NCBI GenBank assembly: GCA_965228855.1
Contig: CBDDIJ010000003.1
Coordinates: 1,024,001-1,088,000 of the forward strand
DNA: 64,000 bases
Source: Candidatus Obscuribacterales bacterium
Lineage (GTDB): Bacteria; Cyanobacteriota; Vampirovibrionia; Obscuribacterales; Obscuribacteraceae
Direction of reading: 5' to 3'
The position numbers and the translations under genes were made by a program. How positions within the stretch are numbered: the first letter of the stretch is position 1; each line of letters begins with the position of its first letter. The notes under the pieces were generated by a model. The model saw nothing but the letters and a program-made list of their open reading frames with translations, was not told the DNA's origin and ran no database searches. This document shows, one piece after another, positions 1 to 64,000 of this stretch.

Positions 1-1448
1 ACCTGACGGTCGGAGAGACCTACTTCTTCAGAGATCCACTCAGCTTCAACCTGCTGTCGACTCGCGTGCTTCCAGAACTCTGTCAGACTGGTAGACCGAT
101 TAAAATCTGGAGCGCCGGCTGCGCCACAGGCGAAGAGCCTTACTCGATAGCAATTACCGCCCTGAGTGCGATGGCCGAATCGGATCGTGGCAACCTTGAA
201 ATTCTGGCTACTGATATCAATCCGCGCTATCTGGATATCGCCAAGACCGGCTTGTACAGACGCTGGTCATTTCGAGAAGTACCGTCTTTCATTAAAGACA
301 AATATTTTAAACTGACGGCCGACGACAGATATTGCCTTGAAGATAAGGTGAAACGGCTGGTTCGGTTCAACTATTTGAACCTTGCTTCGGACGCCTATCC
401 ATCAGCGTTGACCGGAACCGCCGACGTGGACGTGATTTTTTGCCGAAATGTGCTTATTTACTTCAGTCCTGAGCATGTGACCGAAGTTCTGAACCGTTTT
501 CACCACAGTTTGAAAGATGGCGGTTATCTGTTCCTGGCTCCAAGCGAAATCCCTCATCCGGCACCGGATAATTTCAAACTTTTAAACGTTGACGGTGCCA
601 TACTATTGCGCAAAGAGGGACCGAGCTCCGATCATAATCCGAACGTCGTTAGTATCGTTCAAAGCAACTTCGCTTACTTTGGCCAGACAACGACACCAAA
701 TATGAAGTCATTCGAGAGCCTGATCGATGTGAATGACGGTGCTAGAAAACCGGTCGTCAGCGGACCGGATAGCCTGTCGACTCAAGAAGCGGCGGCTCTG
801 CTTGCCTCGCTGCAGGCAGGACTCGATGAGAGCAATCGGGGCACGGCCTATGGTGTTTCAAGCATCAATAACGGTATCACTCATGTCTCGTCTCAGTTGG
901 ACGCTGACTCCGAGTTCTACTCATCAGACACCGTGATAACAGAGGAAGATCTGGAGGATGTCGTCCGGACTGCAACGAATCTCTACCATCAGGGAAAGTA
1001 CGCCGAAGCTATCGATCTTTTGCTGGAACTGCCGGTCAGTCACGATCCAAACTGCGAAGATGCCTTTTTACTTCTCGTCAAATCGTACGCAAATATCGGA
1101 AATCTTGATGCCGCAATGGATTGGAGTGAACGCTTGATTGGTTATGAGCCCATCAATGCTCGCTGGTATTATTTGCGTGCCACCATACAGCAGGAACTTG
1201 GTGAAGATGGTGCTGCCTCGATCTCGTTGCGACAGGCGATTTTCTTGGATCCTGATTTTGTCCTTGCCCATTTTTCGCTGGGAAACATCCACCGTCAATC
1301 CGGAGACCAATTGCTTGCCCGGCGTTGTTTTCAACGTGTTATCGAATTGCTTGGCACCGTAAATGGTGCGGTGGAAATTGAAGACTCCGATGGTTTGTTA
1401 GCCGGTCAATTAATGACCATCGTAAAAAGCTTAGTGGAAGGAGGATAG
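1..1448 (+). CDS. cheR: CheR-type methyltransferase with C-terminal TPR repeats (WspC-like), 5'-truncated by the window edge
   Basis: In-frame LTVGETYFFRD from nt 3; IWSAGCATGEEPYS, ATDIN and DVIFCRNVLIYF motifs; C-terminal TPRs (LRQAIFLDPDFVLAHFSLG). Confidence 0.93.
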   Translation, partial: LTVGETYFFRDPLSFNLLSTRVLPELCQTGRPIKIWSAGCATGEEPYSIAITALSAMAESDRGNLEILATDINPRYLDIAKTGLYRRWSFREVPSFIKDKYFKLTADDRYCLEDKVKRLVRFNYLNLASDAYPSALTGTADVDVIFCRNVLIYFSPEHVTEVLNRFHHSLKDGGYLFLAPSEIPHPAPDNFKLLNVDGAILLRKEGPSSDHNPNVVSIVQSNFAYFGQTTTPNMKSFESLIDVNDGARKPVVSGPDSLSTQEAAALLASLQAGLDESNRGTAYGVSSINNGITHVSSQLDADSEFYSSDTVITEEDLEDVVRTATNLYHQGKYAEAIDLLLELPVSHDPNCEDAFLLLVKSYANIGNLDAAMDWSERLIGYEPINARWYYLRATIQQELGEDGAASISLRQAIFLDPDFVLAHFSLGNIHRQSGDQLLARRCFQRVIELLGTVNGAVEIEDSDGLLAGQLMTIVKSLVEGG

Positions 1449-1451
1449 ACA

Positions 1452-2012
1452 GTGCCGGATGAGACAGGCGGCTCTGCGTCGCCGGAAACACAGGGACACT
1501 TAGAAGCGCAATTGAGAAGAAGCATTCTCAAGCGGCGCGCTGTAAAATTGGCGCGCCCACTGGAGAAGCCGGAAATACCGCCGGGACGGCAGTATGTGTC
1601 ATTCGTCCTTTCGCGTCAGTCATTCGCCTTTGATGTGCAGTATGTGGAGGAAGTATTCCAGATAAAGAGTGTCCTTCCGGTCCCTGGAACTCCGCCCTAC
1701 ATAGTTGGTATAGCCAGCCTGCGCGGTCCTCTTATTTCGATAATCGACTTGAGACATCTTTGTAATTTGCACGAAAAGGCTGTGATGGGCTCTGACAAAA
1801 CCTTGATTATACGCACCCCCTCGATGCGTGTGGGAGTGATGACCGACGAGGTGACCGGATTGGATTTCGTGCCCGATGATGATATTACCCGCGAATCCCC
1901 GATATTCTCGCACATCCCGCGGCGTTTTGTTGAAGGCATTACCCGCGATGGCACGATTATTTTGAACTGCACAAATCTGTTCACCATGGAAACGATGGAG
2001 GTCAGCGAGTAA
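1452..2012 (+). CDS. cheW: CheW adaptor protein
   Basis: VPGTPPYIVGIASLRGPLISIIDL CheW motif; lies between cheR and cheA. Confidence 0.92.
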   Translation: MPDETGGSASPETQGHLEAQLRRSILKRRAVKLARPLEKPEIPPGRQYVSFVLSRQSFAFDVQYVEEVFQIKSVLPVPGTPPYIVGIASLRGPLISIIDLRHLCNLHEKAVMGSDKTLIIRTPSMRVGVMTDEVTGLDFVPDDDITRESPIFSHIPRRFVEGITRDGTIILNCTNLFTMETMEVSE

Positions 2013-2015
2013 TTA

Positions 2016-4340
2016 ATGGATCCGGAGTTTTTAAAGAGACTGCAAGAAGCCTTCGTAGAAGAAGCTAATGAACAGATTCAGGTCATCCGTTCATGCTTAA
2101 TGATGCTGGAGCGCGAAGATAGCGATAAGAGCGCCGCTGTGGAATCGCTATTGCGAACTTTTCATAGCCTGAAGGGGTCATCGCGCGCGGTCAGCTTGCG
2201 GTCTGTTGAATCAACCTGCCAGTCCATCGAAAACACGCTGGTCAGCTACAAAGGTGAAGAATCCAAAATCGCCCGCTTTGTTATAGACCGCCTCCACGAA
2301 TGGACTGACGCACTTCAGCGAGTTGTCGAAAGCGTTGCTTCCGGCGAGTCATATACGGAAGGTGAACTTGAACGCGTCATCGCGGCACTTCCTGATCATG
2401 CGGTCATAGAAGCCACGATATCGTCGACTAGCCTTCCAGCACTCGGTGAAGACGGAGATACCGGTCAATACGTTCGATTGAGTTCGAGTGGTTCTGAAGA
2501 AACGGTTGGTGCATCCGGTATACATCGTACGGCGTCCATGGGCACAATAGGCTCCACCGTTCGCTTGAAAGTCGATAGAGTCGAAGATCTGGTGCACGGT
2601 ACCGAAGAACTCGTTTATGCCAAGCTCGTCTCCGACCAGCGCTACATTGATTGTGGTGAACTGCAGCTGATTCTCAATCAATGGGTCAGGCGCTGGCAGC
2701 GATTGAGACCGGAGGTTGAGAATGAAGTGCAGAGACGCAGCCTCTATGCTGTCGCCGGTCAATCAGCAACCAATTTCAATACAGCCGGTCTTCAGGAGTT
2801 TCTCGACCTTCACGACAGCTTTGTCGGGAAGCTTTCCGATCGTTTAAACACCCTCGAGAAGTCGGTTCTTTCTGATAGAAGAACGATTGGAACGCTGATT
2901 GATACTATTTTGGAACAGAGCCGCGAACTGACGATGATACCATTCTCGGTGCTTCAGGATTTGTTTCTGAAGATGGTTCGTGATATCGCCAAAGACGAAG
3001 GAAAGCGTATCTCTTTGAAGATTATTGGAGGTGCCGTTGAAATCGACAGGCACATCCTGGATGAATTGCGAGAGCCCCTGGTTCACCTGTTGAGAAACGC
3101 CGTCGATCATGGAGTTGAAACTCCACAGGAGAGGACCGCAGCAGGCAAGCCGCCCGAGGCTACGATAGAGATTCAGCTGTCGCAACCTCGCTCCGGAAAG
3201 GTCGAGATCGTTGTTCGTGACGATGGACGCGGAATTGATCCTGAGAAACTTAAACATAGCGCCGTCGAGAAAGGTATTCTGCCATTCGATCGTGCCAAAG
3301 AGCTCTCTTACCAGGAAGCTCTGGCATTGATTTTTCGCTCGTCATTCTCCACTCGTGGCACAGTCAGCGATATCTCCGGCAGAGGTCTGGGTTGCGCAAT
3401 TGTTAAAGACAAGCTCGAACAGATGGGCGGAACCGTTGAAATTAGTTCCAGAATTGGAAAAGAAACCAAATTTCGCCTTGCCGTTCCCGTTCGGCGTGCC
3501 ACTATGGTCGGTATCGCCGTCTCAGTCGGGGGACGTACGTTTGTAATACCTACAGCCTCAATTCGAGCAGCTGTGCGCGTTCGTGACCAGGAAGTCCGAA
3601 CCGTTGAGGGGCGGCAAGCGATGATTTTCCATGAACGATTGGTTCCTGTTGTCTCTCTTGCTGACGTTCTCCACATCGAGTCCAGCGTGCCTCTCGATGA
3701 TTGCACGATTCTTGTGGTAGGAAGTGACGATTATCCGATCGCACTCGTCGTCGAAGATATTTTTGGCGAGCAAGAAGTCGCTGTGAAAAACTTGCCAGCC
3801 CCATTGACTCAAGTTCGAAATATTGGCGGCGCAACTCTTCTCAAAAACGGTGATCTTGCCGTAGTGGTCAACATGAATGATGTTCTAACATCGGCAATTC
3901 TTGTGGGGTCAATGGCTCCAGCGCCGCAATTGACCTCTTCTTCGCGTGTCGAAGCAAAATCTCGACCGGCTGCGCAAAAGAAAATTCTGGTGGTTGAGGA
4001 TTCTATAACCTCTCGCGTTCTTTTGAAAAATATTCTGGAATCTGCTGGGTTTCAAGTCTCTCTGGCCAACGATGGACAGGACGGCTGGGAAAAAATCCAA
4101 CAGGAACCGAATTTCGATCTCGTAGTCAGTGATGTCGAAATGCCCCGTATGACCGGATTTGAACTGACAACCAAAATCAGAAAAGAATCAAAAGCAAAAG
4201 ACGTTCCAATTATCATCGTTACATCCCTCGCCTCACTGGAGGACCGGCGAAAGGGTGTGGAAGTGGGGGCAAACGCCTATTTCGTTAAAAGCAACTTTGA
4301 GAAGTCGAATCTTCTCGAAATGGTAAAAAGGCTGATCTGA
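2016..4340 (+). CDS. cheA: Hybrid CheA histidine kinase (Hpt-HATPase-CheW-REC; WspE-like)
   Basis: FHSLKG Hpt; HLLRNAVDHG, DDGRGID and SGRGLG boxes; CheW domain; C-terminal REC (VVEDS, SDVEMP). Confidence 0.95.
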   Translation: MDPEFLKRLQEAFVEEANEQIQVIRSCLMMLEREDSDKSAAVESLLRTFHSLKGSSRAVSLRSVESTCQSIENTLVSYKGEESKIARFVIDRLHEWTDALQRVVESVASGESYTEGELERVIAALPDHAVIEATISSTSLPALGEDGDTGQYVRLSSSGSEETVGASGIHRTASMGTIGSTVRLKVDRVEDLVHGTEELVYAKLVSDQRYIDCGELQLILNQWVRRWQRLRPEVENEVQRRSLYAVAGQSATNFNTAGLQEFLDLHDSFVGKLSDRLNTLEKSVLSDRRTIGTLIDTILEQSRELTMIPFSVLQDLFLKMVRDIAKDEGKRISLKIIGGAVEIDRHILDELREPLVHLLRNAVDHGVETPQERTAAGKPPEATIEIQLSQPRSGKVEIVVRDDGRGIDPEKLKHSAVEKGILPFDRAKELSYQEALALIFRSSFSTRGTVSDISGRGLGCAIVKDKLEQMGGTVEISSRIGKETKFRLAVPVRRATMVGIAVSVGGRTFVIPTASIRAAVRVRDQEVRTVEGRQAMIFHERLVPVVSLADVLHIESSVPLDDCTILVVGSDDYPIALVVEDIFGEQEVAVKNLPAPLTQVRNIGGATLLKNGDLAVVVNMNDVLTSAILVGSMAPAPQLTSSSRVEAKSRPAAQKKILVVEDSITSRVLLKNILESAGFQVSLANDGQDGWEKIQQEPNFDLVVSDVEMPRMTGFELTTKIRKESKAKDVPIIIVTSLASLEDRRKGVEVGANAYFVKSNFEKSNLLEMVKRLI

Positions 4341-4351
4341 GAAAACACTGA

Positions 4352-5434
4352 ATGTCGGAAACTGATATCAAAATCCTAATCATCGAGCCTGCCGACCAGG
4401 CTCAGCAGCAGCTTATTAAGATTTTGGAATCCGACGAGCATTTGCGCGTTCTGGGAATCGTTGAAAGTGCAGCCGATGCTCTTCGATTTATTTCTCGCAC
4501 GAAGCCTGATTTGATTACAGTTGACATTAGTTTGCCGGGCGCTGACGGACTTTCGTTCACTCGAGAAATAATGGAGACTAACCCGATTCCGATTGTGGTG
4601 ATTGGTTCTGCTGAAACAGACGAGGCGACACACGCGTTCGATATGCTTAAAGCGGGTGCTCTGGCTACCGTTGAAAAGCCGGTTGCAGGGCTCGATAGTG
4701 GAGACGACACCTCGCGTCGATTAATCGAAACTATCAAGACGATGGCGGAAATAAAGTTAGTCCGTCGAATCCGCCACCGGCAAGGCAAAGGCGTTCCATC
4801 ATCATTTCGTAATTCCGGGCAAACAGAAGAAGACTCCTCAAATTCGCCGCTCGAACTTGTAGCGATTGGCGCATCGACCGGCGGTCCCGGCGTAATTCAA
4901 CAGATCTTGAGGGGCCTTCCTAAGGACTTTCCATCCCCGATATTGATCGCTCAGCACATCGCTCCCGGTTTCACAGACGCGCTTGTACACTGGCTCTCCA
5001 GCACTACCGGATTCGATGTTCGAATTTGCGGTAACAACGATAAGTTGGAACCGTCGGTTGCGTACTTATGCCCGGAAGGTTTTCAAACCGGAATTTCAAA
5101 CAATTTACGAGTCAAGCTCGCTGAGGACGATTGTATGAATGGTGTGCGTCCTTCTGTGTCTTATCTGTTCGCGTCGATGTCAGAGATTGCCGGTAAACGT
5201 TTTGCTGCAATCCTATTGACGGGGATGGGACGTGATGGAGCCGAAGAACTCAAAATTCTTCGAGACTGCGGTTCGACCGTCACCATCGTGCAAGACGCGG
5301 AGACTTCTCTGGTTCACGGCATGCCGGGAGAAGCAATTAAGTTGGGCGCCGCTCAGCATGTGGTTTCACCTCAGAAAATCGTAGAGATACTTCTGGACCT
5401 GGCGTGCGCGAAGAGGAGGCAAAGTGGCGATTGA
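4352..5434 (+). CDS. cheB: CheB methylesterase with N-terminal receiver domain
   Basis: IGASTGGP, AQHI, RPSVS and LTGMGRDGA catalytic motifs; N-terminal REC. Confidence 0.94.
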   Translation: MSETDIKILIIEPADQAQQQLIKILESDEHLRVLGIVESAADALRFISRTKPDLITVDISLPGADGLSFTREIMETNPIPIVVIGSAETDEATHAFDMLKAGALATVEKPVAGLDSGDDTSRRLIETIKTMAEIKLVRRIRHRQGKGVPSSFRNSGQTEEDSSNSPLELVAIGASTGGPGVIQQILRGLPKDFPSPILIAQHIAPGFTDALVHWLSSTTGFDVRICGNNDKLEPSVAYLCPEGFQTGISNNLRVKLAEDDCMNGVRPSVSYLFASMSEIAGKRFAAILLTGMGRDGAEELKILRDCGSTVTIVQDAETSLVHGMPGEAIKLGAAQHVVSPQKIVEILLDLACAKRRQSGD

Positions 5435-5945
5435 AAACAAACAGATCTTGTTAGTGGAGGACACCCTGACTCAGGCAATGCTCTACCAACACATGCTTGA
5501 AAAGCGCGGCTTTCAAGTAAAGATCGCCCGGAGTGGAAAGCAGGCGCTGGAGCAGATTGAGAAAGAAAAGCCTAACGTTGTTTTAACCGACATCAATATG
5601 CCTGATATGAACGGCTTTGAGCTTTCTAACGCTATAAAAACTAGTGATACCACGCGCGATATCATCGTTGTTCTTTTGACCACGACCTTGTCGCCGCAAA
5701 CGATCTTTGATTGCATTAATTGTGGAGCTGACGAAATAAGTTTGAAAGGACTCAAAGAGGATGCGTTTCTTCAACTGATGAAGCAAAGCACGGAACGTCG
5801 GATTGAGTTTCAAGAACCAGCGGCTGACCTGCATGCCTGCGTCACTGAGGCTGACGTGAGTTCTGAAATAAAATCCAGCAATCGACAATCCCTGCGACTG
5901 TTGCTTTCGATGTACGACCTGCTGGTCAAAATCCAGGAAAATTGA
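5424..5945 (+). CDS. Response regulator (receiver domain with short C-terminal extension)
   Basis: LLVEDT, LTDINMPDMNGFEL; start overlaps cheB stop. Confidence 0.88.
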   Translation: MAIENKQILLVEDTLTQAMLYQHMLEKRGFQVKIARSGKQALEQIEKEKPNVVLTDINMPDMNGFELSNAIKTSDTTRDIIVVLLTTTLSPQTIFDCINCGADEISLKGLKEDAFLQLMKQSTERRIEFQEPAADLHACVTEADVSSEIKSSNRQSLRLLLSMYDLLVKIQEN

Positions 5946-6190
5946 CCGTCCAAAGTCGTCGGTGCTCTTCAAAATTCCGAAAAGAAAAAAGTGTCAGCCG
6001 CTCTTTTCAGGTTCTCAGTTTTGAGTGTCTTATAAGTTCTATCGGTAGAACCAGAAGGCTTCTCAGGTGTTACGCAAACGGCGTTTGAGGTTTCCTATTA
6101 AATTGACCGGGTACAAGATAAAAGGGAAATGACTGGTTTTACGTCCAAAGCTGGACGCAAGTTGGACCGCGAGGTAAAAAGAAGGCAAAT

Positions 6191-9100
6191 ATGAGTAACG
6201 AATGGAATTGGCACGTTAACAGCTTACAAACGCGCCTCAATGACCTTCAATCCACCATCGATTCAATAAAATCGTGCGTGGAGCGTCGGCCAGGTTTGGA
6301 TGCTGCAACACAGGCGATTGCTGCATTAATAGAGGCTTCCACCCAGTCCGAATATGCGCTTCAAGAATTTCCTACCGCTTTGAGTCAAATACTTTCCGAC
6401 CCGGCAATCGGGTCTTTGTTGATCGGACCTCAAGGCGAAATAGTCTTATACAACGCCACTGCCGAGCAGCTTCTCGGTCGCGACTACCTGGCAGAACGCA
6501 GCATGAGCAGTTTGCAGTTTTCTGCCGAAGATCGCTCCACACGTCTGTTGGCAGATGATTTGCCCTGGAACCGCGCGCTAAAAGGAGAATCACTTCCCGA
6601 TGTTCGCCTTCATTTGAGCCGTCCGACCAATCCGGACACATGGATTAATGTCTCGGCGACTCCATTCAGAAGTCCGGCTGGCGTGATCACGGGTGCGGTC
6701 GTATTTATTATCGACACCACTGAAGAGGTCCAACTTGAAGGCAGCATCAATACTTTGTGCAACACCATTCACGATCAGATCGCGCAGGTCGGCAGCACTC
6801 ATACTCAACTTCGCGATTTAGCAGACCGCCTTTCAAATGTTGGTATCCAGAGGATCCTTTCGGATGGCGCTCCGGCGCCTGGCCGACCAGAGGAGGACCC
6901 CACCAGAAAAAAGTCCGAACCTCGCCGTGACGCGGGTGTAATCCCGCCCGCGGCGAGGCAAGCATCGCTTCCTCAAGCAGCTAAAAACAAAAATCTAATT
7001 CCTCCGGTTCCCACATCGAAGTCTGTTGACAGCGAATCTGAGTCCCCCAGGTCGGATTCGACTTTGGATTCGAGCGCTTACAGCGCTGAGGAACTGGATC
7101 TCGGGCAGTCCGGTACATGGGCGCAAGTTCAGGAGAAGGCTGGAGTTGCTGATGCTGCCGACCTCGAGTCCGCAAATCGTGCTGATGTCCATATTCCAGA
7201 AGGCTCCAAGACGCTTGAAGTCGAGCGTGTTGAGATAGAGCCTGAGGCGACGGTCGCAGAACCAGACGAACAATTCCCAACCGAGCAGTCAATCGAGAAA
7301 CTGCAAGAAGTTTCGCTCACCGACGATCAGAATACCACCTCTGAATTCATCGATATGAGCGCTCACTTCAACGAGAACGAGCTGCTCAGCGAAGATTCCG
7401 GCGAAGTTGAAGCGCTCTCTAATGAAATGTCTGCTCATGAAGACGACGTCGCTGTCGCTGCAGCCGGAGAGGATGTTGCTGCTCTATCCGATGATAGCAA
7501 CGTAGAACCTGAGACTTTCGAGGGCTGGACTTCTGCGCCGGCCGCCGCTGAAGACCATGTCGATGGTAGCGCCGGCGAAGGCGATCAGGTAGCAGATTCT
7601 GCAAAATCTTTATTCGGTAAATTTGCCAACCTCACAAAAGACTCATACTCTGAAGCCAAGTTCGATGATAAAGAACCGGACCCTGCCCTCCCCTGGCCAG
7701 AGCTTGTTGATGCTCCTGATTACGGCGAGCCGCTGTGGGACGAGTATACTCAGTCGGAAGAGGAAGCTACCCCGTGGCAAAAAGATCGGGTAGGCGAAGA
7801 ATCTGCTTTTGCACTTCCTCCGGTAGAAGTCAATGTTGCTTCTGAGGAAGTCACTCATGCCGTTGATGAAGATGTTGAAGAGGTTGAAGAAGTATACTCG
7901 GATGCGGAATCACATGAGGCTCAGGAAATTGAATCGGAATACGCCGAGCCTGATCGTGCTGAAGAGCCCGTTGAGCAAGAGTATGTTCAAAACGAGGAAG
8001 CTCAAGAGCAATTCTCGTTTGCAGGAAACCCGCCGCAGGATGAGCCCACGCTAGCTGACGAAGATGCTGTCTTTGCCGATGCTGATCTGGACATGTCCGT
8101 GGAAGAACCGTATGTGGTGCCCGGCGACGATGAGAGCGTTCAAGAATCCGGCGAATTCGAACAAGCTGAACACGAAGTTGCTGCAGCCTTCGATGAGGTC
8201 GATTCTGAGGTCGCTGCCGATGACTTCAGTCCGGTAGAACCCGTTGCTGAAGCGGAAGAAGCAATTGAAGTGGTAATAGAAGAGGCTCCGTCTGCCAGTA
8301 CCGCCACTGATACCACCGACAAGCAGGATGCACTAGGCACTGGGAACAGACTATCAGCACTGAAGGATCGAAAACCCAGAGCAAGCGCTTCCTACAACAG
8401 ATTGAAGCCGCTCAGTGCTGCCGGCGAACTTGACGAGGATGAAGATGGTTTTCTCAATGAGGGGCTTGTCAAATTCTCTGCCGACGAACTGGCTCCGGTT
8501 GAAGAAGGGCCAAAGCGGGTTCTCGTTGTAGATGATATTCCCGTGAATCAGAAACTTCTTTTGTTGCACCTCAAGCGACTCGGATATGAAGCCGATGTGG
8601 CCAGCAACGGTCAAGAGGCCCTGGACATGTTGGCCGAAAAGGCTTATGAACTGATCCTTATGGATTGCGATATGCCGGTCATGAGCGGCTTTGAGGCGGC
8701 CAGCCGCATCCGCAGCAACGAGGCTTACTCACACAGACGCATTCCGATTATCGCTTTGACTTCGTATGATCGAGAGGGTGACAAAGAGAAGTGTATCGCT
8801 TCCGGAATGGATGACTACATCACTAAAGGCGCCAGTCAGAAGGAATTAAAAGATACCATTGAACGCTCAATAGTATCTGCGCGCATGAAAGATGAAACTC
8901 TCAGTACTGCTGAGTCGGAGGATGAAGCCGACGCTGCGCCGCTCGACATCACTGCGATGCTCAAACTTTACGGTCGCGAAGAGGTCGAAGAGATTAGCAG
9001 GCTGTTTTTGAGCAACATGGGAACTTATATTGAGTGCATGCAACTTGCAATCGATAATAAAGATGCAGATTCTGTCGCACATTTCGCGAATGCGGTAAAA

Positions 9101-9283
9101 GGTCCATGTGCAGCGCTCGGTATGCGTCTGATGACGAGGCTTACTTCAGACATCATTGCGTATGCGGAGTCACAAGACTGGACTCAGGTTCGTGTAAAAT
9201 ATATGCGCCTCAAAGCAGTCTTCGTGCAGACCAGAGAAGAACTTAAGAAAGTTTGCCCAGATGATTCTTTACTGACCACTTAA
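6191..9283 (+). CDS. Signalling protein: PAS + long acidic linker + REC + degenerate Hpt
   Basis: PAS-like YNATAEQLLG...WINVSATPFRSPAGVITGAV; REC VLVVDDIPVNQK...LMDCDMPVMSG...GMDDYITK; C-terminal Hpt-like helix AHFANAVKG. Confidence 0.85.
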   Translation: MSNEWNWHVNSLQTRLNDLQSTIDSIKSCVERRPGLDAATQAIAALIEASTQSEYALQEFPTALSQILSDPAIGSLLIGPQGEIVLYNATAEQLLGRDYLAERSMSSLQFSAEDRSTRLLADDLPWNRALKGESLPDVRLHLSRPTNPDTWINVSATPFRSPAGVITGAVVFIIDTTEEVQLEGSINTLCNTIHDQIAQVGSTHTQLRDLADRLSNVGIQRILSDGAPAPGRPEEDPTRKKSEPRRDAGVIPPAARQASLPQAAKNKNLIPPVPTSKSVDSESESPRSDSTLDSSAYSAEELDLGQSGTWAQVQEKAGVADAADLESANRADVHIPEGSKTLEVERVEIEPEATVAEPDEQFPTEQSIEKLQEVSLTDDQNTTSEFIDMSAHFNENELLSEDSGEVEALSNEMSAHEDDVAVAAAGEDVAALSDDSNVEPETFEGWTSAPAAAEDHVDGSAGEGDQVADSAKSLFGKFANLTKDSYSEAKFDDKEPDPALPWPELVDAPDYGEPLWDEYTQSEEEATPWQKDRVGEESAFALPPVEVNVASEEVTHAVDEDVEEVEEVYSDAESHEAQEIESEYAEPDRAEEPVEQEYVQNEEAQEQFSFAGNPPQDEPTLADEDAVFADADLDMSVEEPYVVPGDDESVQESGEFEQAEHEVAAAFDEVDSEVAADDFSPVEPVAEAEEAIEVVIEEAPSASTATDTTDKQDALGTGNRLSALKDRKPRASASYNRLKPLSAAGELDEDEDGFLNEGLVKFSADELAPVEEGPKRVLVVDDIPVNQKLLLLHLKRLGYEADVASNGQEALDMLAEKAYELILMDCDMPVMSGFEAASRIRSNEAYSHRRIPIIALTSYDREGDKEKCIASGMDDYITKGASQKELKDTIERSIVSARMKDETLSTAESEDEADAAPLDITAMLKLYGREEVEEISRLFLSNMGTYIECMQLAIDNKDADSVAHFANAVKGPCAALGMRLMTRLTSDIIAYAESQDWTQVRVKYMRLKAVFVQTREELKKVCPDDSLLTT

Positions 9284-9298
9284 GCTGCTGTCACGCTC

Positions 9299-9697
9299 AT
9301 GTTTCGTCTGGACAAAAAATTCGGGACTGCGGGAGTCTCTTCGCTCATGCAAGAAAATGCTTCTGAAGAAGTGGTAGGAATTAAGAACCTGGAAGCCGAG
9401 TTCGATGCTGACCTCGCAAAAGAACTTGCACAAGCTTTCCTTGATGATACTTCCGGTATATTGGAAAAACTAAAATCGGCCCTGGCAACATGCGATCAAG
9501 AAGCATTGCGCTCTTCTGCGCACATGCTCAAAGGTTGTTCGCGCGCGCTGCAGGCGCATCAATGCGAAAGAGCCAGCGCGCAGCTGGAAGATAACGCGCG
9601 CGATGGAAATTTCGATAGAGCGGCCGAATCGTTGCCACTAGTTGTGGTGGCATATGGCGATGCCGAAGCATTTTTGCGAAAATACCTCGAGTCTTGA
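9299..9697 (+). CDS. Stand-alone Hpt phosphotransfer protein (start may be ATG 9347)
   Basis: LRSSAHMLKGCS Hpt motif. Confidence 0.88.
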   Translation: MFRLDKKFGTAGVSSLMQENASEEVVGIKNLEAEFDADLAKELAQAFLDDTSGILEKLKSALATCDQEALRSSAHMLKGCSRALQAHQCERASAQLEDNARDGNFDRAAESLPLVVVAYGDAEAFLRKYLES

Positions 9698-9722
9698 TGC
9701 TTAAGCGAAATGGAAGGCTAGA

Positions 9723-11279
9723 TTGACCAACACGGTGCAAACCGAAGCAAAATCGTCTCCGCTACCGAGCGTCGGCGATTTTTTGTTTTTGTTCGTGATG
9801 CAGATAAATCTGTTTCTTCTTCCAAACTTTCTGTTTGCTGAAGGCTCCACAGGCTGGCATTTGATAGCCGGCGAGTACATTTTGAAGACTCATTCGATTC
9901 CGCAGACGGACCTCATCTCGAGCACGTTTCCTGATAAAGCATGGGTCGCTTACGAGTGGTTGTTCGATCTCTTTATAGCCGCAATGACCCAATTCGGCGG
10001 GCTTAATCTGCTTGCTGTTGCGTTGAGCTCTGCCATCGGTTTTCTCTTCCTCTCCATATATGATAGAACCCGACGCGAAGGAGCAGGCATCATACTTTCC
10101 TTCAGCTTGGTTCTCCTTTCCATTCTGGTCGCTCTTACGCACTGGCATGCTCGACCGCACCTGGTTACGTTTCTGTGCGTCTGGATTTTTCTGACTACGC
10201 TGGAAGACTTTTATCGGGGTTTGATTTCGGTCCGAAGACTTTTTCTATTACTTTGCCCTGGCATCGTCCTGTGGGTCAACTGCCACCCTGCCTTCCCGCT
10301 AGGATTCGTAATTCTGGCAATGTATGTGGTATCAGCAATGGTGCAGTCGTCTCTGAGCAGGACTGATCAAGATCGATCTCGTTTCAAACAGAAGTTTTTT
10401 ACCCTCACAGTTTTGGGCATTACACTATCGGCATTGACCTTTGTAAACCCATACGGCATCCGGCTTCACGCCTATATTTTCTCATATCTGCAAGGCAGCG
10501 AAATTCTGGTGAATACCCAGGAGTTTATGTCCCCAATTTTCAAAGGCGGTTTGCATCCAACTTGTCTGGAAATTCTCTACTTTGCTTTCGCTGCCGGACT
10601 TTATGTTTCGAAACAGCGCATTTCACTCCCCGGTCTTTTGACATGCCTGGTGTTCGGCCACCTGTCACTATCAGCGGTGCGCAATATGCCGCTTTATGCC
10701 CTCGTGGTGACACCATTCATCGGTCGCCTTTGGGGTAGTGAGCTGGCCAAGCATAATTCGACACAGCCTCAATCATTTGCCCGGCGACTGAAGAAGTCTC
10801 TTGCCGATTTCGAAGAACAAGAGGCCCACTGCAAAATGCACGTTCTTCCATATGCATACACGATTTTTCTAGTCATAGTTGCATTGAGCGGCGGTTCTTT
10901 AATGGGCTCACAGTTGCTTAAGTCGACATTCGATCCTGTTTATCTTCCGGTCGAAACTGTTTCCTACATCAGGGAAAATAAAGTCGACATGAATCGCCTT
11001 TTCAATTTTGATAACTGGGGCGGTTATCTTCGTTATAAGCTCGGAGAGCGTGTGCGCATGGATGATCGCGCAGACTTCTACGGTTTGCCGGTTTACGCTA
11101 AGTATTCTACGGTGATGGCGGTCGGCGAAGGCTGGCAAAAAATTCTAAACGATCAGAATATCGACTGGGTTCTGTTCCCTAAAAACAGCTCTCTGGCCGC
11201 TCAGCTCAGAACCAGTCCAGGTTGGACTTCCGTTTGTAAAGACGAAGCCTCGGAGCTTTTTCGACGCGTTCCGGAATAG
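9723..11279 (+). CDS. Polytopic membrane protein, probable GT-C-fold glycosyltransferase-like
   Basis: Many hydrophobic helices; GWH..G..I...IP.TD..S...W..YEWL N-terminal loop, RPHL, WVNCH, NPYG, WGGYL; next to sugar genes. Confidence 0.6.
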   Translation: MTNTVQTEAKSSPLPSVGDFLFLFVMQINLFLLPNFLFAEGSTGWHLIAGEYILKTHSIPQTDLISSTFPDKAWVAYEWLFDLFIAAMTQFGGLNLLAVALSSAIGFLFLSIYDRTRREGAGIILSFSLVLLSILVALTHWHARPHLVTFLCVWIFLTTLEDFYRGLISVRRLFLLLCPGIVLWVNCHPAFPLGFVILAMYVVSAMVQSSLSRTDQDRSRFKQKFFTLTVLGITLSALTFVNPYGIRLHAYIFSYLQGSEILVNTQEFMSPIFKGGLHPTCLEILYFAFAAGLYVSKQRISLPGLLTCLVFGHLSLSAVRNMPLYALVVTPFIGRLWGSELAKHNSTQPQSFARRLKKSLADFEEQEAHCKMHVLPYAYTIFLVIVALSGGSLMGSQLLKSTFDPVYLPVETVSYIRENKVDMNRLFNFDNWGGYLRYKLGERVRMDDRADFYGLPVYAKYSTVMAVGEGWQKILNDQNIDWVLFPKNSSLAAQLRTSPGWTSVCKDEASELFRRVPE

Positions 11280-11285
11280 AGCCAC

Positions 11286-12608
11286 CTAATATGATGGCAG
11301 TTGAGTTTTAAAAAAGCTTTTGAATGTGTCCAGCATGTAGTCGATCTGTGGCTCGTCAATGCCTGGATAAACGCCAATAACAAACGAATTGTTCATAGCG
11401 TAGTCTGTAATCTTTAAATCGGATTCTACTCGTTTAGAAACCGCCTTATAGGCTGGTTGGCGAAGCAGGTTGCCGCCGAACAGGTGACGAGTCGCGATTC
11501 TATTGGCCTCGAGGTGTTGGACGAGCTGAGAGCGTTTAAAAACTGCGTCCTCTCGGACTGTCACTACGAAGCCGAACCAGCTCGGCTCACTGCCGGCAGT
11601 GGCGCGTGGAAGAATGAGATGTTCTTCAAACTGCTTCAATCCGTCATGTAAAAGTTGCCAGTTACGCCTTCTTTTCTCGATGAACTGCGGCAGCTTTTTC
11701 AATTGCGCGATGCCCACTGCTGCCTGCATATCGGTAAGTTTCAAGTTGTATCCGAGATGCGAATAGATATACTTGTGATCATACCCGGGCGGTAAAGTTC
11801 CGAGTTCCCAACCGAAACGTTTGCCACAAGTATTGTCGCGCCCGGTAGCGCAGAAACAGTCTCTTCCCCAGTCTCGGAAAGACTCAACAACTCGTTTCAA
11901 CGTGTTGTTGCTTGTGAGCACGCAGCCTCCCTCACCCATTGTGATATGGTGAGCTGGATAAAAACTTGAAGTGCTCAGGTCACCGAATGATCCTGTAAGC
12001 TGGGTTTCGACCGTACTGCCTAAAGCATCGCAGTTATCTTCAATAAGCCAGAGTCCGTGTTTTTTCGCGAGCGCCGAAACAGCCTTTAAATCAAATGGAT
12101 TACCCAGTGTGTGGGCTAGAATTATTGCCTTTGTGCGGGGACCGATGGCTGCCTCGAGTTCATCGACGTTCACGTTGTAAGTCTCAAGATTGATGTCTAC
12201 GAAGACTGGTATCAATTTGTTCTGAATGATCGGATTCACTGTTGTAGGAAATCCGGCCGCCACGGTGAGGACTTCGTCGCCTGCCATCAGTTGCCGCTCT
12301 TTTAGACTTGGTGAAGTGAGCGCGCAAACCGCCAGCAAATTCGCTGACGAACCGGAATTGCACAGCATTGCATGTTTAACACCAATATACTTGGCGAACA
12401 TTTTTTCGAACTGCGCCGCGAATCTGCCCGTGGTAAGCCAGAAGTCGAGGGACGCATCGACGAGATGCATTAATTCTTCCGCGTCAAAGACTCGACCGGA
12501 ATATGGAATTGAATCGGTTTCACGATCAAATTTGGCTGTGGAAAATGTCTGCTCATGGTAATCCCTGACAAGTTCCAAAATTTTCTGTCGCAGTAGATCT
12601 TTTTCCAT
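11286..12608 (-). CDS. rfbH: CDP-6-deoxy-D-xylo-4-hexulose 3-dehydrase (RfbH/DdhC family)
   Basis: [37 protein letters not shown] (His at the usual Lys position), [15 protein letters not shown]; start trimmed to MEKDLL. Confidence 0.92.
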
Positions 12609-12678
12609 TTTTGGCAGAAACCGATATGAGCGAGAACTATAATTATACCGATGTGAATAGTCAGAACTAAAGGTTGTA

Positions 12679-13167
12679 ATGCCGGACGGAACAACAGACG
12701 TGATAGGCGCCGGTGAGTCAGGAATTAATGGCGTTCTTATAACCCCTCTAATTCGTATTCCGGATGAGCGCGGGCAAGTAATGCGCATGCTTCGTGCTGA
12801 CGATAGATACTTCGAGCGTTTCGGCGAAATCTATTTTTCAATGGTGTACCCCGGCAAGATCAAAGCATGGCATATACATTCGGTTATGACGTTGAACTAT
12901 GCGCTCGTGACAGGTAGGATTAATCTCGTACTCTTTGATGACAGAGATGGCTCGAGTACGCGGGGAAGAATCCAGGAATTAGTTCTTGATGAGTCGAACT
13001 ATTGTCTAGTTACGATCCCAAAAGGGATTTGGAATGGATTCAAAGGTCTGGGTTTGACTCCATCAATAGTTGCCAATTGCGCTACAGATCCTCATGACCC
13101 GAACGAGATTCGGAGAATCGATCCATTTGCAACTGACATTCCTTACGATTGGGCATTGAATAAGTAG
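12679..13167 (+). CDS. NDP-4-keto-6-deoxysugar 3,5-epimerase family (RmlC-like cupin)
   Basis: [27 protein letters not shown] motifs. Confidence 0.85.
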
Positions 13168-13199
13168 CAGTACTAAGAAGAGCTAGACGAAGGCTAATA

Positions 13200-14069
13200 A
13201 TGAAACATTTGGTTGTCGGAGCGTCCGGTCAAATCGGCGGAGCGGTTTACAAATCGCTTCTCGAGAAGAATCAAGACGTGATGGGAACCTGGTTTTCTCA
13301 ACCGGCCCGTGGGATGCGCAAACTAGACGTCAACGATCGTTCGCGCCTATTCAAGCTCGTCAAAGAGGCCTCGCCGGACGTCATCTACGCCTGCGCCGGC
13401 ATGACCAACGTCGACCGTTGTGAGAGTGAACCGAAGGAGAGCTTCCGGATCAATGTGGTCGGTTTGGCCAATCTGGTGGAAGCCGCAAATAGAGCAGATG
13501 CAAAAATCGTGTTGTTGTCGAGTGACTACATCTTCGACGGCGCTAAGGGACCATACGATGTTACGGATCTGCCGAATCCGCTCAATGTATATGGCTATCA
13601 TAAAGTCCTTTGCGAACAACACGTGGCGACCGTGGCAAAAAGCTTTCTCATTGTCAGAACAACTGTGGTTTATGGCTGGGAGGCGGTCGGCAAAAACTTT
13701 ATTGCGCGGCTTCTGCACAAGCTTTCGCAGGGGCAAAAGGTAAAAGTGCCAAGCGATCAGATTGGATCGCCTACGTATAATCGCAACTTCTCTCGAGCAT
13801 TGATCGAACTGGTCTCGAAAGACGAGGAAGGCGTCTTTCACGTCTCCGGTTCTACTCAAACCGATCGCTATGCATTTGCCGTGAGAGCGGCTCAGATATT
13901 CGGTCTTGATTCGCGCCTGATTCACGCGGTCAGTACCGCGGATTTGAAACAGAAAGCCAGACGCCCATTAAAAGCCGGACTCAAGCTTGAAAAAACGCGA
14001 GATGTGTTATCAACAAAGCTGCTTGGGTACGAAGATGGTCTCCGCCAGATGCTCAACGACGAGCTCTAG
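13200..14069 (+). CDS. RmlD-like NDP-4-keto-6-deoxysugar reductase (extended SDR)
   Basis: GASGQIG, TNVDRCE, SSDYIFDG, YGYHK, DQIGSPT. Confidence 0.88.
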   Translation: MKHLVVGASGQIGGAVYKSLLEKNQDVMGTWFSQPARGMRKLDVNDRSRLFKLVKEASPDVIYACAGMTNVDRCESEPKESFRINVVGLANLVEAANRADAKIVLLSSDYIFDGAKGPYDVTDLPNPLNVYGYHKVLCEQHVATVAKSFLIVRTTVVYGWEAVGKNFIARLLHKLSQGQKVKVPSDQIGSPTYNRNFSRALIELVSKDEEGVFHVSGSTQTDRYAFAVRAAQIFGLDSRLIHAVSTADLKQKARRPLKAGLKLEKTRDVLSTKLLGYEDGLRQMLNDEL

Positions 14070-14341
14070 GTTCTGTTGAAACCGCGCTGTTCGTCCTCGT
14101 ATTTCTTTTTGTCCAGCTCGGCAATCAGCTTTGCATTTTCCTCTTGAATCTTCATCTCTTCATCTTTTTTCTTGTCTTTTTGCTTTTGCACAGCCATCTG
14201 TTGAAGGCGAAAACGTTCGTGATCTTCTCTCCGGCGCTGGCGCTCACGCTCTTCACGTTTTCGTCGCTCTTGCCGCTCCTCATCTTGACGAGCTAAAGCT
14301 TCTTGTTCGCGCTTTCGACGCATTCTCTCAAGATCGGACAT
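14066..14341 (-). CDS. Small highly charged (E/R/K/Q) helical hypothetical protein
   Basis: 91-aa ORF with GGAGG upstream; convergent overlap with the preceding stop. Confidence 0.65.
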   Translation of the reverse strand: MSDLERMRRKREQEALARQDEERQERRKREERERQRRREDHERFRLQQMAVQKQKDKKKDEEMKIQEENAKLIAELDKKKYEDEQRGFNRT

Positions 14342-14442
14342 TTTGTCCCTGACCTCCGAAACAGTAAGTCGGACTTTCCCAATGGCTCCTATCAGTCAGC
14401 TTAGACACTGACCGCATTGGCGTCAAGTAGCTGTAATTGGAC

Positions 14443-15927
14443 TTAAAGCGAGAGGTCGTCGACCGAACCCTTGCGTGCCACGCCGGTCCTGATTGCCGCC
14501 TCTGCGACGGCTTTCGCAACGCTGTCTGCTATAGCCGGATTGAATACGCCCGGGATAATATAATCCTCGTTCAATTCGTTGTCCTGAACTACTGCGGCGA
14601 TTGCGTGCGCTGCAGCCAGTTTCATCTCCTCGTTGATATCGGTCGCGCGTACATCAAGCGCGCCACGGAACATTCCGGGGAAACACAGGACATTATTGAT
14701 CTGATTCGGGTAGTCGGAGCGACCGGTTGCCATAATGCGAACATATGGGGCTGCGTCTTCAGGCATTACCTCGGGCGTCGGATTCGCCATTGCAAACACA
14801 ATCGGATCGCGCGCCATCTTTTTCAAGTCTTCCGCTTCGATTGTCCCCGGTCCTGACAAACCGAGAAAAAGATCTGCCCCTTCAAGCGCTTCACCTACCG
14901 AGCCGCTGAAACCATCAGGATTAGTGTGCTCTGCAAACCATTCCTTCATGTAATTCATGTGATCTTTTCGACCTTTGTAAATGGCACCGCTTCTGTCAAA
15001 ACCGATAACATTTTTCACGCCTGCAGACAAAATGATTTTTGAACAGGCAACGCCTGCGGCACCAACGCCGGTGACGATCACCTTAATGTCGGACATTTTC
15101 TTTTTGACGATTTTCAGAGCGTTTATCAAGGCCGCTAGAACGACCACCGCAGTCCCATGTTGGTCATCGTGGAACACAGGTATGTCGAGTTCCTTTTTTA
15201 GTCTGTCTTCGACTTCGAAACACCGGGGGGCGGCAATATCTTCTAAATTGATGCCACCAAATACGGGGGCAATCGCTTTTACTGCTTTGATAATTTCCTC
15301 GGTATCCTGCGTGTTCAACGCTATTGGAAATGCGTCGATTTTACCGAATTCTTTAAACAGCATCGCCTTGCCTTCCATCACCGGAAGCGACGCTTCCGGT
15401 CCGATGTTTCCCAGACCAAGAACGGCAGAGCCATCGGTCACAACGGCTACGGTGTTTCGTTTGATAGTCAGTTTATAAACATTGTCGGGCTCATCGTGAA
15501 TTGCCATGCAGACCCTGGCGACACCAGGCGTATATGCCATTGACAAATCGTCCCGAGTGGCGAGCGGAACTTTGTTCGTAACCCGAATTTTTCCGCCGAG
15601 GTGCATGAGGAACGTTCTGTCGGATACGTGTAGCACTTCAAACTGATTGAGATTCTTCATCTCTTTGACAAGCGCATCGCCGTGGACCGAATCTCGTACT
15701 TTCACGGTGATATCGCGGATTATGTAATTCCCCTCGAAACCGGCGATATCAACCGCACCGATATCTGCGCCGATCTGACCTATCAATGAAGTGACGACAC
15801 CGAGACTGCCCGGCTCGTTTGGAATTTTGATGCGTAAAGTCATGCTGTAACTGGCGCTTGGCTTGACCTTGTTCTTCGGAACATCAGGCTCTTTTTTCGC
15901 GTCGGCGGGTTTGCTTGTGCTCGTCAT
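14443..15927 (-). CDS. NAD(P)-dependent malic enzyme with N-terminal ACT domain
   Basis: AYTPGVA, VMEGKA, INLEDI, FHDDQHGTA, GVGAAG, ANPTPE, TGRSDYPNQINNVLCFPG; ACT-like NEPGSLG. Confidence 0.93.
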   Translation of the reverse strand: MTSTSKPADAKKEPDVPKNKVKPSASYSMTLRIKIPNEPGSLGVVTSLIGQIGADIGAVDIAGFEGNYIIRDITVKVRDSVHGDALVKEMKNLNQFEVLHVSDRTFLMHLGGKIRVTNKVPLATRDDLSMAYTPGVARVCMAIHDEPDNVYKLTIKRNTVAVVTDGSAVLGLGNIGPEASLPVMEGKAMLFKEFGKIDAFPIALNTQDTEEIIKAVKAIAPVFGGINLEDIAAPRCFEVEDRLKKELDIPVFHDDQHGTAVVVLAALINALKIVKKKMSDIKVIVTGVGAAGVACSKIILSAGVKNVIGFDRSGAIYKGRKDHMNYMKEWFAEHTNPDGFSGSVGEALEGADLFLGLSGPGTIEAEDLKKMARDPIVFAMANPTPEVMPEDAAPYVRIMATGRSDYPNQINNVLCFPGMFRGALDVRATDINEEMKLAAAHAIAAVVQDNELNEDYIIPGVFNPAIADSVAKAVAEAAIRTGVARKGSVDDLSL

Positions 15928-16119
15928 ATTTGTTTCTCGCAAAGGGAGTACCGGCCGTTGACAACAGCAACCGACTTCATGGAGTGGATGTGTTAAGCTG
16001 GACCACTGTTAAAGATAAACCCTGCATCGCATAGAAGTTAGCGAGTGCCTGATTTTTTTAATTAGTCGAAAGAACACGCTTACGACTGATTCGAATTGGC
16101 TTGTGATAGGAGATTTCAT

Positions 16120-16905
16120 ATGAGTTCTAAAAAACGAGACCTTGTTGGCAACTACGAAGTTACTAAAGAAGGTATTGTTACCCGCCGCGAAGTCCTGATG
16201 ATGGGCGCTATGGCAGCTGCCACGGGCGGGTTGCTCGCCACACAGGGTCAAGCAGCCGTCGCTGCTGATGCCGCTGCTGCTCCGGCCGGCGCATATAAGG
16301 CTCGCGATTTTAAATCCCTGGCTGGAACCATGGATGGTTTGAGCGCTGACCAGATTAACCAGCACTTGAAGCTTTACGAGGGTTATATTGCTAAAGCAAA
16401 CGCCATCCATAAAGACCTTAAATCGGTCGATCTATCGACTGCTAATGCTACTTACTCGCCAGTCAGGGAGTTGTTGATTGAGCAAAGCTTCGCTCACAAC
16501 GGTGTCGTCTACCACGAGTACTACTTCAACAACCTTGGCGGCAAGGGCGGAGAACCGACCGGTAACTTTAAATCCGCGATTGAAGAACAATGGGGCTCAA
16601 ACGCAAAATTCATCGACTTCCTGAAGGCTGCAGGCAAGAGTGCCAGAGGTTGGGTAATAGTTGGTTACAATACCCGCGCGGGTTACGTAGATGCATATGC
16701 GCTCGATACTCACAATATCGCATCACCTGCCAACATAGTACCGCTGGTGGTGCTGGATGTTTACGAGCACGCTTACATGATCGACTACAAGACCGATCGC
16801 GCAAAATATCTCGAAGCGTTCATCAACAATATGAACTGGGATGTCGTAGAGAAACGCCTCAACGTAGCGACAAAACACCCGTCCGGCGCCGACTCCACTC
16901 TTTAA
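16120..16905 (+). CDS. Fe/Mn superoxide dismutase family protein with twin-arginine signal
   Basis: QHLKLYEGY, YHEYYF, LDVYEHAY metal ligands; TRREVL + hydrophobic stretch; AGGAG RBS. Confidence 0.88.
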   Translation: MSSKKRDLVGNYEVTKEGIVTRREVLMMGAMAAATGGLLATQGQAAVAADAAAAPAGAYKARDFKSLAGTMDGLSADQINQHLKLYEGYIAKANAIHKDLKSVDLSTANATYSPVRELLIEQSFAHNGVVYHEYYFNNLGGKGGEPTGNFKSAIEEQWGSNAKFIDFLKAAGKSARGWVIVGYNTRAGYVDAYALDTHNIASPANIVPLVVLDVYEHAYMIDYKTDRAKYLEAFINNMNWDVVEKRLNVATKHPSGADSTL

Positions 16906-16977
16906 TCGAGAATGTCGAATACCGGGCTGCACCGCTCAATCTAGTATTGTGCAATACGGTCTGAAAACAACGTCGAG

Positions 16978-17223
16978 TTAAATCGATAACGTTTCGCCAA
17001 ATAAATCATAATCGGTGGTCGATCGAATATCGTCCACCGATTTTATTTGTTGGCGCATTTTTTCGACGAGACTTGCCGCCAAAAATTCCATCTCTGACAG
17101 CACTGAGACCTGGTCTTGTTGGTCGAGTAAACTAAAGCTGCTCTGGAAGCTGGTTTGCGACGCTCTGCGAATGTCGAGTAAAGTCGAAGAAAGTGGATTC
17201 ACGGTTACACCTGTAAAAAACAT
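16978..17223 (-). CDS. Small hypothetical protein
   Basis: 81-aa ORF (MFFTGV...) with AAGGAG RBS. Confidence 0.55.
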   Translation of the reverse strand: MFFTGVTVNPLSSTLLDIRRASQTSFQSSFSLLDQQDQVSVLSEMEFLAASLVEKMRQQIKSVDDIRSTTDYDLFGETLSI

Positions 17224-17381
17224 AGCTCTTCTCCTTGTGTCTCCGCACCCCACCGTTAGAATACGTTCGCATTTTTGCAAAGTAACCCTGATCTTCAACC
17301 AGGCACGCAGCGGGTAAACCCTAGATCGAAAGCGAAACTCGGGCTTTTAAAGTCCAGGAAAGTTTGACGCTGTATTAAACG

Positions 17382-17412
17382 GAAACGCCTCCGGCTAAGC
17401 CGAAAGCGTTTC
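17382..17412 (-). terminator. Probable intrinsic terminator of the 17449-18381 gene
   Basis: Minus-strand stem GAAACGC-TTT-CGGC/GCCG-GAG-GCGTTTC, about 35 nt past the stop. Confidence 0.6.
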
Positions 17413-17448
17413 AGTTGATCTTCTGTTGTGCGGTTCAGATCTTAACTT

Positions 17449-18381
17449 TTAGTTTTCCTTTGCTTTGAATTGCTCTTGCGTTGCATTCGGGCGCAGGATG
17501 TGCGGCATCTCAGTGATCTTGTCGAGACCGCGCGGGACCGGATGGAAAGGAATTCGATCTAGTCCAACCGAGATACTTCTCGTTGCCGAGTCGCCGATTC
17601 GCTTCATAACGTCTTCAGCCTTACGATTGATGATTTCGCCTTCTTTAAGAACCACGCTTCCATCCGGCTGACGATCGATTCCGCGAAGCGTTGTTTCGCC
17701 GGATTTTGGATCTATAGAGACCGCAGTATTCCCGTGGTTTTCGTAGACCAAGACATTGCCTTTGGAATCCATGGATAATTCGAGACCGCCGCGGGTCTCA
17801 TGCTTGTTGAACTGCTTGTTCAGCTGATCGATATATTTTGAGAGCTTTTCAGGATCGCCTGAAAGCGCTTTTAGGCTCTCAGTTAGCTTGTTGACGTCTC
17901 CATCGATCAGGGCGCCCTGCAACTCGGTCAGCGCCTTTTTGTCTGCTTCGGGCAAGAGTGGGCTGAGTTCCTTCGCCATCATTTCCTTAGCGTTTTTTCT
18001 ATCCTGGTCGGTTACGAAGGGTTTCAGACTGCGTTCCATTTTCTTTGAAAATTCGCCGCTCAGTTTATCCGCGATACCTTCGCCAATTTGCGTTGCGCCG
18101 TGATCCAGTTTCGAATTGTGGTAATCGTTGCCAGCTTTTCCTGCAGCCTTGGCTGCTTGTTCCATTTGTTCGCTGACGCTGCTGCCGCTTTCCAGCTGCC
18201 CGTTAACACCGTTGGATGCAGCTTTTGCGGCGCCTTCAATGGAATTGGCACCGGTGTGGCCGCTCTTCATTGAGTCCATGGCAAAATTAGAGAGATTCGA
18301 CTTGGCCGCTTTGGCGGTATCACCGGCGGTGTCTTCGAAAGTAACGTTGGGCAGTTCAAATGCAGATCCTGACTTCGACAT
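17449..18381 (-). CDS. Hypothetical protein, tandem paralog A
   Basis: 310-aa ORF, GAGGAG RBS; core aligns without gaps to the next ORF. Confidence 0.85.
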   Translation of the reverse strand: MSKSGSAFELPNVTFEDTAGDTAKAAKSNLSNFAMDSMKSGHTGANSIEGAAKAASNGVNGQLESGSSVSEQMEQAAKAAGKAGNDYHNSKLDHGATQIGEGIADKLSGEFSKKMERSLKPFVTDQDRKNAKEMMAKELSPLLPEADKKALTELQGALIDGDVNKLTESLKALSGDPEKLSKYIDQLNKQFNKHETRGGLELSMDSKGNVLVYENHGNTAVSIDPKSGETTLRGIDRQPDGSVVLKEGEIINRKAEDVMKRIGDSATRSISVGLDRIPFHPVPRGLDKITEMPHILRPNATQEQFKAKEN

Positions 18382-18525
18382 AATAATAGTAACTCCTCAG
18401 CAGTGGCACGTTCCGTGACTATATAATCCGATTTTCGCAGCGGCGATCAAAGGTGGGTCTCTGCAGTGCTGCTTGCGTGTTCACGCAGGCCTGAAGTCGT
18501 TCGCTCTCAATAAACGTCCGGAGCG

Positions 18526-18553
18526 AAAAGGGTCCCCTGTTGGGGACCCTTTT
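18526..18553. terminator. Intrinsic terminator (bidirectional form)
   Basis: Perfect AAAAGGGTCCCC-TGTT-GGGGACCCTTTT just downstream of the 18589 stop. Confidence 0.85.
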
Positions 18554-18588
18554 GCTGTGCGTGGGTATGATTGGTCGATCAGTTTCAA

Positions 18589-19557
18589 CTAGCGTGATTT
18601 GTCCGAGAGTTCGTTCATCAACGGTTTGATGTCTTTCGGGAAATCCCATTTTCCGCCGCCGCTGTTACCGCCATCGAACGGGTCTTTCGGGCTCCACGGC
18701 TTGTTAGGTGGAAATTCCGGCATGGGCATCGGCTTGTTTGGGAAACCGGGTTTCCACGGATGTGGCTTGAAGATTGGCTCTTGCAGGCTTCTTGTAGCTT
18801 CGTCACCGAGATTCTTCATGACGTCATCCGGCTTGCGGTTGATTACTTCGCCCGGCTTGAGAAGGACGCTGCCGTCATCTTGACGCTCAACTGCACGTAG
18901 TGACGATTCACCGGTTTTAGGATCGAAGGAAACAGCAGTGTTTCCTTTTTCTCCGTAGACAAGAACGTTGCCTTTACCGTCCATCGACACTTCAACGCCA
19001 CCGAACATCTCGTTCTTGTTCAGGTTGTCGTTCAGTGCTTTGACGAACTTCTCTAGCTTTGCCGGATCTCCCGAGAGACCTTTCAAGGCTTCACCAAATT
19101 TTTTCGTGTCACCGTCGATGAGAGCGTTTTGAAGGTCGGTGATCGTTTTCTTGTCAGCTTCTGGAATGAGGTCGCTCAATTCTTTGCCAAGTTTGTCTTT
19201 GGCTTCAGCTCTATCTTCGGGCGTAACGTCAGCTCTCTTGCTGATGCCGATGCCGATAGCAATTGATCCGTCCTTGGTAAGCTCTTGAAGTTTTTCACCG
19301 ACGTTTCCTTTCGAGATTCCATCGAGGTGTTTGATAGCTTCGCCGCCGATTTCTGCTGCGTTGCCAGCGGAGTTTTTATCGAGAGAATTGACTCCAGTAT
19401 CACCGGTCGCAGATTTGGCAGCTTGCGACATGTTTTTCATTTCATTCATCGCGGCATCAGACAAACTTTGTCTTGCATCGCGGGCGGTATCATCTGTGCT
19501 GTGCGTAGCTTTTCCTACTACTTGTGCTTCAGCTTCTTGGGGGGCATTTTTAGACAT
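18589..19557 (-). CDS. Hypothetical protein, tandem paralog B, Pro-rich C-terminus
   Basis: GAGGAG RBS before MSKNAPQ; shares ALIDGD, LSGDP, KGNVLVY, GNTAVS, INRK and ATRS blocks with paralog A. Confidence 0.85.
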   Translation of the reverse strand: MSKNAPQEAEAQVVGKATHSTDDTARDARQSLSDAAMNEMKNMSQAAKSATGDTGVNSLDKNSAGNAAEIGGEAIKHLDGISKGNVGEKLQELTKDGSIAIGIGISKRADVTPEDRAEAKDKLGKELSDLIPEADKKTITDLQNALIDGDTKKFGEALKGLSGDPAKLEKFVKALNDNLNKNEMFGGVEVSMDGKGNVLVYGEKGNTAVSFDPKTGESSLRAVERQDDGSVLLKPGEVINRKPDDVMKNLGDEATRSLQEPIFKPHPWKPGFPNKPMPMPEFPPNKPWSPKDPFDGGNSGGGKWDFPKDIKPLMNELSDKSR

Positions 19558-19684
19558 TGTTGGGGTTCTCCTCAGCAAGTGCGTTCCTTCCGTGCATTAA
19601 CTATGCAATTTCCCGAGCTGATAACCAATGTGCGATAATGCAAATCGGCTTGCGCATTTACGCAAAGGACCGAAAGAGGGCAAT

Positions 19685-22582
19685 ATGTGGCGGTTTAGAA
19701 GGCTGGGAGTAGTTGGAATTTTGGCGTTCGGACTGGCATCAGCGGTTGGTGTTGCTCCGGCGCCAGGTACGGAACTGGATCGTACGCTTGCCCACGCCAG
19801 GCTTATCACAGGCGAGGACAGTCGCCATGCTGGCTTGAGTCCGTCGGAACCATCAACTACAGAGTCAAAATACGCGCCGAGTCGTATGGTTGATATACAA
19901 CATCTGGCGCTCGACATTACTCCGGACTTCGATAAACAAACCATTAAAGGAACTGCCGTCTTTTCCTTCAAACCCATTGGAAAACCTCTTAAGAAGTTCC
20001 GCCTGGATGCAGTTGATCTGTCGGTCCACGAACTCACATCCAGCGCCGAGGTCGCGGCATATGATGTGACCGACAAAGAGATCGTCATTTCATTTGTAGA
20101 CGATATTCCAGTTGGTACTGAAACCAAGCTGACGATCAAATACTCCGCTAAACCTCTATATGGTTTTTATTTCCGCACTCCTGCAAACGGTTATTCGTCT
20201 GAGGAATCGCATGCTTTTTCTCAAGGCGAAATGATTGAATCGCGTCACTGGTTCCCCTGTTTTGATCATCCTAACTCGAAGTTCACTTCTGAAATTACCT
20301 GTCATGTTCCGGAGGAGATGCTGGTTGCTTCCAACGGGAAAGAGGTATCTAGAAAGTCGGAGTCCAACGGTAATGTCGCCGTGCGCTGGTCGCAAGACAA
20401 GCCACATGTGAACTACTTGGTCACCCTGGTCACTGGAAAATTCTCAAAAATTGAAGATAAGTATCGAGATATTCCCCTCTCGTTTTACACGCTGAAATCA
20501 GATAACGCAGAGGCTCATGCCGCATTTGCTCCGACTAAAAGCGCAATGGAGTTTTTTGAAAAGGAAACTGGCGTAGACTATCCCTGGGCGCAATACGGTC
20601 AGGTTGTGATTCGCGATTACCATTATGGTGGCATGGAGAATACGACCATCTCCACGCTCGGAGAATCCGTTCTTTTCCCGCCTGAGAGTGAAAACGTCTA
20701 CTCATGGGGCGGTATGTTCAACTCCGATGGTGGTTACATGAGTGAAGCTCTGGTCACGCACGAATTGGCTCATCAATGGTTCGGAGATCTGGTGACGTGT
20801 AAAGATTGGAGCCATGCCTGGCTCAATGAGGGGTTCGCGACATACTACTCGATGCTTTTCGCCGCTCACACTCATGGCCACGACGACATGAAGTGGGCAT
20901 TGCTTCAAAACGCGGACATCGCTCTCAAGTGGAAAGACGATCGACCGATAGTATACCGTCGCTTCAAAGAGCCCGTCGAACAGTTTTCTCACAATCGTGC
21001 TTATTCGAAGGCATCATGGGTGGTGCATATGTTGCGCAGCGAGCTGGGTGATGAGCTTTTCAGGCGTTGTGTGAAAACATACTTCGACCGCTTTCAGTAT
21101 AAAACGGCAACTACCGAAGATCTAAATAGTGTCATTGAGGAGTTGTCCGGGCGATCCTTCGATCAGTTTTTCGACCAGTGGTTGTACAACGCAACCGTGC
21201 CAGAGGTCACCGCAAATTTTGAGTGGGACGAACAGGAAAAAATGGCAAAGGTCAGCATCAGTCAAACACAGAAGAGTGGAGAGCAACGACTGAAAATGCA
21301 GTTTCCTTTGACACTTGCCTTCAGGACAAAAAGCGGTGTTGTGGAACGCCGCGTTGAAATTAAGGATTTGGACGAGGATTTCTACGTGCCGCTGGCACAG
21401 GCACCGGATATAGTGCGCGTCGACCCAAATCTGACGTTGCTTGCCAAAATCAACTTTCGCGTTCCCACCCATATGCTCTACGCGCAGCTGGAAGAGAAAG
21501 ACGATGCAGTCGGCAGGATACTTGCAGCCGAGCAACTAGGCGAGAAACAAGATGAAACGTCGGTAGCCAAACTGAAGACCGCATTGAACAATGACCAGTT
21601 CTATGGAGTCAGGATAAAAGCTGCCGAGGCTCTTAGTAAAATCCATTCGGATGAAGCCCTGGATGCGCTTTACAGCTCCCTGAGTCAGAGCGATGCACGC
21701 GCGCGCCTGGCCGTGGTCAAAGCAATCGGTGCATTTTTCAACGAACGTGCCATGAGCGCACTCGTTCACCACATCGATGCTGAGAAGAATCCTGCGATAA
21801 TCGGCGCCGCACTCTCTGGATTAAGTGCTTATGCCAATCCACAGGTACACGACATTTTGGTTAACTATCTCGGGAGCAGTTCATACCAGAATCGGTTAAG
21901 CGTGGCTGCGATACGCGCAATCAAAAATCAGGGCGGCGTATCGTTCATACCGCCACTCAAGGAGATTATCAAACGGCGCTCTTCCGAGTTCCTCCCTTCC
22001 ACTCTTGCAGAAGGACTTGATGCACTTGCGGTTCTGGCAAGGGACGAAAAACAGAAGGAAGAAGACAGAATCTTTTTTACAAGCTTTCTTGATGACAAAC
22101 GCACTCGCGTTCAATGTGGAGCGATCCAGGCTCTTGGAACGCTCGGTGACCCCAAAGCTCTTCCAGTTTTGGAGCCGCTTTCATCGTCCTCCAAGATGAA
22201 TCCTCAGCAAGCCGATGCCGAGCGCGCCGTCGCAGTGATTCGCCAGTGGAATAGACCACACGACAATATCAACGATCTGCGCAATCAAGTTTTGGACCTG
22301 CAAAAGACGCAGAATCAGTTGAAAAAGGAACTTACGGACCTTCGCAAGAGGTTCAAAGTCAATGATGAGCGCAAGGCGAGCCGTGATACCGCAGACGGTG
22401 CAAAGGCTGAGCAAAGGGGAAAGCAGACCAAACTATCCGGGACGGAAGCAAAATCGGGTGGGAGCAGATCTCAAAGCCTGGAAGACAGATCGAAACCATT
22501 TCGATCGACGACTGGACCCTCTGTAACTCAGCCGAACGCACCCCGAACACAGGCGAAATTGAAGCCTACTTCAACGCACTAG
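19685..22582 (+). CDS. M1 family aminopeptidase with C-terminal HEAT repeats and predicted signal peptide
   Basis: WFPCFD, GGMEN, HELAHQWFGD...WLNEGFA; HEAT repeats; C-terminal coiled coil. Confidence 0.92.
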   Translation: MWRFRRLGVVGILAFGLASAVGVAPAPGTELDRTLAHARLITGEDSRHAGLSPSEPSTTESKYAPSRMVDIQHLALDITPDFDKQTIKGTAVFSFKPIGKPLKKFRLDAVDLSVHELTSSAEVAAYDVTDKEIVISFVDDIPVGTETKLTIKYSAKPLYGFYFRTPANGYSSEESHAFSQGEMIESRHWFPCFDHPNSKFTSEITCHVPEEMLVASNGKEVSRKSESNGNVAVRWSQDKPHVNYLVTLVTGKFSKIEDKYRDIPLSFYTLKSDNAEAHAAFAPTKSAMEFFEKETGVDYPWAQYGQVVIRDYHYGGMENTTISTLGESVLFPPESENVYSWGGMFNSDGGYMSEALVTHELAHQWFGDLVTCKDWSHAWLNEGFATYYSMLFAAHTHGHDDMKWALLQNADIALKWKDDRPIVYRRFKEPVEQFSHNRAYSKASWVVHMLRSELGDELFRRCVKTYFDRFQYKTATTEDLNSVIEELSGRSFDQFFDQWLYNATVPEVTANFEWDEQEKMAKVSISQTQKSGEQRLKMQFPLTLAFRTKSGVVERRVEIKDLDEDFYVPLAQAPDIVRVDPNLTLLAKINFRVPTHMLYAQLEEKDDAVGRILAAEQLGEKQDETSVAKLKTALNNDQFYGVRIKAAEALSKIHSDEALDALYSSLSQSDARARLAVVKAIGAFFNERAMSALVHHIDAEKNPAIIGAALSGLSAYANPQVHDILVNYLGSSSYQNRLSVAAIRAIKNQGGVSFIPPLKEIIKRRSSEFLPSTLAEGLDALAVLARDEKQKEEDRIFFTSFLDDKRTRVQCGAIQALGTLGDPKALPVLEPLSSSSKMNPQQADAERAVAVIRQWNRPHDNINDLRNQVLDLQKTQNQLKKELTDLRKRFKVNDERKASRDTADGAKAEQRGKQTKLSGTEAKSGGSRSQSLEDRSKPFRSTTGPSVTQPNAPRTQAKLKPTSTH

Positions 22583-22836
22583 TCAGAATATTCGAGAGAT
22601 AGTTTGCCGCAAAGATCAACACAGTGCATCCTAAAATCGCAAACAACAATGTGAAGCCGAGCACCCGTTTTAAATGTTCTTGCTTCTGATCTTCGAGATA
22701 ACTCACGCCGCTTCTCCAAAGGCCTACAAGACAATCTTATCAGGAGAAACTGACGACCAACATTCAGTCCTGGCCAAAACAAAAGCCGGACATTGCTGCC
22801 CGGCTTCGATGGTTGTGCGTTCTACAAGAGAGAAAC

Positions 22837-24051
22837 TTACTTGGTTTTCCGAACTCCGTCGATCACCAGCGAAAGTTCAATCTTATTGGCGGCGCCTCCC
22901 TGCGCCTGACTCTGCTCTTCGTAGCTCGCCAGTTGAACCTCTTCTACCTCATTTTTCTTCGCAGAAACCGAGACTTTTCGACCGAAGAAGGCCTGAGAGT
23001 TGTTGACCAGCTCGCGATACTTTTCTGGTGTCATTTCTGCTGCGCGAAACGGACTGGACGGTACGGGTGCCATGGCCACAGAAATCGGCGAATTGTCGCT
23101 TTCTATTGGATAGGCGTATACAAAGATTTTCTCGTTGGATGGCTTCGAAGTGGGGTTAGAGGCCGTAAAGTCAAATTTAAACCCCTCGCCGCCAACCTCG
23201 ATGGTCTGTCCCGCCTTTACGAGCGGACTTGCCTGATATTCATTGGGAAATAGCTGGGTAAGCTGTTCGCCGTCGTAGTTGAAGATCATCAAGTTGCAGT
23301 CTTTGTTCGCCGCGACATTTACCTGGAGTTTCTCTCCGTTGGAGTAATGAGGCTTATTTCCAGACTTGTTGAGCCAGGCTGTGACAATCTGATCGCCGGA
23401 AACGGAAGGCGCGACGATGATGCTTTTATGAGATTTGGTCGCGATAGTCTCGCTGTGCTTCGGTGTCACCTTGGCGGTTTCATTGTGTGTTTTCACTTTC
23501 AGTGGCTCGGGACTGGATTTGATCACAACAGGAGTTGTCGCGACCGGTGTCTTTGTGGTTTTCACCACCGCCTGCTTCTTCTCAGAGGTCGGTGACTTCG
23601 CGGCCTTGGTTTGAACACTCGTCTTGGAGGGCGGCTTGATCAACAGACTATGATCCGGCTGCTCCTTCGGTTTTTCCTTCTTCGTGTCTATTACGAGACC
23701 GCGCGTAAACGTCTGGTTGCCGGCGGTGCTGACCCTTTTAATCGTGCCAACCGGTTTGCCTTTGATTTCTGCAGTAGTTGCTTTCGCGGCAGGTTTGGCG
23801 GGCTTGCCGATCTCGGTGATGATAATGCCGCGATCCTGCCCGATCTTCTTTGTGTCCTCTGCTGAAGGCTCTTCTGGTTCCTTCGCCACCTCAGATGTCT
23901 GGGCTGGCTCGTCCTTCGCTACATCCTTAACGACGGTTGCCGCAGGAGTTGCTGCTGCGGTCTCAGTATCCGCTGCCAACGATGGAGTCGCTACACACGA
24001 TGCGATCAACAGCGTTGTTGAAAGCATAAGGTTTGCCCCTTTCGTGTTCAT
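22837..24051 (-). CDS. Exported protein with K/T/P/A-rich linker and C-terminal DUF4384-like domain
   Basis: Signal peptide (...PSLA-AD); YSNGEKLQVNVAANKDCNLMIFNYDG..LTQLFPN...VKAGQ pattern. Confidence 0.78.
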   Translation of the reverse strand: MNTKGANLMLSTTLLIASCVATPSLAADTETAAATPAATVVKDVAKDEPAQTSEVAKEPEEPSAEDTKKIGQDRGIIITEIGKPAKPAAKATTAEIKGKPVGTIKRVSTAGNQTFTRGLVIDTKKEKPKEQPDHSLLIKPPSKTSVQTKAAKSPTSEKKQAVVKTTKTPVATTPVVIKSSPEPLKVKTHNETAKVTPKHSETIATKSHKSIIVAPSVSGDQIVTAWLNKSGNKPHYSNGEKLQVNVAANKDCNLMIFNYDGEQLTQLFPNEYQASPLVKAGQTIEVGGEGFKFDFTASNPTSKPSNEKIFVYAYPIESDNSPISVAMAPVPSSPFRAAEMTPEKYRELVNNSQAFFGRKVSVSAKKNEVEEVQLASYEEQSQAQGGAANKIELSLVIDGVRKTK

Positions 24052-24160
24052 GGTAAATCGCCTCTTGCTGTGAATCATCTGACCTGAAACGCCCTATGTG
24101 AATAGATACGGGGCGCCTGAAAATTTTAGGGAGGGATACCGGATTTATTTTTTGCTCAAA

Positions 24161-25408
24161 CTAGCTTTCTGGAGCGGAAACTGGAGCCTTGATCTCCTGA
24201 TGGAGAATTTGAGCAGGGTTCTGTTCTTTTAGTTTAGCTATTCTTTCCAATAAAACCTTAGGTCCGAACGGCAAAACATAAGTATTTTCATCCGGCTTCT
24301 CATTGTCCTTGACCGGTGGGCTCTCAGTATTGAGCGCGACTATGTGAAAAACTCCACCCTCTTGAGGGTCTACTTGAATGGGGTTCTTGCCGTAACTGTC
24401 GATCACGATATGCTGACCGCTACGTGCGCCACCGTGCTCGGTGCGCATCAAAGGCGGCGGATACAGCTGCAGCGCCAGAGTATTATCAACATAATAGACG
24501 TATATAAAACAATTGACCTTTGGTGTGAGCGTCATTGAGAGTTCCTGGTGGAACTTGTATTTGTCGGTCGGATTGTCGAAAGCCACGTCAACCAGAAACT
24601 CGGGCTTCTGGGTAACGGCCCACTGGTCCTTATATTGATAGGCGAAGATGCCCAGGGTCAGGAAACCGCATGTGATAAACGCGATAATTGCTGGAACCAG
24701 AGAGCCCAGACCAGGCGTGTGAGTCTCAGCCGTTTCCGCTACGCCCAGAGCCATCAGCGCATCAACCGAAAGCGCCATTCGAATCGATGTCGTCGGAAGG
24801 TTCAATCCGGGTAGGGTTGCGGTGTCTCCGCAATGTATCGCTACGACGGATTCGCCGTCGAACAAAGCCGTGCCGGAGTCTCCGGGCGCAAGGGCCAGAT
24901 CGTGCAGAAGATGAAAACGGTCGTTCCGTTTAAGCGGACCCAGATAACTGCCTATCTGAGCAAGCGGAGATAGGGATGTCGTGTAGACACCCAGATGCGA
25001 CGGATAACGAATTGCCGACAAGGTCGCATGTGTATCGACTTCTTTGTCGTAAAGAACAGGCAGAGTGCGAGTGGTGGACTCCGGTTCAATCAGGTCGATG
25101 GTGAGCGCAGCCACATCGAACTTGACCAGGTCGCCTTCGTGTCTTTGAAAACTTGGATGAAGCTTAATGTCTTTTATTACATACCGGTTGCCCGAAGCCG
25201 GAAATTTTACGGTTAAGGCACCGGGAGAGCGCACGAATTGGTCAACCACGTGACCGCAGGTGATGAGCGTATTCGGGGCCGCAATCCATGCTTGACCCAA
25301 AACCTCGTCCTTGTCGCCCTTTGCCAGTACTATGTGCGCCAGCGCTCCGCCGAAGATGTCGGGGTCGCGCGGGAGGCGGCGAAGTTTATTATTAGTCTGT
25401 TGCGGCAC
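24161..25408 (-). CDS. Trypsin-like serine protease + transmembrane helix + DUF4384-like domain
   Basis: Triad ITCGHVV / FDVAAL / PGDSGTAL; one TM (IIAFITCGFLTLGIFAY); C-terminal YKFHQEL...NCFIYVYYVD...QLYP. Confidence 0.8.
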   Translation of the reverse strand: MPQQTNNKLRRLPRDPDIFGGALAHIVLAKGDKDEVLGQAWIAAPNTLITCGHVVDQFVRSPGALTVKFPASGNRYVIKDIKLHPSFQRHEGDLVKFDVAALTIDLIEPESTTRTLPVLYDKEVDTHATLSAIRYPSHLGVYTTSLSPLAQIGSYLGPLKRNDRFHLLHDLALAPGDSGTALFDGESVVAIHCGDTATLPGLNLPTTSIRMALSVDALMALGVAETAETHTPGLGSLVPAIIAFITCGFLTLGIFAYQYKDQWAVTQKPEFLVDVAFDNPTDKYKFHQELSMTLTPKVNCFIYVYYVDNTLALQLYPPPLMRTEHGGARSGQHIVIDSYGKNPIQVDPQEGGVFHIVALNTESPPVKDNEKPDENTYVLPFGPKVLLERIAKLKEQNPAQILHQEIKAPVSAPES

Positions 25409-25524
25409 TTGATTTCCTTTCTATGACTCAAATGCTTGATGATCATTTACCATGTTATCGCAGCCCTCGAGTGTCCAAAATTGCAGCCTATAAAAAGATA
25501 CGGTTTCTGCTAAATTCACAGAAG

Positions 25525-25986
25525 ATGGAAAAGGAAACCGAAAAAACAGTATCAGAGAAAAAAAAGCGGAAAGGAAACATCCTTTTCCTCATGGCTTCCT
25601 ATGTGTGGTTGCCTGTTTCGTTCATCTTGCCGTTCTTATTCACTCACCATATGGCATCTCAGAATTATGTTGCTGATATGCCCGGCCGCAGTAAGTTTAC
25701 ACAAAGTCCGGCTCAATGGCGAGTGGACGAGGCCCGTTCCGAAGCCCTTCGCTCGGGCGTTCTCGGTATGGTCGTCGCTCTCACAATCCTGTTTTTATGG
25801 CGACTGGACAAGGTTATCGTCAAGGACCGCCGTGAGTTGAACAATACCTGGATGGTTGTAGTGCTCGGGTGTTTTGCCGTACTCCTCTGGACTGTCTGGA
25901 CTTGTGCAGGACATCTGGTCCTGCGAGCCTCTGATGAGATCAACTCGGCGCCTGCGCAGCTTCCCGGGTTGGACAGCGGCAATTAA
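25525..25986 (+). CDS. Hypothetical membrane protein (about 3 TM helices)
   Basis: Three hydrophobic segments after a basic N-terminus; start uncertain. Confidence 0.65.
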   Translation: MEKETEKTVSEKKKRKGNILFLMASYVWLPVSFILPFLFTHHMASQNYVADMPGRSKFTQSPAQWRVDEARSEALRSGVLGMVVALTILFLWRLDKVIVKDRRELNNTWMVVVLGCFAVLLWTVWTCAGHLVLRASDEINSAPAQLPGLDSGN

Positions 25987-25995
25987 CATTTTTTT

Positions 25996-26015
25996 CTAAA
26001 CCGATATCGGTTTAG
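25996..26015. repeat. Perfect 20-bp palindrome CTAAACCGATATCGGTTTAG (dispersed repeat copy 1)
   Basis: Read directly; related copies at 41789-41814 and 44023-44042. Confidence 0.85.
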
Positions 26016-26129
26016 GATCTGATAGTTGATTGAAAGCGGAAGATGTTTGAGGGATGTGACTATTAGCCCTCAAATCATTAATGTTGGCACCGAAATCCGA
26101 TATTATTAGTGACCAATCCCAGCCTTTAG

Positions 26130-27596
26130 ATGTCAGTGCTTTCTAGTAAAACCAAGCTCGAGGAAATTCTCGCTGTTGCTCCTGAGTGGCAGACGACTCT
26201 GGATAGGCTGTCCGGCGAGGCTGTTGCAGCCGGCAAGGATAAAAATATTGCGCCTGTTGAGCTCTTTCAGGGCGTTGGCGCCAAGGCCATTTACTCGAAG
26301 CTCTTGACGCTGGGTCCTGGAACCGACAAATTCGTTGGTTTGGTCAAGGATTGCTACTATCAGCCGCTGTTCGCCAGAATGCTGGAGTGTAATCAAAATC
26401 TGCGTCGCTTCTGGTTTCAGCGCCGTGTGGCTCCCAGCGATCAAAAACACGAAGCTATTTCGATGTCGGTGGAACTGGCTCAGAAACTGGAACAAGCGTT
26501 GTTGAAACAGCTGAAGCTTGGGCAGGATGATGGCTTCAAAGTCTTGCTACCTGCTTACGCCCAACGTTCCGTTCACAACGCAGTTGTCGACCACGTCCGC
26601 AACGAGTGGCAGTGGGAGAAAGACACTCTGCAGGACGTCAATCTCGACCCCGAGCAGATCGATCCGCGCGCCAACGTTGCTGAGGACCCGAAATACTCTC
26701 CGGAGAATCAAGCCCTATCCGGAGAGCAAGTTGGACAGCTTAATCAGCTTCGTCAGAGACTTTCGACGATGTTGAACGACAGGCGATTTGCTCAAGAACC
26801 GCTTGTTGTGGTCGATTGTATGTTCGGAATGGGACTGACCGAGCATTCGAAAGTGGGAACCGAGATGACCATGCGCGAAACCTGCGATGTCCTTGAAATC
26901 AAAGGTGAGACGCAGGCGCGAAAAATCGCTCGCTGTCAGGTTCTTCTCGACAAGGGTCTTGATATGATCCGAGACATGATTCGCCTCGATATGCCTGGAG
27001 TTGCGCAATCCTGGCAGGCTGACATAAACGTTAATTCGGCATCGCGCCGTGAACTCAATCATCATCTTGGTCTGACCGAAGGCGAAGTCGATAGGCTCAT
27101 TGCCGGGCGGCAGTACTACAGCATGGACGAGATGGTCGACCGTCGCGTTCTTCAAGCTCACCGTCTGGGCGAAATCGCCGAAAAGGGTGCTGTGGCAGCG
27201 TTTGTGCCGGTGGACCTCAATGCGGCGACCAGGCGCGACCTCGTGGACATCCTCGGCTGCGACAAGGATGTGGCAAAGAAGCTGGTCGATCTGCGACCGT
27301 TTTGCAGTATGAACGATATCGTCGAGCAAAAGCTGCTCGATAAAAAGGACCTTGAGAAGCTTGTAAACAATGGCGCCGTGCTGAAAGCTGTTGCAAAGGA
27401 AGGCGACCGTTTAAACCTTAATAATGCGGACCAAACCCAACTGAGCGCCCTGGGCTTGACTCAGGACGTTACGGCGCGCTTCCTCAGAGCCCGTCCATTC
27501 CTGACCTGGCACGAGTTAGAGGATTTTCTCTGCATTGATCCGGAGACCTTCCGATCTATCCGGGAAAAATCTTGTTTAACAATTTCGCCGCACTAA
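26130..27596 (+). CDS. Sigma-70/ECF-like protein fused to three ComEA-like helix-hairpin-helix repeats
   Basis: Region-2-like FKVLLPAYAQRSVHNAVVDHVR; region-4-like MTMRETCDVLEI...RCQVLLDKGLDMIR; repeats INVNSASRREL, VDLNAATRRDL, LNLNNADQTQL each followed by R(P/Q)(F/Y)xS/T. Confidence 0.65.
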   Translation: MSVLSSKTKLEEILAVAPEWQTTLDRLSGEAVAAGKDKNIAPVELFQGVGAKAIYSKLLTLGPGTDKFVGLVKDCYYQPLFARMLECNQNLRRFWFQRRVAPSDQKHEAISMSVELAQKLEQALLKQLKLGQDDGFKVLLPAYAQRSVHNAVVDHVRNEWQWEKDTLQDVNLDPEQIDPRANVAEDPKYSPENQALSGEQVGQLNQLRQRLSTMLNDRRFAQEPLVVVDCMFGMGLTEHSKVGTEMTMRETCDVLEIKGETQARKIARCQVLLDKGLDMIRDMIRLDMPGVAQSWQADINVNSASRRELNHHLGLTEGEVDRLIAGRQYYSMDEMVDRRVLQAHRLGEIAEKGAVAAFVPVDLNAATRRDLVDILGCDKDVAKKLVDLRPFCSMNDIVEQKLLDKKDLEKLVNNGAVLKAVAKEGDRLNLNNADQTQLSALGLTQDVTARFLRARPFLTWHELEDFLCIDPETFRSIREKSCLTISPH

Positions 27597-27670
27597 TTTT
27601 CCAGACTATTCAGTAGACAGTCATTGTAAAACGACTGGAAAGCCCACCGGCATTAGAAAAGGTGAGAGTC

Positions 27671-28882
27671 ATGAGTAATCGAGTTGAATTTAGCCCTGAG
27701 ATAGTCAGACTGGCTCAGGCGCGAGCCCAGGAAAGTGGCTCGAATCTGGCTAATGAACTTGCCAGATTAGCCGTGGAAGAGGTCATCATGAATGCTGACC
27801 CGGAACTCGACCTGGTTATCGAGTCTGAAAACGCGTTGAGCTCCATCGACTCCGTTGTCGCCGCCGTCGGTGCTAACGATGTCGTGGTGAATGGTCGCCA
27901 TATAGATGTACGTGCCATCGATGAAGACGGTTATGTGGAAGTGTCTAAGGCTCTTGTTGGAACACCGGCACTATCATCGGGAACGCTTGTGGTTGCACTC
28001 GACGGTCGTACGGGCGCGAAGGTGGTAGCACATGTTAAAGCCGGAAGCTGGTTGAATGCCGAACAGGGCACCAGCGATACCGAGCCGGTGCGAGTCGATG
28101 TCGAGCAAGCCGATGATTTCGATGCGGTTGCCACCATCAGTGGTATCTGTCAGCGTGTGCATATTCCGCTCGATAAAACTAAGCTCCCGGAAACAAGCGA
28201 CCTCGAGAAATTTCTCAATCACCCGAGTTCGATGATTTTGGCGCGTCAAAAGCAGATGGTCACGGCGCTTTGTGCGAAGAGTGAGCTGAGAGAGATAGCT
28301 CGCGAAATCAAAGTCGACCTTTCCCGCGGTGTCGTAAACAGGATGCTGCGTGCCGAATCTACCTGGAATCGCCGCACGGAAGAAGTGGTCGACAAATTAG
28401 CTCCTAAATTCAAATCGTTGACTCGCGAAGAATTGAAAAAGCATGTCACCATGACAGGTGAAGAATTGGGAGGTCAGCCTGAAGCACCGGCATTTAGAAA
28501 AGCACTTCTGAAGCGCGTCTCGGCCGACGAGCTCTCGGTTCGCCTTGGCGGCACAGCAGCCAGTAAGGTACGAAGCTTGTACGAACAGATCATCAGCGGT
28601 AAATCTGCAAGCGAGGCAGTTAAGTCGATTATTAAAAACAACGTTGCTGTTGACCTGGCTTCGGCAATCAAAGCCAAGCGTGGCAAAGTCGAAGGCTTCT
28701 TCGCCGCAACGGCGGAGGAAATTGGAGCGGCATTCCAACAACTCGCGTTGCAACCGGCTTATGCGACTCACAGCAGTAAAGATGAAGGCATCGATTCAAT
28801 CAACGAAGCACTCGTCTTACTCGAAGCCGGTGATGTCGCTGAAAGCGTCAGAGCCATGGAAAATGAGCTGATTGAGAGCTGA
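27671..28882 (+). CDS. Hypothetical protein with DUF1822-like N-terminal domain (candidate sigma partner)
   Basis: LARLAVEEV...ANDVVVNGRHIDVRAI...GTLVVALD...AKVVAH resembles cyanobacterial DUF1822; helical C-terminus. Confidence 0.55.
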   Translation: MSNRVEFSPEIVRLAQARAQESGSNLANELARLAVEEVIMNADPELDLVIESENALSSIDSVVAAVGANDVVVNGRHIDVRAIDEDGYVEVSKALVGTPALSSGTLVVALDGRTGAKVVAHVKAGSWLNAEQGTSDTEPVRVDVEQADDFDAVATISGICQRVHIPLDKTKLPETSDLEKFLNHPSSMILARQKQMVTALCAKSELREIAREIKVDLSRGVVNRMLRAESTWNRRTEEVVDKLAPKFKSLTREELKKHVTMTGEELGGQPEAPAFRKALLKRVSADELSVRLGGTAASKVRSLYEQIISGKSASEAVKSIIKNNVAVDLASAIKAKRGKVEGFFAATAEEIGAAFQQLALQPAYATHSSKDEGIDSINEALVLLEAGDVAESVRAMENELIES

Positions 28883-28909
28883 TAATCAGGCTCGTCCGAG
28901 AAGGTATTG

Positions 28910-28937
28910 GGCGTAGTACCGCATGTGGTGCTACGCC
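28910..28937 (+). terminator. Hairpin / probable terminator closing the sigma-like two-gene unit
   Basis: GGCGTAGTACC...GGTGCTACGCC stem followed by TGATTTCT. Confidence 0.55.
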
Positions 28938-29203
28938 TGATTTCTGATGCGGTCTCTTATGTTTGACTCCGGAAATCTTTTAAGGTGGAGACGTGAGCGA
29001 AATCTGTTTCAAGCGATATCTGTGCACGGCTTTGCCAAGTGGGTTATCCTTAACTGTGCGGGGCTGACGCGGTGCGTTGCCATTAAGTGGCAATCGGAGC
29101 AAATTCCTGCTTCAATAGCCTTAACCGCTTGCTGGGAGAAACATCGCGCTCTCTTGCCGGTTGCGAAGAGTGAATCGCTGAGTTTGGAGAAGAAAGGAAT
29201 CAT

Positions 29204-30997
29204 ATGAAATCAACGACCTTGAGTCGGGTCCTTTGCAGTCTTATCGTTCTGTTGTCAGGAATCTCTCTCCCCTCACAGGGTGCAACCTCTGAGTCCGGTC
29301 AGAAATCCGAGTCCAGCCAAAAAACTGACGGTCAGAAAAACGAATCCGCTCAGAAGGTTGTGCTTGACTCCATGCACAAAGAATTGGATCGCTCTTTTGA
29401 GAAGCTCAAGAAAGCTGGTGATGCGCCGGTTTACTATCTCGGCTACCGGCTCTATGACGTCGATTCGCTCTATATATCAGGCGAGTATGGTGCGCTCACT
29501 CGCAACGTCGTGCCTGACCATGACCGCATCTTGAACGTTGATCTTCGGGTCGGATCTCCGAAAATCGATAATACGCACCGGTCCCGTGATTCGGACGCAT
29601 TCAGTGTCGTGAGAAGTTCAGCCGGCTCGTCGCGACTGTTTGTTCCACTCGAGAATAACGAACTTGCCCTTCGTCAGGCAATCTGGTTAGAAACCGACGA
29701 CGCTTTCAAACAAGCTCAACAACAGTTTGCTCGCGTTCAAGCCGGGAAGGAAGTCAACGTTACTGAAGAGGATAGCTCGGACGATTTTTCCACGGAGGCT
29801 GCGCAAAAATTCACGGTTGAACCCAAAGCTTTCGATGTCGATCAAGAGAAGTGGAAGGTTATTGTCAAGCGGCTGTCCGCGATCTATAAAAATTACCCTG
29901 AGATTTACGATTCGTCAGTCATCTTCACTGCAAAACTGACCAAGCGCTACCTGGTCAATAACGAAGGTTCGGAGATTGCTGATTCACGAACAGACTATCG
30001 CCTTTACACAATGGCTCAGGCCAGGGCAGAGGACGGTATGGACATGTGGCTATATGATGATGTGGCTGCAGTCAAACTGGATGAGATGCCTTCAGAAGAA
30101 GAGCTCACAAAGCTCATCAACGGCGTCGCGGATAATCTGGTGAAGCTAAGCAAGGCGCCTAAGGCCGATCCCTATGTCGGTCCTGCCATCCTGCGCAGCA
30201 AAGCTGCCGGAGTGTTCTTCCACGAAGTTTTCGGTCACCGAATGGAAGGTCACAGGCAAAAGGATGAGAAAGAGGGCCGCACATTCACAAAACAAATGAA
30301 TCACGAGGTTATGCCGGAGTTCATTAGCGTTCTCGACGATCCGACGCTGAAAACGCTCGGCAATATACACCTTAATGGCTTCTACGAATACGATGACGAA
30401 GGTGTTCCAGCCCAGAAAGTCACGCTCGTCGATAAGGGCGTGCTCAAATCATTTTTGATGTCACGCTCGCCGGTCGAAGGTTTCCCAAAATCAAACGGCC
30501 ACGGACGTTGCGATCCGAAATACAATCCGGTCGCTCGCATGGGCAATTTGATGGTTAAGTCCGAGAAAACCGTTCCATATGAAGACCTCCGCCAGATGCT
30601 CATTGACGAGTTGAAAAAACAGAAAAAGAGTTACGGACTGGTGTTTGATGATATCGCCGGTGGTTTCACGACAACGTCCACTCGAGCAGGTCAGATGTAT
30701 AGCTTGCAGCCACTGATTGTGACCAAAGTATTTGCGGATGGCAGACCGGATCAGCTTGTGCGCGGGGTTAAAATTGTGGGGACGCCACTCACTGCTCTCG
30801 AGAAAATAATTTGCGCTGCCGACGATGATGGAACGTTTAACGGCATCTGCGGCGCTGAATCGGGCAGCGTTCCAGTTTCAGCCTCTTCGCCCAGCCTTCT
30901 GGTCGGTGCGATTGAAGTTGAACTGAAAGAGAAACGCGCGGACAAGCCCCCAATTCTTCCTCCTCCGTTGCTGGACAAGTCGGAGGACAAGAAGTGA
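29204..30997 (+). CDS. tldD: TldD-family metalloprotease with signal peptide
   Basis: FFHEVFGHRMEG (HExxxH), DDPT, YDDEGVPA, SNGHGR, RMGNL, CGAESGSVPV; N-terminal signal peptide. Confidence 0.88.
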   Translation: MKSTTLSRVLCSLIVLLSGISLPSQGATSESGQKSESSQKTDGQKNESAQKVVLDSMHKELDRSFEKLKKAGDAPVYYLGYRLYDVDSLYISGEYGALTRNVVPDHDRILNVDLRVGSPKIDNTHRSRDSDAFSVVRSSAGSSRLFVPLENNELALRQAIWLETDDAFKQAQQQFARVQAGKEVNVTEEDSSDDFSTEAAQKFTVEPKAFDVDQEKWKVIVKRLSAIYKNYPEIYDSSVIFTAKLTKRYLVNNEGSEIADSRTDYRLYTMAQARAEDGMDMWLYDDVAAVKLDEMPSEEELTKLINGVADNLVKLSKAPKADPYVGPAILRSKAAGVFFHEVFGHRMEGHRQKDEKEGRTFTKQMNHEVMPEFISVLDDPTLKTLGNIHLNGFYEYDDEGVPAQKVTLVDKGVLKSFLMSRSPVEGFPKSNGHGRCDPKYNPVARMGNLMVKSEKTVPYEDLRQMLIDELKKQKKSYGLVFDDIAGGFTTTSTRAGQMYSLQPLIVTKVFADGRPDQLVRGVKIVGTPLTALEKIICAADDDGTFNGICGAESGSVPVSASSPSLLVGAIEVELKEKRADKPPILPPPLLDKSEDKK

Positions 30998-32946
30998 TGC
31001 TTAAATTCAAACTGTTGATGAGCGATAAAAAGTTTCAATTAAATTCCAAGGAGACAGGCTTGTCTGAACTTACTTCGAAACCTAAGAGCGCATTGAAGTC
31101 TTCTTTTGCATTTATGCTCGTCGCCGCAGTGGCGTTCTCCACCTGCGTCACGCCAGCGTTAGCAAAGGATAAGAAGAAGAAAGATGCGGCCGAGTCTGCC
31201 ATCGCCCGTGATACCGTCGATAACAAGCCGAAAGTATTAAAAGAGGAAAACGGCAAAATATATCTGTCGAAGAATGAAAACGACGTTCTCTTCGACGCGC
31301 TTACGGACGAGATGAAGCGCTCGGCTGAGAGGTTGAAACTGGGTACGCATGGACTGCCGTACTTCGTTCAATACAAAGTTCTTGAAACCGAGATGCTCTA
31401 TTTGAGCGCCAGTTGCGGCGCACTGACTTCTGAGAACAACACCCACTACAGACGACTCTACACTGATATTCGGGTTGGCGACTACGACCTCGACAGCTCG
31501 AAAGATTCGGGCTCGATGAGTTCTCTGTTTGGACGCCTCTCAGGCAGCGGCAAAGAACTTCCGGTTGAAGACGATTATGAAGCATTGCGGCATGAAATCT
31601 GGCTCGCCAGTGATAGCAACTATAAAGACGCTATTGAGGGTTACGAAGATAAGAAGGCGCGCTTGAGAGCGAAACCGGAAACGGATCGCCTTGGTGATAT
31701 GACTAAGGAAACTCCTGTCGTTTTTATAAAACCCGCTCTAAAGCTCAAGGTCGACGAGGATAAGTGGAAGAAAGTCACCAAAGACCTGTCTTCGATTTTC
31801 TTGAAATATCCGGAAATTGATAATGCGGTAGTTCACTTCAGCTCTCAGGTTTCTAACGCCTGGCTCGTCAACAACGAAGGTTTCAAACATAGAGATGGGC
31901 ATGTACAGACGCTTTTGTCAGTGCTAGCGAAAATTCGGAGCAAAGACGGGCAGACTTATGCGGACGTTGAAATCGTAGCGGCTGAGAGACCCGAGGAGAT
32001 GCCTGATTATGCGGCTCTGGAAGCGCGTGTCGATAAGCTCATTAAGCGGTTGAAACGCACAGCAGAAGCGCCTCTCGTCACTAATTACACTGGACCGATG
32101 TTGTTTGAGCCCGAAGCCTCGTCGTCTCTTATGCACTCAGCTCTGACGAAACTGCTTGGTGGCGCACATGATGTCAGCGGCAGCAGCTGGGGCGGCGACC
32201 ATCCTCTCAAGAACAAGCTCGGCCAGCGAGTCGGCGCCCGGATTATTACCGTAGTTGACGATCCATATGCGACTGAGTTTAAAGGGAAGAAGCTGTTTGG
32301 AAACTATGAAGTTGATGACGACGGCGTACCCGCTGAGAAACTGACCCTGGTCGAAAAGGGCGTGTTAAAGACGCTCTGTGCCAGTCGCAAACCGACGCGC
32401 GGCGTGGCAAAGAGCAACGGGCACTCAGGCGATGGCACGGGCACCGTGAGTATTTTGTTCGTGTCGACGGAACCGTCGATGAACCCGAAACAGATGAAGA
32501 AGAAGCTCATCGAGCTTGGGAAGGAACAAGGGTATGACGATGTCTACATCGTTCGTTCCGTAGCTCGGCTGCCTACCTGGATGTTGAGCCTTGGTTCCAC
32601 TATCTCCAGTATCTTTTCCAGCTTCGGTGGCGGTTTATCCCTTTACCCAACCGAGATCTACCGCGTGTCGGTGAAAAATGGCAAAGAGGAGCTCGTTCGT
32701 GGAGCTACCGTTAGCGTGCAGCCTGCCGATGTTCTGCGCGAGCTGGTTGCAGGTGGTTCAGACGTGACAGCATCTCTAGTGGCTCAAGGACCGACGTCCG
32801 CCACAAGCATCGTCACTCCTTCCATCATTCTGCGTGACGTAGACATCAAGGAGCCGTCCAAAGCGTCTGAGAAATTGCCGGTCGTTCCCAGTCCGGTGAA
32901 GGAACAGCAGCAAGAAGTGAAGGAAGATGTCAAATCAGTGGAATAA
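30994..32946 (+). CDS. TldE/PmbA-like non-catalytic partner with signal peptide
   Basis: YTGPMLFEP, VVDDP, DDDGVPA, SNGH, ELVRG; no HExxxH; GTGA overlap with tldD; PALA-KD cleavage site. Confidence 0.85.
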   Translation: MMLKFKLLMSDKKFQLNSKETGLSELTSKPKSALKSSFAFMLVAAVAFSTCVTPALAKDKKKKDAAESAIARDTVDNKPKVLKEENGKIYLSKNENDVLFDALTDEMKRSAERLKLGTHGLPYFVQYKVLETEMLYLSASCGALTSENNTHYRRLYTDIRVGDYDLDSSKDSGSMSSLFGRLSGSGKELPVEDDYEALRHEIWLASDSNYKDAIEGYEDKKARLRAKPETDRLGDMTKETPVVFIKPALKLKVDEDKWKKVTKDLSSIFLKYPEIDNAVVHFSSQVSNAWLVNNEGFKHRDGHVQTLLSVLAKIRSKDGQTYADVEIVAAERPEEMPDYAALEARVDKLIKRLKRTAEAPLVTNYTGPMLFEPEASSSLMHSALTKLLGGAHDVSGSSWGGDHPLKNKLGQRVGARIITVVDDPYATEFKGKKLFGNYEVDDDGVPAEKLTLVEKGVLKTLCASRKPTRGVAKSNGHSGDGTGTVSILFVSTEPSMNPKQMKKKLIELGKEQGYDDVYIVRSVARLPTWMLSLGSTISSIFSSFGGGLSLYPTEIYRVSVKNGKEELVRGATVSVQPADVLRELVAGGSDVTASLVAQGPTSATSIVTPSIILRDVDIKEPSKASEKLPVVPSPVKEQQQEVKEDVKSVE

Positions 32947-33061
32947 CCATTGAAGGTTCAGCCCTCAGGCAGACACGCTGATAATCGGAGGATAACGTCG
33001 AACCGGTCGATATTAAGCCGTTTGCGGTTTTTTGACAGGTTCAATACTGTAAAATCGCGGT

Positions 33062-33817
33062 ATGGTAAGCGAAACGCCTGTTTCTTACATTCAGTGCCCC
33101 TCCTGTCTCAGACGCAATCACGCTGAGATGCACTTCTGCATCTATTGCGGTGCAGGCGTCACTCCAGAGGCTGAAAGAAAGCGGACCCAGAACCCTCTGA
33201 GCTGGAGGAGCTGCATCCGCTGTGGTCAGACTGATGAGCTAAACCAAAATTTCTGCATCTTCTGCAGCGGAAAGATTGTTGTGCCTGGGGAAGCTCCTGC
33301 GGACACGAATGCTTATCGCAAGTTTAGCTGGGAGTTGGAACAGATCGATGCCGCCAAGGTCATGGATCAGGCAGAGCCAAAGGTTTCCAGGCCATCTCCA
33401 GTCGCAAAGCTGAAACCCAGGCGCAAACAAAAGAACAGCAAGGCTGTTCTGCTCACGGTTTTGCTCGGTGCGATGGGCGTGATGACTGGAGCCGCATTCG
33501 CGTTCCTGGTCGGCCAGGCTGGGTTAGAGCGCATCGTACTACAGTCGACGTCATGGCAAAACAAGCATCTGGTCGTCTACACGAACGTTCCATACGCCAC
33601 GCTTATGATCGAAGACAGCAAAAAGCAAGTCTATACACTCACCCAGACTGGAGCCGACGGCGCCCTGACCATAGCGGAGATGCCGCCGGGGCAGTACACG
33701 CTGTACGTGGGAGCACAGGGCCACTCGGGTGTGAAAACATCTTTCCCGATTCAGGAGCACAGAACGACGGTTTTGGGTTTCCCCAGCCGGATCGATTTGC
33801 CCAAGAAAGCGCGATAA
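33062..33817 (+). CDS. Double zinc-ribbon + TM + PEGA/carboxypeptidase-regulatory-like domain protein
   Basis: CPSC..FCIYCG, CIRC..FCIFCS; one TM; VYTNVPYATL...PGQYTLYV.AQGH. Confidence 0.72.
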   Translation: MVSETPVSYIQCPSCLRRNHAEMHFCIYCGAGVTPEAERKRTQNPLSWRSCIRCGQTDELNQNFCIFCSGKIVVPGEAPADTNAYRKFSWELEQIDAAKVMDQAEPKVSRPSPVAKLKPRRKQKNSKAVLLTVLLGAMGVMTGAAFAFLVGQAGLERIVLQSTSWQNKHLVVYTNVPYATLMIEDSKKQVYTLTQTGADGALTIAEMPPGQYTLYVGAQGHSGVKTSFPIQEHRTTVLGFPSRIDLPKKAR

Positions 33818-33913
33818 ACTATCGATTGTGACAGCCGGCTTTCGTTCCGGTTGACGCAACATTGAAGTGGGAATACGGAATCTGTATACTTTTCGGGTAT
33901 TTGAGCGGGTGTT

Positions 33914-35335
33914 ATGACAGCAGGTGAAGCTACAAAGACATGCCCATCGTGCGGGAAACATTCTCCGCACGACGCACGCTTTTGCGGATTCGACGGCACA
34001 TTGCTGGACCAGCCGCAGAATACCCAGGGACCAGAAAAAGTATGCCCCAAGTGTCAGCGCGTCTACCCTCCGTATGCTGTTTTCTGCCCGATTGAAGGTT
34101 CTGCTCTCAATACGTCGACCGCAGCTCCGCAGGCTAATAAACCCCACATTCAGGTCGCGGCTGATGGGAAACCGTATTTGCAGTCCGCTCCTCTGGGCAA
34201 GGACAAGGACGTTGATTTCGACCGGCACGATACCGCCCTCATGGATGGTGTGGGCTTCGGACAGTCGCTGCACGACGGCGATGCCGCTATTAATCCCAAT
34301 TTGAATCCGCAAAACCCAAACGCCTCTCACGTCAATTTGCAGGCGCAAAATCCAAATGCCTCGCAATCGCAGTTGCCGGCTCAGCAACCACCGCAACAGC
34401 AGCAGCAACCTGCGCAGCCGCCTGCTGACCCCTACAACGAAGCGCTTGTCGCGACCGGTGGATACACAACCAGTCTTATCGGCAAAACGATCGACAACAA
34501 ATACCTCATCCAATCGATGCTTGGTGAGGGTGGTATGGCGGTTGTTTACAAAGCGCACCATACGATCATGGAACGCACCGTCGTTATCAAAGTTATGCAC
34601 GGTTGGTTGCTGTCCAATGAGAAGTCGATTGAGCGATTCCAGCGCGAATGCAAGGTTACAGCCAAACTCAGCCATCCCAATATTGTCACCGTATTTGATG
34701 TCGGAACCCTGGGCGGTAAGGCACCATATCTGGTGATGGAGTTCATCAAAGGAGAGGCTCTGGCTGACAAGATTCATCGCCAGGGCGCTTTGCCGTTTAC
34801 CACCACAGCGAACATCATTATTCAAATGTGCCGTGGTCTACAGGAAGCACATAACTTTGGTGTAATTCACCGCGACTTGAAGCCGGATAATGTTTTACTT
34901 CAAGACAAGTCGGACAGACCCGATTGGGTGAAGATCGTGGACTTCGGAATTTCCCACATCGTTCATGAAAGCGGAAAACGGCTCACCAAGACCGGCCGCA
35001 TGGTTGGAACTCCGGAATATATTGCGCCCGAGCAATTGAAGGACCGGCCGATGGACATTAGAACAGACCTCTACGCTCTAGGCATCATGATCTACGAGAT
35101 GCTGACCGGTCATGTACCGTTCGAAGGTGATAGCGCCGAGGCAATTCTGATGAAACATCTCATGGACGATCCTCCGCCTATGAGCAAGTATAAGCCGGAG
35201 TTCAAAGATGGGACGCCTTTCGATCACATAGTGATGAAGTTGTTGAATAAAGAACCCGATTTGCGTTATCAAACAGCTACGGAACTCCGGCTGGATGTCG
35301 AGCAAGCACAATCACAGATAATCTTTAAACGTTAG
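33914..35335 (+). CDS. Hanks-type Ser/Thr protein kinase with N-terminal zinc ribbons
   Basis: GEGGMAVVY, VVIK, HRDLKPDN, DFG, GTPEYIAPE, DLYALG; CPSC/CGFD and CPKC/CPIE ribbons; no TM. Confidence 0.95.
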   Translation: MTAGEATKTCPSCGKHSPHDARFCGFDGTLLDQPQNTQGPEKVCPKCQRVYPPYAVFCPIEGSALNTSTAAPQANKPHIQVAADGKPYLQSAPLGKDKDVDFDRHDTALMDGVGFGQSLHDGDAAINPNLNPQNPNASHVNLQAQNPNASQSQLPAQQPPQQQQQPAQPPADPYNEALVATGGYTTSLIGKTIDNKYLIQSMLGEGGMAVVYKAHHTIMERTVVIKVMHGWLLSNEKSIERFQRECKVTAKLSHPNIVTVFDVGTLGGKAPYLVMEFIKGEALADKIHRQGALPFTTTANIIIQMCRGLQEAHNFGVIHRDLKPDNVLLQDKSDRPDWVKIVDFGISHIVHESGKRLTKTGRMVGTPEYIAPEQLKDRPMDIRTDLYALGIMIYEMLTGHVPFEGDSAEAILMKHLMDDPPPMSKYKPEFKDGTPFDHIVMKLLNKEPDLRYQTATELRLDVEQAQSQIIFKR

Positions 35336-35483
35336 AAACTGTTTCTGCGAGCGGCGGAACGCTGTTTAGTTAAACAGTGGCACTGATCTTTCTATTTAAT
35401 AGATCGTACAATGTATGTCCTGTATGCGGTCACATCATTCGAGTGTGGCTGACAGCTGAGACGATGCAGATGAGGATATCGAC

Positions 35484-38400
35484 GTGATTGCCAATCGCAG
35501 TAATCGATTTTGGGCTTCTTCAGTGAGTTTGTCTCTGGCGGTGGTTCTCGCTTGCGGAATCGATGCGTCAGGTTTTGAACTTGGTCCAACGGTTTCTGAC
35601 ATCAGCAAGGTCTATAAAGCTCTTGATGCGGCTCGGAAAAAAGGCGATAAGGCCGAACAGGCCAATTTGTTGTATACCCTTGGTGATCTGGAATTACAAA
35701 AGGGCAACAGCGAAAAAGCAGAAGAGCTTCTGCGAGAGTCGCTGAAACTGGACGAGGAAGCCGGTACTGGAGTTACAAAAAACTCAGGCGGAAAATTTTC
35801 GCCGTCGGTTCACACTCGTATCGCGCTTGCGGCTGTGGCTATTAAACTCGGACGCGCTGAAGAGGCTCTCAAACTCTATGAAGAAGCCGCTGTCAATGCG
35901 GAAAAGCTAAATCTCGAAGAAGAGTCGATCACGATTAACAAGCAACTAGGAAGCGTTTATTTAAACGCGCGCGAGTTTGGCAAAGCCGAAGCCAGTCTCA
36001 ATAAAGCTAAGCTGGCAGCCGAAAAAGGCGGACACAAGGATATCCAAATGTCTGTGCTTTCAGAGCTTGCATCGCTTGCCCGTTATAAACGTAATTTCGA
36101 ACTGGCAATCGAATATTTGAAACAAGCAGTCGCACTGGTAGACGATCAAACTGATGAACTGGACGAAGGGCGTATCCTGACTGAACTTGGACGAACCTAC
36201 GCAGACATGGGCTTGAATGACAAGGCCGTCGAGTACTACGAAAAGTCTAGCAAGGTTTACTCCAGTGGCGGCGATCGAGTCGCTGAGGCGGAAGTTCTTA
36301 TCTCGATGGCCGAACTCGACCTTTCAAATCGTAAACCGGATGAAGCACTTGCGAGATTGAAAAACGCTTTGAGCTCTCTCGAAGGAGAAGATGCACCTAA
36401 AATTCTTGCTCGATGCTACACGCGTATCGGCTCTGCTCAAGCGGATACAGGCTTGATGGAAGAAGCTTTGAAGAGTCACAAGAGTGCTGAGAAGTTAGCT
36501 GCAAAATGTAAGAGTGAAGAGGAAGAGTGTCTGGCGATCACCGAGCAAGGCTACGATTATCTGCTGGAGGGTAAGTCGGAAAAGGCTCTGGGAGAGTTTC
36601 TCCGCGCGCAAAAGTATATTGAGAAGCATCCGAATCTCCGGCAATCTGAACGTGCCGATGTTCTCAAATACTGCGCCATGGGTTACAGAAACGTCGGTCA
36701 ACCGAAGACTGCTATTCGCTACTATTTGGAAGCGACGCAGTTGTACAAGAAAGCCGGCAAGTTCCTCGACGAAGCACTGGTGCTGGACTCTATTGCTGTT
36801 GCCTATCTTGACCAGGGGTCTTCTGCACTGTTTGAAAAATATCACGGACAGGCGAAAGAAGTTTTTCAAACTGCCGTTGGTAAATCGGCGAGCAACAGTG
36901 ATAAACGAGCGCAAGCAACCATGTCTTACAACTATGGACAGTACTGCGTCATGAAAAGCATGTATGCCGATGCAATCGAGGCTTATGAACAAGCGCTGAA
37001 CACATCTCAGTCGATCAGCGATACGCTAGGCCAGTGTCAAGCTCTTCGCGGGTTGGGCATGACCTATTTGCTTCTCGGTCAAAACCAGAAGTCGCGCGAG
37101 AAATTTGAAGCCGCTTCCACCATCGCCGATAAGGTTACGAATATTGAGAGCCAATGGGACTGTGCCGCTGGTCTAGGCAAGGTTTATATGAAACTAGGGG
37201 ACCAGCAAAATGCCGAAAAGATGCTACTGAAGGCGGTATCACTTGCTGATAAGGAAAGAAGAAATCTATCTCGTGATAGTTTTAAAACTGCGGCGCTCGA
37301 CTTGCGCGAAGATTGTTTTTTCGACCTTGTTGAATTGATGATCAACAACAAGCGTTACGACCAGGCACTTGAGTATGCTGAGAAAGGTCGAGCTCGTGCG
37401 TTTCTCGACATGCTCGAGGGGCGTAAGCAAACCAGCTACGGCCAGCGCAAGATTGCTTTGTCTGCTCCTGATTTGCTGGATGAAGCCGGACTGACTCCCC
37501 TTGCCGCGCCGGAAGAAAAGCCGGTACAAATTGCAATGGCTAATGTGCCAAGCGGAACTTTTCGTGGAGTGCAAGTCTCGCCGAAAAGCCCTACAACAGT
37601 GGTCGAAGCCACCGTGCTTTCCGCTGCTAACGCTAAGCCTCCGGACTTGCAAGAAATTAAATCGCTGATCAAGGGATGCAATACCTGGGTGGTTGAGTAT
37701 CTCGCGATGCCGGAAAAGGTAATTGTGTTCGTGGTGAAACCGGACGGCGAAATCGCTGATGTGAAGATAATCTCTGAGAAGATCGATACGGTTAAAAACC
37801 TGATTCGAGAGACCCATAAGACCATAACCACATCACCGAAAGGCATGGATGAAGTTCACGCCTTGAACAAAGCTCGCCAGGAAAATCTTCGGGCGTTGCA
37901 CAAAATGCTGGTTGAGCCGATCGAAGCTCTGCTGCCCAAGGACGAAAACCAGGTTGTTACGATCGTTCCACACGGCTCTCTGTTTAGTGTCCCGTTCGCT
38001 GCTCTGGTGAATGGAAACGGCAAATATATGATTGAGCAGCACACGCTTGCATACCTTCCGGCAATTGGCGTATTGCGCGCCACTCAGTCCGTTGAGAACC
38101 AGACGAAGGGCGAGAAAAATTCTCTGCTTGCGTTTGGTAATCCCATTACTGAAATGAATAAATTCCTTGGCAAATTGCCTTATGCAGAAAAAGAGGTCAA
38201 GAAAGTTTCTTCCTTGTTTGACCAAAGCAGCGTTGCAGTAGAGGTCGGTGGCGCGGCAACAAAGTCTAAATTCCGTGAATTGGCGCCGAAGTACAGTTAC
38301 ATACATCTGGCGACGCACGGATTGGTTAACCAGGATCAACCGATGGATTCTGCGGTGGTGCTGGCACCAGAAGCGGGCGATGATGGTTTACTTACAGTGA

Positions 38401-38774
38401 AAGACATTCTTCAGCTGCCACAGTTAAAAGCTAAAATGATCGTTCTTTCCGCGTGCCAAACCGGTCAAGGCAAAATCACCGGTGATGGTGTCGTCGGTTT
38501 ATCGCGAGCTTTTGTGATTGCAGGAACTCCGTCCGTTCTCGTGTCGCTCTGGAGCGTAGATGACGTGATGACCGAGTATCAGATGGAGTCGCTCTATTAC
38601 GAGCTTTTGAAAGGGGCCAACAAAGCTCAGTCGTTGCGTAAAGCTCAAATTAAAACGATAAACTTTCTGGAGAAAGGTTCCTCAGGGCGCGATTCCGATA
38701 AGCCAGTTAAACAGGAAGATCGCGCAAATCCTAGATACTGGGCGGCATTCCAAATGATCGGCGAATACAATTAG
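35484..38774 (+). CDS. TPR-repeat + CHAT (caspase-like) protease with N-terminal export signal
   Basis: Many TPRs; EKGRARAFLD, IVPHGSL, HLATHG (His), LSACQTG (Cys), VSLWSV, PRYWAAF. Confidence 0.93.
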   Translation: MIANRSNRFWASSVSLSLAVVLACGIDASGFELGPTVSDISKVYKALDAARKKGDKAEQANLLYTLGDLELQKGNSEKAEELLRESLKLDEEAGTGVTKNSGGKFSPSVHTRIALAAVAIKLGRAEEALKLYEEAAVNAEKLNLEEESITINKQLGSVYLNAREFGKAEASLNKAKLAAEKGGHKDIQMSVLSELASLARYKRNFELAIEYLKQAVALVDDQTDELDEGRILTELGRTYADMGLNDKAVEYYEKSSKVYSSGGDRVAEAEVLISMAELDLSNRKPDEALARLKNALSSLEGEDAPKILARCYTRIGSAQADTGLMEEALKSHKSAEKLAAKCKSEEEECLAITEQGYDYLLEGKSEKALGEFLRAQKYIEKHPNLRQSERADVLKYCAMGYRNVGQPKTAIRYYLEATQLYKKAGKFLDEALVLDSIAVAYLDQGSSALFEKYHGQAKEVFQTAVGKSASNSDKRAQATMSYNYGQYCVMKSMYADAIEAYEQALNTSQSISDTLGQCQALRGLGMTYLLLGQNQKSREKFEAASTIADKVTNIESQWDCAAGLGKVYMKLGDQQNAEKMLLKAVSLADKERRNLSRDSFKTAALDLREDCFFDLVELMINNKRYDQALEYAEKGRARAFLDMLEGRKQTSYGQRKIALSAPDLLDEAGLTPLAAPEEKPVQIAMANVPSGTFRGVQVSPKSPTTVVEATVLSAANAKPPDLQEIKSLIKGCNTWVVEYLAMPEKVIVFVVKPDGEIADVKIISEKIDTVKNLIRETHKTITTSPKGMDEVHALNKARQENLRALHKMLVEPIEALLPKDENQVVTIVPHGSLFSVPFAALVNGNGKYMIEQHTLAYLPAIGVLRATQSVENQTKGEKNSLLAFGNPITEMNKFLGKLPYAEKEVKKVSSLFDQSSVAVEVGGAATKSKFRELAPKYSYIHLATHGLVNQDQPMDSAVVLAPEAGDDGLLTVKDILQLPQLKAKMIVLSACQTGQGKITGDGVVGLSRAFVIAGTPSVLVSLWSVDDVMTEYQMESLYYELLKGANKAQSLRKAQIKTINFLEKGSSGRDSDKPVKQEDRANPRYWAAFQMIGEYN

Positions 38775-38795
38775 TTTGTTCTAGAGCGTTGAACG

Positions 38796-39584
38796 TTATT
38801 GCTTAAGATTGTCGATACCATGTTTTGGGGATTGGTATTTGAAGACTTGCTTGTCCAGCAACTCGAAGATTTCTGGTTTGATTTTGAGGTCACTGCCGAA
38901 GGGCTGACTGTAAGCGGCTAGCAGCCAGATGTTTAAGCCTAAGCTGATTGCAATTAAAGCGGTGAGCATAGTATGCAACCGTCCCATCTTCGACGTGAAG
39001 AAGTAGGTGAATATGATCGTGATAGCTGAACCGAAAAATATAGCGATCCAGAGAACCGGAGAGATCTGCGCTCGGCATGCCACGCTTCGGGCGCGTCTTG
39101 TTTCCCCGAGTATTTTGGCTGACTCCAACATTGATGCTTGCAAATTATTTTCACGATCATTTTCAGGCATTACCTGGACGCAAGCCGACCAGAGCTTGCC
39201 ATAGACGTCCCAGCAATGAGGAGCCATTTCCATTCGGTCCATCGCTGCCCATTCCGTGCTAATTACGCAGTGATTGTAGTCTGCACACATATCTTGAATA
39301 TTCTTTCGAGCAGAAGGGCTCAGTCCTTCTGCCAGGCGATGAATATTTGCCAGTGCGTTGGCTTCGGTTGACACTTGCACATTGACTTCGTGGTATGACT
39401 CGATTGCGTTTGCTACCAGCAGTCCGAGCAGAAGCGAGAACAAAGTGCCAACAACACCGAGCATCGCCTCTACCATGCCCTGGCTTGGTTCAAGATTGTC
39501 TTGCTTCACCATTTTGTGAGTGAAGACTTGACCCACGACGGCAATCAACACCAGGACCGCTATGATGATGAGTGCTAGTGTCAT
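38796..39584 (-). CDS. DUF4239 / bestrophin-like membrane protein
   Basis: GVVGTLFSLLLGL, EANAL, EWAAM, ETRRAR, QPFGSDLKI pattern; 4 TMs. Confidence 0.72.
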   Translation of the reverse strand: MTLALIIIAVLVLIAVVGQVFTHKMVKQDNLEPSQGMVEAMLGVVGTLFSLLLGLLVANAIESYHEVNVQVSTEANALANIHRLAEGLSPSARKNIQDMCADYNHCVISTEWAAMDRMEMAPHCWDVYGKLWSACVQVMPENDRENNLQASMLESAKILGETRRARSVACRAQISPVLWIAIFFGSAITIIFTYFFTSKMGRLHTMLTALIAISLGLNIWLLAAYSQPFGSDLKIKPEIFELLDKQVFKYQSPKHGIDNLKQ

Positions 39585-39606
39585 GTTCTATTCTTGCGCC
39601 TGCTGT

Positions 39607-41070
39607 TTATTTTTCGGCTAACTTAACCGGGTAGATTACTGGTTTGGCAACCCACGCGCGTATGCCACCAAAGACCCGTGTGTTCACACCTGCATAACCG
39701 GGGCTGCTGTTTGCGCCCATGTTGAAGATTTGCTGGCAACGGATGTATGGCTCTATGGGCAGTGGCATCTTCGGCAGGCGGTATGCAACTTCTTCTGTCA
39801 GAATGATGACCTGGTTGTTGTGACCTTGTCTTAGATTCGAGTTCCCGAAGTTGTTGTTGAGCGTGAAGTCTCCGAGGAACTGCCAGCGGTTTTTGTTATG
39901 AACGGCGCCGAATGAATAGAACTGGTCGCCCTCTTGGAACTGGCTGAGCACCTCGCGAAAGCGAATCTGACCAAGCACTGTTCCATAGACTCTCGTTCCC
40001 AAGCCCACGTTTCTTATGACTGAAACAGAGGGGAGCAAATCGTTGAAGAACTGCGCGGAGAACTCGTCCGGCGTTGTGAACAAGGCACGAGCGAAGAAAC
40101 TTCCTGTGACCTGCCACTTGTTGCTGGTGTAGAAATCGTGGTCGACTTGTCCTCCAACCGAATGGAAGTTTCTATCCAGCGGATTCGCGTATTTGGTGTA
40201 TTGATCGCGGAGGAAGAAATAATTGGCGCTGACTCTGGTTTTCCTCGTTAGTGCGTAACCCAGAACAGTGTTAGGGAGTACACGGTAAATCATGTCCTGT
40301 CTGTAGTGATTTTTTGTCTGGTAGACGTTGGTCTCCAGACGAAGCGAGTTGTCCACGATCGCGCTGAAAAACAACCTGGGTGGCAGGGCATGTACAAACG
40401 AGCCCTGGAAGCCTTCCATTCTGTTGAAATGCGGGTTCCGGCGCGGCAGGCTTACCGGTGTTAAATCGAATTCTCTGGTGTCACTGGTATTACCGACGGT
40501 GTCGCTTTGAACGGACTGCGCGATATCGCCGGGACCAAGAGGTGCTTCGGCGCTCGTATCTGTCTGAACGGTTGGAGCCGGGCCTCGAAGTTGTGGCTGC
40601 GTGTCAGAGTCGAGCGCAACAGGAGAGAGGTCGGTGACTTCATTCTGGTTGACTTCCGCTTGTTGAACGCTCTCGCTGCTCGGACTCGTTGAATTCAAGT
40701 CGGCGGAAACTGCAGACGCGCCTGTCGAAATCGCGTTAGCTTCAGAGGCTTGCTTGAGGTTCGTCGCGGCTGAGGCGATTCTTATCGGTTTAATTTGAAG
40801 GTGTGCAGGCGAATAAACAGATGCTGGTGCCGGTTCGTCATGGGCATCTGAGGCGACAATAGTTTTTTCTGCGGTAGTAACAACTGCGTCTGTAGGCTCG
40901 AACATTGCTTTTGGCAACGAGTCGGCGACTGTTTCCAATGGGGATGAGACGAGTAACTGGGGAGCCCTTTGATTCTCGTTGTCTTGAGCTTGGACCGGTC
41001 CGACGAGCGCCAATGAGAGTGCCACCGCAATTGGTGCCAATGAGGTCAGGTGTAACATCCGTGACTGCAT
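39607..41070 (-). CDS. Exported protein, probable outer-membrane beta-barrel with disordered N-terminus
   Basis: Signal peptide (VQA-QD); S/T/P/A-rich linker; alternating aromatic beta-strands in the C-terminal half. Confidence 0.6.
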   Translation of the reverse strand: MQSRMLHLTSLAPIAVALSLALVGPVQAQDNENQRAPQLLVSSPLETVADSLPKAMFEPTDAVVTTAEKTIVASDAHDEPAPASVYSPAHLQIKPIRIASAATNLKQASEANAISTGASAVSADLNSTSPSSESVQQAEVNQNEVTDLSPVALDSDTQPQLRGPAPTVQTDTSAEAPLGPGDIAQSVQSDTVGNTSDTREFDLTPVSLPRRNPHFNRMEGFQGSFVHALPPRLFFSAIVDNSLRLETNVYQTKNHYRQDMIYRVLPNTVLGYALTRKTRVSANYFFLRDQYTKYANPLDRNFHSVGGQVDHDFYTSNKWQVTGSFFARALFTTPDEFSAQFFNDLLPSVSVIRNVGLGTRVYGTVLGQIRFREVLSQFQEGDQFYSFGAVHNKNRWQFLGDFTLNNNFGNSNLRQGHNNQVIILTEEVAYRLPKMPLPIEPYIRCQQIFNMGANSSPGYAGVNTRVFGGIRAWVAKPVIYPVKLAEK

Positions 41071-41272
41071 GCTTGTTTTCTTCGTTGCTAGTAAGAGTCG
41101 CGCCCGGGTTGCCAGTAGGAACGTGCCGTCATTCCACTGGCAGGATTATAACTCAAGTAAATCCGCCGGGTACTGCTATATGTCTAATAACCCCGTGCGA
41201 ACAAGCACTGGTGTTACCATGGTCCGAACATTTATTTGCAACTTATCACCGCGCCGAATTTCGGGGGGCACA

Positions 41273-41650
41273 TTGAGCAAGCATCTGAGTCACCGGGATC
41301 CCTCTATACGAGTGGTTCTTCAGCCAAAGGACACTAATAGTCAAGGGAGTATATTCGGTGGGGTTATCCTTAGCTATATAGATTTGGCTGGTGCGGTCGA
41401 ATGTGCAAAAACCACAAAACAGAAGATGGTAACTGTTGCTGTAAAAGAAGTGCAGTTCAAAGCTCCTGTATATACGGGTGAGGTAGTGAGCTTCTATACC
41501 AGTACAACCAAGGTCGGCAATACTTCAATTTCAGTGCATGTCGACGTTGAGGTTCTGCGCGGGCACGACACGATCGACGTAACCGAGGCTGATTTGACAT
41601 TCGTTTGCGTGGACTCTAACGGTAAGCCCACTCCGATTATTCGCACATAA
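41273..41650 (+). CDS. Acyl-CoA thioesterase (hotdog fold, YciA-like)
   Basis: PKDTNSQGSIFGGVILSYIDLAG, FKAPV, VGNTS; likely TTG start after a G-rich RBS. Confidence 0.9.
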   Translation: MSKHLSHRDPSIRVVLQPKDTNSQGSIFGGVILSYIDLAGAVECAKTTKQKMVTVAVKEVQFKAPVYTGEVVSFYTSTTKVGNTSISVHVDVEVLRGHDTIDVTEADLTFVCVDSNGKPTPIIRT

Positions 41651-41788
41651 CTCTGCCAAACCGATGCTGTTTAAACGACTCACATGAGGAGCTGCTCTTT
41701 AGCGACTTCCACTTTCCTTTTGCGGGTTTTTGGTGATGGCAAGTGGTAATGTGATCGATAGCCTTCGAATGCGAGATCAACTTTCCTC

Positions 41789-41814
41789 TTCTAAAGAGCG
41801 ATATCGGTTTAGAA
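41789..41814. repeat. Imperfect copy of the CGATATCG palindrome (TTCTAAAGAGCGATATCGGTTTAGAA)
   Basis: Shares CGATATCGGTTTAG with copy 1. Confidence 0.65.
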
Positions 41815-41991
41815 AATGTGGAGCCTTCTGGGGCGACTTTTGTCCTGTTGATGCCAAGAAGTAAAGTTGTGATCGAAAATTTTTAGCCAATCATTTAAGA
41901 ACAAGTTCAGGAGCAGGGTCTCAAAAGACCGTAACACAGGTATCATTATTGTCGCCGACAACATTTTGTCGCTAGACCGAGGTTATTTCTC

Positions 41992-42603
41992 ATGACCAAA
42001 ACGGAGTCCGCAACGATGACGACCGATTCACCCAAGAAAGAAGAGAAGGAGAGAATTCGCTTATATCTTGGAACCGCAAACGGCAAATCGACTGCAACGT
42101 TTGGCGTAATCCTTCGTGCGTTATCGACTGGTAAGAACGTTTCGATAACGTTCTTCGATAAGCTGGAAGGAAATTCGAGCGAAGGCAAGGCGCTGCGGAT
42201 ACTGGCTAATCATAAGGAAGATGGCTTCGGTCGATTGACAATCAACTATACCGGCGTCAATCGAATCGGAACCGGACCGAAGGGAAGCTTCCGTTTTTAC
42301 AGCGCGCCTAATGGAATTCTGCCGGAGGATAAAACCGCGGCTGAAGAGGGTGTACGACTGATCACCGAAGCTTTTAAGCGACACGATGATATCGTGATTG
42401 GTGACGAGCTACTCGACGTCGCACGCGTCGGATTGATTGAATGGGATGCCGTCAAAAAAATGATCGAGCAAAGAGCGGAGAATACCGTGGTGATCATGAC
42501 AGGCCGAAAAGCGCCTGATTGGCTTATGAAGGAAGCAACGACGATTTCTACTACAACGCAATTGAAGCATCACGGTCGTGCGATCGAAGGATTGGACTGT
42601 TAA
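41992..42603 (+). CDS. btuR: Cob(I)alamin adenosyltransferase, BtuR/CobO/CobA family
   Basis: LYLGTANGKSTATFG..LRA, SEG, DEL, IMTGRKAP, KH...IEGLD. Confidence 0.8.
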   Translation: MTKTESATMTTDSPKKEEKERIRLYLGTANGKSTATFGVILRALSTGKNVSITFFDKLEGNSSEGKALRILANHKEDGFGRLTINYTGVNRIGTGPKGSFRFYSAPNGILPEDKTAAEEGVRLITEAFKRHDDIVIGDELLDVARVGLIEWDAVKKMIEQRAENTVVIMTGRKAPDWLMKEATTISTTTQLKHHGRAIEGLDC

Positions 42604-42685
42604 CTCCAAGTCTCCTATGATCTGCAGAGAATTTATGTCAAAAGAATTCGCTGACGTTCCAATGCATTTGTAACAGATGCAGGAA

Positions 42686-43978
42686 CTATTCGATGCGGAA
42701 CAGTCGTCCGTCTCCAGGCGCGAGCTCTGTTTCAAATTCGCCGGTTTCGCTGACTGTCACATCTTTCCAGTTGTTTGTTTGGGGATCAAATTGAAAAGCG
42801 AATACGTGCTTATCGCCTTTCGGCGGTCGCTGCAATTTCAACTTACAAATTAAACTTGCTCTGTAATCTGTGTTGACGACCATGAAGTGATCGATATTTT
42901 TGCCTTTGGAAAATAGACCTAAGACGTACTTCCCATCTGTTTCGATTTGCACGGGAGACTCTGCTGGAACTGCCGACTTGCCAATTGAAATACTTTCGTT
43001 GTTGTAAACTTCTTTCGAATCCAGGGACATCATAATTGGACTGAGCGCCTTCAATTCTTTATTCAGTTCCTCGATAGGCTCAAGCAGCGGCTTGCTCGGT
43101 TTACCATCTTGATAGATGCCACCATATTTGGTGGGACCCCAGTACAGGAAATAACTGATTCCCCTGCCACCATATGCGAGAGTTGTATAAACTTGCCAGC
43201 GCAATTCGTTTGCGGTTGGAACGCGAAATGTTTCATCAAAAGCGCAGGCTTGAATAATGTTGATAAACGGTATCTGAGCGCTTCTTGCCGCTTCTCGAAT
43301 CAGACTCAGGTTTGCAAAATATCCTGGGATATCTTCCAGCTCACCAGTTTTGCTCTTATGAAAAGTGTAGAAGTCATAGCTGAGTAGGTCCGGCTTCACT
43401 GTTTCAATGTAATTCTTCAAGAACTTCATGTACGTTTTGGATGGATCAACGCCGGGTTCGATGGGCACCGCGTATCCAGGCACACCATAGACCGGAAGCA
43501 TGTTGATGAAACAATAGTGTTTTGGATCCCGAGCGCGCACAAATTCAACTACTTTTGCTAGCTCCGGAATTTCGGCTGCCTTGGGTTCGTCAAAAAGGTA
43601 ATAGCCTGCGAGTGCTGGATGGTTCTTCACTCGATCAATCACTTCCCCCAGCTCCTTGAGTTGAACGGGGTCTTTCGCCACCTCCGGAGTCAATCTTCCG
43701 TGTTCAAGCATTACCTTGATTCCGTTCTTCTGCGCAATGTCTAAGGTCTCTTCCGCGTTAGGAATTAGGTTGAAGTTCTCTGCAACGGAATTTTTGACGG
43801 TCTCTTCGGTCGGCGGCGCGGAGCAAGAGTAAGTGATGATTATCTCTTCCTGATTCCACTCGGTCTTATGGGCGCCGAGCACTTTTCTGGTTTTCGTACA
43901 GCCGAAAAGCAAACTGAGAAGTATCATCGGTAGTATCAGTAATGGAATGAGTTTGAAAAGCCGATTCATCTTCTGCAC
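42686..43978 (-). CDS. Lipoprotein with glycoside-hydrolase-like TIM-barrel domain
   Basis: Lipobox LLFGC; HPALAGYYLFDEP, SYDFY, LRWQVYTTLAYGGRGISYF. Confidence 0.68.
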   Translation of the reverse strand: MQKMNRLFKLIPLLILPMILLSLLFGCTKTRKVLGAHKTEWNQEEIIITYSCSAPPTEETVKNSVAENFNLIPNAEETLDIAQKNGIKVMLEHGRLTPEVAKDPVQLKELGEVIDRVKNHPALAGYYLFDEPKAAEIPELAKVVEFVRARDPKHYCFINMLPVYGVPGYAVPIEPGVDPSKTYMKFLKNYIETVKPDLLSYDFYTFHKSKTGELEDIPGYFANLSLIREAARSAQIPFINIIQACAFDETFRVPTANELRWQVYTTLAYGGRGISYFLYWGPTKYGGIYQDGKPSKPLLEPIEELNKELKALSPIMMSLDSKEVYNNESISIGKSAVPAESPVQIETDGKYVLGLFSKGKNIDHFMVVNTDYRASLICKLKLQRPPKGDKHVFAFQFDPQTNNWKDVTVSETGEFETELAPGDGRLFRIE

Positions 43979-44022
43979 CCTGGATGTCGTTCAGGTTCTA
44001 GTCCGCTTTTGGTCAATCTGCA

Positions 44023-44042
44023 CTCAACCGATATCGGTTGAG
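44023..44042. repeat. Perfect 20-bp palindrome CTCAACCGATATCGGTTGAG (copy 3)
   Basis: Read directly; differs from copy 1 by one compensatory pair (A/T to C/G). Confidence 0.85.
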
Positions 44043-44174
44043 CACACTTAGTTGGCTATCCCAGAATGACGGATTTTCGAAATTTCGTCATTCTCCCGTA
44101 GCCAAAAGAGTTCGTGGATTCGCGGAGACGACTGAAAATCCCTCCCTGGCGCTGATCTTGAGCGTTGACCTGCA

Positions 44175-44217
44175 CGATACGATCTAGTAGAAGTTCGGGG
44201 CGATACGATCTAGTAGA
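44175..44217. repeat. 17-bp direct repeat CGATACGATCTAGTAGA x2 (26-bp period)
   Basis: Copies at 44175-44191 and 44201-44217. Confidence 0.85.
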
Positions 44218-44228
44218 GGTTTGGGAGG

Positions 44229-44260
44229 AAAGAGCCTGGCGGTTTCCCACCAGGCTCTTT
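44229..44260. terminator. Intrinsic terminator downstream of ctpA
   Basis: AAAGAGCCTGG...CCAGGCTCTTT 11-bp stem 11 nt past the stop. Confidence 0.8.
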
Positions 44261-44271
44261 TGGCTTTATTG

Positions 44272-45705
44272 CTATTTGCCTTTTGCCGGCGTCGCTGTTG
44301 TGGACAGGCTGGCAGTTTCTTTGCCTTCAGATGCGATGTCCTTTTTGATCACTTCAATTGCTTTGTTCAGCTGGATGTCGTGACCATCAGCAGGCGACTT
44401 GTCGAACTGCTTATAGTGAATGTCAATCCACCAGGGACCTTTTCCGGCGTCGTAGTCTTTCTCTTTGAGTTCGACCTTGAAGTCGGGGTTGATACCGTGC
44501 TTGTGGATGTCGGTGTCGTTTGGTGTGAGGTATCTAGCGATTGTCACGTTGATGCCGGAGCCGTCATCAAGGCGATTGATTGCTTGGACCAGCCCCTTAC
44601 CGAAGCTGCGTTGCCCGACGAGCTTCGCTCTACCGTTGTCCTTGAGGGCGCCGCTCAAAATCTCTGAAGCCGAGGCGCTACCCTTGTTGATCAATACAAC
44701 CATCGGCTGTTTATTGATTGGACGATTCGATGAGAACGTCGACTGTTTATAGCCATCTGCGTCGATGGTGCTGACAATCACTCCGCGTTCGAGGAACATG
44801 TTGGCGATTTCGATAGCATTGCTGAGCAAGCCGCCCGGGTTGTTTCTCAAATCGAGAATCAAACCGTCCGTGTTTTCTACTTTGCGAAGAGCATCACGCA
44901 TCTCGGAATTTGCTTTCGATGAGATGAAGCTATCAAGTCTGATGTAGCCGATATTTCCAGGGAGAATTTCGCAATTTGCCACTGCTCGAATCGGAATTTC
45001 AGCGCGTTGAAGTTTCTTCTTGGTCTTCTTCTGATTCGGCGCCATGAATGTCAGGTCTACGGAACTATTGATTGGACCACGAATGTTTTTGACGACCTGG
45101 TCGAGCGATTGGCCTTTGACCGGTTTATCGTCGACTTCGATGATTTCCCAACCGGGAAGAATGCCCGCCTTGTATGCAGGAGTTCCTTCAATAGGGGCGA
45201 TTACAACTACTTTGTGTTCTTTGTTCATGCCGAGCTGCATACCGACACCGAACAAATGCGCTTCGATTTGAGAACGTTCTTCATCGAACGCTTCACGGTC
45301 TAGGAAACGGGTGTAGGGATCGCCAAGACTGTAGAGCATCGACTCGATGCCTTTGTGTGCGTCGTCAAGAGTCTTGAGCTTTCCATCGTAATGGTGCTTC
45401 CAGCGGTTCCAATCTTGAGTGCCACCGTCCGGCGCAAATTTTTGCTCGTAATACGTCTCTTTAATTAGCCGCCAGGCCCTTTGATAAAGCACTTGTGGCA
45501 TAACGGACGGACCCGTTTTCGCCTGGGCAAGGAGCATCGGATTGTCTTTGCCGGCGGCGCTTCCATCAGCCACCAGCACGTGAGAGTCAGTTGTATTCTC
45601 GCTGGCAATCAGCCAACTTTGAAATCCGAAGAAGCCTGCACAAAGAAGTAATGGAAAGCCAACTCGGGTTAGCGATTTTCGATTAAACAAGATCCGTCCT
45701 CTCAC
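44272..45705 (-). CDS. ctpA: Carboxyl-terminal processing protease (S41A, PDZ)
   Basis: LGDPYTRF, GVGM, IGYIRL, LDLRNNPGG, SASASEI, SFGKGLVQ, ARYLTP. Confidence 0.93.
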   Translation of the reverse strand: MRGRILFNRKSLTRVGFPLLLCAGFFGFQSWLIASENTTDSHVLVADGSAAGKDNPMLLAQAKTGPSVMPQVLYQRAWRLIKETYYEQKFAPDGGTQDWNRWKHHYDGKLKTLDDAHKGIESMLYSLGDPYTRFLDREAFDEERSQIEAHLFGVGMQLGMNKEHKVVVIAPIEGTPAYKAGILPGWEIIEVDDKPVKGQSLDQVVKNIRGPINSSVDLTFMAPNQKKTKKKLQRAEIPIRAVANCEILPGNIGYIRLDSFISSKANSEMRDALRKVENTDGLILDLRNNPGGLLSNAIEIANMFLERGVIVSTIDADGYKQSTFSSNRPINKQPMVVLINKGSASASEILSGALKDNGRAKLVGQRSFGKGLVQAINRLDDGSGINVTIARYLTPNDTDIHKHGINPDFKVELKEKDYDAGKGPWWIDIHYKQFDKSPADGHDIQLNKAIEVIKKDIASEGKETASLSTTATPAKGK

Positions 45706-46111
45706 TCAATAATTGAGTCCTATTCCAAAATATTAGATCAAATGCATCCAAGAAGTGACGGTTAGTCAGACAACCGTAACAACTAGGCACGTCAAATTTG
45801 GGCCCTTACTAAAGAAATACCTCTTTTCCATATAAAACTCACGCACCAATAGCCATATTCTTTCACTTAGGGGCAAATAAGATTTCCTGATGTGTGAACC
45901 TTTCGAATTTTTAATAATACCCCTTTCAAGTGGCTCTAGTCGATTATTGGGTCGCCTTTTTGCCGGGATTAGAAGAGAGTTTAAAAATTTCGCGTGTTCA
46001 TGTCAGTGGCTATTCGCCTACCATGTGCATCGACGGTCATTGAGCTTACTAGTTCCTCAATCGTAGTTGAAACTTTTGCCATTCGACTACCACTAAAACC
46101 CGGGGTGGAAA

Positions 46112-47230
46112 GTGTCCAAGGGATCCAGCACATTAGAAGCAGACAGCGGCGTTTTTGCGGCACAGATGCACTCGCGCGGCGATGTGGCGCCGGCTGAGGC
46201 GCCTGTCGCAGATAGCCAACAAACCGAATCAGATGAAGGCAGGCTAGGCTTTTCTGGGCGTTTTCCCTTGCCTCGTATTTCGCAGCAGTCAAAAACGAGA
46301 CTCAAACTCCTTATCAGTCTCGCCTTGTTCGGAAGCATTTTCGCCTTCGGAAAAATCGACCTCTCCGAAAGTATTCAAGCAGCAGTTGCGGCGGACAAAA
46401 AATATATTGTCAGCGCGTGCGCGCTTTTCCTCTTGAGCATTTTTGTGATGGCTCACAGGTGGCAACTTCTGGCTAACGCCGTTGGTCTGCAGAAGCCGTT
46501 TTTCAAAATGGTCCAGCTCTGCTACGTCGGGCTCTTCTTCAACCTTTTTCTGCCCTCCACGGTCGGTGGCGACGTCAGCCGCTGCTATTACCTGACCAAA
46601 GGCACTAACAAATACCTGCATGCCTTGACCTCCGTTCTCGTAGATCGGGCTATGGGTCTGGCTGTGCTACTGCTTTTTGCAACCCTGGGCTTGTTGTTCG
46701 GACCAGGCGGCAGTGGACTTCCTCTGCAGATGAAGGTGCCGATCTTCGCTCTCACCGCCGGAATGTATTGCGTAATTCCTTTCCTTCCCCAACTTTGCAC
46801 GCGCTTGCTTGGCGAACATAATTGGATCTCGAAGAAACTGAACCAAAGTTCTGCGAAGGTTTTCTGGGAAGACCGCGGCTTGATATTGATGACTCTGTTT
46901 TTGTCCGTGGTGAGCCAGATATTGATGGTCGCCTGTCACATCGCCGTCGGATTAGCGCTCGGACTCGATTCCATCCCGCTCTGGTATTACTTCGTGTTTT
47001 ATCCGATGGTTGCCGTTTTAGGATTCGTCACACCGAGTGTCAATGGCATCGGTATTCGTGAATGGGCTTACACATACTTTCTGGCAATTATGGGAGTGGA
47101 AAACTCGGTTGCGCTGACCTACGCGTTAATCTGGTTGGGTCTCACGACGATGGGTAGTGTCGTCGGCGGTATCGTCTATGTCCTCGGTCGGTTTCGTCCG
47201 ATTGAGAAGGACGCGCAGGCTGCATCTTAG
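46112..47230 (+). CDS. Lysylphosphatidylglycerol synthase TM / flippase-like (UPF0104) membrane protein
   Basis: RWQLL, GLFFNLFLPSTVGGDVSR, SVLVDR, PSVNGIGIRE. Confidence 0.85.
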   Translation: MSKGSSTLEADSGVFAAQMHSRGDVAPAEAPVADSQQTESDEGRLGFSGRFPLPRISQQSKTRLKLLISLALFGSIFAFGKIDLSESIQAAVAADKKYIVSACALFLLSIFVMAHRWQLLANAVGLQKPFFKMVQLCYVGLFFNLFLPSTVGGDVSRCYYLTKGTNKYLHALTSVLVDRAMGLAVLLLFATLGLLFGPGGSGLPLQMKVPIFALTAGMYCVIPFLPQLCTRLLGEHNWISKKLNQSSAKVFWEDRGLILMTLFLSVVSQILMVACHIAVGLALGLDSIPLWYYFVFYPMVAVLGFVTPSVNGIGIREWAYTYFLAIMGVENSVALTYALIWLGLTTMGSVVGGIVYVLGRFRPIEKDAQAAS

Positions 47231-47540
47231 TTTTTGGCGAACAACTTCCGCCTCCTAAACAGCTCTCCGGGCGGTTTTGCATGAGTTTTCGTAGCGGTCA
47301 TTTGCAGAAGAACGTTCGGAACGCGTCTATCCGGTTTCTACCTTACAACTGCTGAACTAGATTCGCTCACAGAAGTTCCATTTGCAATGGGGTTCTGTTT
47401 CAGAAACGACTGCCGGCTAATCGCGCTTCTGTTTCCTGTCATACATGCTTATCTAATCCGGTGCAAACTAAACCATAGAGAAATCAGCAGTCCAGATAGC
47501 TAACCTATCTGGCACTGAATCAACCTTCCGAAATTTTCGA

Positions 47541-49490
47541 TTACTTCGATAAACTCATCGCCGCATGATGGTGGCGCTTGATCGTGCGAAGAACATTCTT
47601 CGCCCAGTCTTTGAGCGACCCAGAGCCTTCTTTGACTTCCGTTTCAAAAACTGTTATGGCGTGCATGTGCGCGTCCATTAAGACCTCAACGTATCTCTTG
47701 TCGAAATCGCTTCCTGAAAGTTCAGACAGGCTATCGATTAGCGCTTTTTGTTCGTTGTTGATATCGGGCGGCAAAATCAGACCCACACCAGCTGCCAGTT
47801 CTTTCAGCTGTTCATTTGCTGCGCTGTGTTCTGTCACCATCAATGATGCCAATTTTTTGACTTCCGGATCGCTAGCTTTACTTTCGGCAAGTTTGCCTAA
47901 TCGAACCTCGGTCATTCCATCCTGGGCAATTGCTGCGATACGCGCAATTTCAGCCGGCGATAGATCCAGTTTTGGCAATTTCTGTGCTGGTGAGCCGGAG
48001 ACTTCGGAACTGTCTATTACTTGTTCCGGTCTAAGGTCGACAGGAACGGTGCCTTTTAAAAGGTGAGTTGAAGGTCCGGTTTTCAAACCATGGGGGCGGC
48101 GTGATTCCAGGAATTTTGTTACCTGTTTCAGCTCTTCTGCCGACATATTACCTGCATAAGCCGGCATGTTGACTCCGCCGTTCACGATTCTGATTGTGAT
48201 TTGGTCCGGTGATAAGCGTTCGCCAACATCTGTTAAATCAGGGCCACGCCGACCGCCATGTCCTGAGATGACGTGGCAGTAGAGGCATCCACGATCGTTG
48301 AACACTTTTGCGCCCTTTTCGATGTCACTATCGGTGGTGCCAATAGCAGTTTTGGGAACGGGCGTCGCTTCAAATCTCGGTGTCCAATATTCGTTGACGC
48401 CTTCTTGCCATAGCGCTAAAACAGACCCTACTACCACTACCACGATCGCAACAGCCCATGGGCGTCTGCGCGCACTGCGCTCGCCGGTATTTGAAATGAA
48501 CGGAGGCGTCAACATTCCTACTACGAGGAAAACTGGGAAGAGGAGAATGAACCAATCTTCGAATTGCGCAGGCACAAGGGCTAGCAGCGCGAAGTACCAG
48601 GTCAAGTACCAGTCGGGCTTCGGTTCTGCGTTAATAAGTGAAGGGTCCGGTGGGTTTTCGATTACCGGAGGTCCAAAGTACAGCGCACACGCGCAAATTC
48701 CTAAAACAACTAGCGTGCTGAATACCGCATCGCGCCAGGCGGCGTGTGGCCAGAACGCAACACCCTCTTTCTTCAGTAATTCTTGATACTCTTCGCGATA
48801 GGTCTCGCGTTTGACTACCTTTCCTGCCTTCGGCGGTTCCGAGATACCGTGGTGCAAAACCAACCAGACGTGGAAACCTATCAAAGCGACAAGCAAAGCC
48901 GGAAATATGAACACGTGCATCGCGAAGAAGTGGCTCAGAGAAGCAGAACTCACGTTGTCTCCGGAGCAGAGAACGCGAACGAGCATAGGTCCGACAAAAG
49001 GTGCTCTCAATGCTTGTTCAGCACCGACAGCGATTGTCCAAACGGCTGTTTGATCCCAGCGCAAGACCTGCCCGGTAAATGCAATAGCGACGGTTAAGAA
49101 GAGCAGAAATACGCCGGTGATCCAGTTAAGTTCGCGAGGGAATTTGAAGGACCCGAATAGATATGTACGAATAGCGTGAGCACCAACGAAAATAATCATC
49201 GCTGATGCGCCGAAATAGTGTGTTGCGCGAAGCCACGATCCAAATGGGACCTGCTCGGTGATCCACTTGATGCTTTCCCAAGCCTGACTTCCGCTTGGTA
49301 CGTACAGCGTTGAAAGAGCGACGCCCGAGGCGAGTTGCACAATGAATGAGGTCATGATAGCCGTGCCGAACACGTAAGCCCAGGTCGATTTGCCCGGCAC
49401 CGGATGCAGCATCATGTGTATGAACGGCTTGACTAAGCCTGTTCTATCCTCAAGCCATTCAAGTGCTTTATCGATTACCTTGTTTGCCAT
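47541..49490 (-). CDS. Cytochrome b (b6 + subunit IV) fused to cytochrome c and a DUF4142-like domain
   Basis: RATHYFGAS, GAHAIR, PRELNWITG, FFAMHVF..GFH, KPDWY; CLYCH; EVRLGKLA..KA...VKKLA..MVTEH..AN..L...FDKRY....H. Confidence 0.9.
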   Translation of the reverse strand: MANKVIDKALEWLEDRTGLVKPFIHMMLHPVPGKSTWAYVFGTAIMTSFIVQLASGVALSTLYVPSGSQAWESIKWITEQVPFGSWLRATHYFGASAMIIFVGAHAIRTYLFGSFKFPRELNWITGVFLLFLTVAIAFTGQVLRWDQTAVWTIAVGAEQALRAPFVGPMLVRVLCSGDNVSSASLSHFFAMHVFIFPALLVALIGFHVWLVLHHGISEPPKAGKVVKRETYREEYQELLKKEGVAFWPHAAWRDAVFSTLVVLGICACALYFGPPVIENPPDPSLINAEPKPDWYLTWYFALLALVPAQFEDWFILLFPVFLVVGMLTPPFISNTGERSARRRPWAVAIVVVVVGSVLALWQEGVNEYWTPRFEATPVPKTAIGTTDSDIEKGAKVFNDRGCLYCHVISGHGGRRGPDLTDVGERLSPDQITIRIVNGGVNMPAYAGNMSAEELKQVTKFLESRRPHGLKTGPSTHLLKGTVPVDLRPEQVIDSSEVSGSPAQKLPKLDLSPAEIARIAAIAQDGMTEVRLGKLAESKASDPEVKKLASLMVTEHSAANEQLKELAAGVGLILPPDINNEQKALIDSLSELSGSDFDKRYVEVLMDAHMHAITVFETEVKEGSGSLKDWAKNVLRTIKRHHHAAMSLSK

Positions 49491-49539
49491 TTCGAACTCA
49501 TCTATCTAACTCTGCGCACTACGAAATTTCGCGAAAGCG

Positions 49540-50082
49540 CTAACCTTCGGTCAGCACTGGACCAACCTTGATTTCTACCTGACCCTTCGCGATACGAGTC
49601 GGATATCTGTGTAATGGACGCGGCGGAGGACCGCCTGCGACACTGCCGTCGCTATAGTAAACACCGCCGTGGCACGGGCACATGAAGAGCTCTGCGCCCG
49701 CTTCCCAGCGCACCGGACATCCCAGGTGCGTGCAGTTAACTGCGAATGCTTCGAAGTTTCCTTCGTCGACACGCCGTAACCAGGCAGTTCTCTTAGCGCA
49801 GTCGCCGTCCCATGGCAGACCGGTTGTATCTCTGAAAACAACTGCAACCGTTTTCCCTGGCTCGAATTTGTCGAGTTCACCGACCTTAATCCAGTCTTCT
49901 CTGCTGGGAACCAGAAAATACTCGAATGCGAAACCGATAGCAGGAATCGCGACGATCATTCCGATTAAACCTGAGCAGACAACACTCACGAGTTTGAGAA
50001 ACTCGGTGCGACTAATTAAAACCGTCGACCAATTGATTGCGACTTTCGGTTCTTCTTTCGGTTGTTCATCACTGCAACACAT
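49540..50082 (-). CDS. Rieske iron-sulfur subunit of cytochrome bc complex
   Basis: CTHLGC and CPCHGG; SRTEFL + TM; GPPPRPL. Confidence 0.95.
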   Translation of the reverse strand: MCCSDEQPKEEPKVAINWSTVLISRTEFLKLVSVVCSGLIGMIVAIPAIGFAFEYFLVPSREDWIKVGELDKFEPGKTVAVVFRDTTGLPWDGDCAKRTAWLRRVDEGNFEAFAVNCTHLGCPVRWEAGAELFMCPCHGGVYYSDGSVAGGPPPRPLHRYPTRIAKGQVEIKVGPVLTEG

Positions 50083-50482
50083 CTTTTCTCATATCCTCAA
50101 TCCAACCTGCTGCGCCTAACAAAAACAGAAACAGCCCTGCCAGTGACAATATCCAGTGCGTCACGACACCGAATGCAATACCAGTGGTGCCGAGCGCAAG
50201 AGTGGCGGGCCAGATCGTCGGAGGCGGAATTCTGATCAGCTCGAGCTCTTCGCCCGGGATCCACTCAACTTCGTGCGGCTCTGCATTTACTTCCGAAGAG
50301 TCGCCCGTGACCGCTGGCTGCCCTGCAGATTGTGGTGAATGCGCTGTCAGCGATAAGGTCGCTGCTGCCGATTGCTCGTCTGCATCTCGTTTGTCGACAG
50401 ATGCTTCAGCTGCAGCAGCTGGCTCCGTTTCCGCTGCTTTGTCTTCCGGTGATTGCTCATCAGGCTGCTGTTCTGACATCAT
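50069..50482 (-). CDS. Small membrane subunit, cytochrome c oxidase subunit IV (CtaF)-like
   Basis: IPPPTIWP + two TMs + GWIE; AAGGAG RBS; operon position. Confidence 0.65.
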   Translation of the reverse strand: MMSEQQPDEQSPEDKAAETEPAAAAEASVDKRDADEQSAAATLSLTAHSPQSAGQPAVTGDSSEVNAEPHEVEWIPGEELELIRIPPPTIWPATLALGTTGIAFGVVTHWILSLAGLFLFLLGAAGWIEDMRKDVLQ

Positions 50483-51272
50483 CAATCTCCTTTTCTGCAA
50501 GCCATTCAACCATCACTGCCATAAGCGCCCAGAAGAAAGTGAGCGTGCAGATTACCCACATGATTGCGCCCCCTAGCTTCTGATCTTCTACTGGATTCAG
50601 ACCCCATTCGTCGCGAAGCAGAGGAAGCAGATGGTATTGGTCATAGGGATGGGCGTAAGCGCTGTAGAAAGAAACATCAGAGATGGTGTAAACCATTCCG
50701 AGGATAGAAGCTAAGAACGCGGCTATCGTCAAATACGTTGTCGCCGACATCGGTTTAAGTCTTCCTTCCTGAATCGGTTTAAACACCGGCCACCAGAGCA
50801 TGACACCTGAAACGATATAAGTAATGTGCTCGATGATATGAATCGGCTCGCTTTGCAGAGTAATATCGTAAATAGGCGGCACATGCCATCCAAGCATTAC
50901 AACCGTGGCGATTGTTACTGTGAAAACCGGATTGGACAACGCGTTTTCAGCCCAGCGAATTGCCGGTACTTTCAACCAGCGTCTAACAAGCTCTTCTGAC
51001 AGCGACACTACCAGTAGTAGCGGACCGATGAATTCAAGAATCATATGCTGCAGCATATGAGCGCTGAAGAGATATTGATCGCCCAATTCGTCCAGCGGCG
51101 ACATCAGCGCCAGCCACAAGAGTAAAACGCCCGTCAGAAAAACGTAACTCTTAAAATCAAACGAGAATTTTTTCGACCACAAATACGCGCCGGTCATGGC
51201 GATTAAACCGATGGCGACCGATGGAATAGGTTCCCAATGTGATTGGAGCAAGTTTAAAAGTTCAGGCGTCAC
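50460..51272 (-). CDS. ctaG: caa3-type cytochrome c oxidase assembly factor CtaG
   Basis: SPLD, LFSAHMLQH, WHVP, EH, DQKLGGAIMW; GTG start overlapping the subunit III stop. Confidence 0.88.
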   Translation of the reverse strand: MTPELLNLLQSHWEPIPSVAIGLIAMTGAYLWSKKFSFDFKSYVFLTGVLLLWLALMSPLDELGDQYLFSAHMLQHMILEFIGPLLLVVSLSEELVRRWLKVPAIRWAENALSNPVFTVTIATVVMLGWHVPPIYDITLQSEPIHIIEHITYIVSGVMLWWPVFKPIQEGRLKPMSATTYLTIAAFLASILGMVYTISDVSFYSAYAHPYDQYHLLPLLRDEWGLNPVEDQKLGGAIMWVICTLTFFWALMAVMVEWLAEKEIDDVRTAA

Positions 51273-51877
51273 GATACGAATCTCCAGAGGTAAACGACGG
51301 AAAAGACTGCGACCCAGACTACGTCTACGAAGTGCCAGTAAAGCGAGACGCACGTGAGACCGGCTTCGGTCAGTTCACCTTGCTTGCCTCGCACCATAAT
51401 CCATAAAGCCACCGAAAGTAGTATCAAACCGACAATCACGTGGAATCCGTGGAATCCGGTCAATGTGAAAAATGTGCTTCCAAATAAGTCACGGCTTATA
51501 GTCAGCTTTTCGCTTATGAGTTCTGAATATTCCAGCGCCTGACCACAAATGAAAATTGCACCGAGCACAATCGTAATAATCATCCAGAAGATGGCCATGC
51601 CGCTGTGCTTTTCATGAGCTTTCTCTGACAGCCATAAGGTGAAGCTGCTTGCAAATAGTGCGATAGAGAAGAGACCGGTCTTGGTCACATCCAGGTGCCA
51701 TGCAGCCATTTCGCCGGTTCCGTACTGCGAATGGAAATTGACGTAAGCGAGAATGAGGAGGAGAAAGAACATCGATTCAGAACCGATGAACAGCAGCATG
51801 CCCATGACGTTGCGGTTCATTGTCATATTCGAGTCGAGTGGATGTTTCGCAACTGGTGCGACTGATTGATTATGCAT
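51269..51877 (-). CDS. ctaE: Heme-copper oxidase subunit III
   Basis: LFIGSESMFF, GQALEY, FFTLTGFHGFHV, YWHFVDVVW. Confidence 0.92.
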   Translation of the reverse strand: MHNQSVAPVAKHPLDSNMTMNRNVMGMLLFIGSESMFFLLLILAYVNFHSQYGTGEMAAWHLDVTKTGLFSIALFASSFTLWLSEKAHEKHSGMAIFWMIITIVLGAIFICGQALEYSELISEKLTISRDLFGSTFFTLTGFHGFHVIVGLILLSVALWIMVRGKQGELTEAGLTCVSLYWHFVDVVWVAVFSVVYLWRFVS

Positions 51878-53534
51878 GGTGTTCTCCATCGCCTCCACTG
51901 CCGAATTGAAGATCCCAGAGTGGTCGTCGGCTGCGGACAACCGGAACTCGTTCGAAATTTTCCCCTATCGGTGGCGAGTCCGCCAACCATTCCAGCGTCC
52001 ATGCATTCCAGGGATTTGGTCCGGCGATTTTTCCGTGATAGAAACTCCAGACCAGGTTGTAGAGGAAGAGCAGCATTGATGCGACCAGGACAAATGACCA
52101 GCATGACGAGAAGAAGTTCAACTCCGCCCACCCGGGCATCCCTAGAGGATATGTCCAGACGCGGCGGGGCATCCCGAGGACGCCGAGGATGTGCATGACA
52201 AAGAAGGTTCCGTTGAATCCGAATACCATCAGCCAGAACTGCCACTTACCGAGGGTTTCTGACATCATGCGTCCGGTCACTTTCGGATACCAGTAATAGA
52301 CGCCACTTATGAGCGAGAAAAGCATCCCGCCCACGAGCACGTAGTGGAAGTGAGCTACGACGAAATAGCTGTCGGTAAGTTGCCAGTCGAGCGGGATTAC
52401 CGCAAATGCAACTCCACTCAAACCGCCAATTGTGAATTGAATGAGGAACGCCATCGCATGCAGCATGGCGACGGTAAAGCGAAGCTTGCCGCCCCACATT
52501 GTCGCCAACCAGGACCAGACTTTGATACCGGTAGGAACTGCAATGAGCAAGCTGGTGACCGCGAAGATGTAGAGCGGCGCAAATCCAAGACCTGCGGCGA
52601 ACATGTGGTGTACCCAGACGCCGAAGCTCAAGAATGTGATAGCCACGGTCGATGCGGCCATTACGCCTGCTCCGAAGAGCAGTTTCCGAGAGAAGACCGG
52701 AATCACCTCTGATATGGCTCCCCAGCCGGGAAGTATCAGGATGTAGACCTCAGGATGACCGAAGAACCAGAAGAAGTGCTGCCATAGAAGTGGTGAACCG
52801 CCAACGGTGGCATCGAAGAACTTCGTATTCAAAGTGCGGTCAAAAAGGATCATGACCAGCGCAGCGTTCAACGCCGGAAGCGAGAAGACGACAAGAAAGC
52901 CGTCCATTAAAATCATCCAGACGAAAAGCGGAACACGTTTCAACGTCATTCCTGGAGCTCGCATCGTCAGAATTGTGACGATCAAATTGACACCGGTTGC
53001 CACCGACCCTATACCAGTAACAAAAAGACTCAGTGCCCAGTAATTTTGTCCGTTGTTGAACAGATATCCCTTTTCGCTTAAAGGCGGATATGCAAACCAT
53101 CCTGCAGCAGGCGCGCCTCCAGAGAGGAAACTGAAGAAGAGCATAATTGCGCCGAACAAATAAACCCAGTAGCCGAATGAGTTCAGCCTGGGAAACGCCA
53201 TGTCGCGCGCCCCGATCATCAGCGGAGTTAAATAAACAGCAAATCCGAACAGCAACGGCATTCCGACGAAGAACACCATCGTGGTACCGTGCATGGTGAA
53301 TATTTGGTTGTAGACTTCCTGGCTGACGACGTGCGACATTGGAAACATCAGTTGCAGACGGATTGTCAGCCCCATAAGGGCGCCGACGACGAGAAATCCG
53401 AATGCCGACAATATATAAAGAATGCCGAGTTGTTTATGGTCAATCGACGTCAGCCAACTGAGAATGCCCTGATATTCAGGAACTTCTGCTAGCCAATTAA
53501 CTGGTTTGTGCGTATGAATAGTCCCGCCGGTCAT
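51870..53534 (-). CDS. ctaD: A1-family heme-copper oxidase subunit I
   Basis: DHKQLG, TMHGT, DMAFPRLN, WFFGHPEVY, WVHHMF, PTGIK, VAHFHY, GMPRR. Confidence 0.96.
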   Translation of the reverse strand: MTGGTIHTHKPVNWLAEVPEYQGILSWLTSIDHKQLGILYILSAFGFLVVGALMGLTIRLQLMFPMSHVVSQEVYNQIFTMHGTTMVFFVGMPLLFGFAVYLTPLMIGARDMAFPRLNSFGYWVYLFGAIMLFFSFLSGGAPAAGWFAYPPLSEKGYLFNNGQNYWALSLFVTGIGSVATGVNLIVTILTMRAPGMTLKRVPLFVWMILMDGFLVVFSLPALNAALVMILFDRTLNTKFFDATVGGSPLLWQHFFWFFGHPEVYILILPGWGAISEVIPVFSRKLLFGAGVMAASTVAITFLSFGVWVHHMFAAGLGFAPLYIFAVTSLLIAVPTGIKVWSWLATMWGGKLRFTVAMLHAMAFLIQFTIGGLSGVAFAVIPLDWQLTDSYFVVAHFHYVLVGGMLFSLISGVYYWYPKVTGRMMSETLGKWQFWLMVFGFNGTFFVMHILGVLGMPRRVWTYPLGMPGWAELNFFSSCWSFVLVASMLLFLYNLVWSFYHGKIAGPNPWNAWTLEWLADSPPIGENFERVPVVRSRRPLWDLQFGSGGDGEHHA

Positions 53535-54487
53535 TTCAAGCTCTCCAGATAAACAGCGATGTCCTGCGCTTCTTCGTCGGTCAAGCGCATTTTGGGCATG
53601 TTCACACCCGGTTTAAAAGTCTGCGGATTCTGCATCCACTTTTTCAGGTTTTCAGTATTGTTGGCCAGGACTCCCGTTCCCAGCGTTTCGCGCTGAGCGA
53701 TGTGGGTGAGGTCAGGACCGATCAGTGCCTGCGCATCCTCGTTGCCTGCGACTCGGTGGCACTCGACACATGTTGCAGAGTTGAAAAGCTCTTTGCCTCG
53801 TACAGCTGCCGGGTCGGTTGGCTGTTCCGGAACGGCTCGTTGCTTTTCAATCCAGGTGTCGAACTCCTCTTGTGGAACCACGTTGGCGATGATTCGCATC
53901 AAACCGTGCTGGGCGCCGCAATATTCGGAGCAGGTGCCGAGGAATTTCCCTGTCTTTATAGGATGCACCCACATGTTTGTCGGGTGACCAGGAATGGCGT
54001 CCATCTTCTGTCCAAAGGCGATCACCCAGAATGAGTGAACCACATCGGCGGAGCGAAATTCGAACAGAGTATTTTTGCCAACTGGCAGGTAAAACTCATT
54101 AGCGGTGGTGACGCCTAGTTTCGGGTAGCGATACTCCCACCACCACTGGTGTCCAATTACTACTACATCGGGTTGTTTATTTCCGACTGGTGGATTGACC
54201 ACGAGCATAACGATGGCGGTGAGGACACCAAGGACGGTGACAATTAGTAAAGGAATAGCGGTCCAGATGATTTCGAGCTTGATGTTGCCTTGAATCTGTC
54301 TAGGTTCGCTGCCGTCGTCGTTTTCAGGAGTTCTAAACTTAGCGATTACTGCGATCAGCAGCCCGGTCACGACGAAGGCGATTAAGACGCAAATTGCCAG
54401 CGTGAACCAGTGCAAATCGACCAGATGCCTGTTTTGCAGACTCGCGACGTTGAAGATGCTTGTAAAATCGGCGTTTTTTATGTCCAT
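53531..54487 (-). CDS. ctaC: Oxidase subunit II with CuA and C-terminal cytochrome c (caa3 type)
   Basis: EIIWT, HQWWW, DVVHSF, CSEYCGAQHGLM, CVECH, PGVNMP; start trimmed to MDIKN. Confidence 0.94.
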   Translation of the reverse strand: MDIKNADFTSIFNVASLQNRHLVDLHWFTLAICVLIAFVVTGLLIAVIAKFRTPENDDGSEPRQIQGNIKLEIIWTAIPLLIVTVLGVLTAIVMLVVNPPVGNKQPDVVVIGHQWWWEYRYPKLGVTTANEFYLPVGKNTLFEFRSADVVHSFWVIAFGQKMDAIPGHPTNMWVHPIKTGKFLGTCSEYCGAQHGLMRIIANVVPQEEFDTWIEKQRAVPEQPTDPAAVRGKELFNSATCVECHRVAGNEDAQALIGPDLTHIAQRETLGTGVLANNTENLKKWMQNPQTFKPGVNMPKMRLTDEEAQDIAVYLESLK

Positions 54488-55401
54488 CCGCACACCCGAT
54501 CGATAACTACCGCAGCAAAAATAGCAGGCAAATACAGGACGCTCATCAAGAGCACCATACGAGCTGCTTTCCGCGATGGATTTCTTCTCCACTGCACGGA
54601 AGTGACAACAAGTGTTAGCCCGCCTACAAGTGTGGCGATTCCGTATGAAGGACCAGCAATCGAATTGCCGGTCCAATAAAGCATCGCCGATAGTGGCAAC
54701 AGTATTACGGCCGTTGCAATTGTTAATGCATGGGTTCTGTCGGAGCTTTCATCGATTGTCGTCAACATTTGAAATCCGGCAGATCTGTAATCTTCTTTAT
54801 AGATCCAGGCGATAGGCAGAAAGTGAGTGTGCTGCCAGATGAACAACATGGCAAACAAAAGCCACCCTCCCGGCGCCACCTCTCCTGCCGCAGCCGCCCA
54901 GCCGATTAGCGGCGGAATTGCTCCGGGAACAGCGCCGATCGTCGTATTAAGCCATGTCCAGCGTTTCGCCGGAGTGTACATGCCCAGGTAGATAGCCACC
55001 GCCGATAACCCGAGGGCGGTACACGTCAGGTTGCTAAACTCGAAAAGAATCAATGCGCCGGAAACGATCAACGACAATCCATATATCAGCGCCGCAGTAG
55101 GTGATATCACCCCTGCAGGTATAGGTCTCTGCGCTGTTCTCGGCATCATCGCATCGAGGTCGCGTTCGATATAACAGTTGATGGCGCATCCACCACTACT
55201 TAGCAATCCGGTTCCAAGCATCGCGGAGATGAACCGAACGTAATCGAAAGGGTCTTTGTATGCCAGTACATAGCCGACGGCACACGATATGACGACCATG
55301 AATGCGATTCGCGTTCTCGCGAGGTCTACCAATGCCGATGCGGCATCGAGAATGCGTTTGTTTCGCAGAAGTTGATTATCTTGGGATTCCGTTATTCGCA
55401 T
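54478..55401 (-). CDS. ctaB: Protoheme IX farnesyltransferase
   Basis: NCYIERDLDAMMPRTAQRPIP, YTPAKR, GAIPPLIGW, WQHTHF, DYRSAG. Confidence 0.94.
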   Translation of the reverse strand: MRITESQDNQLLRNKRILDAASALVDLARTRIAFMVVISCAVGYVLAYKDPFDYVRFISAMLGTGLLSSGGCAINCYIERDLDAMMPRTAQRPIPAGVISPTAALIYGLSLIVSGALILFEFSNLTCTALGLSAVAIYLGMYTPAKRWTWLNTTIGAVPGAIPPLIGWAAAAGEVAPGGWLLFAMLFIWQHTHFLPIAWIYKEDYRSAGFQMLTTIDESSDRTHALTIATAVILLPLSAMLYWTGNSIAGPSYGIATLVGGLTLVVTSVQWRRNPSRKAARMVLLMSVLYLPAIFAAVVIDRVCGWT

Positions 55402-55719
55402 AACGCAAGCAATTTTGACACAGTTGCGATTGCGTCACTTCTTTTGCAATGTGTTCGTTACATGCACTTTCTTCAAGCGTCCATCCCTGAGGGCTGAAAC
55501 TGCCCGCGCGGCGAGCCGATTCGCCGCATCTGCGGTCAGGTATTAAACTGCCTCTAATTAAGAAGGGCACAATAACGCTGAGGTAATTCCTTTACAGAAC
55601 GCAATGAGCAATATCATGTGATTAGCATCGCCTTCGTTCTATAACCGTCCTCATCAGGGTTTTAACACCACGTCGTCCGATGGTCTCTCTTAACCATTTC
55701 GATGAGCATCGCTTTCGTT

Positions 55720-58700
55720 TCAACGTCCATCGCGATCTTCAAGCGTGAATAATTGATAGTCGCCTGAACGCAGCTCGTGCACCTCGTCTTTGTAACCGAT
55801 CTTAATTGGCATGGCGCTTGAATGACGAGCGTGGACTTTCATTTTGTCCTGAAAGATATCGAATCCAATCGATTGACCTCGATAATGCAGAGAAAACGAT
55901 AGGCGCACCAGTGCTGGTGGCAACTTCGGGTCGAGCCAGAGTACATCGTCACGGGTCTCCAAACCGGTGTAACATCTCTGCGCAATGTCAACTGTACCAG
56001 CCATAGCCCCCATGTGAATTCCAGTCTTGGCGGTGCCTCTGGCTGCGACATCATAATAGTCACTACCGAGCGCTTCGTAGAAAACTTCATGCTCAGCACG
56101 CCTGTGCAGTTCCTGACACTCCTTGTGATTGCCGGTGCGCAACCGCTCTAAACGGCTCAAGACCCAGGAGTGAGCTACCCGACTGAGCGTCGATTCGTTT
56201 GCTGTCCTGGGCAAATAATAATCAACCAGATCGTCGAGTGCTACGCAGCTTTTTGGGTAGCCCAGATTCTCTATTAGCTTCTCGATTTCGCCGGGAGAAA
56301 AGAGAAAACCGAGCATCAAAATGTCTGCCTGCTTCGACAATTTGTAGTCGTTTAAATATCCGCGATGCATCTTGAGCTGTGCTTTCAATTCTTTGTGAAA
56401 GCTCTTGTCATGTGCTCCTTTCGGAAATTCCTTCAGATCTTCGAAGCCCTCGAACTGAGACAGTAATCCGTTCTGCATTATTGGTAGAAAGAGCTTCGTA
56501 GAGACATCTTCCCAGAGTCGAATCTCGTCGTCTTCGATTTCAAGACGGGATCTGATTTGCTTGCTGTGGTCAGAGGGCATTTCGTTGAGCAACACAAGTG
56601 CGCGGCGAATTGTCCATGACGCCAATATGTTGGTGTATGCATTATTGTTTATCCCGGCTTCTTTCGCTCCTGGATAAGCGTTGTGAAACTCATCCGGTCC
56701 GATTACACCTGTGATTTCGTAACGTTCTTTCTCCTCGTTATAACGCGCATAAGTGGCGAAGAACCGAGCAATCTCCATAAGCATTTCGGAGCCGAATGAG
56801 TACATGAACTGATGATCCAGCGTAACCTGGTAGTACTGCCAGATGTTGTAGGCGATTGCACCGTTGACGTGTATTTCACGATGCGTGTGATCCTTTATCC
56901 ACTCGTGGCGCTCCTTCATCCACCAGTAATTAGGCGTCCGCTCTTTGCCGTCACTAGCACTCTGCCAGGGGAAGCATGCGCCTCTGGCGCCGTATTTCAG
57001 TGCGATCTTTCGAGCTTCGGGCAGGCGGCGATACCTGTATTTAAGCAAAGCGGCGCTGATATCAGGCATGCGCAGATTGATAAACGGAAAGACAAACAGA
57101 TCATCCCAGAATATGTGCCCCTGGTATCCTTCACCGGTCCAGCCTCTCGCCGGTATGCCCGTGTCCAGGTCCACCGTGTGCGATGAGGCAGTTTGAAGGC
57201 AATGAAAACTGTTTAAGTGCAAGAGTAGAGAGGGAATCAATTTCGAGTGCTCTTCCGACGCCTCTAAAAAGAGATCGAACTGCTGCCAGAGCGAGCGCCA
57301 GGTATCAATCTGACTTTCGATCAAGTCGTCGAAAGATGGCGCGTCATCTACTTCTTCACGGGTGGCACTTCCAGGTTCGTAAATGCCATTGTCACGTGAG
57401 GTGTAGACCGCGCAAATTTTTTGAATAGAGATACTCTCGCCTTGAGTGAAATCCAAGGTGATTTCGGATATGGCGCGTTCATCCTCGCAGCGTCCTTTCC
57501 ACCTGACGTTGGGGTGCGAGGGAATTGATGTCCTCGTTGCTAAAGCGACAATCAGACCAGAATCGCTCGTTGTCACTTTGAGAAACAGCTCGTTGTCTTG
57601 TGCGTCACATTCAACTACTTTCAAGTGTTTTGTGTGCTTGTAATTGGGATCAACTGAGTCACCACTATTGGTGACACTTCCGTCTATTTCTGTCTTTACT
57701 CTGAGCTTGCCGGACCAGTTTCTAGCTTCTATTTCAATTTCTTGACCAGCCAGATGGCTGAAATGCATATGAACGAAGCGCCGCTCTCGGAGAGTTGTCT
57801 CGTGACCTTCTTTGTCTTTGAATTTAACTTCTCGGTACAAAATGCCCTGCTGCAGATTTAGCTTTTGTGAGAAGTCTTCTATTTCAACCTCGTCGATTGA
57901 AAACCAGTCTCCATCATCTATCGAGAATGTGAGAGGGAGCCAGTTAGGCATATTGACCAGTTCCTCCCGGTCAAACTCTTCGCTACTGGGGCCAAGTCTA
58001 CTAGAATTGTATGCACCCGCAATGTACGTTCCAGGATAGTGCACATCATCTGCCACCGCATCCGATGCTGCGCCCCTGGTGAAGAAGTATCCGTTGCCGA
58101 GAGCGCAAAGCGATTCTCGCTTCATCTCCGTTTGAGGATCATACCTATTGTACGAAACGATCCAGTTAGCTTTAGTCACATCAAGATCGGACATAGCCAT
58201 CTGTGGCAATTCGTTTTTGCCGCAATTAGAAAGGTCGCTCAACTCTGGCAGAACTTCGGCAAGGTCTCTGACTACGATATCCGCGCCGTGCTCCGCTAGA
58301 GCCTTACCGTTACCGGAGCGAGCTACTCCGATAACCATTCCGAATCCGCCCTTCTTTCCAGATTCGACTCCGGCTTCGGCGTCTTCAACTACGATCGCTC
58401 GATCCGGTTTAACACCGAGCTGCTCGGCGGCTTTTAGAAAAGTATCGGGAGCAGGCTTTCCTTTGAGGTGCAGTTTAGCTGTTTCCACGCCAGTCACGTA
58501 GGTATCGAATAAGCTACTCAGCTTGGTCACTTTCAAAATTTCGACGCCATTTTTGCTTGCGGTAACCAGCGCAGTCTTTATATTCGCTTTGCGTAATTGA
58601 TTGATAAAGGCGACTGTCGTTTCATAAGGCTCGACGCCCTTTTCATGAATCAACTCGAGGAAACGCTGATTCTTTTTCTTTGCCACGCTCTCTACCGATT

Positions 58701-58974
58701 CATCGCCCTCCTCCGGGAGAAGAATTTTTCTTGAAGAGAGGAAGTCCCTTACTCCGTCTTCTCTCGGTTTTCCGTCGACATAAGTTAGATAGTCTTGCTG
58801 AGTAAAAGGTTTTTCTCCAGTTTTGTATTTCTCAAGAAATTCATCAAAGGTTTGCTTCCATGCGCGGAAATGAACGGCTGCGGTTCTTGTCACGACACCA
58901 TCCATGTCGAACAACACAGCATCAAATTTTTCCGGACTGATTTGTTGCGGAGTTACCTTACTAATCTGTTCCAA
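55720..58974 (-). CDS. Beta-phosphoglucomutase-like HAD domain fused to GH65 glycoside phosphorylase
   Basis: FDMDGV, GKPAPD, VEDA; ALGNGY..RG, ARGWTGEGYQGHIFWD, GPDEFH, KQAD, GIHMGAMAG. Confidence 0.92.
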   Translation of the reverse strand: MEQISKVTPQQISPEKFDAVLFDMDGVVTRTAAVHFRAWKQTFDEFLEKYKTGEKPFTQQDYLTYVDGKPREDGVRDFLSSRKILLPEEGDESVESVAKKKNQRFLELIHEKGVEPYETTVAFINQLRKANIKTALVTASKNGVEILKVTKLSSLFDTYVTGVETAKLHLKGKPAPDTFLKAAEQLGVKPDRAIVVEDAEAGVESGKKGGFGMVIGVARSGNGKALAEHGADIVVRDLAEVLPELSDLSNCGKNELPQMAMSDLDVTKANWIVSYNRYDPQTEMKRESLCALGNGYFFTRGAASDAVADDVHYPGTYIAGAYNSSRLGPSSEEFDREELVNMPNWLPLTFSIDDGDWFSIDEVEIEDFSQKLNLQQGILYREVKFKDKEGHETTLRERRFVHMHFSHLAGQEIEIEARNWSGKLRVKTEIDGSVTNSGDSVDPNYKHTKHLKVVECDAQDNELFLKVTTSDSGLIVALATRTSIPSHPNVRWKGRCEDERAISEITLDFTQGESISIQKICAVYTSRDNGIYEPGSATREEVDDAPSFDDLIESQIDTWRSLWQQFDLFLEASEEHSKLIPSLLLHLNSFHCLQTASSHTVDLDTGIPARGWTGEGYQGHIFWDDLFVFPFINLRMPDISAALLKYRYRRLPEARKIALKYGARGACFPWQSASDGKERTPNYWWMKERHEWIKDHTHREIHVNGAIAYNIWQYYQVTLDHQFMYSFGSEMLMEIARFFATYARYNEEKERYEITGVIGPDEFHNAYPGAKEAGINNNAYTNILASWTIRRALVLLNEMPSDHSKQIRSRLEIEDDEIRLWEDVSTKLFLPIMQNGLLSQFEGFEDLKEFPKGAHDKSFHKELKAQLKMHRGYLNDYKLSKQADILMLGFLFSPGEIEKLIENLGYPKSCVALDDLVDYYLPRTANESTLSRVAHSWVLSRLERLRTGNHKECQELHRRAEHEVFYEALGSDYYDVAARGTAKTGIHMGAMAGTVDIAQRCYTGLETRDDVLWLDPKLPPALVRLSFSLHYRGQSIGFDIFQDKMKVHARHSSAMPIKIGYKDEVHELRSGDYQLFTLEDRDGR

Positions 58975-60371
58975 TTTCCATAATCCTCGCTGATTGGTCC
59001 TCTAGGTATCGACAGAAGAGTGACCAGTGAGCCGCAAAGCACGGCGTTTACTAAAACGATCGGATTTCCTCCTGCAAAAAATATGCCCGCGAAAACAGTT
59101 GCGATTCCGAACAGTACGTTCGCGAACCGCGCAATACGAGTGACTTCAGCAGTCGCCAGCGCCGCTGTAGTGACTATGAAGGCTCCTAATAAGTGGTCGC
59201 AGTTGGCTGCTATTTGCGTTGCCGGAAGCACGTCTGGTCTAGCCATAAGCCAGGCTCCGATAGCGATTTGTGCTGCCAGAGTGGCGGGTATGTTCACCCC
59301 TTGTACGCTCGCGATCCATCGCTGGGTCAGTGAGTATTGCAATCTATCCGGGTCTTTGCCTTCATCAGCCGAAACCGCTATCGACCCTCCATGCCAGAAG
59401 ACCTCCCAAACCGATTTGCCTTGTTTCTGCGCTAGAACTAAGAACTGACCGACGGCGACGGCTTCGTGAACTGCCAGAGGTACTGAAGTCAACAGAAACG
59501 CTGCTGCAACCAGGCACAGACCGCACCACGCGCCGACAAACATTGGTTGAGTGATGACGAGAACAATACTGGTTATGCCCAGTGGTAAAACGAGAAGCGC
59601 AAAAAATGCCACTGTCCACGGTGCTGTTCTCCACCGGGCTCGGCCTCCCATGCAACCTGCCATCACTTCCATCACGTACGCCACTGCACCGAAGCCTGCG
59701 TCGGAAATGGGGAACGAGCGCGAAATGTCAGAGGTCAGGACTCGCTCGGTTCCGTTACCGAAAAACGGATCCCATATGGTGTTCGTGTAACCAAGTTGAT
59801 GCGCTGCAAGGTATCTGGAGATCAAGAAACCTGCGAGTGCCAGTGCTACACCAAGCCATCGACGTATCCAGGATGAAGGGTTGTATGACCATCCAGGAGG
59901 AATATCGCGTCCGTCCATCTCAATTCCAGCTTGACCTGGCAGCCCCGGAATCAATAGTGCGAATGTGATTATCAATGTTCCTACGAGCGTGTCTTGCAGA
60001 TAGACTGCCGGTGTAGGAGACCAGAACAACAGGGGCGCTAGCAGAAGCCAGAAAGCAGCCGAAAGGGTTCCTAGCCTGAACCAATGTCTTCTCGGCGAAA
60101 ATGCAAGAAATTCGGAAAGCAGAATAACTGCACCACAAATGGTATCACTGATCTGGAGAGCGGAACTTCTGTAATCCATCAGGAATGGACTAGTTATAAT
60201 CCAGATGGCCAGAACCACGTTTATACCGTAAGTCCATAGCGTTCGGTATTGATGATCTATGCGAAGTGCCTCAAGGCTCGCGCTGTCCGAGTAGATTTCG
60301 ACGAATGCATCAACCCGCGGATGGTTGTTAACCGCGGGCTGTACTTTCGACGCTGTTCTTCCAGACGCCAT
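58953..60371 (-). CDS. VKOR-family membrane protein with SPW-type repeats
   Basis: PPGWSYNPSSW, WDPFFG, SDAGFG, WCGLC (CxxC); flanking W...PLLF helical repeats. Confidence 0.82.
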   Translation of the reverse strand: MASGRTASKVQPAVNNHPRVDAFVEIYSDSASLEALRIDHQYRTLWTYGINVVLAIWIITSPFLMDYRSSALQISDTICGAVILLSEFLAFSPRRHWFRLGTLSAAFWLLLAPLLFWSPTPAVYLQDTLVGTLIITFALLIPGLPGQAGIEMDGRDIPPGWSYNPSSWIRRWLGVALALAGFLISRYLAAHQLGYTNTIWDPFFGNGTERVLTSDISRSFPISDAGFGAVAYVMEVMAGCMGGRARWRTAPWTVAFFALLVLPLGITSIVLVITQPMFVGAWCGLCLVAAAFLLTSVPLAVHEAVAVGQFLVLAQKQGKSVWEVFWHGGSIAVSADEGKDPDRLQYSLTQRWIASVQGVNIPATLAAQIAIGAWLMARPDVLPATQIAANCDHLLGAFIVTTAALATAEVTRIARFANVLFGIATVFAGIFFAGGNPIVLVNAVLCGSLVTLLSIPRGPISEDYGNWNRLVR

Positions 60372-60376
60372 TTACG

Positions 60377-61579
60377 TCAAGCCACCCTGTTCTTCTTATT
60401 CGACTCCGCGTCGGTGTTCTGCGGTTGCGTCTCCCTCTCCCACTCACTGTGGTTTCTGCTAGTTCCATTTAAGTGCAGATTTTGCGATCCGCCATCAGCC
60501 ACTTCTTCGTTATGAGGGTTCTGGGGCACAGGCTTCAATTTATTCAACTCGTACCATTTTTCCGGATCGACCTTCAGTCCTTCGAGCATGAGTGGCAACG
60601 TTTCACGCAATGAATGCTTAGCTTTCCATCCGAGAACCCGTTCAGCTCTGGTACTGTCCATCTCGTAATTGTCGCTGGCTCGGTCGATCATCCACGGTCT
60701 GATGAACGGTTTTTCCGGCAGGGGAAGTTGCTGCTCGACCCACGCGCCAGCTTTTGCAATTGGTTTTGGCACTTCAATCGTCTTCCATGGCTCATTGAAG
60801 AGCACGTTTGCGACCTCTGTCTGAATGTCTTGGTAGCTCATCGTGTTGGCTTCGCTGATGTTGAATACCGAGTACGGCGGCAGCTTATCGGCGTTACGAA
60901 TACAAGCATCAAATGCATCGACTACGTCCTCGAGGTGTACAAAAGATTGTTTGACGTGGATGTCACCGGAGTACATGTGACCCTCAATACTTCGTTCATA
61001 TATTCGCTGTATCTGGTGAGCCAGGGGAATTGATTGACAGATGTTTGAGTAGACTCCTGCAATGCGCAGCACCACTACTGGTATCTTTCCATGTTTTTCT
61101 TGCAGCAACTTTTCGGTATCGACTTTCGATTGCGGATAAGCCCATGTCCCGCCCAACTCCGAATCTTCTGTAAGTCGTCGACCTTTATCGTTTGGTTTAT
61201 ATGCCAGCATTGAACTGCTGAAGATAAACTGCTTCACCTCAAAGTTTTCCAGCTCACGCAGCATGCGCTCCGTCCCTTTTAGAGTCAAGTCCTTGTACAT
61301 ATGACTGTTTTCGCCGTCAAATGAATAGTAGGCTGCGAGGTGGAATACGGCTTTGATGCGCGACCCGTAGCGTGATTCGACTAGAAACATCGTTTTTTGA
61401 ACGGATTCGTCGGAGGTCAGGTCGCAAAAGATAGTTTCGGTGTTCGGCGGCGGATAAGGTGGTCCTTCCCTGTCGAATCCCAGGACCGTATGGTCTTGTT
61501 CTCCGAAATGATGCGACAGCGCGTGACCGAGGAGTCCACTGCTACCTGTGATGATGATACATTCCCGCTCTGTCGACAT
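60377..61579 (-). CDS. NAD-dependent epimerase/dehydratase (extended SDR)
   Basis: ITGSSGLLG, HLAAYY, FSSS, YPQSK; GGAGG RBS before MSTERE. Confidence 0.88.
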   Translation of the reverse strand: MSTERECIIITGSSGLLGHALSHHFGEQDHTVLGFDREGPPYPPPNTETIFCDLTSDESVQKTMFLVESRYGSRIKAVFHLAAYYSFDGENSHMYKDLTLKGTERMLRELENFEVKQFIFSSSMLAYKPNDKGRRLTEDSELGGTWAYPQSKVDTEKLLQEKHGKIPVVVLRIAGVYSNICQSIPLAHQIQRIYERSIEGHMYSGDIHVKQSFVHLEDVVDAFDACIRNADKLPPYSVFNISEANTMSYQDIQTEVANVLFNEPWKTIEVPKPIAKAGAWVEQQLPLPEKPFIRPWMIDRASDNYEMDSTRAERVLGWKAKHSLRETLPLMLEGLKVDPEKWYELNKLKPVPQNPHNEEVADGGSQNLHLNGTSRNHSEWERETQPQNTDAESNKKNRVA

Positions 61580-61704
61580 AACGCCCTCCTCCGTTTTTTT
61601 TGCCGAGACGGAGCTGAATGGTAAGAGTTCCAACTTTCGAGACTCGATCACCCATTCCACACATTTGTATAATGCTGTCATTGCGCAAGAGCCGCTGCTT
61701 GACT

Positions 61705-63159
61705 ATGACTTATAAGAAACTGAGCCTGAAAGAAAATCCAATGCAACTGCCGCTCGTCCAGAAGGTGGTGGCACAGGCTCATGCAAGAAACCAGAACGCC
61801 TATCTGGTCGGCGGATATGTGCGCGATATCTTATGGTTCGGAGAGTCCAGGAAAACTGCTACCGACCTTGATTTTGCAGTAGCAGGCACGCGCGCTCTGG
61901 ACTTTGCAAAAACCTTTGCCGAGGACAATTCGACGCACGAAAATGAAGCACACTATGTGGTGCTGGACGAGTCATTCGACACCGCTCGCGTCGTATTCGA
62001 TGATGGCGCGTATCTTGATTTTGCCGGCTGCATCGGCGGTTCTATTGAAACCGATTTGCGCCGCCGCGATTTTACTGTAAATGCGCTTGCGTTCGATGCT
62101 GCTAAACCTGAGTATGTGCTCGATCTGTTCAATGCCACTGATGATATCGAGAAACGCATAATAAGGGCGATTTCGAAGGCTGGTCTGTCTGACGATCCTT
62201 TGCGTTTATTGCGTGCGTTTCGGTTTAAGGCGACTTTGAATGCGAATATCGAACCGCAAACGATGGAGTGGATAAAGGAATTGTCCTCCTCAATCGACAC
62301 CGTGGCCGCAGAGCGCATAAACGCGGAGATGTTTATTCTCCTCAACGCGCAAAGTGCCGGGGAAATCATTAATGAGCTAGGCAACACCGGACTGCTCGAA
62401 GCGATTTATGCCGAGCTGAGAGACACGCGACGCGTAACTCCAAACGATTATCATCACCTGAATCTGTTCGACCATAGTGTCGAAACCGTTCATCAGCTGG
62501 AAGAAAACCTTCATCGCCTGCCTGACTGGGCGCGTGAGTCCAGCAATGAGCAGCTCTCTCATGGTGTGACGAAGCTGGCTGCGACCAAACTAGCCGCGCT
62601 TCTTCACGATATCGGCAAGCCGGGCACCTGGGAGATTAACGAAGAGGGGCGTCATACGTTTTACGGTCACGACTCGAAAGGCGCTGACATGGCTGAGTTC
62701 ATGGGGGAACGCTTGAAGTGGTCCAAGCCGGTCAGTAGGTTTATCAGCAAATTGATTCAGTGGCATTTGCGACCTGGAGCGCTGTTTCATCAAGGTTTTC
62801 CAACCGAGAAGGCTATTTATCGCTTCTATAGAAAGATGGGCGATGATTTGCCGCAGCTGATCGCTCTAGCTCTCGGAGACCTCGGTGCCACATGTGGTGA
62901 AGGTTTGCCGGAGCCGTCACGAGCGGTTCTGGCCGATCAAATGATTGATCTTCTATATGGATATAAACCGTTCGTGGAAGAGTCGGCTGCCAAGCCTCGT
63001 TTTCTCAATGGTCAAGATGTAATGCGGCTGCTAAATCTAGGACCTGGACCTATGATAGGCGAAATTCTCGACGCTCTGGCTGAAGCTCAGGGATTGAAGC
63101 AAGTCCTGGATCGCCCAACTGCTGAGCGTTTCGTTTTCGAGTACATGGCGAAAAAGTAG
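61705..63159 (+). CDS. Class II tRNA nucleotidyltransferase with HD domain (probably CC-adding); start 61705 or 61741
   Basis: YLVGGYVRD, DLDFAV, RRDFTVNA, DDPLRLLRAFRF, AERI, LLHDIGKP. Confidence 0.9.
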   Translation: MTYKKLSLKENPMQLPLVQKVVAQAHARNQNAYLVGGYVRDILWFGESRKTATDLDFAVAGTRALDFAKTFAEDNSTHENEAHYVVLDESFDTARVVFDDGAYLDFAGCIGGSIETDLRRRDFTVNALAFDAAKPEYVLDLFNATDDIEKRIIRAISKAGLSDDPLRLLRAFRFKATLNANIEPQTMEWIKELSSSIDTVAAERINAEMFILLNAQSAGEIINELGNTGLLEAIYAELRDTRRVTPNDYHHLNLFDHSVETVHQLEENLHRLPDWARESSNEQLSHGVTKLAATKLAALLHDIGKPGTWEINEEGRHTFYGHDSKGADMAEFMGERLKWSKPVSRFISKLIQWHLRPGALFHQGFPTEKAIYRFYRKMGDDLPQLIALALGDLGATCGEGLPEPSRAVLADQMIDLLYGYKPFVEESAAKPRFLNGQDVMRLLNLGPGPMIGEILDALAEAQGLKQVLDRPTAERFVFEYMAKK

Positions 63160-63355
63160 TCCAGCTTACTTAAATTTGCTTGGCAACTAATGTTTTGAAA
63201 ATTTCGCGATTAGAAGAAATATTTCAGGGCATATTCTCTACAGAGGCGAATGCAAAGCTCGTCTGGATTTCAAGAGATTGCCTGGAGTATCGGCAGTCGT
63301 AGCCCCCGGGGCTGTTTGCTGCTGCGGGAAATGCAGCTTATTGGAGATTCTGAAA

Positions 63356-63616
63356 ATGATAAATACCAAAGCCGACAAATTGTTCAACTACACGGTCATC
63401 GCCCGGCTCGATGATGCTATCCCTCTCCACACCGAAGAGTGGCAGCAAGTTGAGCGTCTCTTGAATCAGATAAGCGAATTCGTTCCGACATCGATGTTGA
63501 ATAACGTGACCGAAGCAATCATCTCGTATGCGGATGACCAAGCGCGTCGCGGCTATCTCCTCGGTCAAGAAGATCTGGTCACTGAACTCAAAAAGAAAGC
63601 GTCAAAAATCGCTTAA
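63356..63616 (+). CDS. Small helical hypothetical protein
   Basis: 86-aa ORF with GGAG upstream of MINTKADK. Confidence 0.65.
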   Translation: MINTKADKLFNYTVIARLDDAIPLHTEEWQQVERLLNQISEFVPTSMLNNVTEAIISYADDQARRGYLLGQEDLVTELKKKASKIA

Positions 63617-63718
63617 TCCCCGACCAAGACTTCAGATCGCCTCAAAGTTTTTCTTCCACTTTCCCGGTCAGCGCCTCGAGCAATCGAGGCGCTGTCTGTT
63701 GTGGGGTGCGTTGCGGTC

Positions 63719-64000
63719 TTAGTTATCTGTCGATATCAGCACATCGCCGCCGAAAGTGATGGCGTTCTTATTTCCGTTGTTTATGGAAACCTGCTTTCCA
63801 GCAGCACCGCTGATGGTGCTTTCCGGTTTTTTCGCCTTGATTTCGAAGCCTTTTAGATCTACAGCGCCAGTGATGAAAATGTTTGCAGGCGCCGGCATCG
63901 GAGTCGAGCTTGCGTTTCCTACCAGAATGCTTATGGGGCTTGCTGCGAGCAAGGCGGTATTCGATTTGATTGTGAATTTTCCGTTGCTGCCTGTGCTTAT
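63719..64000 (-). CDS. C-terminal end of a protein extending beyond the window (G/S/T/N-rich, beta-rich)
   Basis: Frame stays open to the window edge; composition like exported beta-helical proteins. Confidence 0.5.
   Translation of the reverse strand: MSTGSNGKFTIKSNTALLAASPISILVGNASSTPMPAPANIFITGAVDLKGFEIKAKKPESTISGAAGKQVSINNGNKNAITFGGDVLISTDN

Follow-up and report, generated by a model that had tools for sequence, protein, structure and literature searches.

Neighbourhoods in which an ECF sigma factor is accompanied by a DUF1822 protein and a caspase were catalogued by Kaur et al. 2021 (PMC8195603), who label DUF1822 a TPR protein and whose supplement file 3 lists, at row 360, a neighbourhood with caspase+DZR+DZR+kinase. 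HetZ is co-transcribed with its inhibitor PatU3, which is bound by the extra domains of HetZ (PMC13342950). ECF sigma factors touch the beta-prime subunit through the motif DxxDxxQE (PMC13147305), and in ECF43 the loss of these acidic core-binding residues is repaired by phosphorylation (PMC8999054, PMC13147305). PhyR is a sigma mimic that titrates NepR (PMC8999054), and HhH domains typically reach DNA phosphates via backbone nitrogens (PMC9747964). The comparisons made here apply to the available portions of these sources.

The 64,000-nucleotide stretch of Candidatus Obscuribacterales DNA analysed here (the window) carries a variant of the catalogued ECF-sigma/DUF1822/protease modules, since the partner gene is linked to DUF1822, with a protease, a kinase and a TPR-CHAT gene recurring nearby. 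Its sigma-like protein, a very divergent relative of the subunits that direct RNA polymerase to promoters, bears three helix-hairpin-helix (HhH) repeats.

The sigma-HhH gene and its distribution

26130..27596, plus strand: 488-aa sigma-70-like protein ending in three HhH repeats; GTG 26136 is its likely start
26277..26630, plus strand: predicted sigma domain 2, residues ~50-167
26433..26519, plus strand: region 2.2-like helix, residues 102-130, acid-poor
26622..26729, plus strand: acidic linker, conserved, residues 165-200; net charge -6.8 on average; low pLDDT at 161-200
26700..26999, plus strand: predicted sigma domain 4 with helix-turn-helix, residues 191-290; the protein's most conserved part
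27015..27200, plus strand: HhH repeat 1, residues 296-357; best-conserved repeat, with an acidic hairpin and invariant S305, R306, R307 and E308
27201..27389, plus strand: HhH repeat 2, residues 358-420
27402..27584, plus strand: HhH repeat 3, residues 425-485

The open reading frame on which the original prediction was built is real, and every motif quoted for it is present in the 488-aa translation. Homologues mostly start at residue 3 of this frame, so the GTG at 26136 is probably, on sequence grounds, the true conserved start. Databases name the homologues 'ComE-like' or 'GspK', names that mirror the tail only and not the sigma part. There is no membrane anchor: in a hydropathy scan over 19 residues, no hydrophobic segment exceeded 1.7. 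A possible activator site was seen by eye upstream of the gene (26046-26109): a short motif common to the genus, always 39 nt ahead of a -10 hexamer of housekeeping type.

A protein search gave 220 matches among 8000 candidates scored. Nearly all of the 120 matches listed span the full length, with identities of 50-100%; the organisms named among them are mostly Melainabacteria or Obscuribacterales. The gene was present in 21/24 genomes of the same family vs 0/16 from other families. Among 85 genomes of the order, each at least 80% complete, 77 carry it, one copy each: this genome and 76 of the 82 others of the family, with 0/2 in the sister family. This single-copy presence suggests that the protein is probably a core regulator of an uncultured, non-photosynthetic family. 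Across 300 phylum-wide genomes only HhH-sized pieces matched, and a search for shorter relatives found no tail-less form, its 27 matches resembling fragments of the family.

The sigma-like core and the HhH tail

Pfam and NCBIfam scans of the window protein gave no sigma2/sigma4 match, and there was none among the Pfam matches listed for 32 homologues, where the single Sigma70_r3 match (E 0.029) lies on the HhH segment of one of them (P0110). Of the Pfam families by which the original prediction proposed to check the protein, HHH_3 is therefore found in the tail and Sigma70_r2/r4 is missing from the window protein. The relationship emerges from orthologues cut to residues 68-292 and scanned against NCBIfam (n=35). 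TIGR02937 matched 19/35 at E<=1, the best match having a library-wide E of 9.3e-8 over a colinear stretch of 157 residues running from sigma2 to sigma4; its 31.9 bits lie below the curated cut-off of 42.9, and the window protein itself gave no match. The CASP-sigma model NF041236 matched 18/35 (best E 2e-5), and a non-sigma model, yjeF, also matched 12/35 (best E 0.0065). An ECF HMM gave a median of 5.6 bits for 122 family members vs -0.8 for reversed sequences.

The original prediction staked itself on a sigma2/sigma4 fold in the N-terminal part, and a fold search with the predicted structure returned sigma2 and then sigma4 domains in the correct order; the top Foldseek ranks are nearly all sigma chains. 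The model contains both the helical bundle of sigma domain 2 and a C-terminal sigma domain 4 helix-turn-helix, and the region-2-like and region-4-like segments read by eye agree with this search and with the orthologue matches to sigma models. The N-terminal part is almost certainly homologous to sigma-70 factors, and highly divergent; that the protein still acts as a functional sigma factor is probable. The domain 2 region includes a predicted helix from about residue 42, which aligns at the place of region 1.2 in group 1 sigmas. As in ECF sigma factors, the predicted structure has no folded domain 3 and a short linker. The acidic linker would sit at the position of the ECF sigma finger, and its residues 168-190, acidic and conserved, are modelled as a low-confidence loop with one short helix. 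Conservation is highest in the sigma4 helix-turn-helix (0.80) and the acidic linker (0.75), as would be expected if promoter and polymerase contacts remain in use.

The core-binding helix departs from the ECF pattern. Its S111 and K119 never vary across the family, and E/D115 is found in 121/122 members; the two best registers place either S111 or E115 at the conserved Asp of DxxDxxQE, so the register is ambiguous. The 8-residue motif window holds one acidic residue in 117/122 or 106/122 members, depending on the register, vs three in 28/35 ECFs, and the acidic motif of canonical ECFs was not found in the family (n=122). One register gives a charge reversal in this helix. The conserved Thr of ECF43 (third place, QTTA) was not found either: in one register position 114 is Thr in 21/122, and in the other the site holds Ile/Leu/Val, with the invariant S111 fourth. 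Because this Thr is not conserved, the likeness to ECF43 is one of analogy, not membership. As both the TIGR02937 cut-off and the acidic motif fail, we place the protein, which is ECF-like by anatomy, outside canonical ECFs and any ECF group.

The tail carries the three ComEA-type repeats that had been predicted. Pfam HHH_3 matches the window protein in three stretches (E 1.4e-15, 57.6 bits, cut-off 27), and the model shows three units of the same secondary structure (~299-360, 361-421 and 428-482) with the ComEA-type HhH fold. The DNA-contacting backbone nitrogens of HhH domains belong to the glycines of the hairpin. The ComEA G-h-G hairpin is kept in 0, 7 and 4 of 122 members in repeats 1-3, vs 257/280 repeats in 105 outgroup proteins. 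The original suggestion of a sigma factor whose availability depends on binding DNA thus keeps its sigma homology, while its DNA-sensing half is weakened by the loss of this hairpin. The tail may be mainly protein-binding, a reading to which we give slightly less than an even chance, and the whole protein is likely to switch transcription under the control of a signal, not to take up DNA. An HHH_3 search of the genome did not find ComEA; its only other match (L040, G000:C3:394983-398177) is a protein that we take to be Tex-like.

The partner gene and its neighbourhood

27671..28882, plus strand: obligate partner gene, candidate anti-sigma; ~403 aa, no membrane segment, a DUF1822-related N-domain followed by helices

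The partner occurs in the same 77/85 genomes as the sigma-HhH gene and is adjacent to it in 39/39 loci. For its N-domain (27731-28165) a PD-(D/E)XK-like fold is predicted, in which Arg takes the place of the catalytic Lys. Pfam PF08852 (DUF1822) did not match the partner in its own genome, nor is it among the 25 families listed for 97 members, and the homology to DUF1822 is established through bridging proteins only. Among 41,079 genome ORFs and the test sets, the partner profile finds only itself and seven DUF1822-N proteins of another family (E 1.1e-7 to 6.4e-3; hhalign probability 81, E 1.2e-5); the DUF1822-N genes of that family lie beside a clear ECF sigma in 12/14 loci. A motif that we defined from the fetched sequences, D-x(8)-(D/E)-x-R, is carried by 13/13 bridging proteins and 16/30 cyanobacterial DUF1822 proteins; in the partner, D69 is kept in 83/97 members, and D78 and R80 in 97/97. 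It seems rather likely that the partner binds the sigma-HhH protein.

In another family (f6, L121-L132, for example L132:1159-8005, minus strand), a protein of ~1000 aa has a DUF1822-type N-domain, a long acidic linker, a likely membrane segment and a TonB-C-like end. Next after its gene come those of an ECF sigma and of a zinc-ribbon protein that has an ATPase-like motif, a set that looks like a transmembrane anti-sigma module.

Neighbours were counted over 39 loci, some of which stop at contig edges.

22837..24078, minus strand: DUF4384 protein, 27/39 loci
24161..25408, minus strand: trypsin-like protease, divergently transcribed; motifs intact, one membrane segment (residues 237-255); 36/39 loci
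25423..25986, plus strand: small membrane protein, three segments; 21/39 loci
29204..32946, plus strand: TldD/TldE-like pair inserted inside the module, hydrophobic N-termini; 4/39 loci
33062..33817, plus strand: double-zinc-ribbon membrane protein, 28/39 loci
33914..35335, plus strand: double-zinc-ribbon Ser/Thr kinase; no membrane segment, catalytic motifs intact
35484..38774, plus strand: TPR-CHAT caspase-like protease, BLAST match in 19/39 loci

The TldD/TldE-like pair is probably not part of the module. The zinc-ribbon kinase lies downstream on the same strand in 28/39 loci and is never adjacent to the sigma-HhH gene. The His and Cys motifs of TPR-CHAT are present in 12 of its 19 loci, the other seven being cut at the locus edge. 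Its N-terminus (35484-35580) looks by eye like a signal peptide and was unflagged by the hydropathy scan; if TPR-CHAT were exported, the cytoplasmic partner would be out of its reach and the trypsin-like protease would be favoured. The conserved neighbours are membrane and envelope signalling genes, not genes of DNA repair or uptake, and they include no recognisable CRISPR or CBASS gene. Farther off, 17449-19578 holds two tandem similar ORFs (310 and 329 aa) without a Pfam family.

Proposed mechanism, alternatives and known systems

Our preferred mechanism starts from the architecture, the homology of the orthologues to sigma models, the constant company of the partner gene, and the protease and kinase genes that recur nearby; each binding and catalytic step that follows is one we infer. 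The predicted ECF-like sigma2-linker-sigma4 core would serve as a conditional alternative sigma, restrained by the DUF1822-related partner as anti-sigma and turned on by a neighbouring protease or kinase. To this picture, in which the partner holds the sigma until proteolysis or phosphorylation switches it on and the tail serves for docking or inhibition, we give about an even chance. Since the core-binding helix is without two of the three usual acidic residues, the unmodified protein may bind core polymerase weakly until it is modified. The zinc-ribbon kinase might phosphorylate the invariant S111, a candidate switch suggested by analogy that we regard as tentative and on balance unlikely. 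The membrane trypsin-like protease or TPR-CHAT might cut the partner anti-sigma. The tail would be mainly a docking or auto-inhibitory module, not a ComEA-type DNA receptor.

The strongest alternative, itself doubtful, is that the protein is a functional sigma whose tail binds nucleic acid through a surface other than the ComEA hairpin. It could be a DNA tether until release, as originally predicted, or a grip just upstream of the -35 element, where the alpha C-terminal domain of polymerase normally sits, and the nuclease-like domain of the partner would be a nucleic-acid sensor. However, the hairpin is lost in all three repeats, with an acidic one in repeat 1, the partner carries Arg at the expected catalytic Lys, and the conserved neighbours point to membrane and envelope signalling rather than DNA repair or uptake.

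Somewhat less probable again is a sigma-derived protein that no longer loads polymerase, either a partner-titrating mimic or a repressor or activator using only the sigma4 helix-turn-helix. The acid-poor core-binding helix, with its charge reversal in one register, would fit this, as would scores under all sigma cut-offs, an insertion of ~3-7 residues ahead of the region 2.4 aromatic and an extra helix at 89-97. HetZ, however, is a true sigma despite large insertions (PMC13342950), both domains and the acidic linker (0.75) are conserved together here, and the genes conserved around 19 clustered loci include no recognisable second sigma gene.

It is improbable that nucleic acid is an input to a family-wide, hitherto undescribed transcription switch, with the PD-(D/E)XK-like domain of the partner and the HhH tail sensing or holding DNA or RNA and the kinase licensing polymerase binding via S111. 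Were it so, double control would act on a sigma whose own repeats bind nucleic acid, and DUF1822 would define a class of anti-sigma factors with a nuclease fold. That an unrelated helical domain and helix-turn-helix resemble a sigma by chance is very hard to reconcile with a library-wide E of 9.3e-8 over 157 colinear residues, the forward and reversed ECF HMM scores, two separate domains matching sigma2 and sigma4 in order, and a partner whose homologue elsewhere is the neighbour of a clear ECF sigma.

The sigma and its partner, two soluble proteins with one candidate phosphosite, suit a reconstituted system. The fusion was not found in the literature searched, nor in the available main text and supplement of the ECF classification PMC7826278, which agrees with the original impression of an undescribed architecture; three HhH repeats add a type of C-terminal extension to those found there. 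The predicted sigma/DUF1822/protease modules now extend to non-photosynthetic relatives of cyanobacteria, and the DUF1822-type N-domain gains a predicted fold, PD-(D/E)XK-like.

As in the systems of PMC8195603, a DUF1822-related gene comes directly after that of a divergent ECF-like sigma, and the surroundings include proteases of the caspase-like (CHAT) and trypsin kinds as well as zinc-ribbon kinase components; function is predicted in both. Unlike those described there, the sigma here bears three HhH repeats, the partner is a soluble protein whose helical C-terminal half is of another kind, CHAT belongs to a gene of its own (TPR-CHAT) that some loci lack, and the pair is single-copy and near-core in one non-photosynthetic family. 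ComEA, the DNA-uptake receptor (PMC9747964), differs in that our protein has no membrane anchor, a degenerate hairpin and a fused sigma core. With ECF43 EcfP/EcfK the protein shares the loss of the acidic DxxDxxQE residues (PMC8999054, PMC13147305), and a candidate counterpart of their Hanks kinase gene lies downstream in part of the loci. The differences are that Thr is not conserved at the ECF43 site, that our locus encodes a putative anti-sigma, and that the kinase, without a membrane segment, is lacking in 11/39 loci.

In HetZ/PatU3 of Anabaena, too, a strongly divergent ECF-type sigma has extra domains and an inhibitor encoded with it (PMC13342950), the role for which our partner is the candidate here. 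The HetZ insertions are not described as HhH in the available text of that paper, and the partner differs; HetZ/PatU models did not appear in the NCBIfam scans of the family, and HetZ, whose structure may postdate the library, was not among the fold-search matches listed. The CASP-sigma/Csx30/Csx29 and PCc-sigma/PCk/PCaspase sets (bioRxiv 10.1101/2023.06.23.546230) also combine a sigma, an inhibitor and a CHAT protease, with a kinase in one. On the CASP-sigma model, however, our orthologues score <=24 bits among the matches listed, vs a cut-off of 100, and the locus has a vertical, single-copy distribution and no recognised CRISPR/CBASS genes. On the portions of these papers available, HetZ/PatU3 and the CRISPR-linked sigma/CHAT sets are functional analogues.
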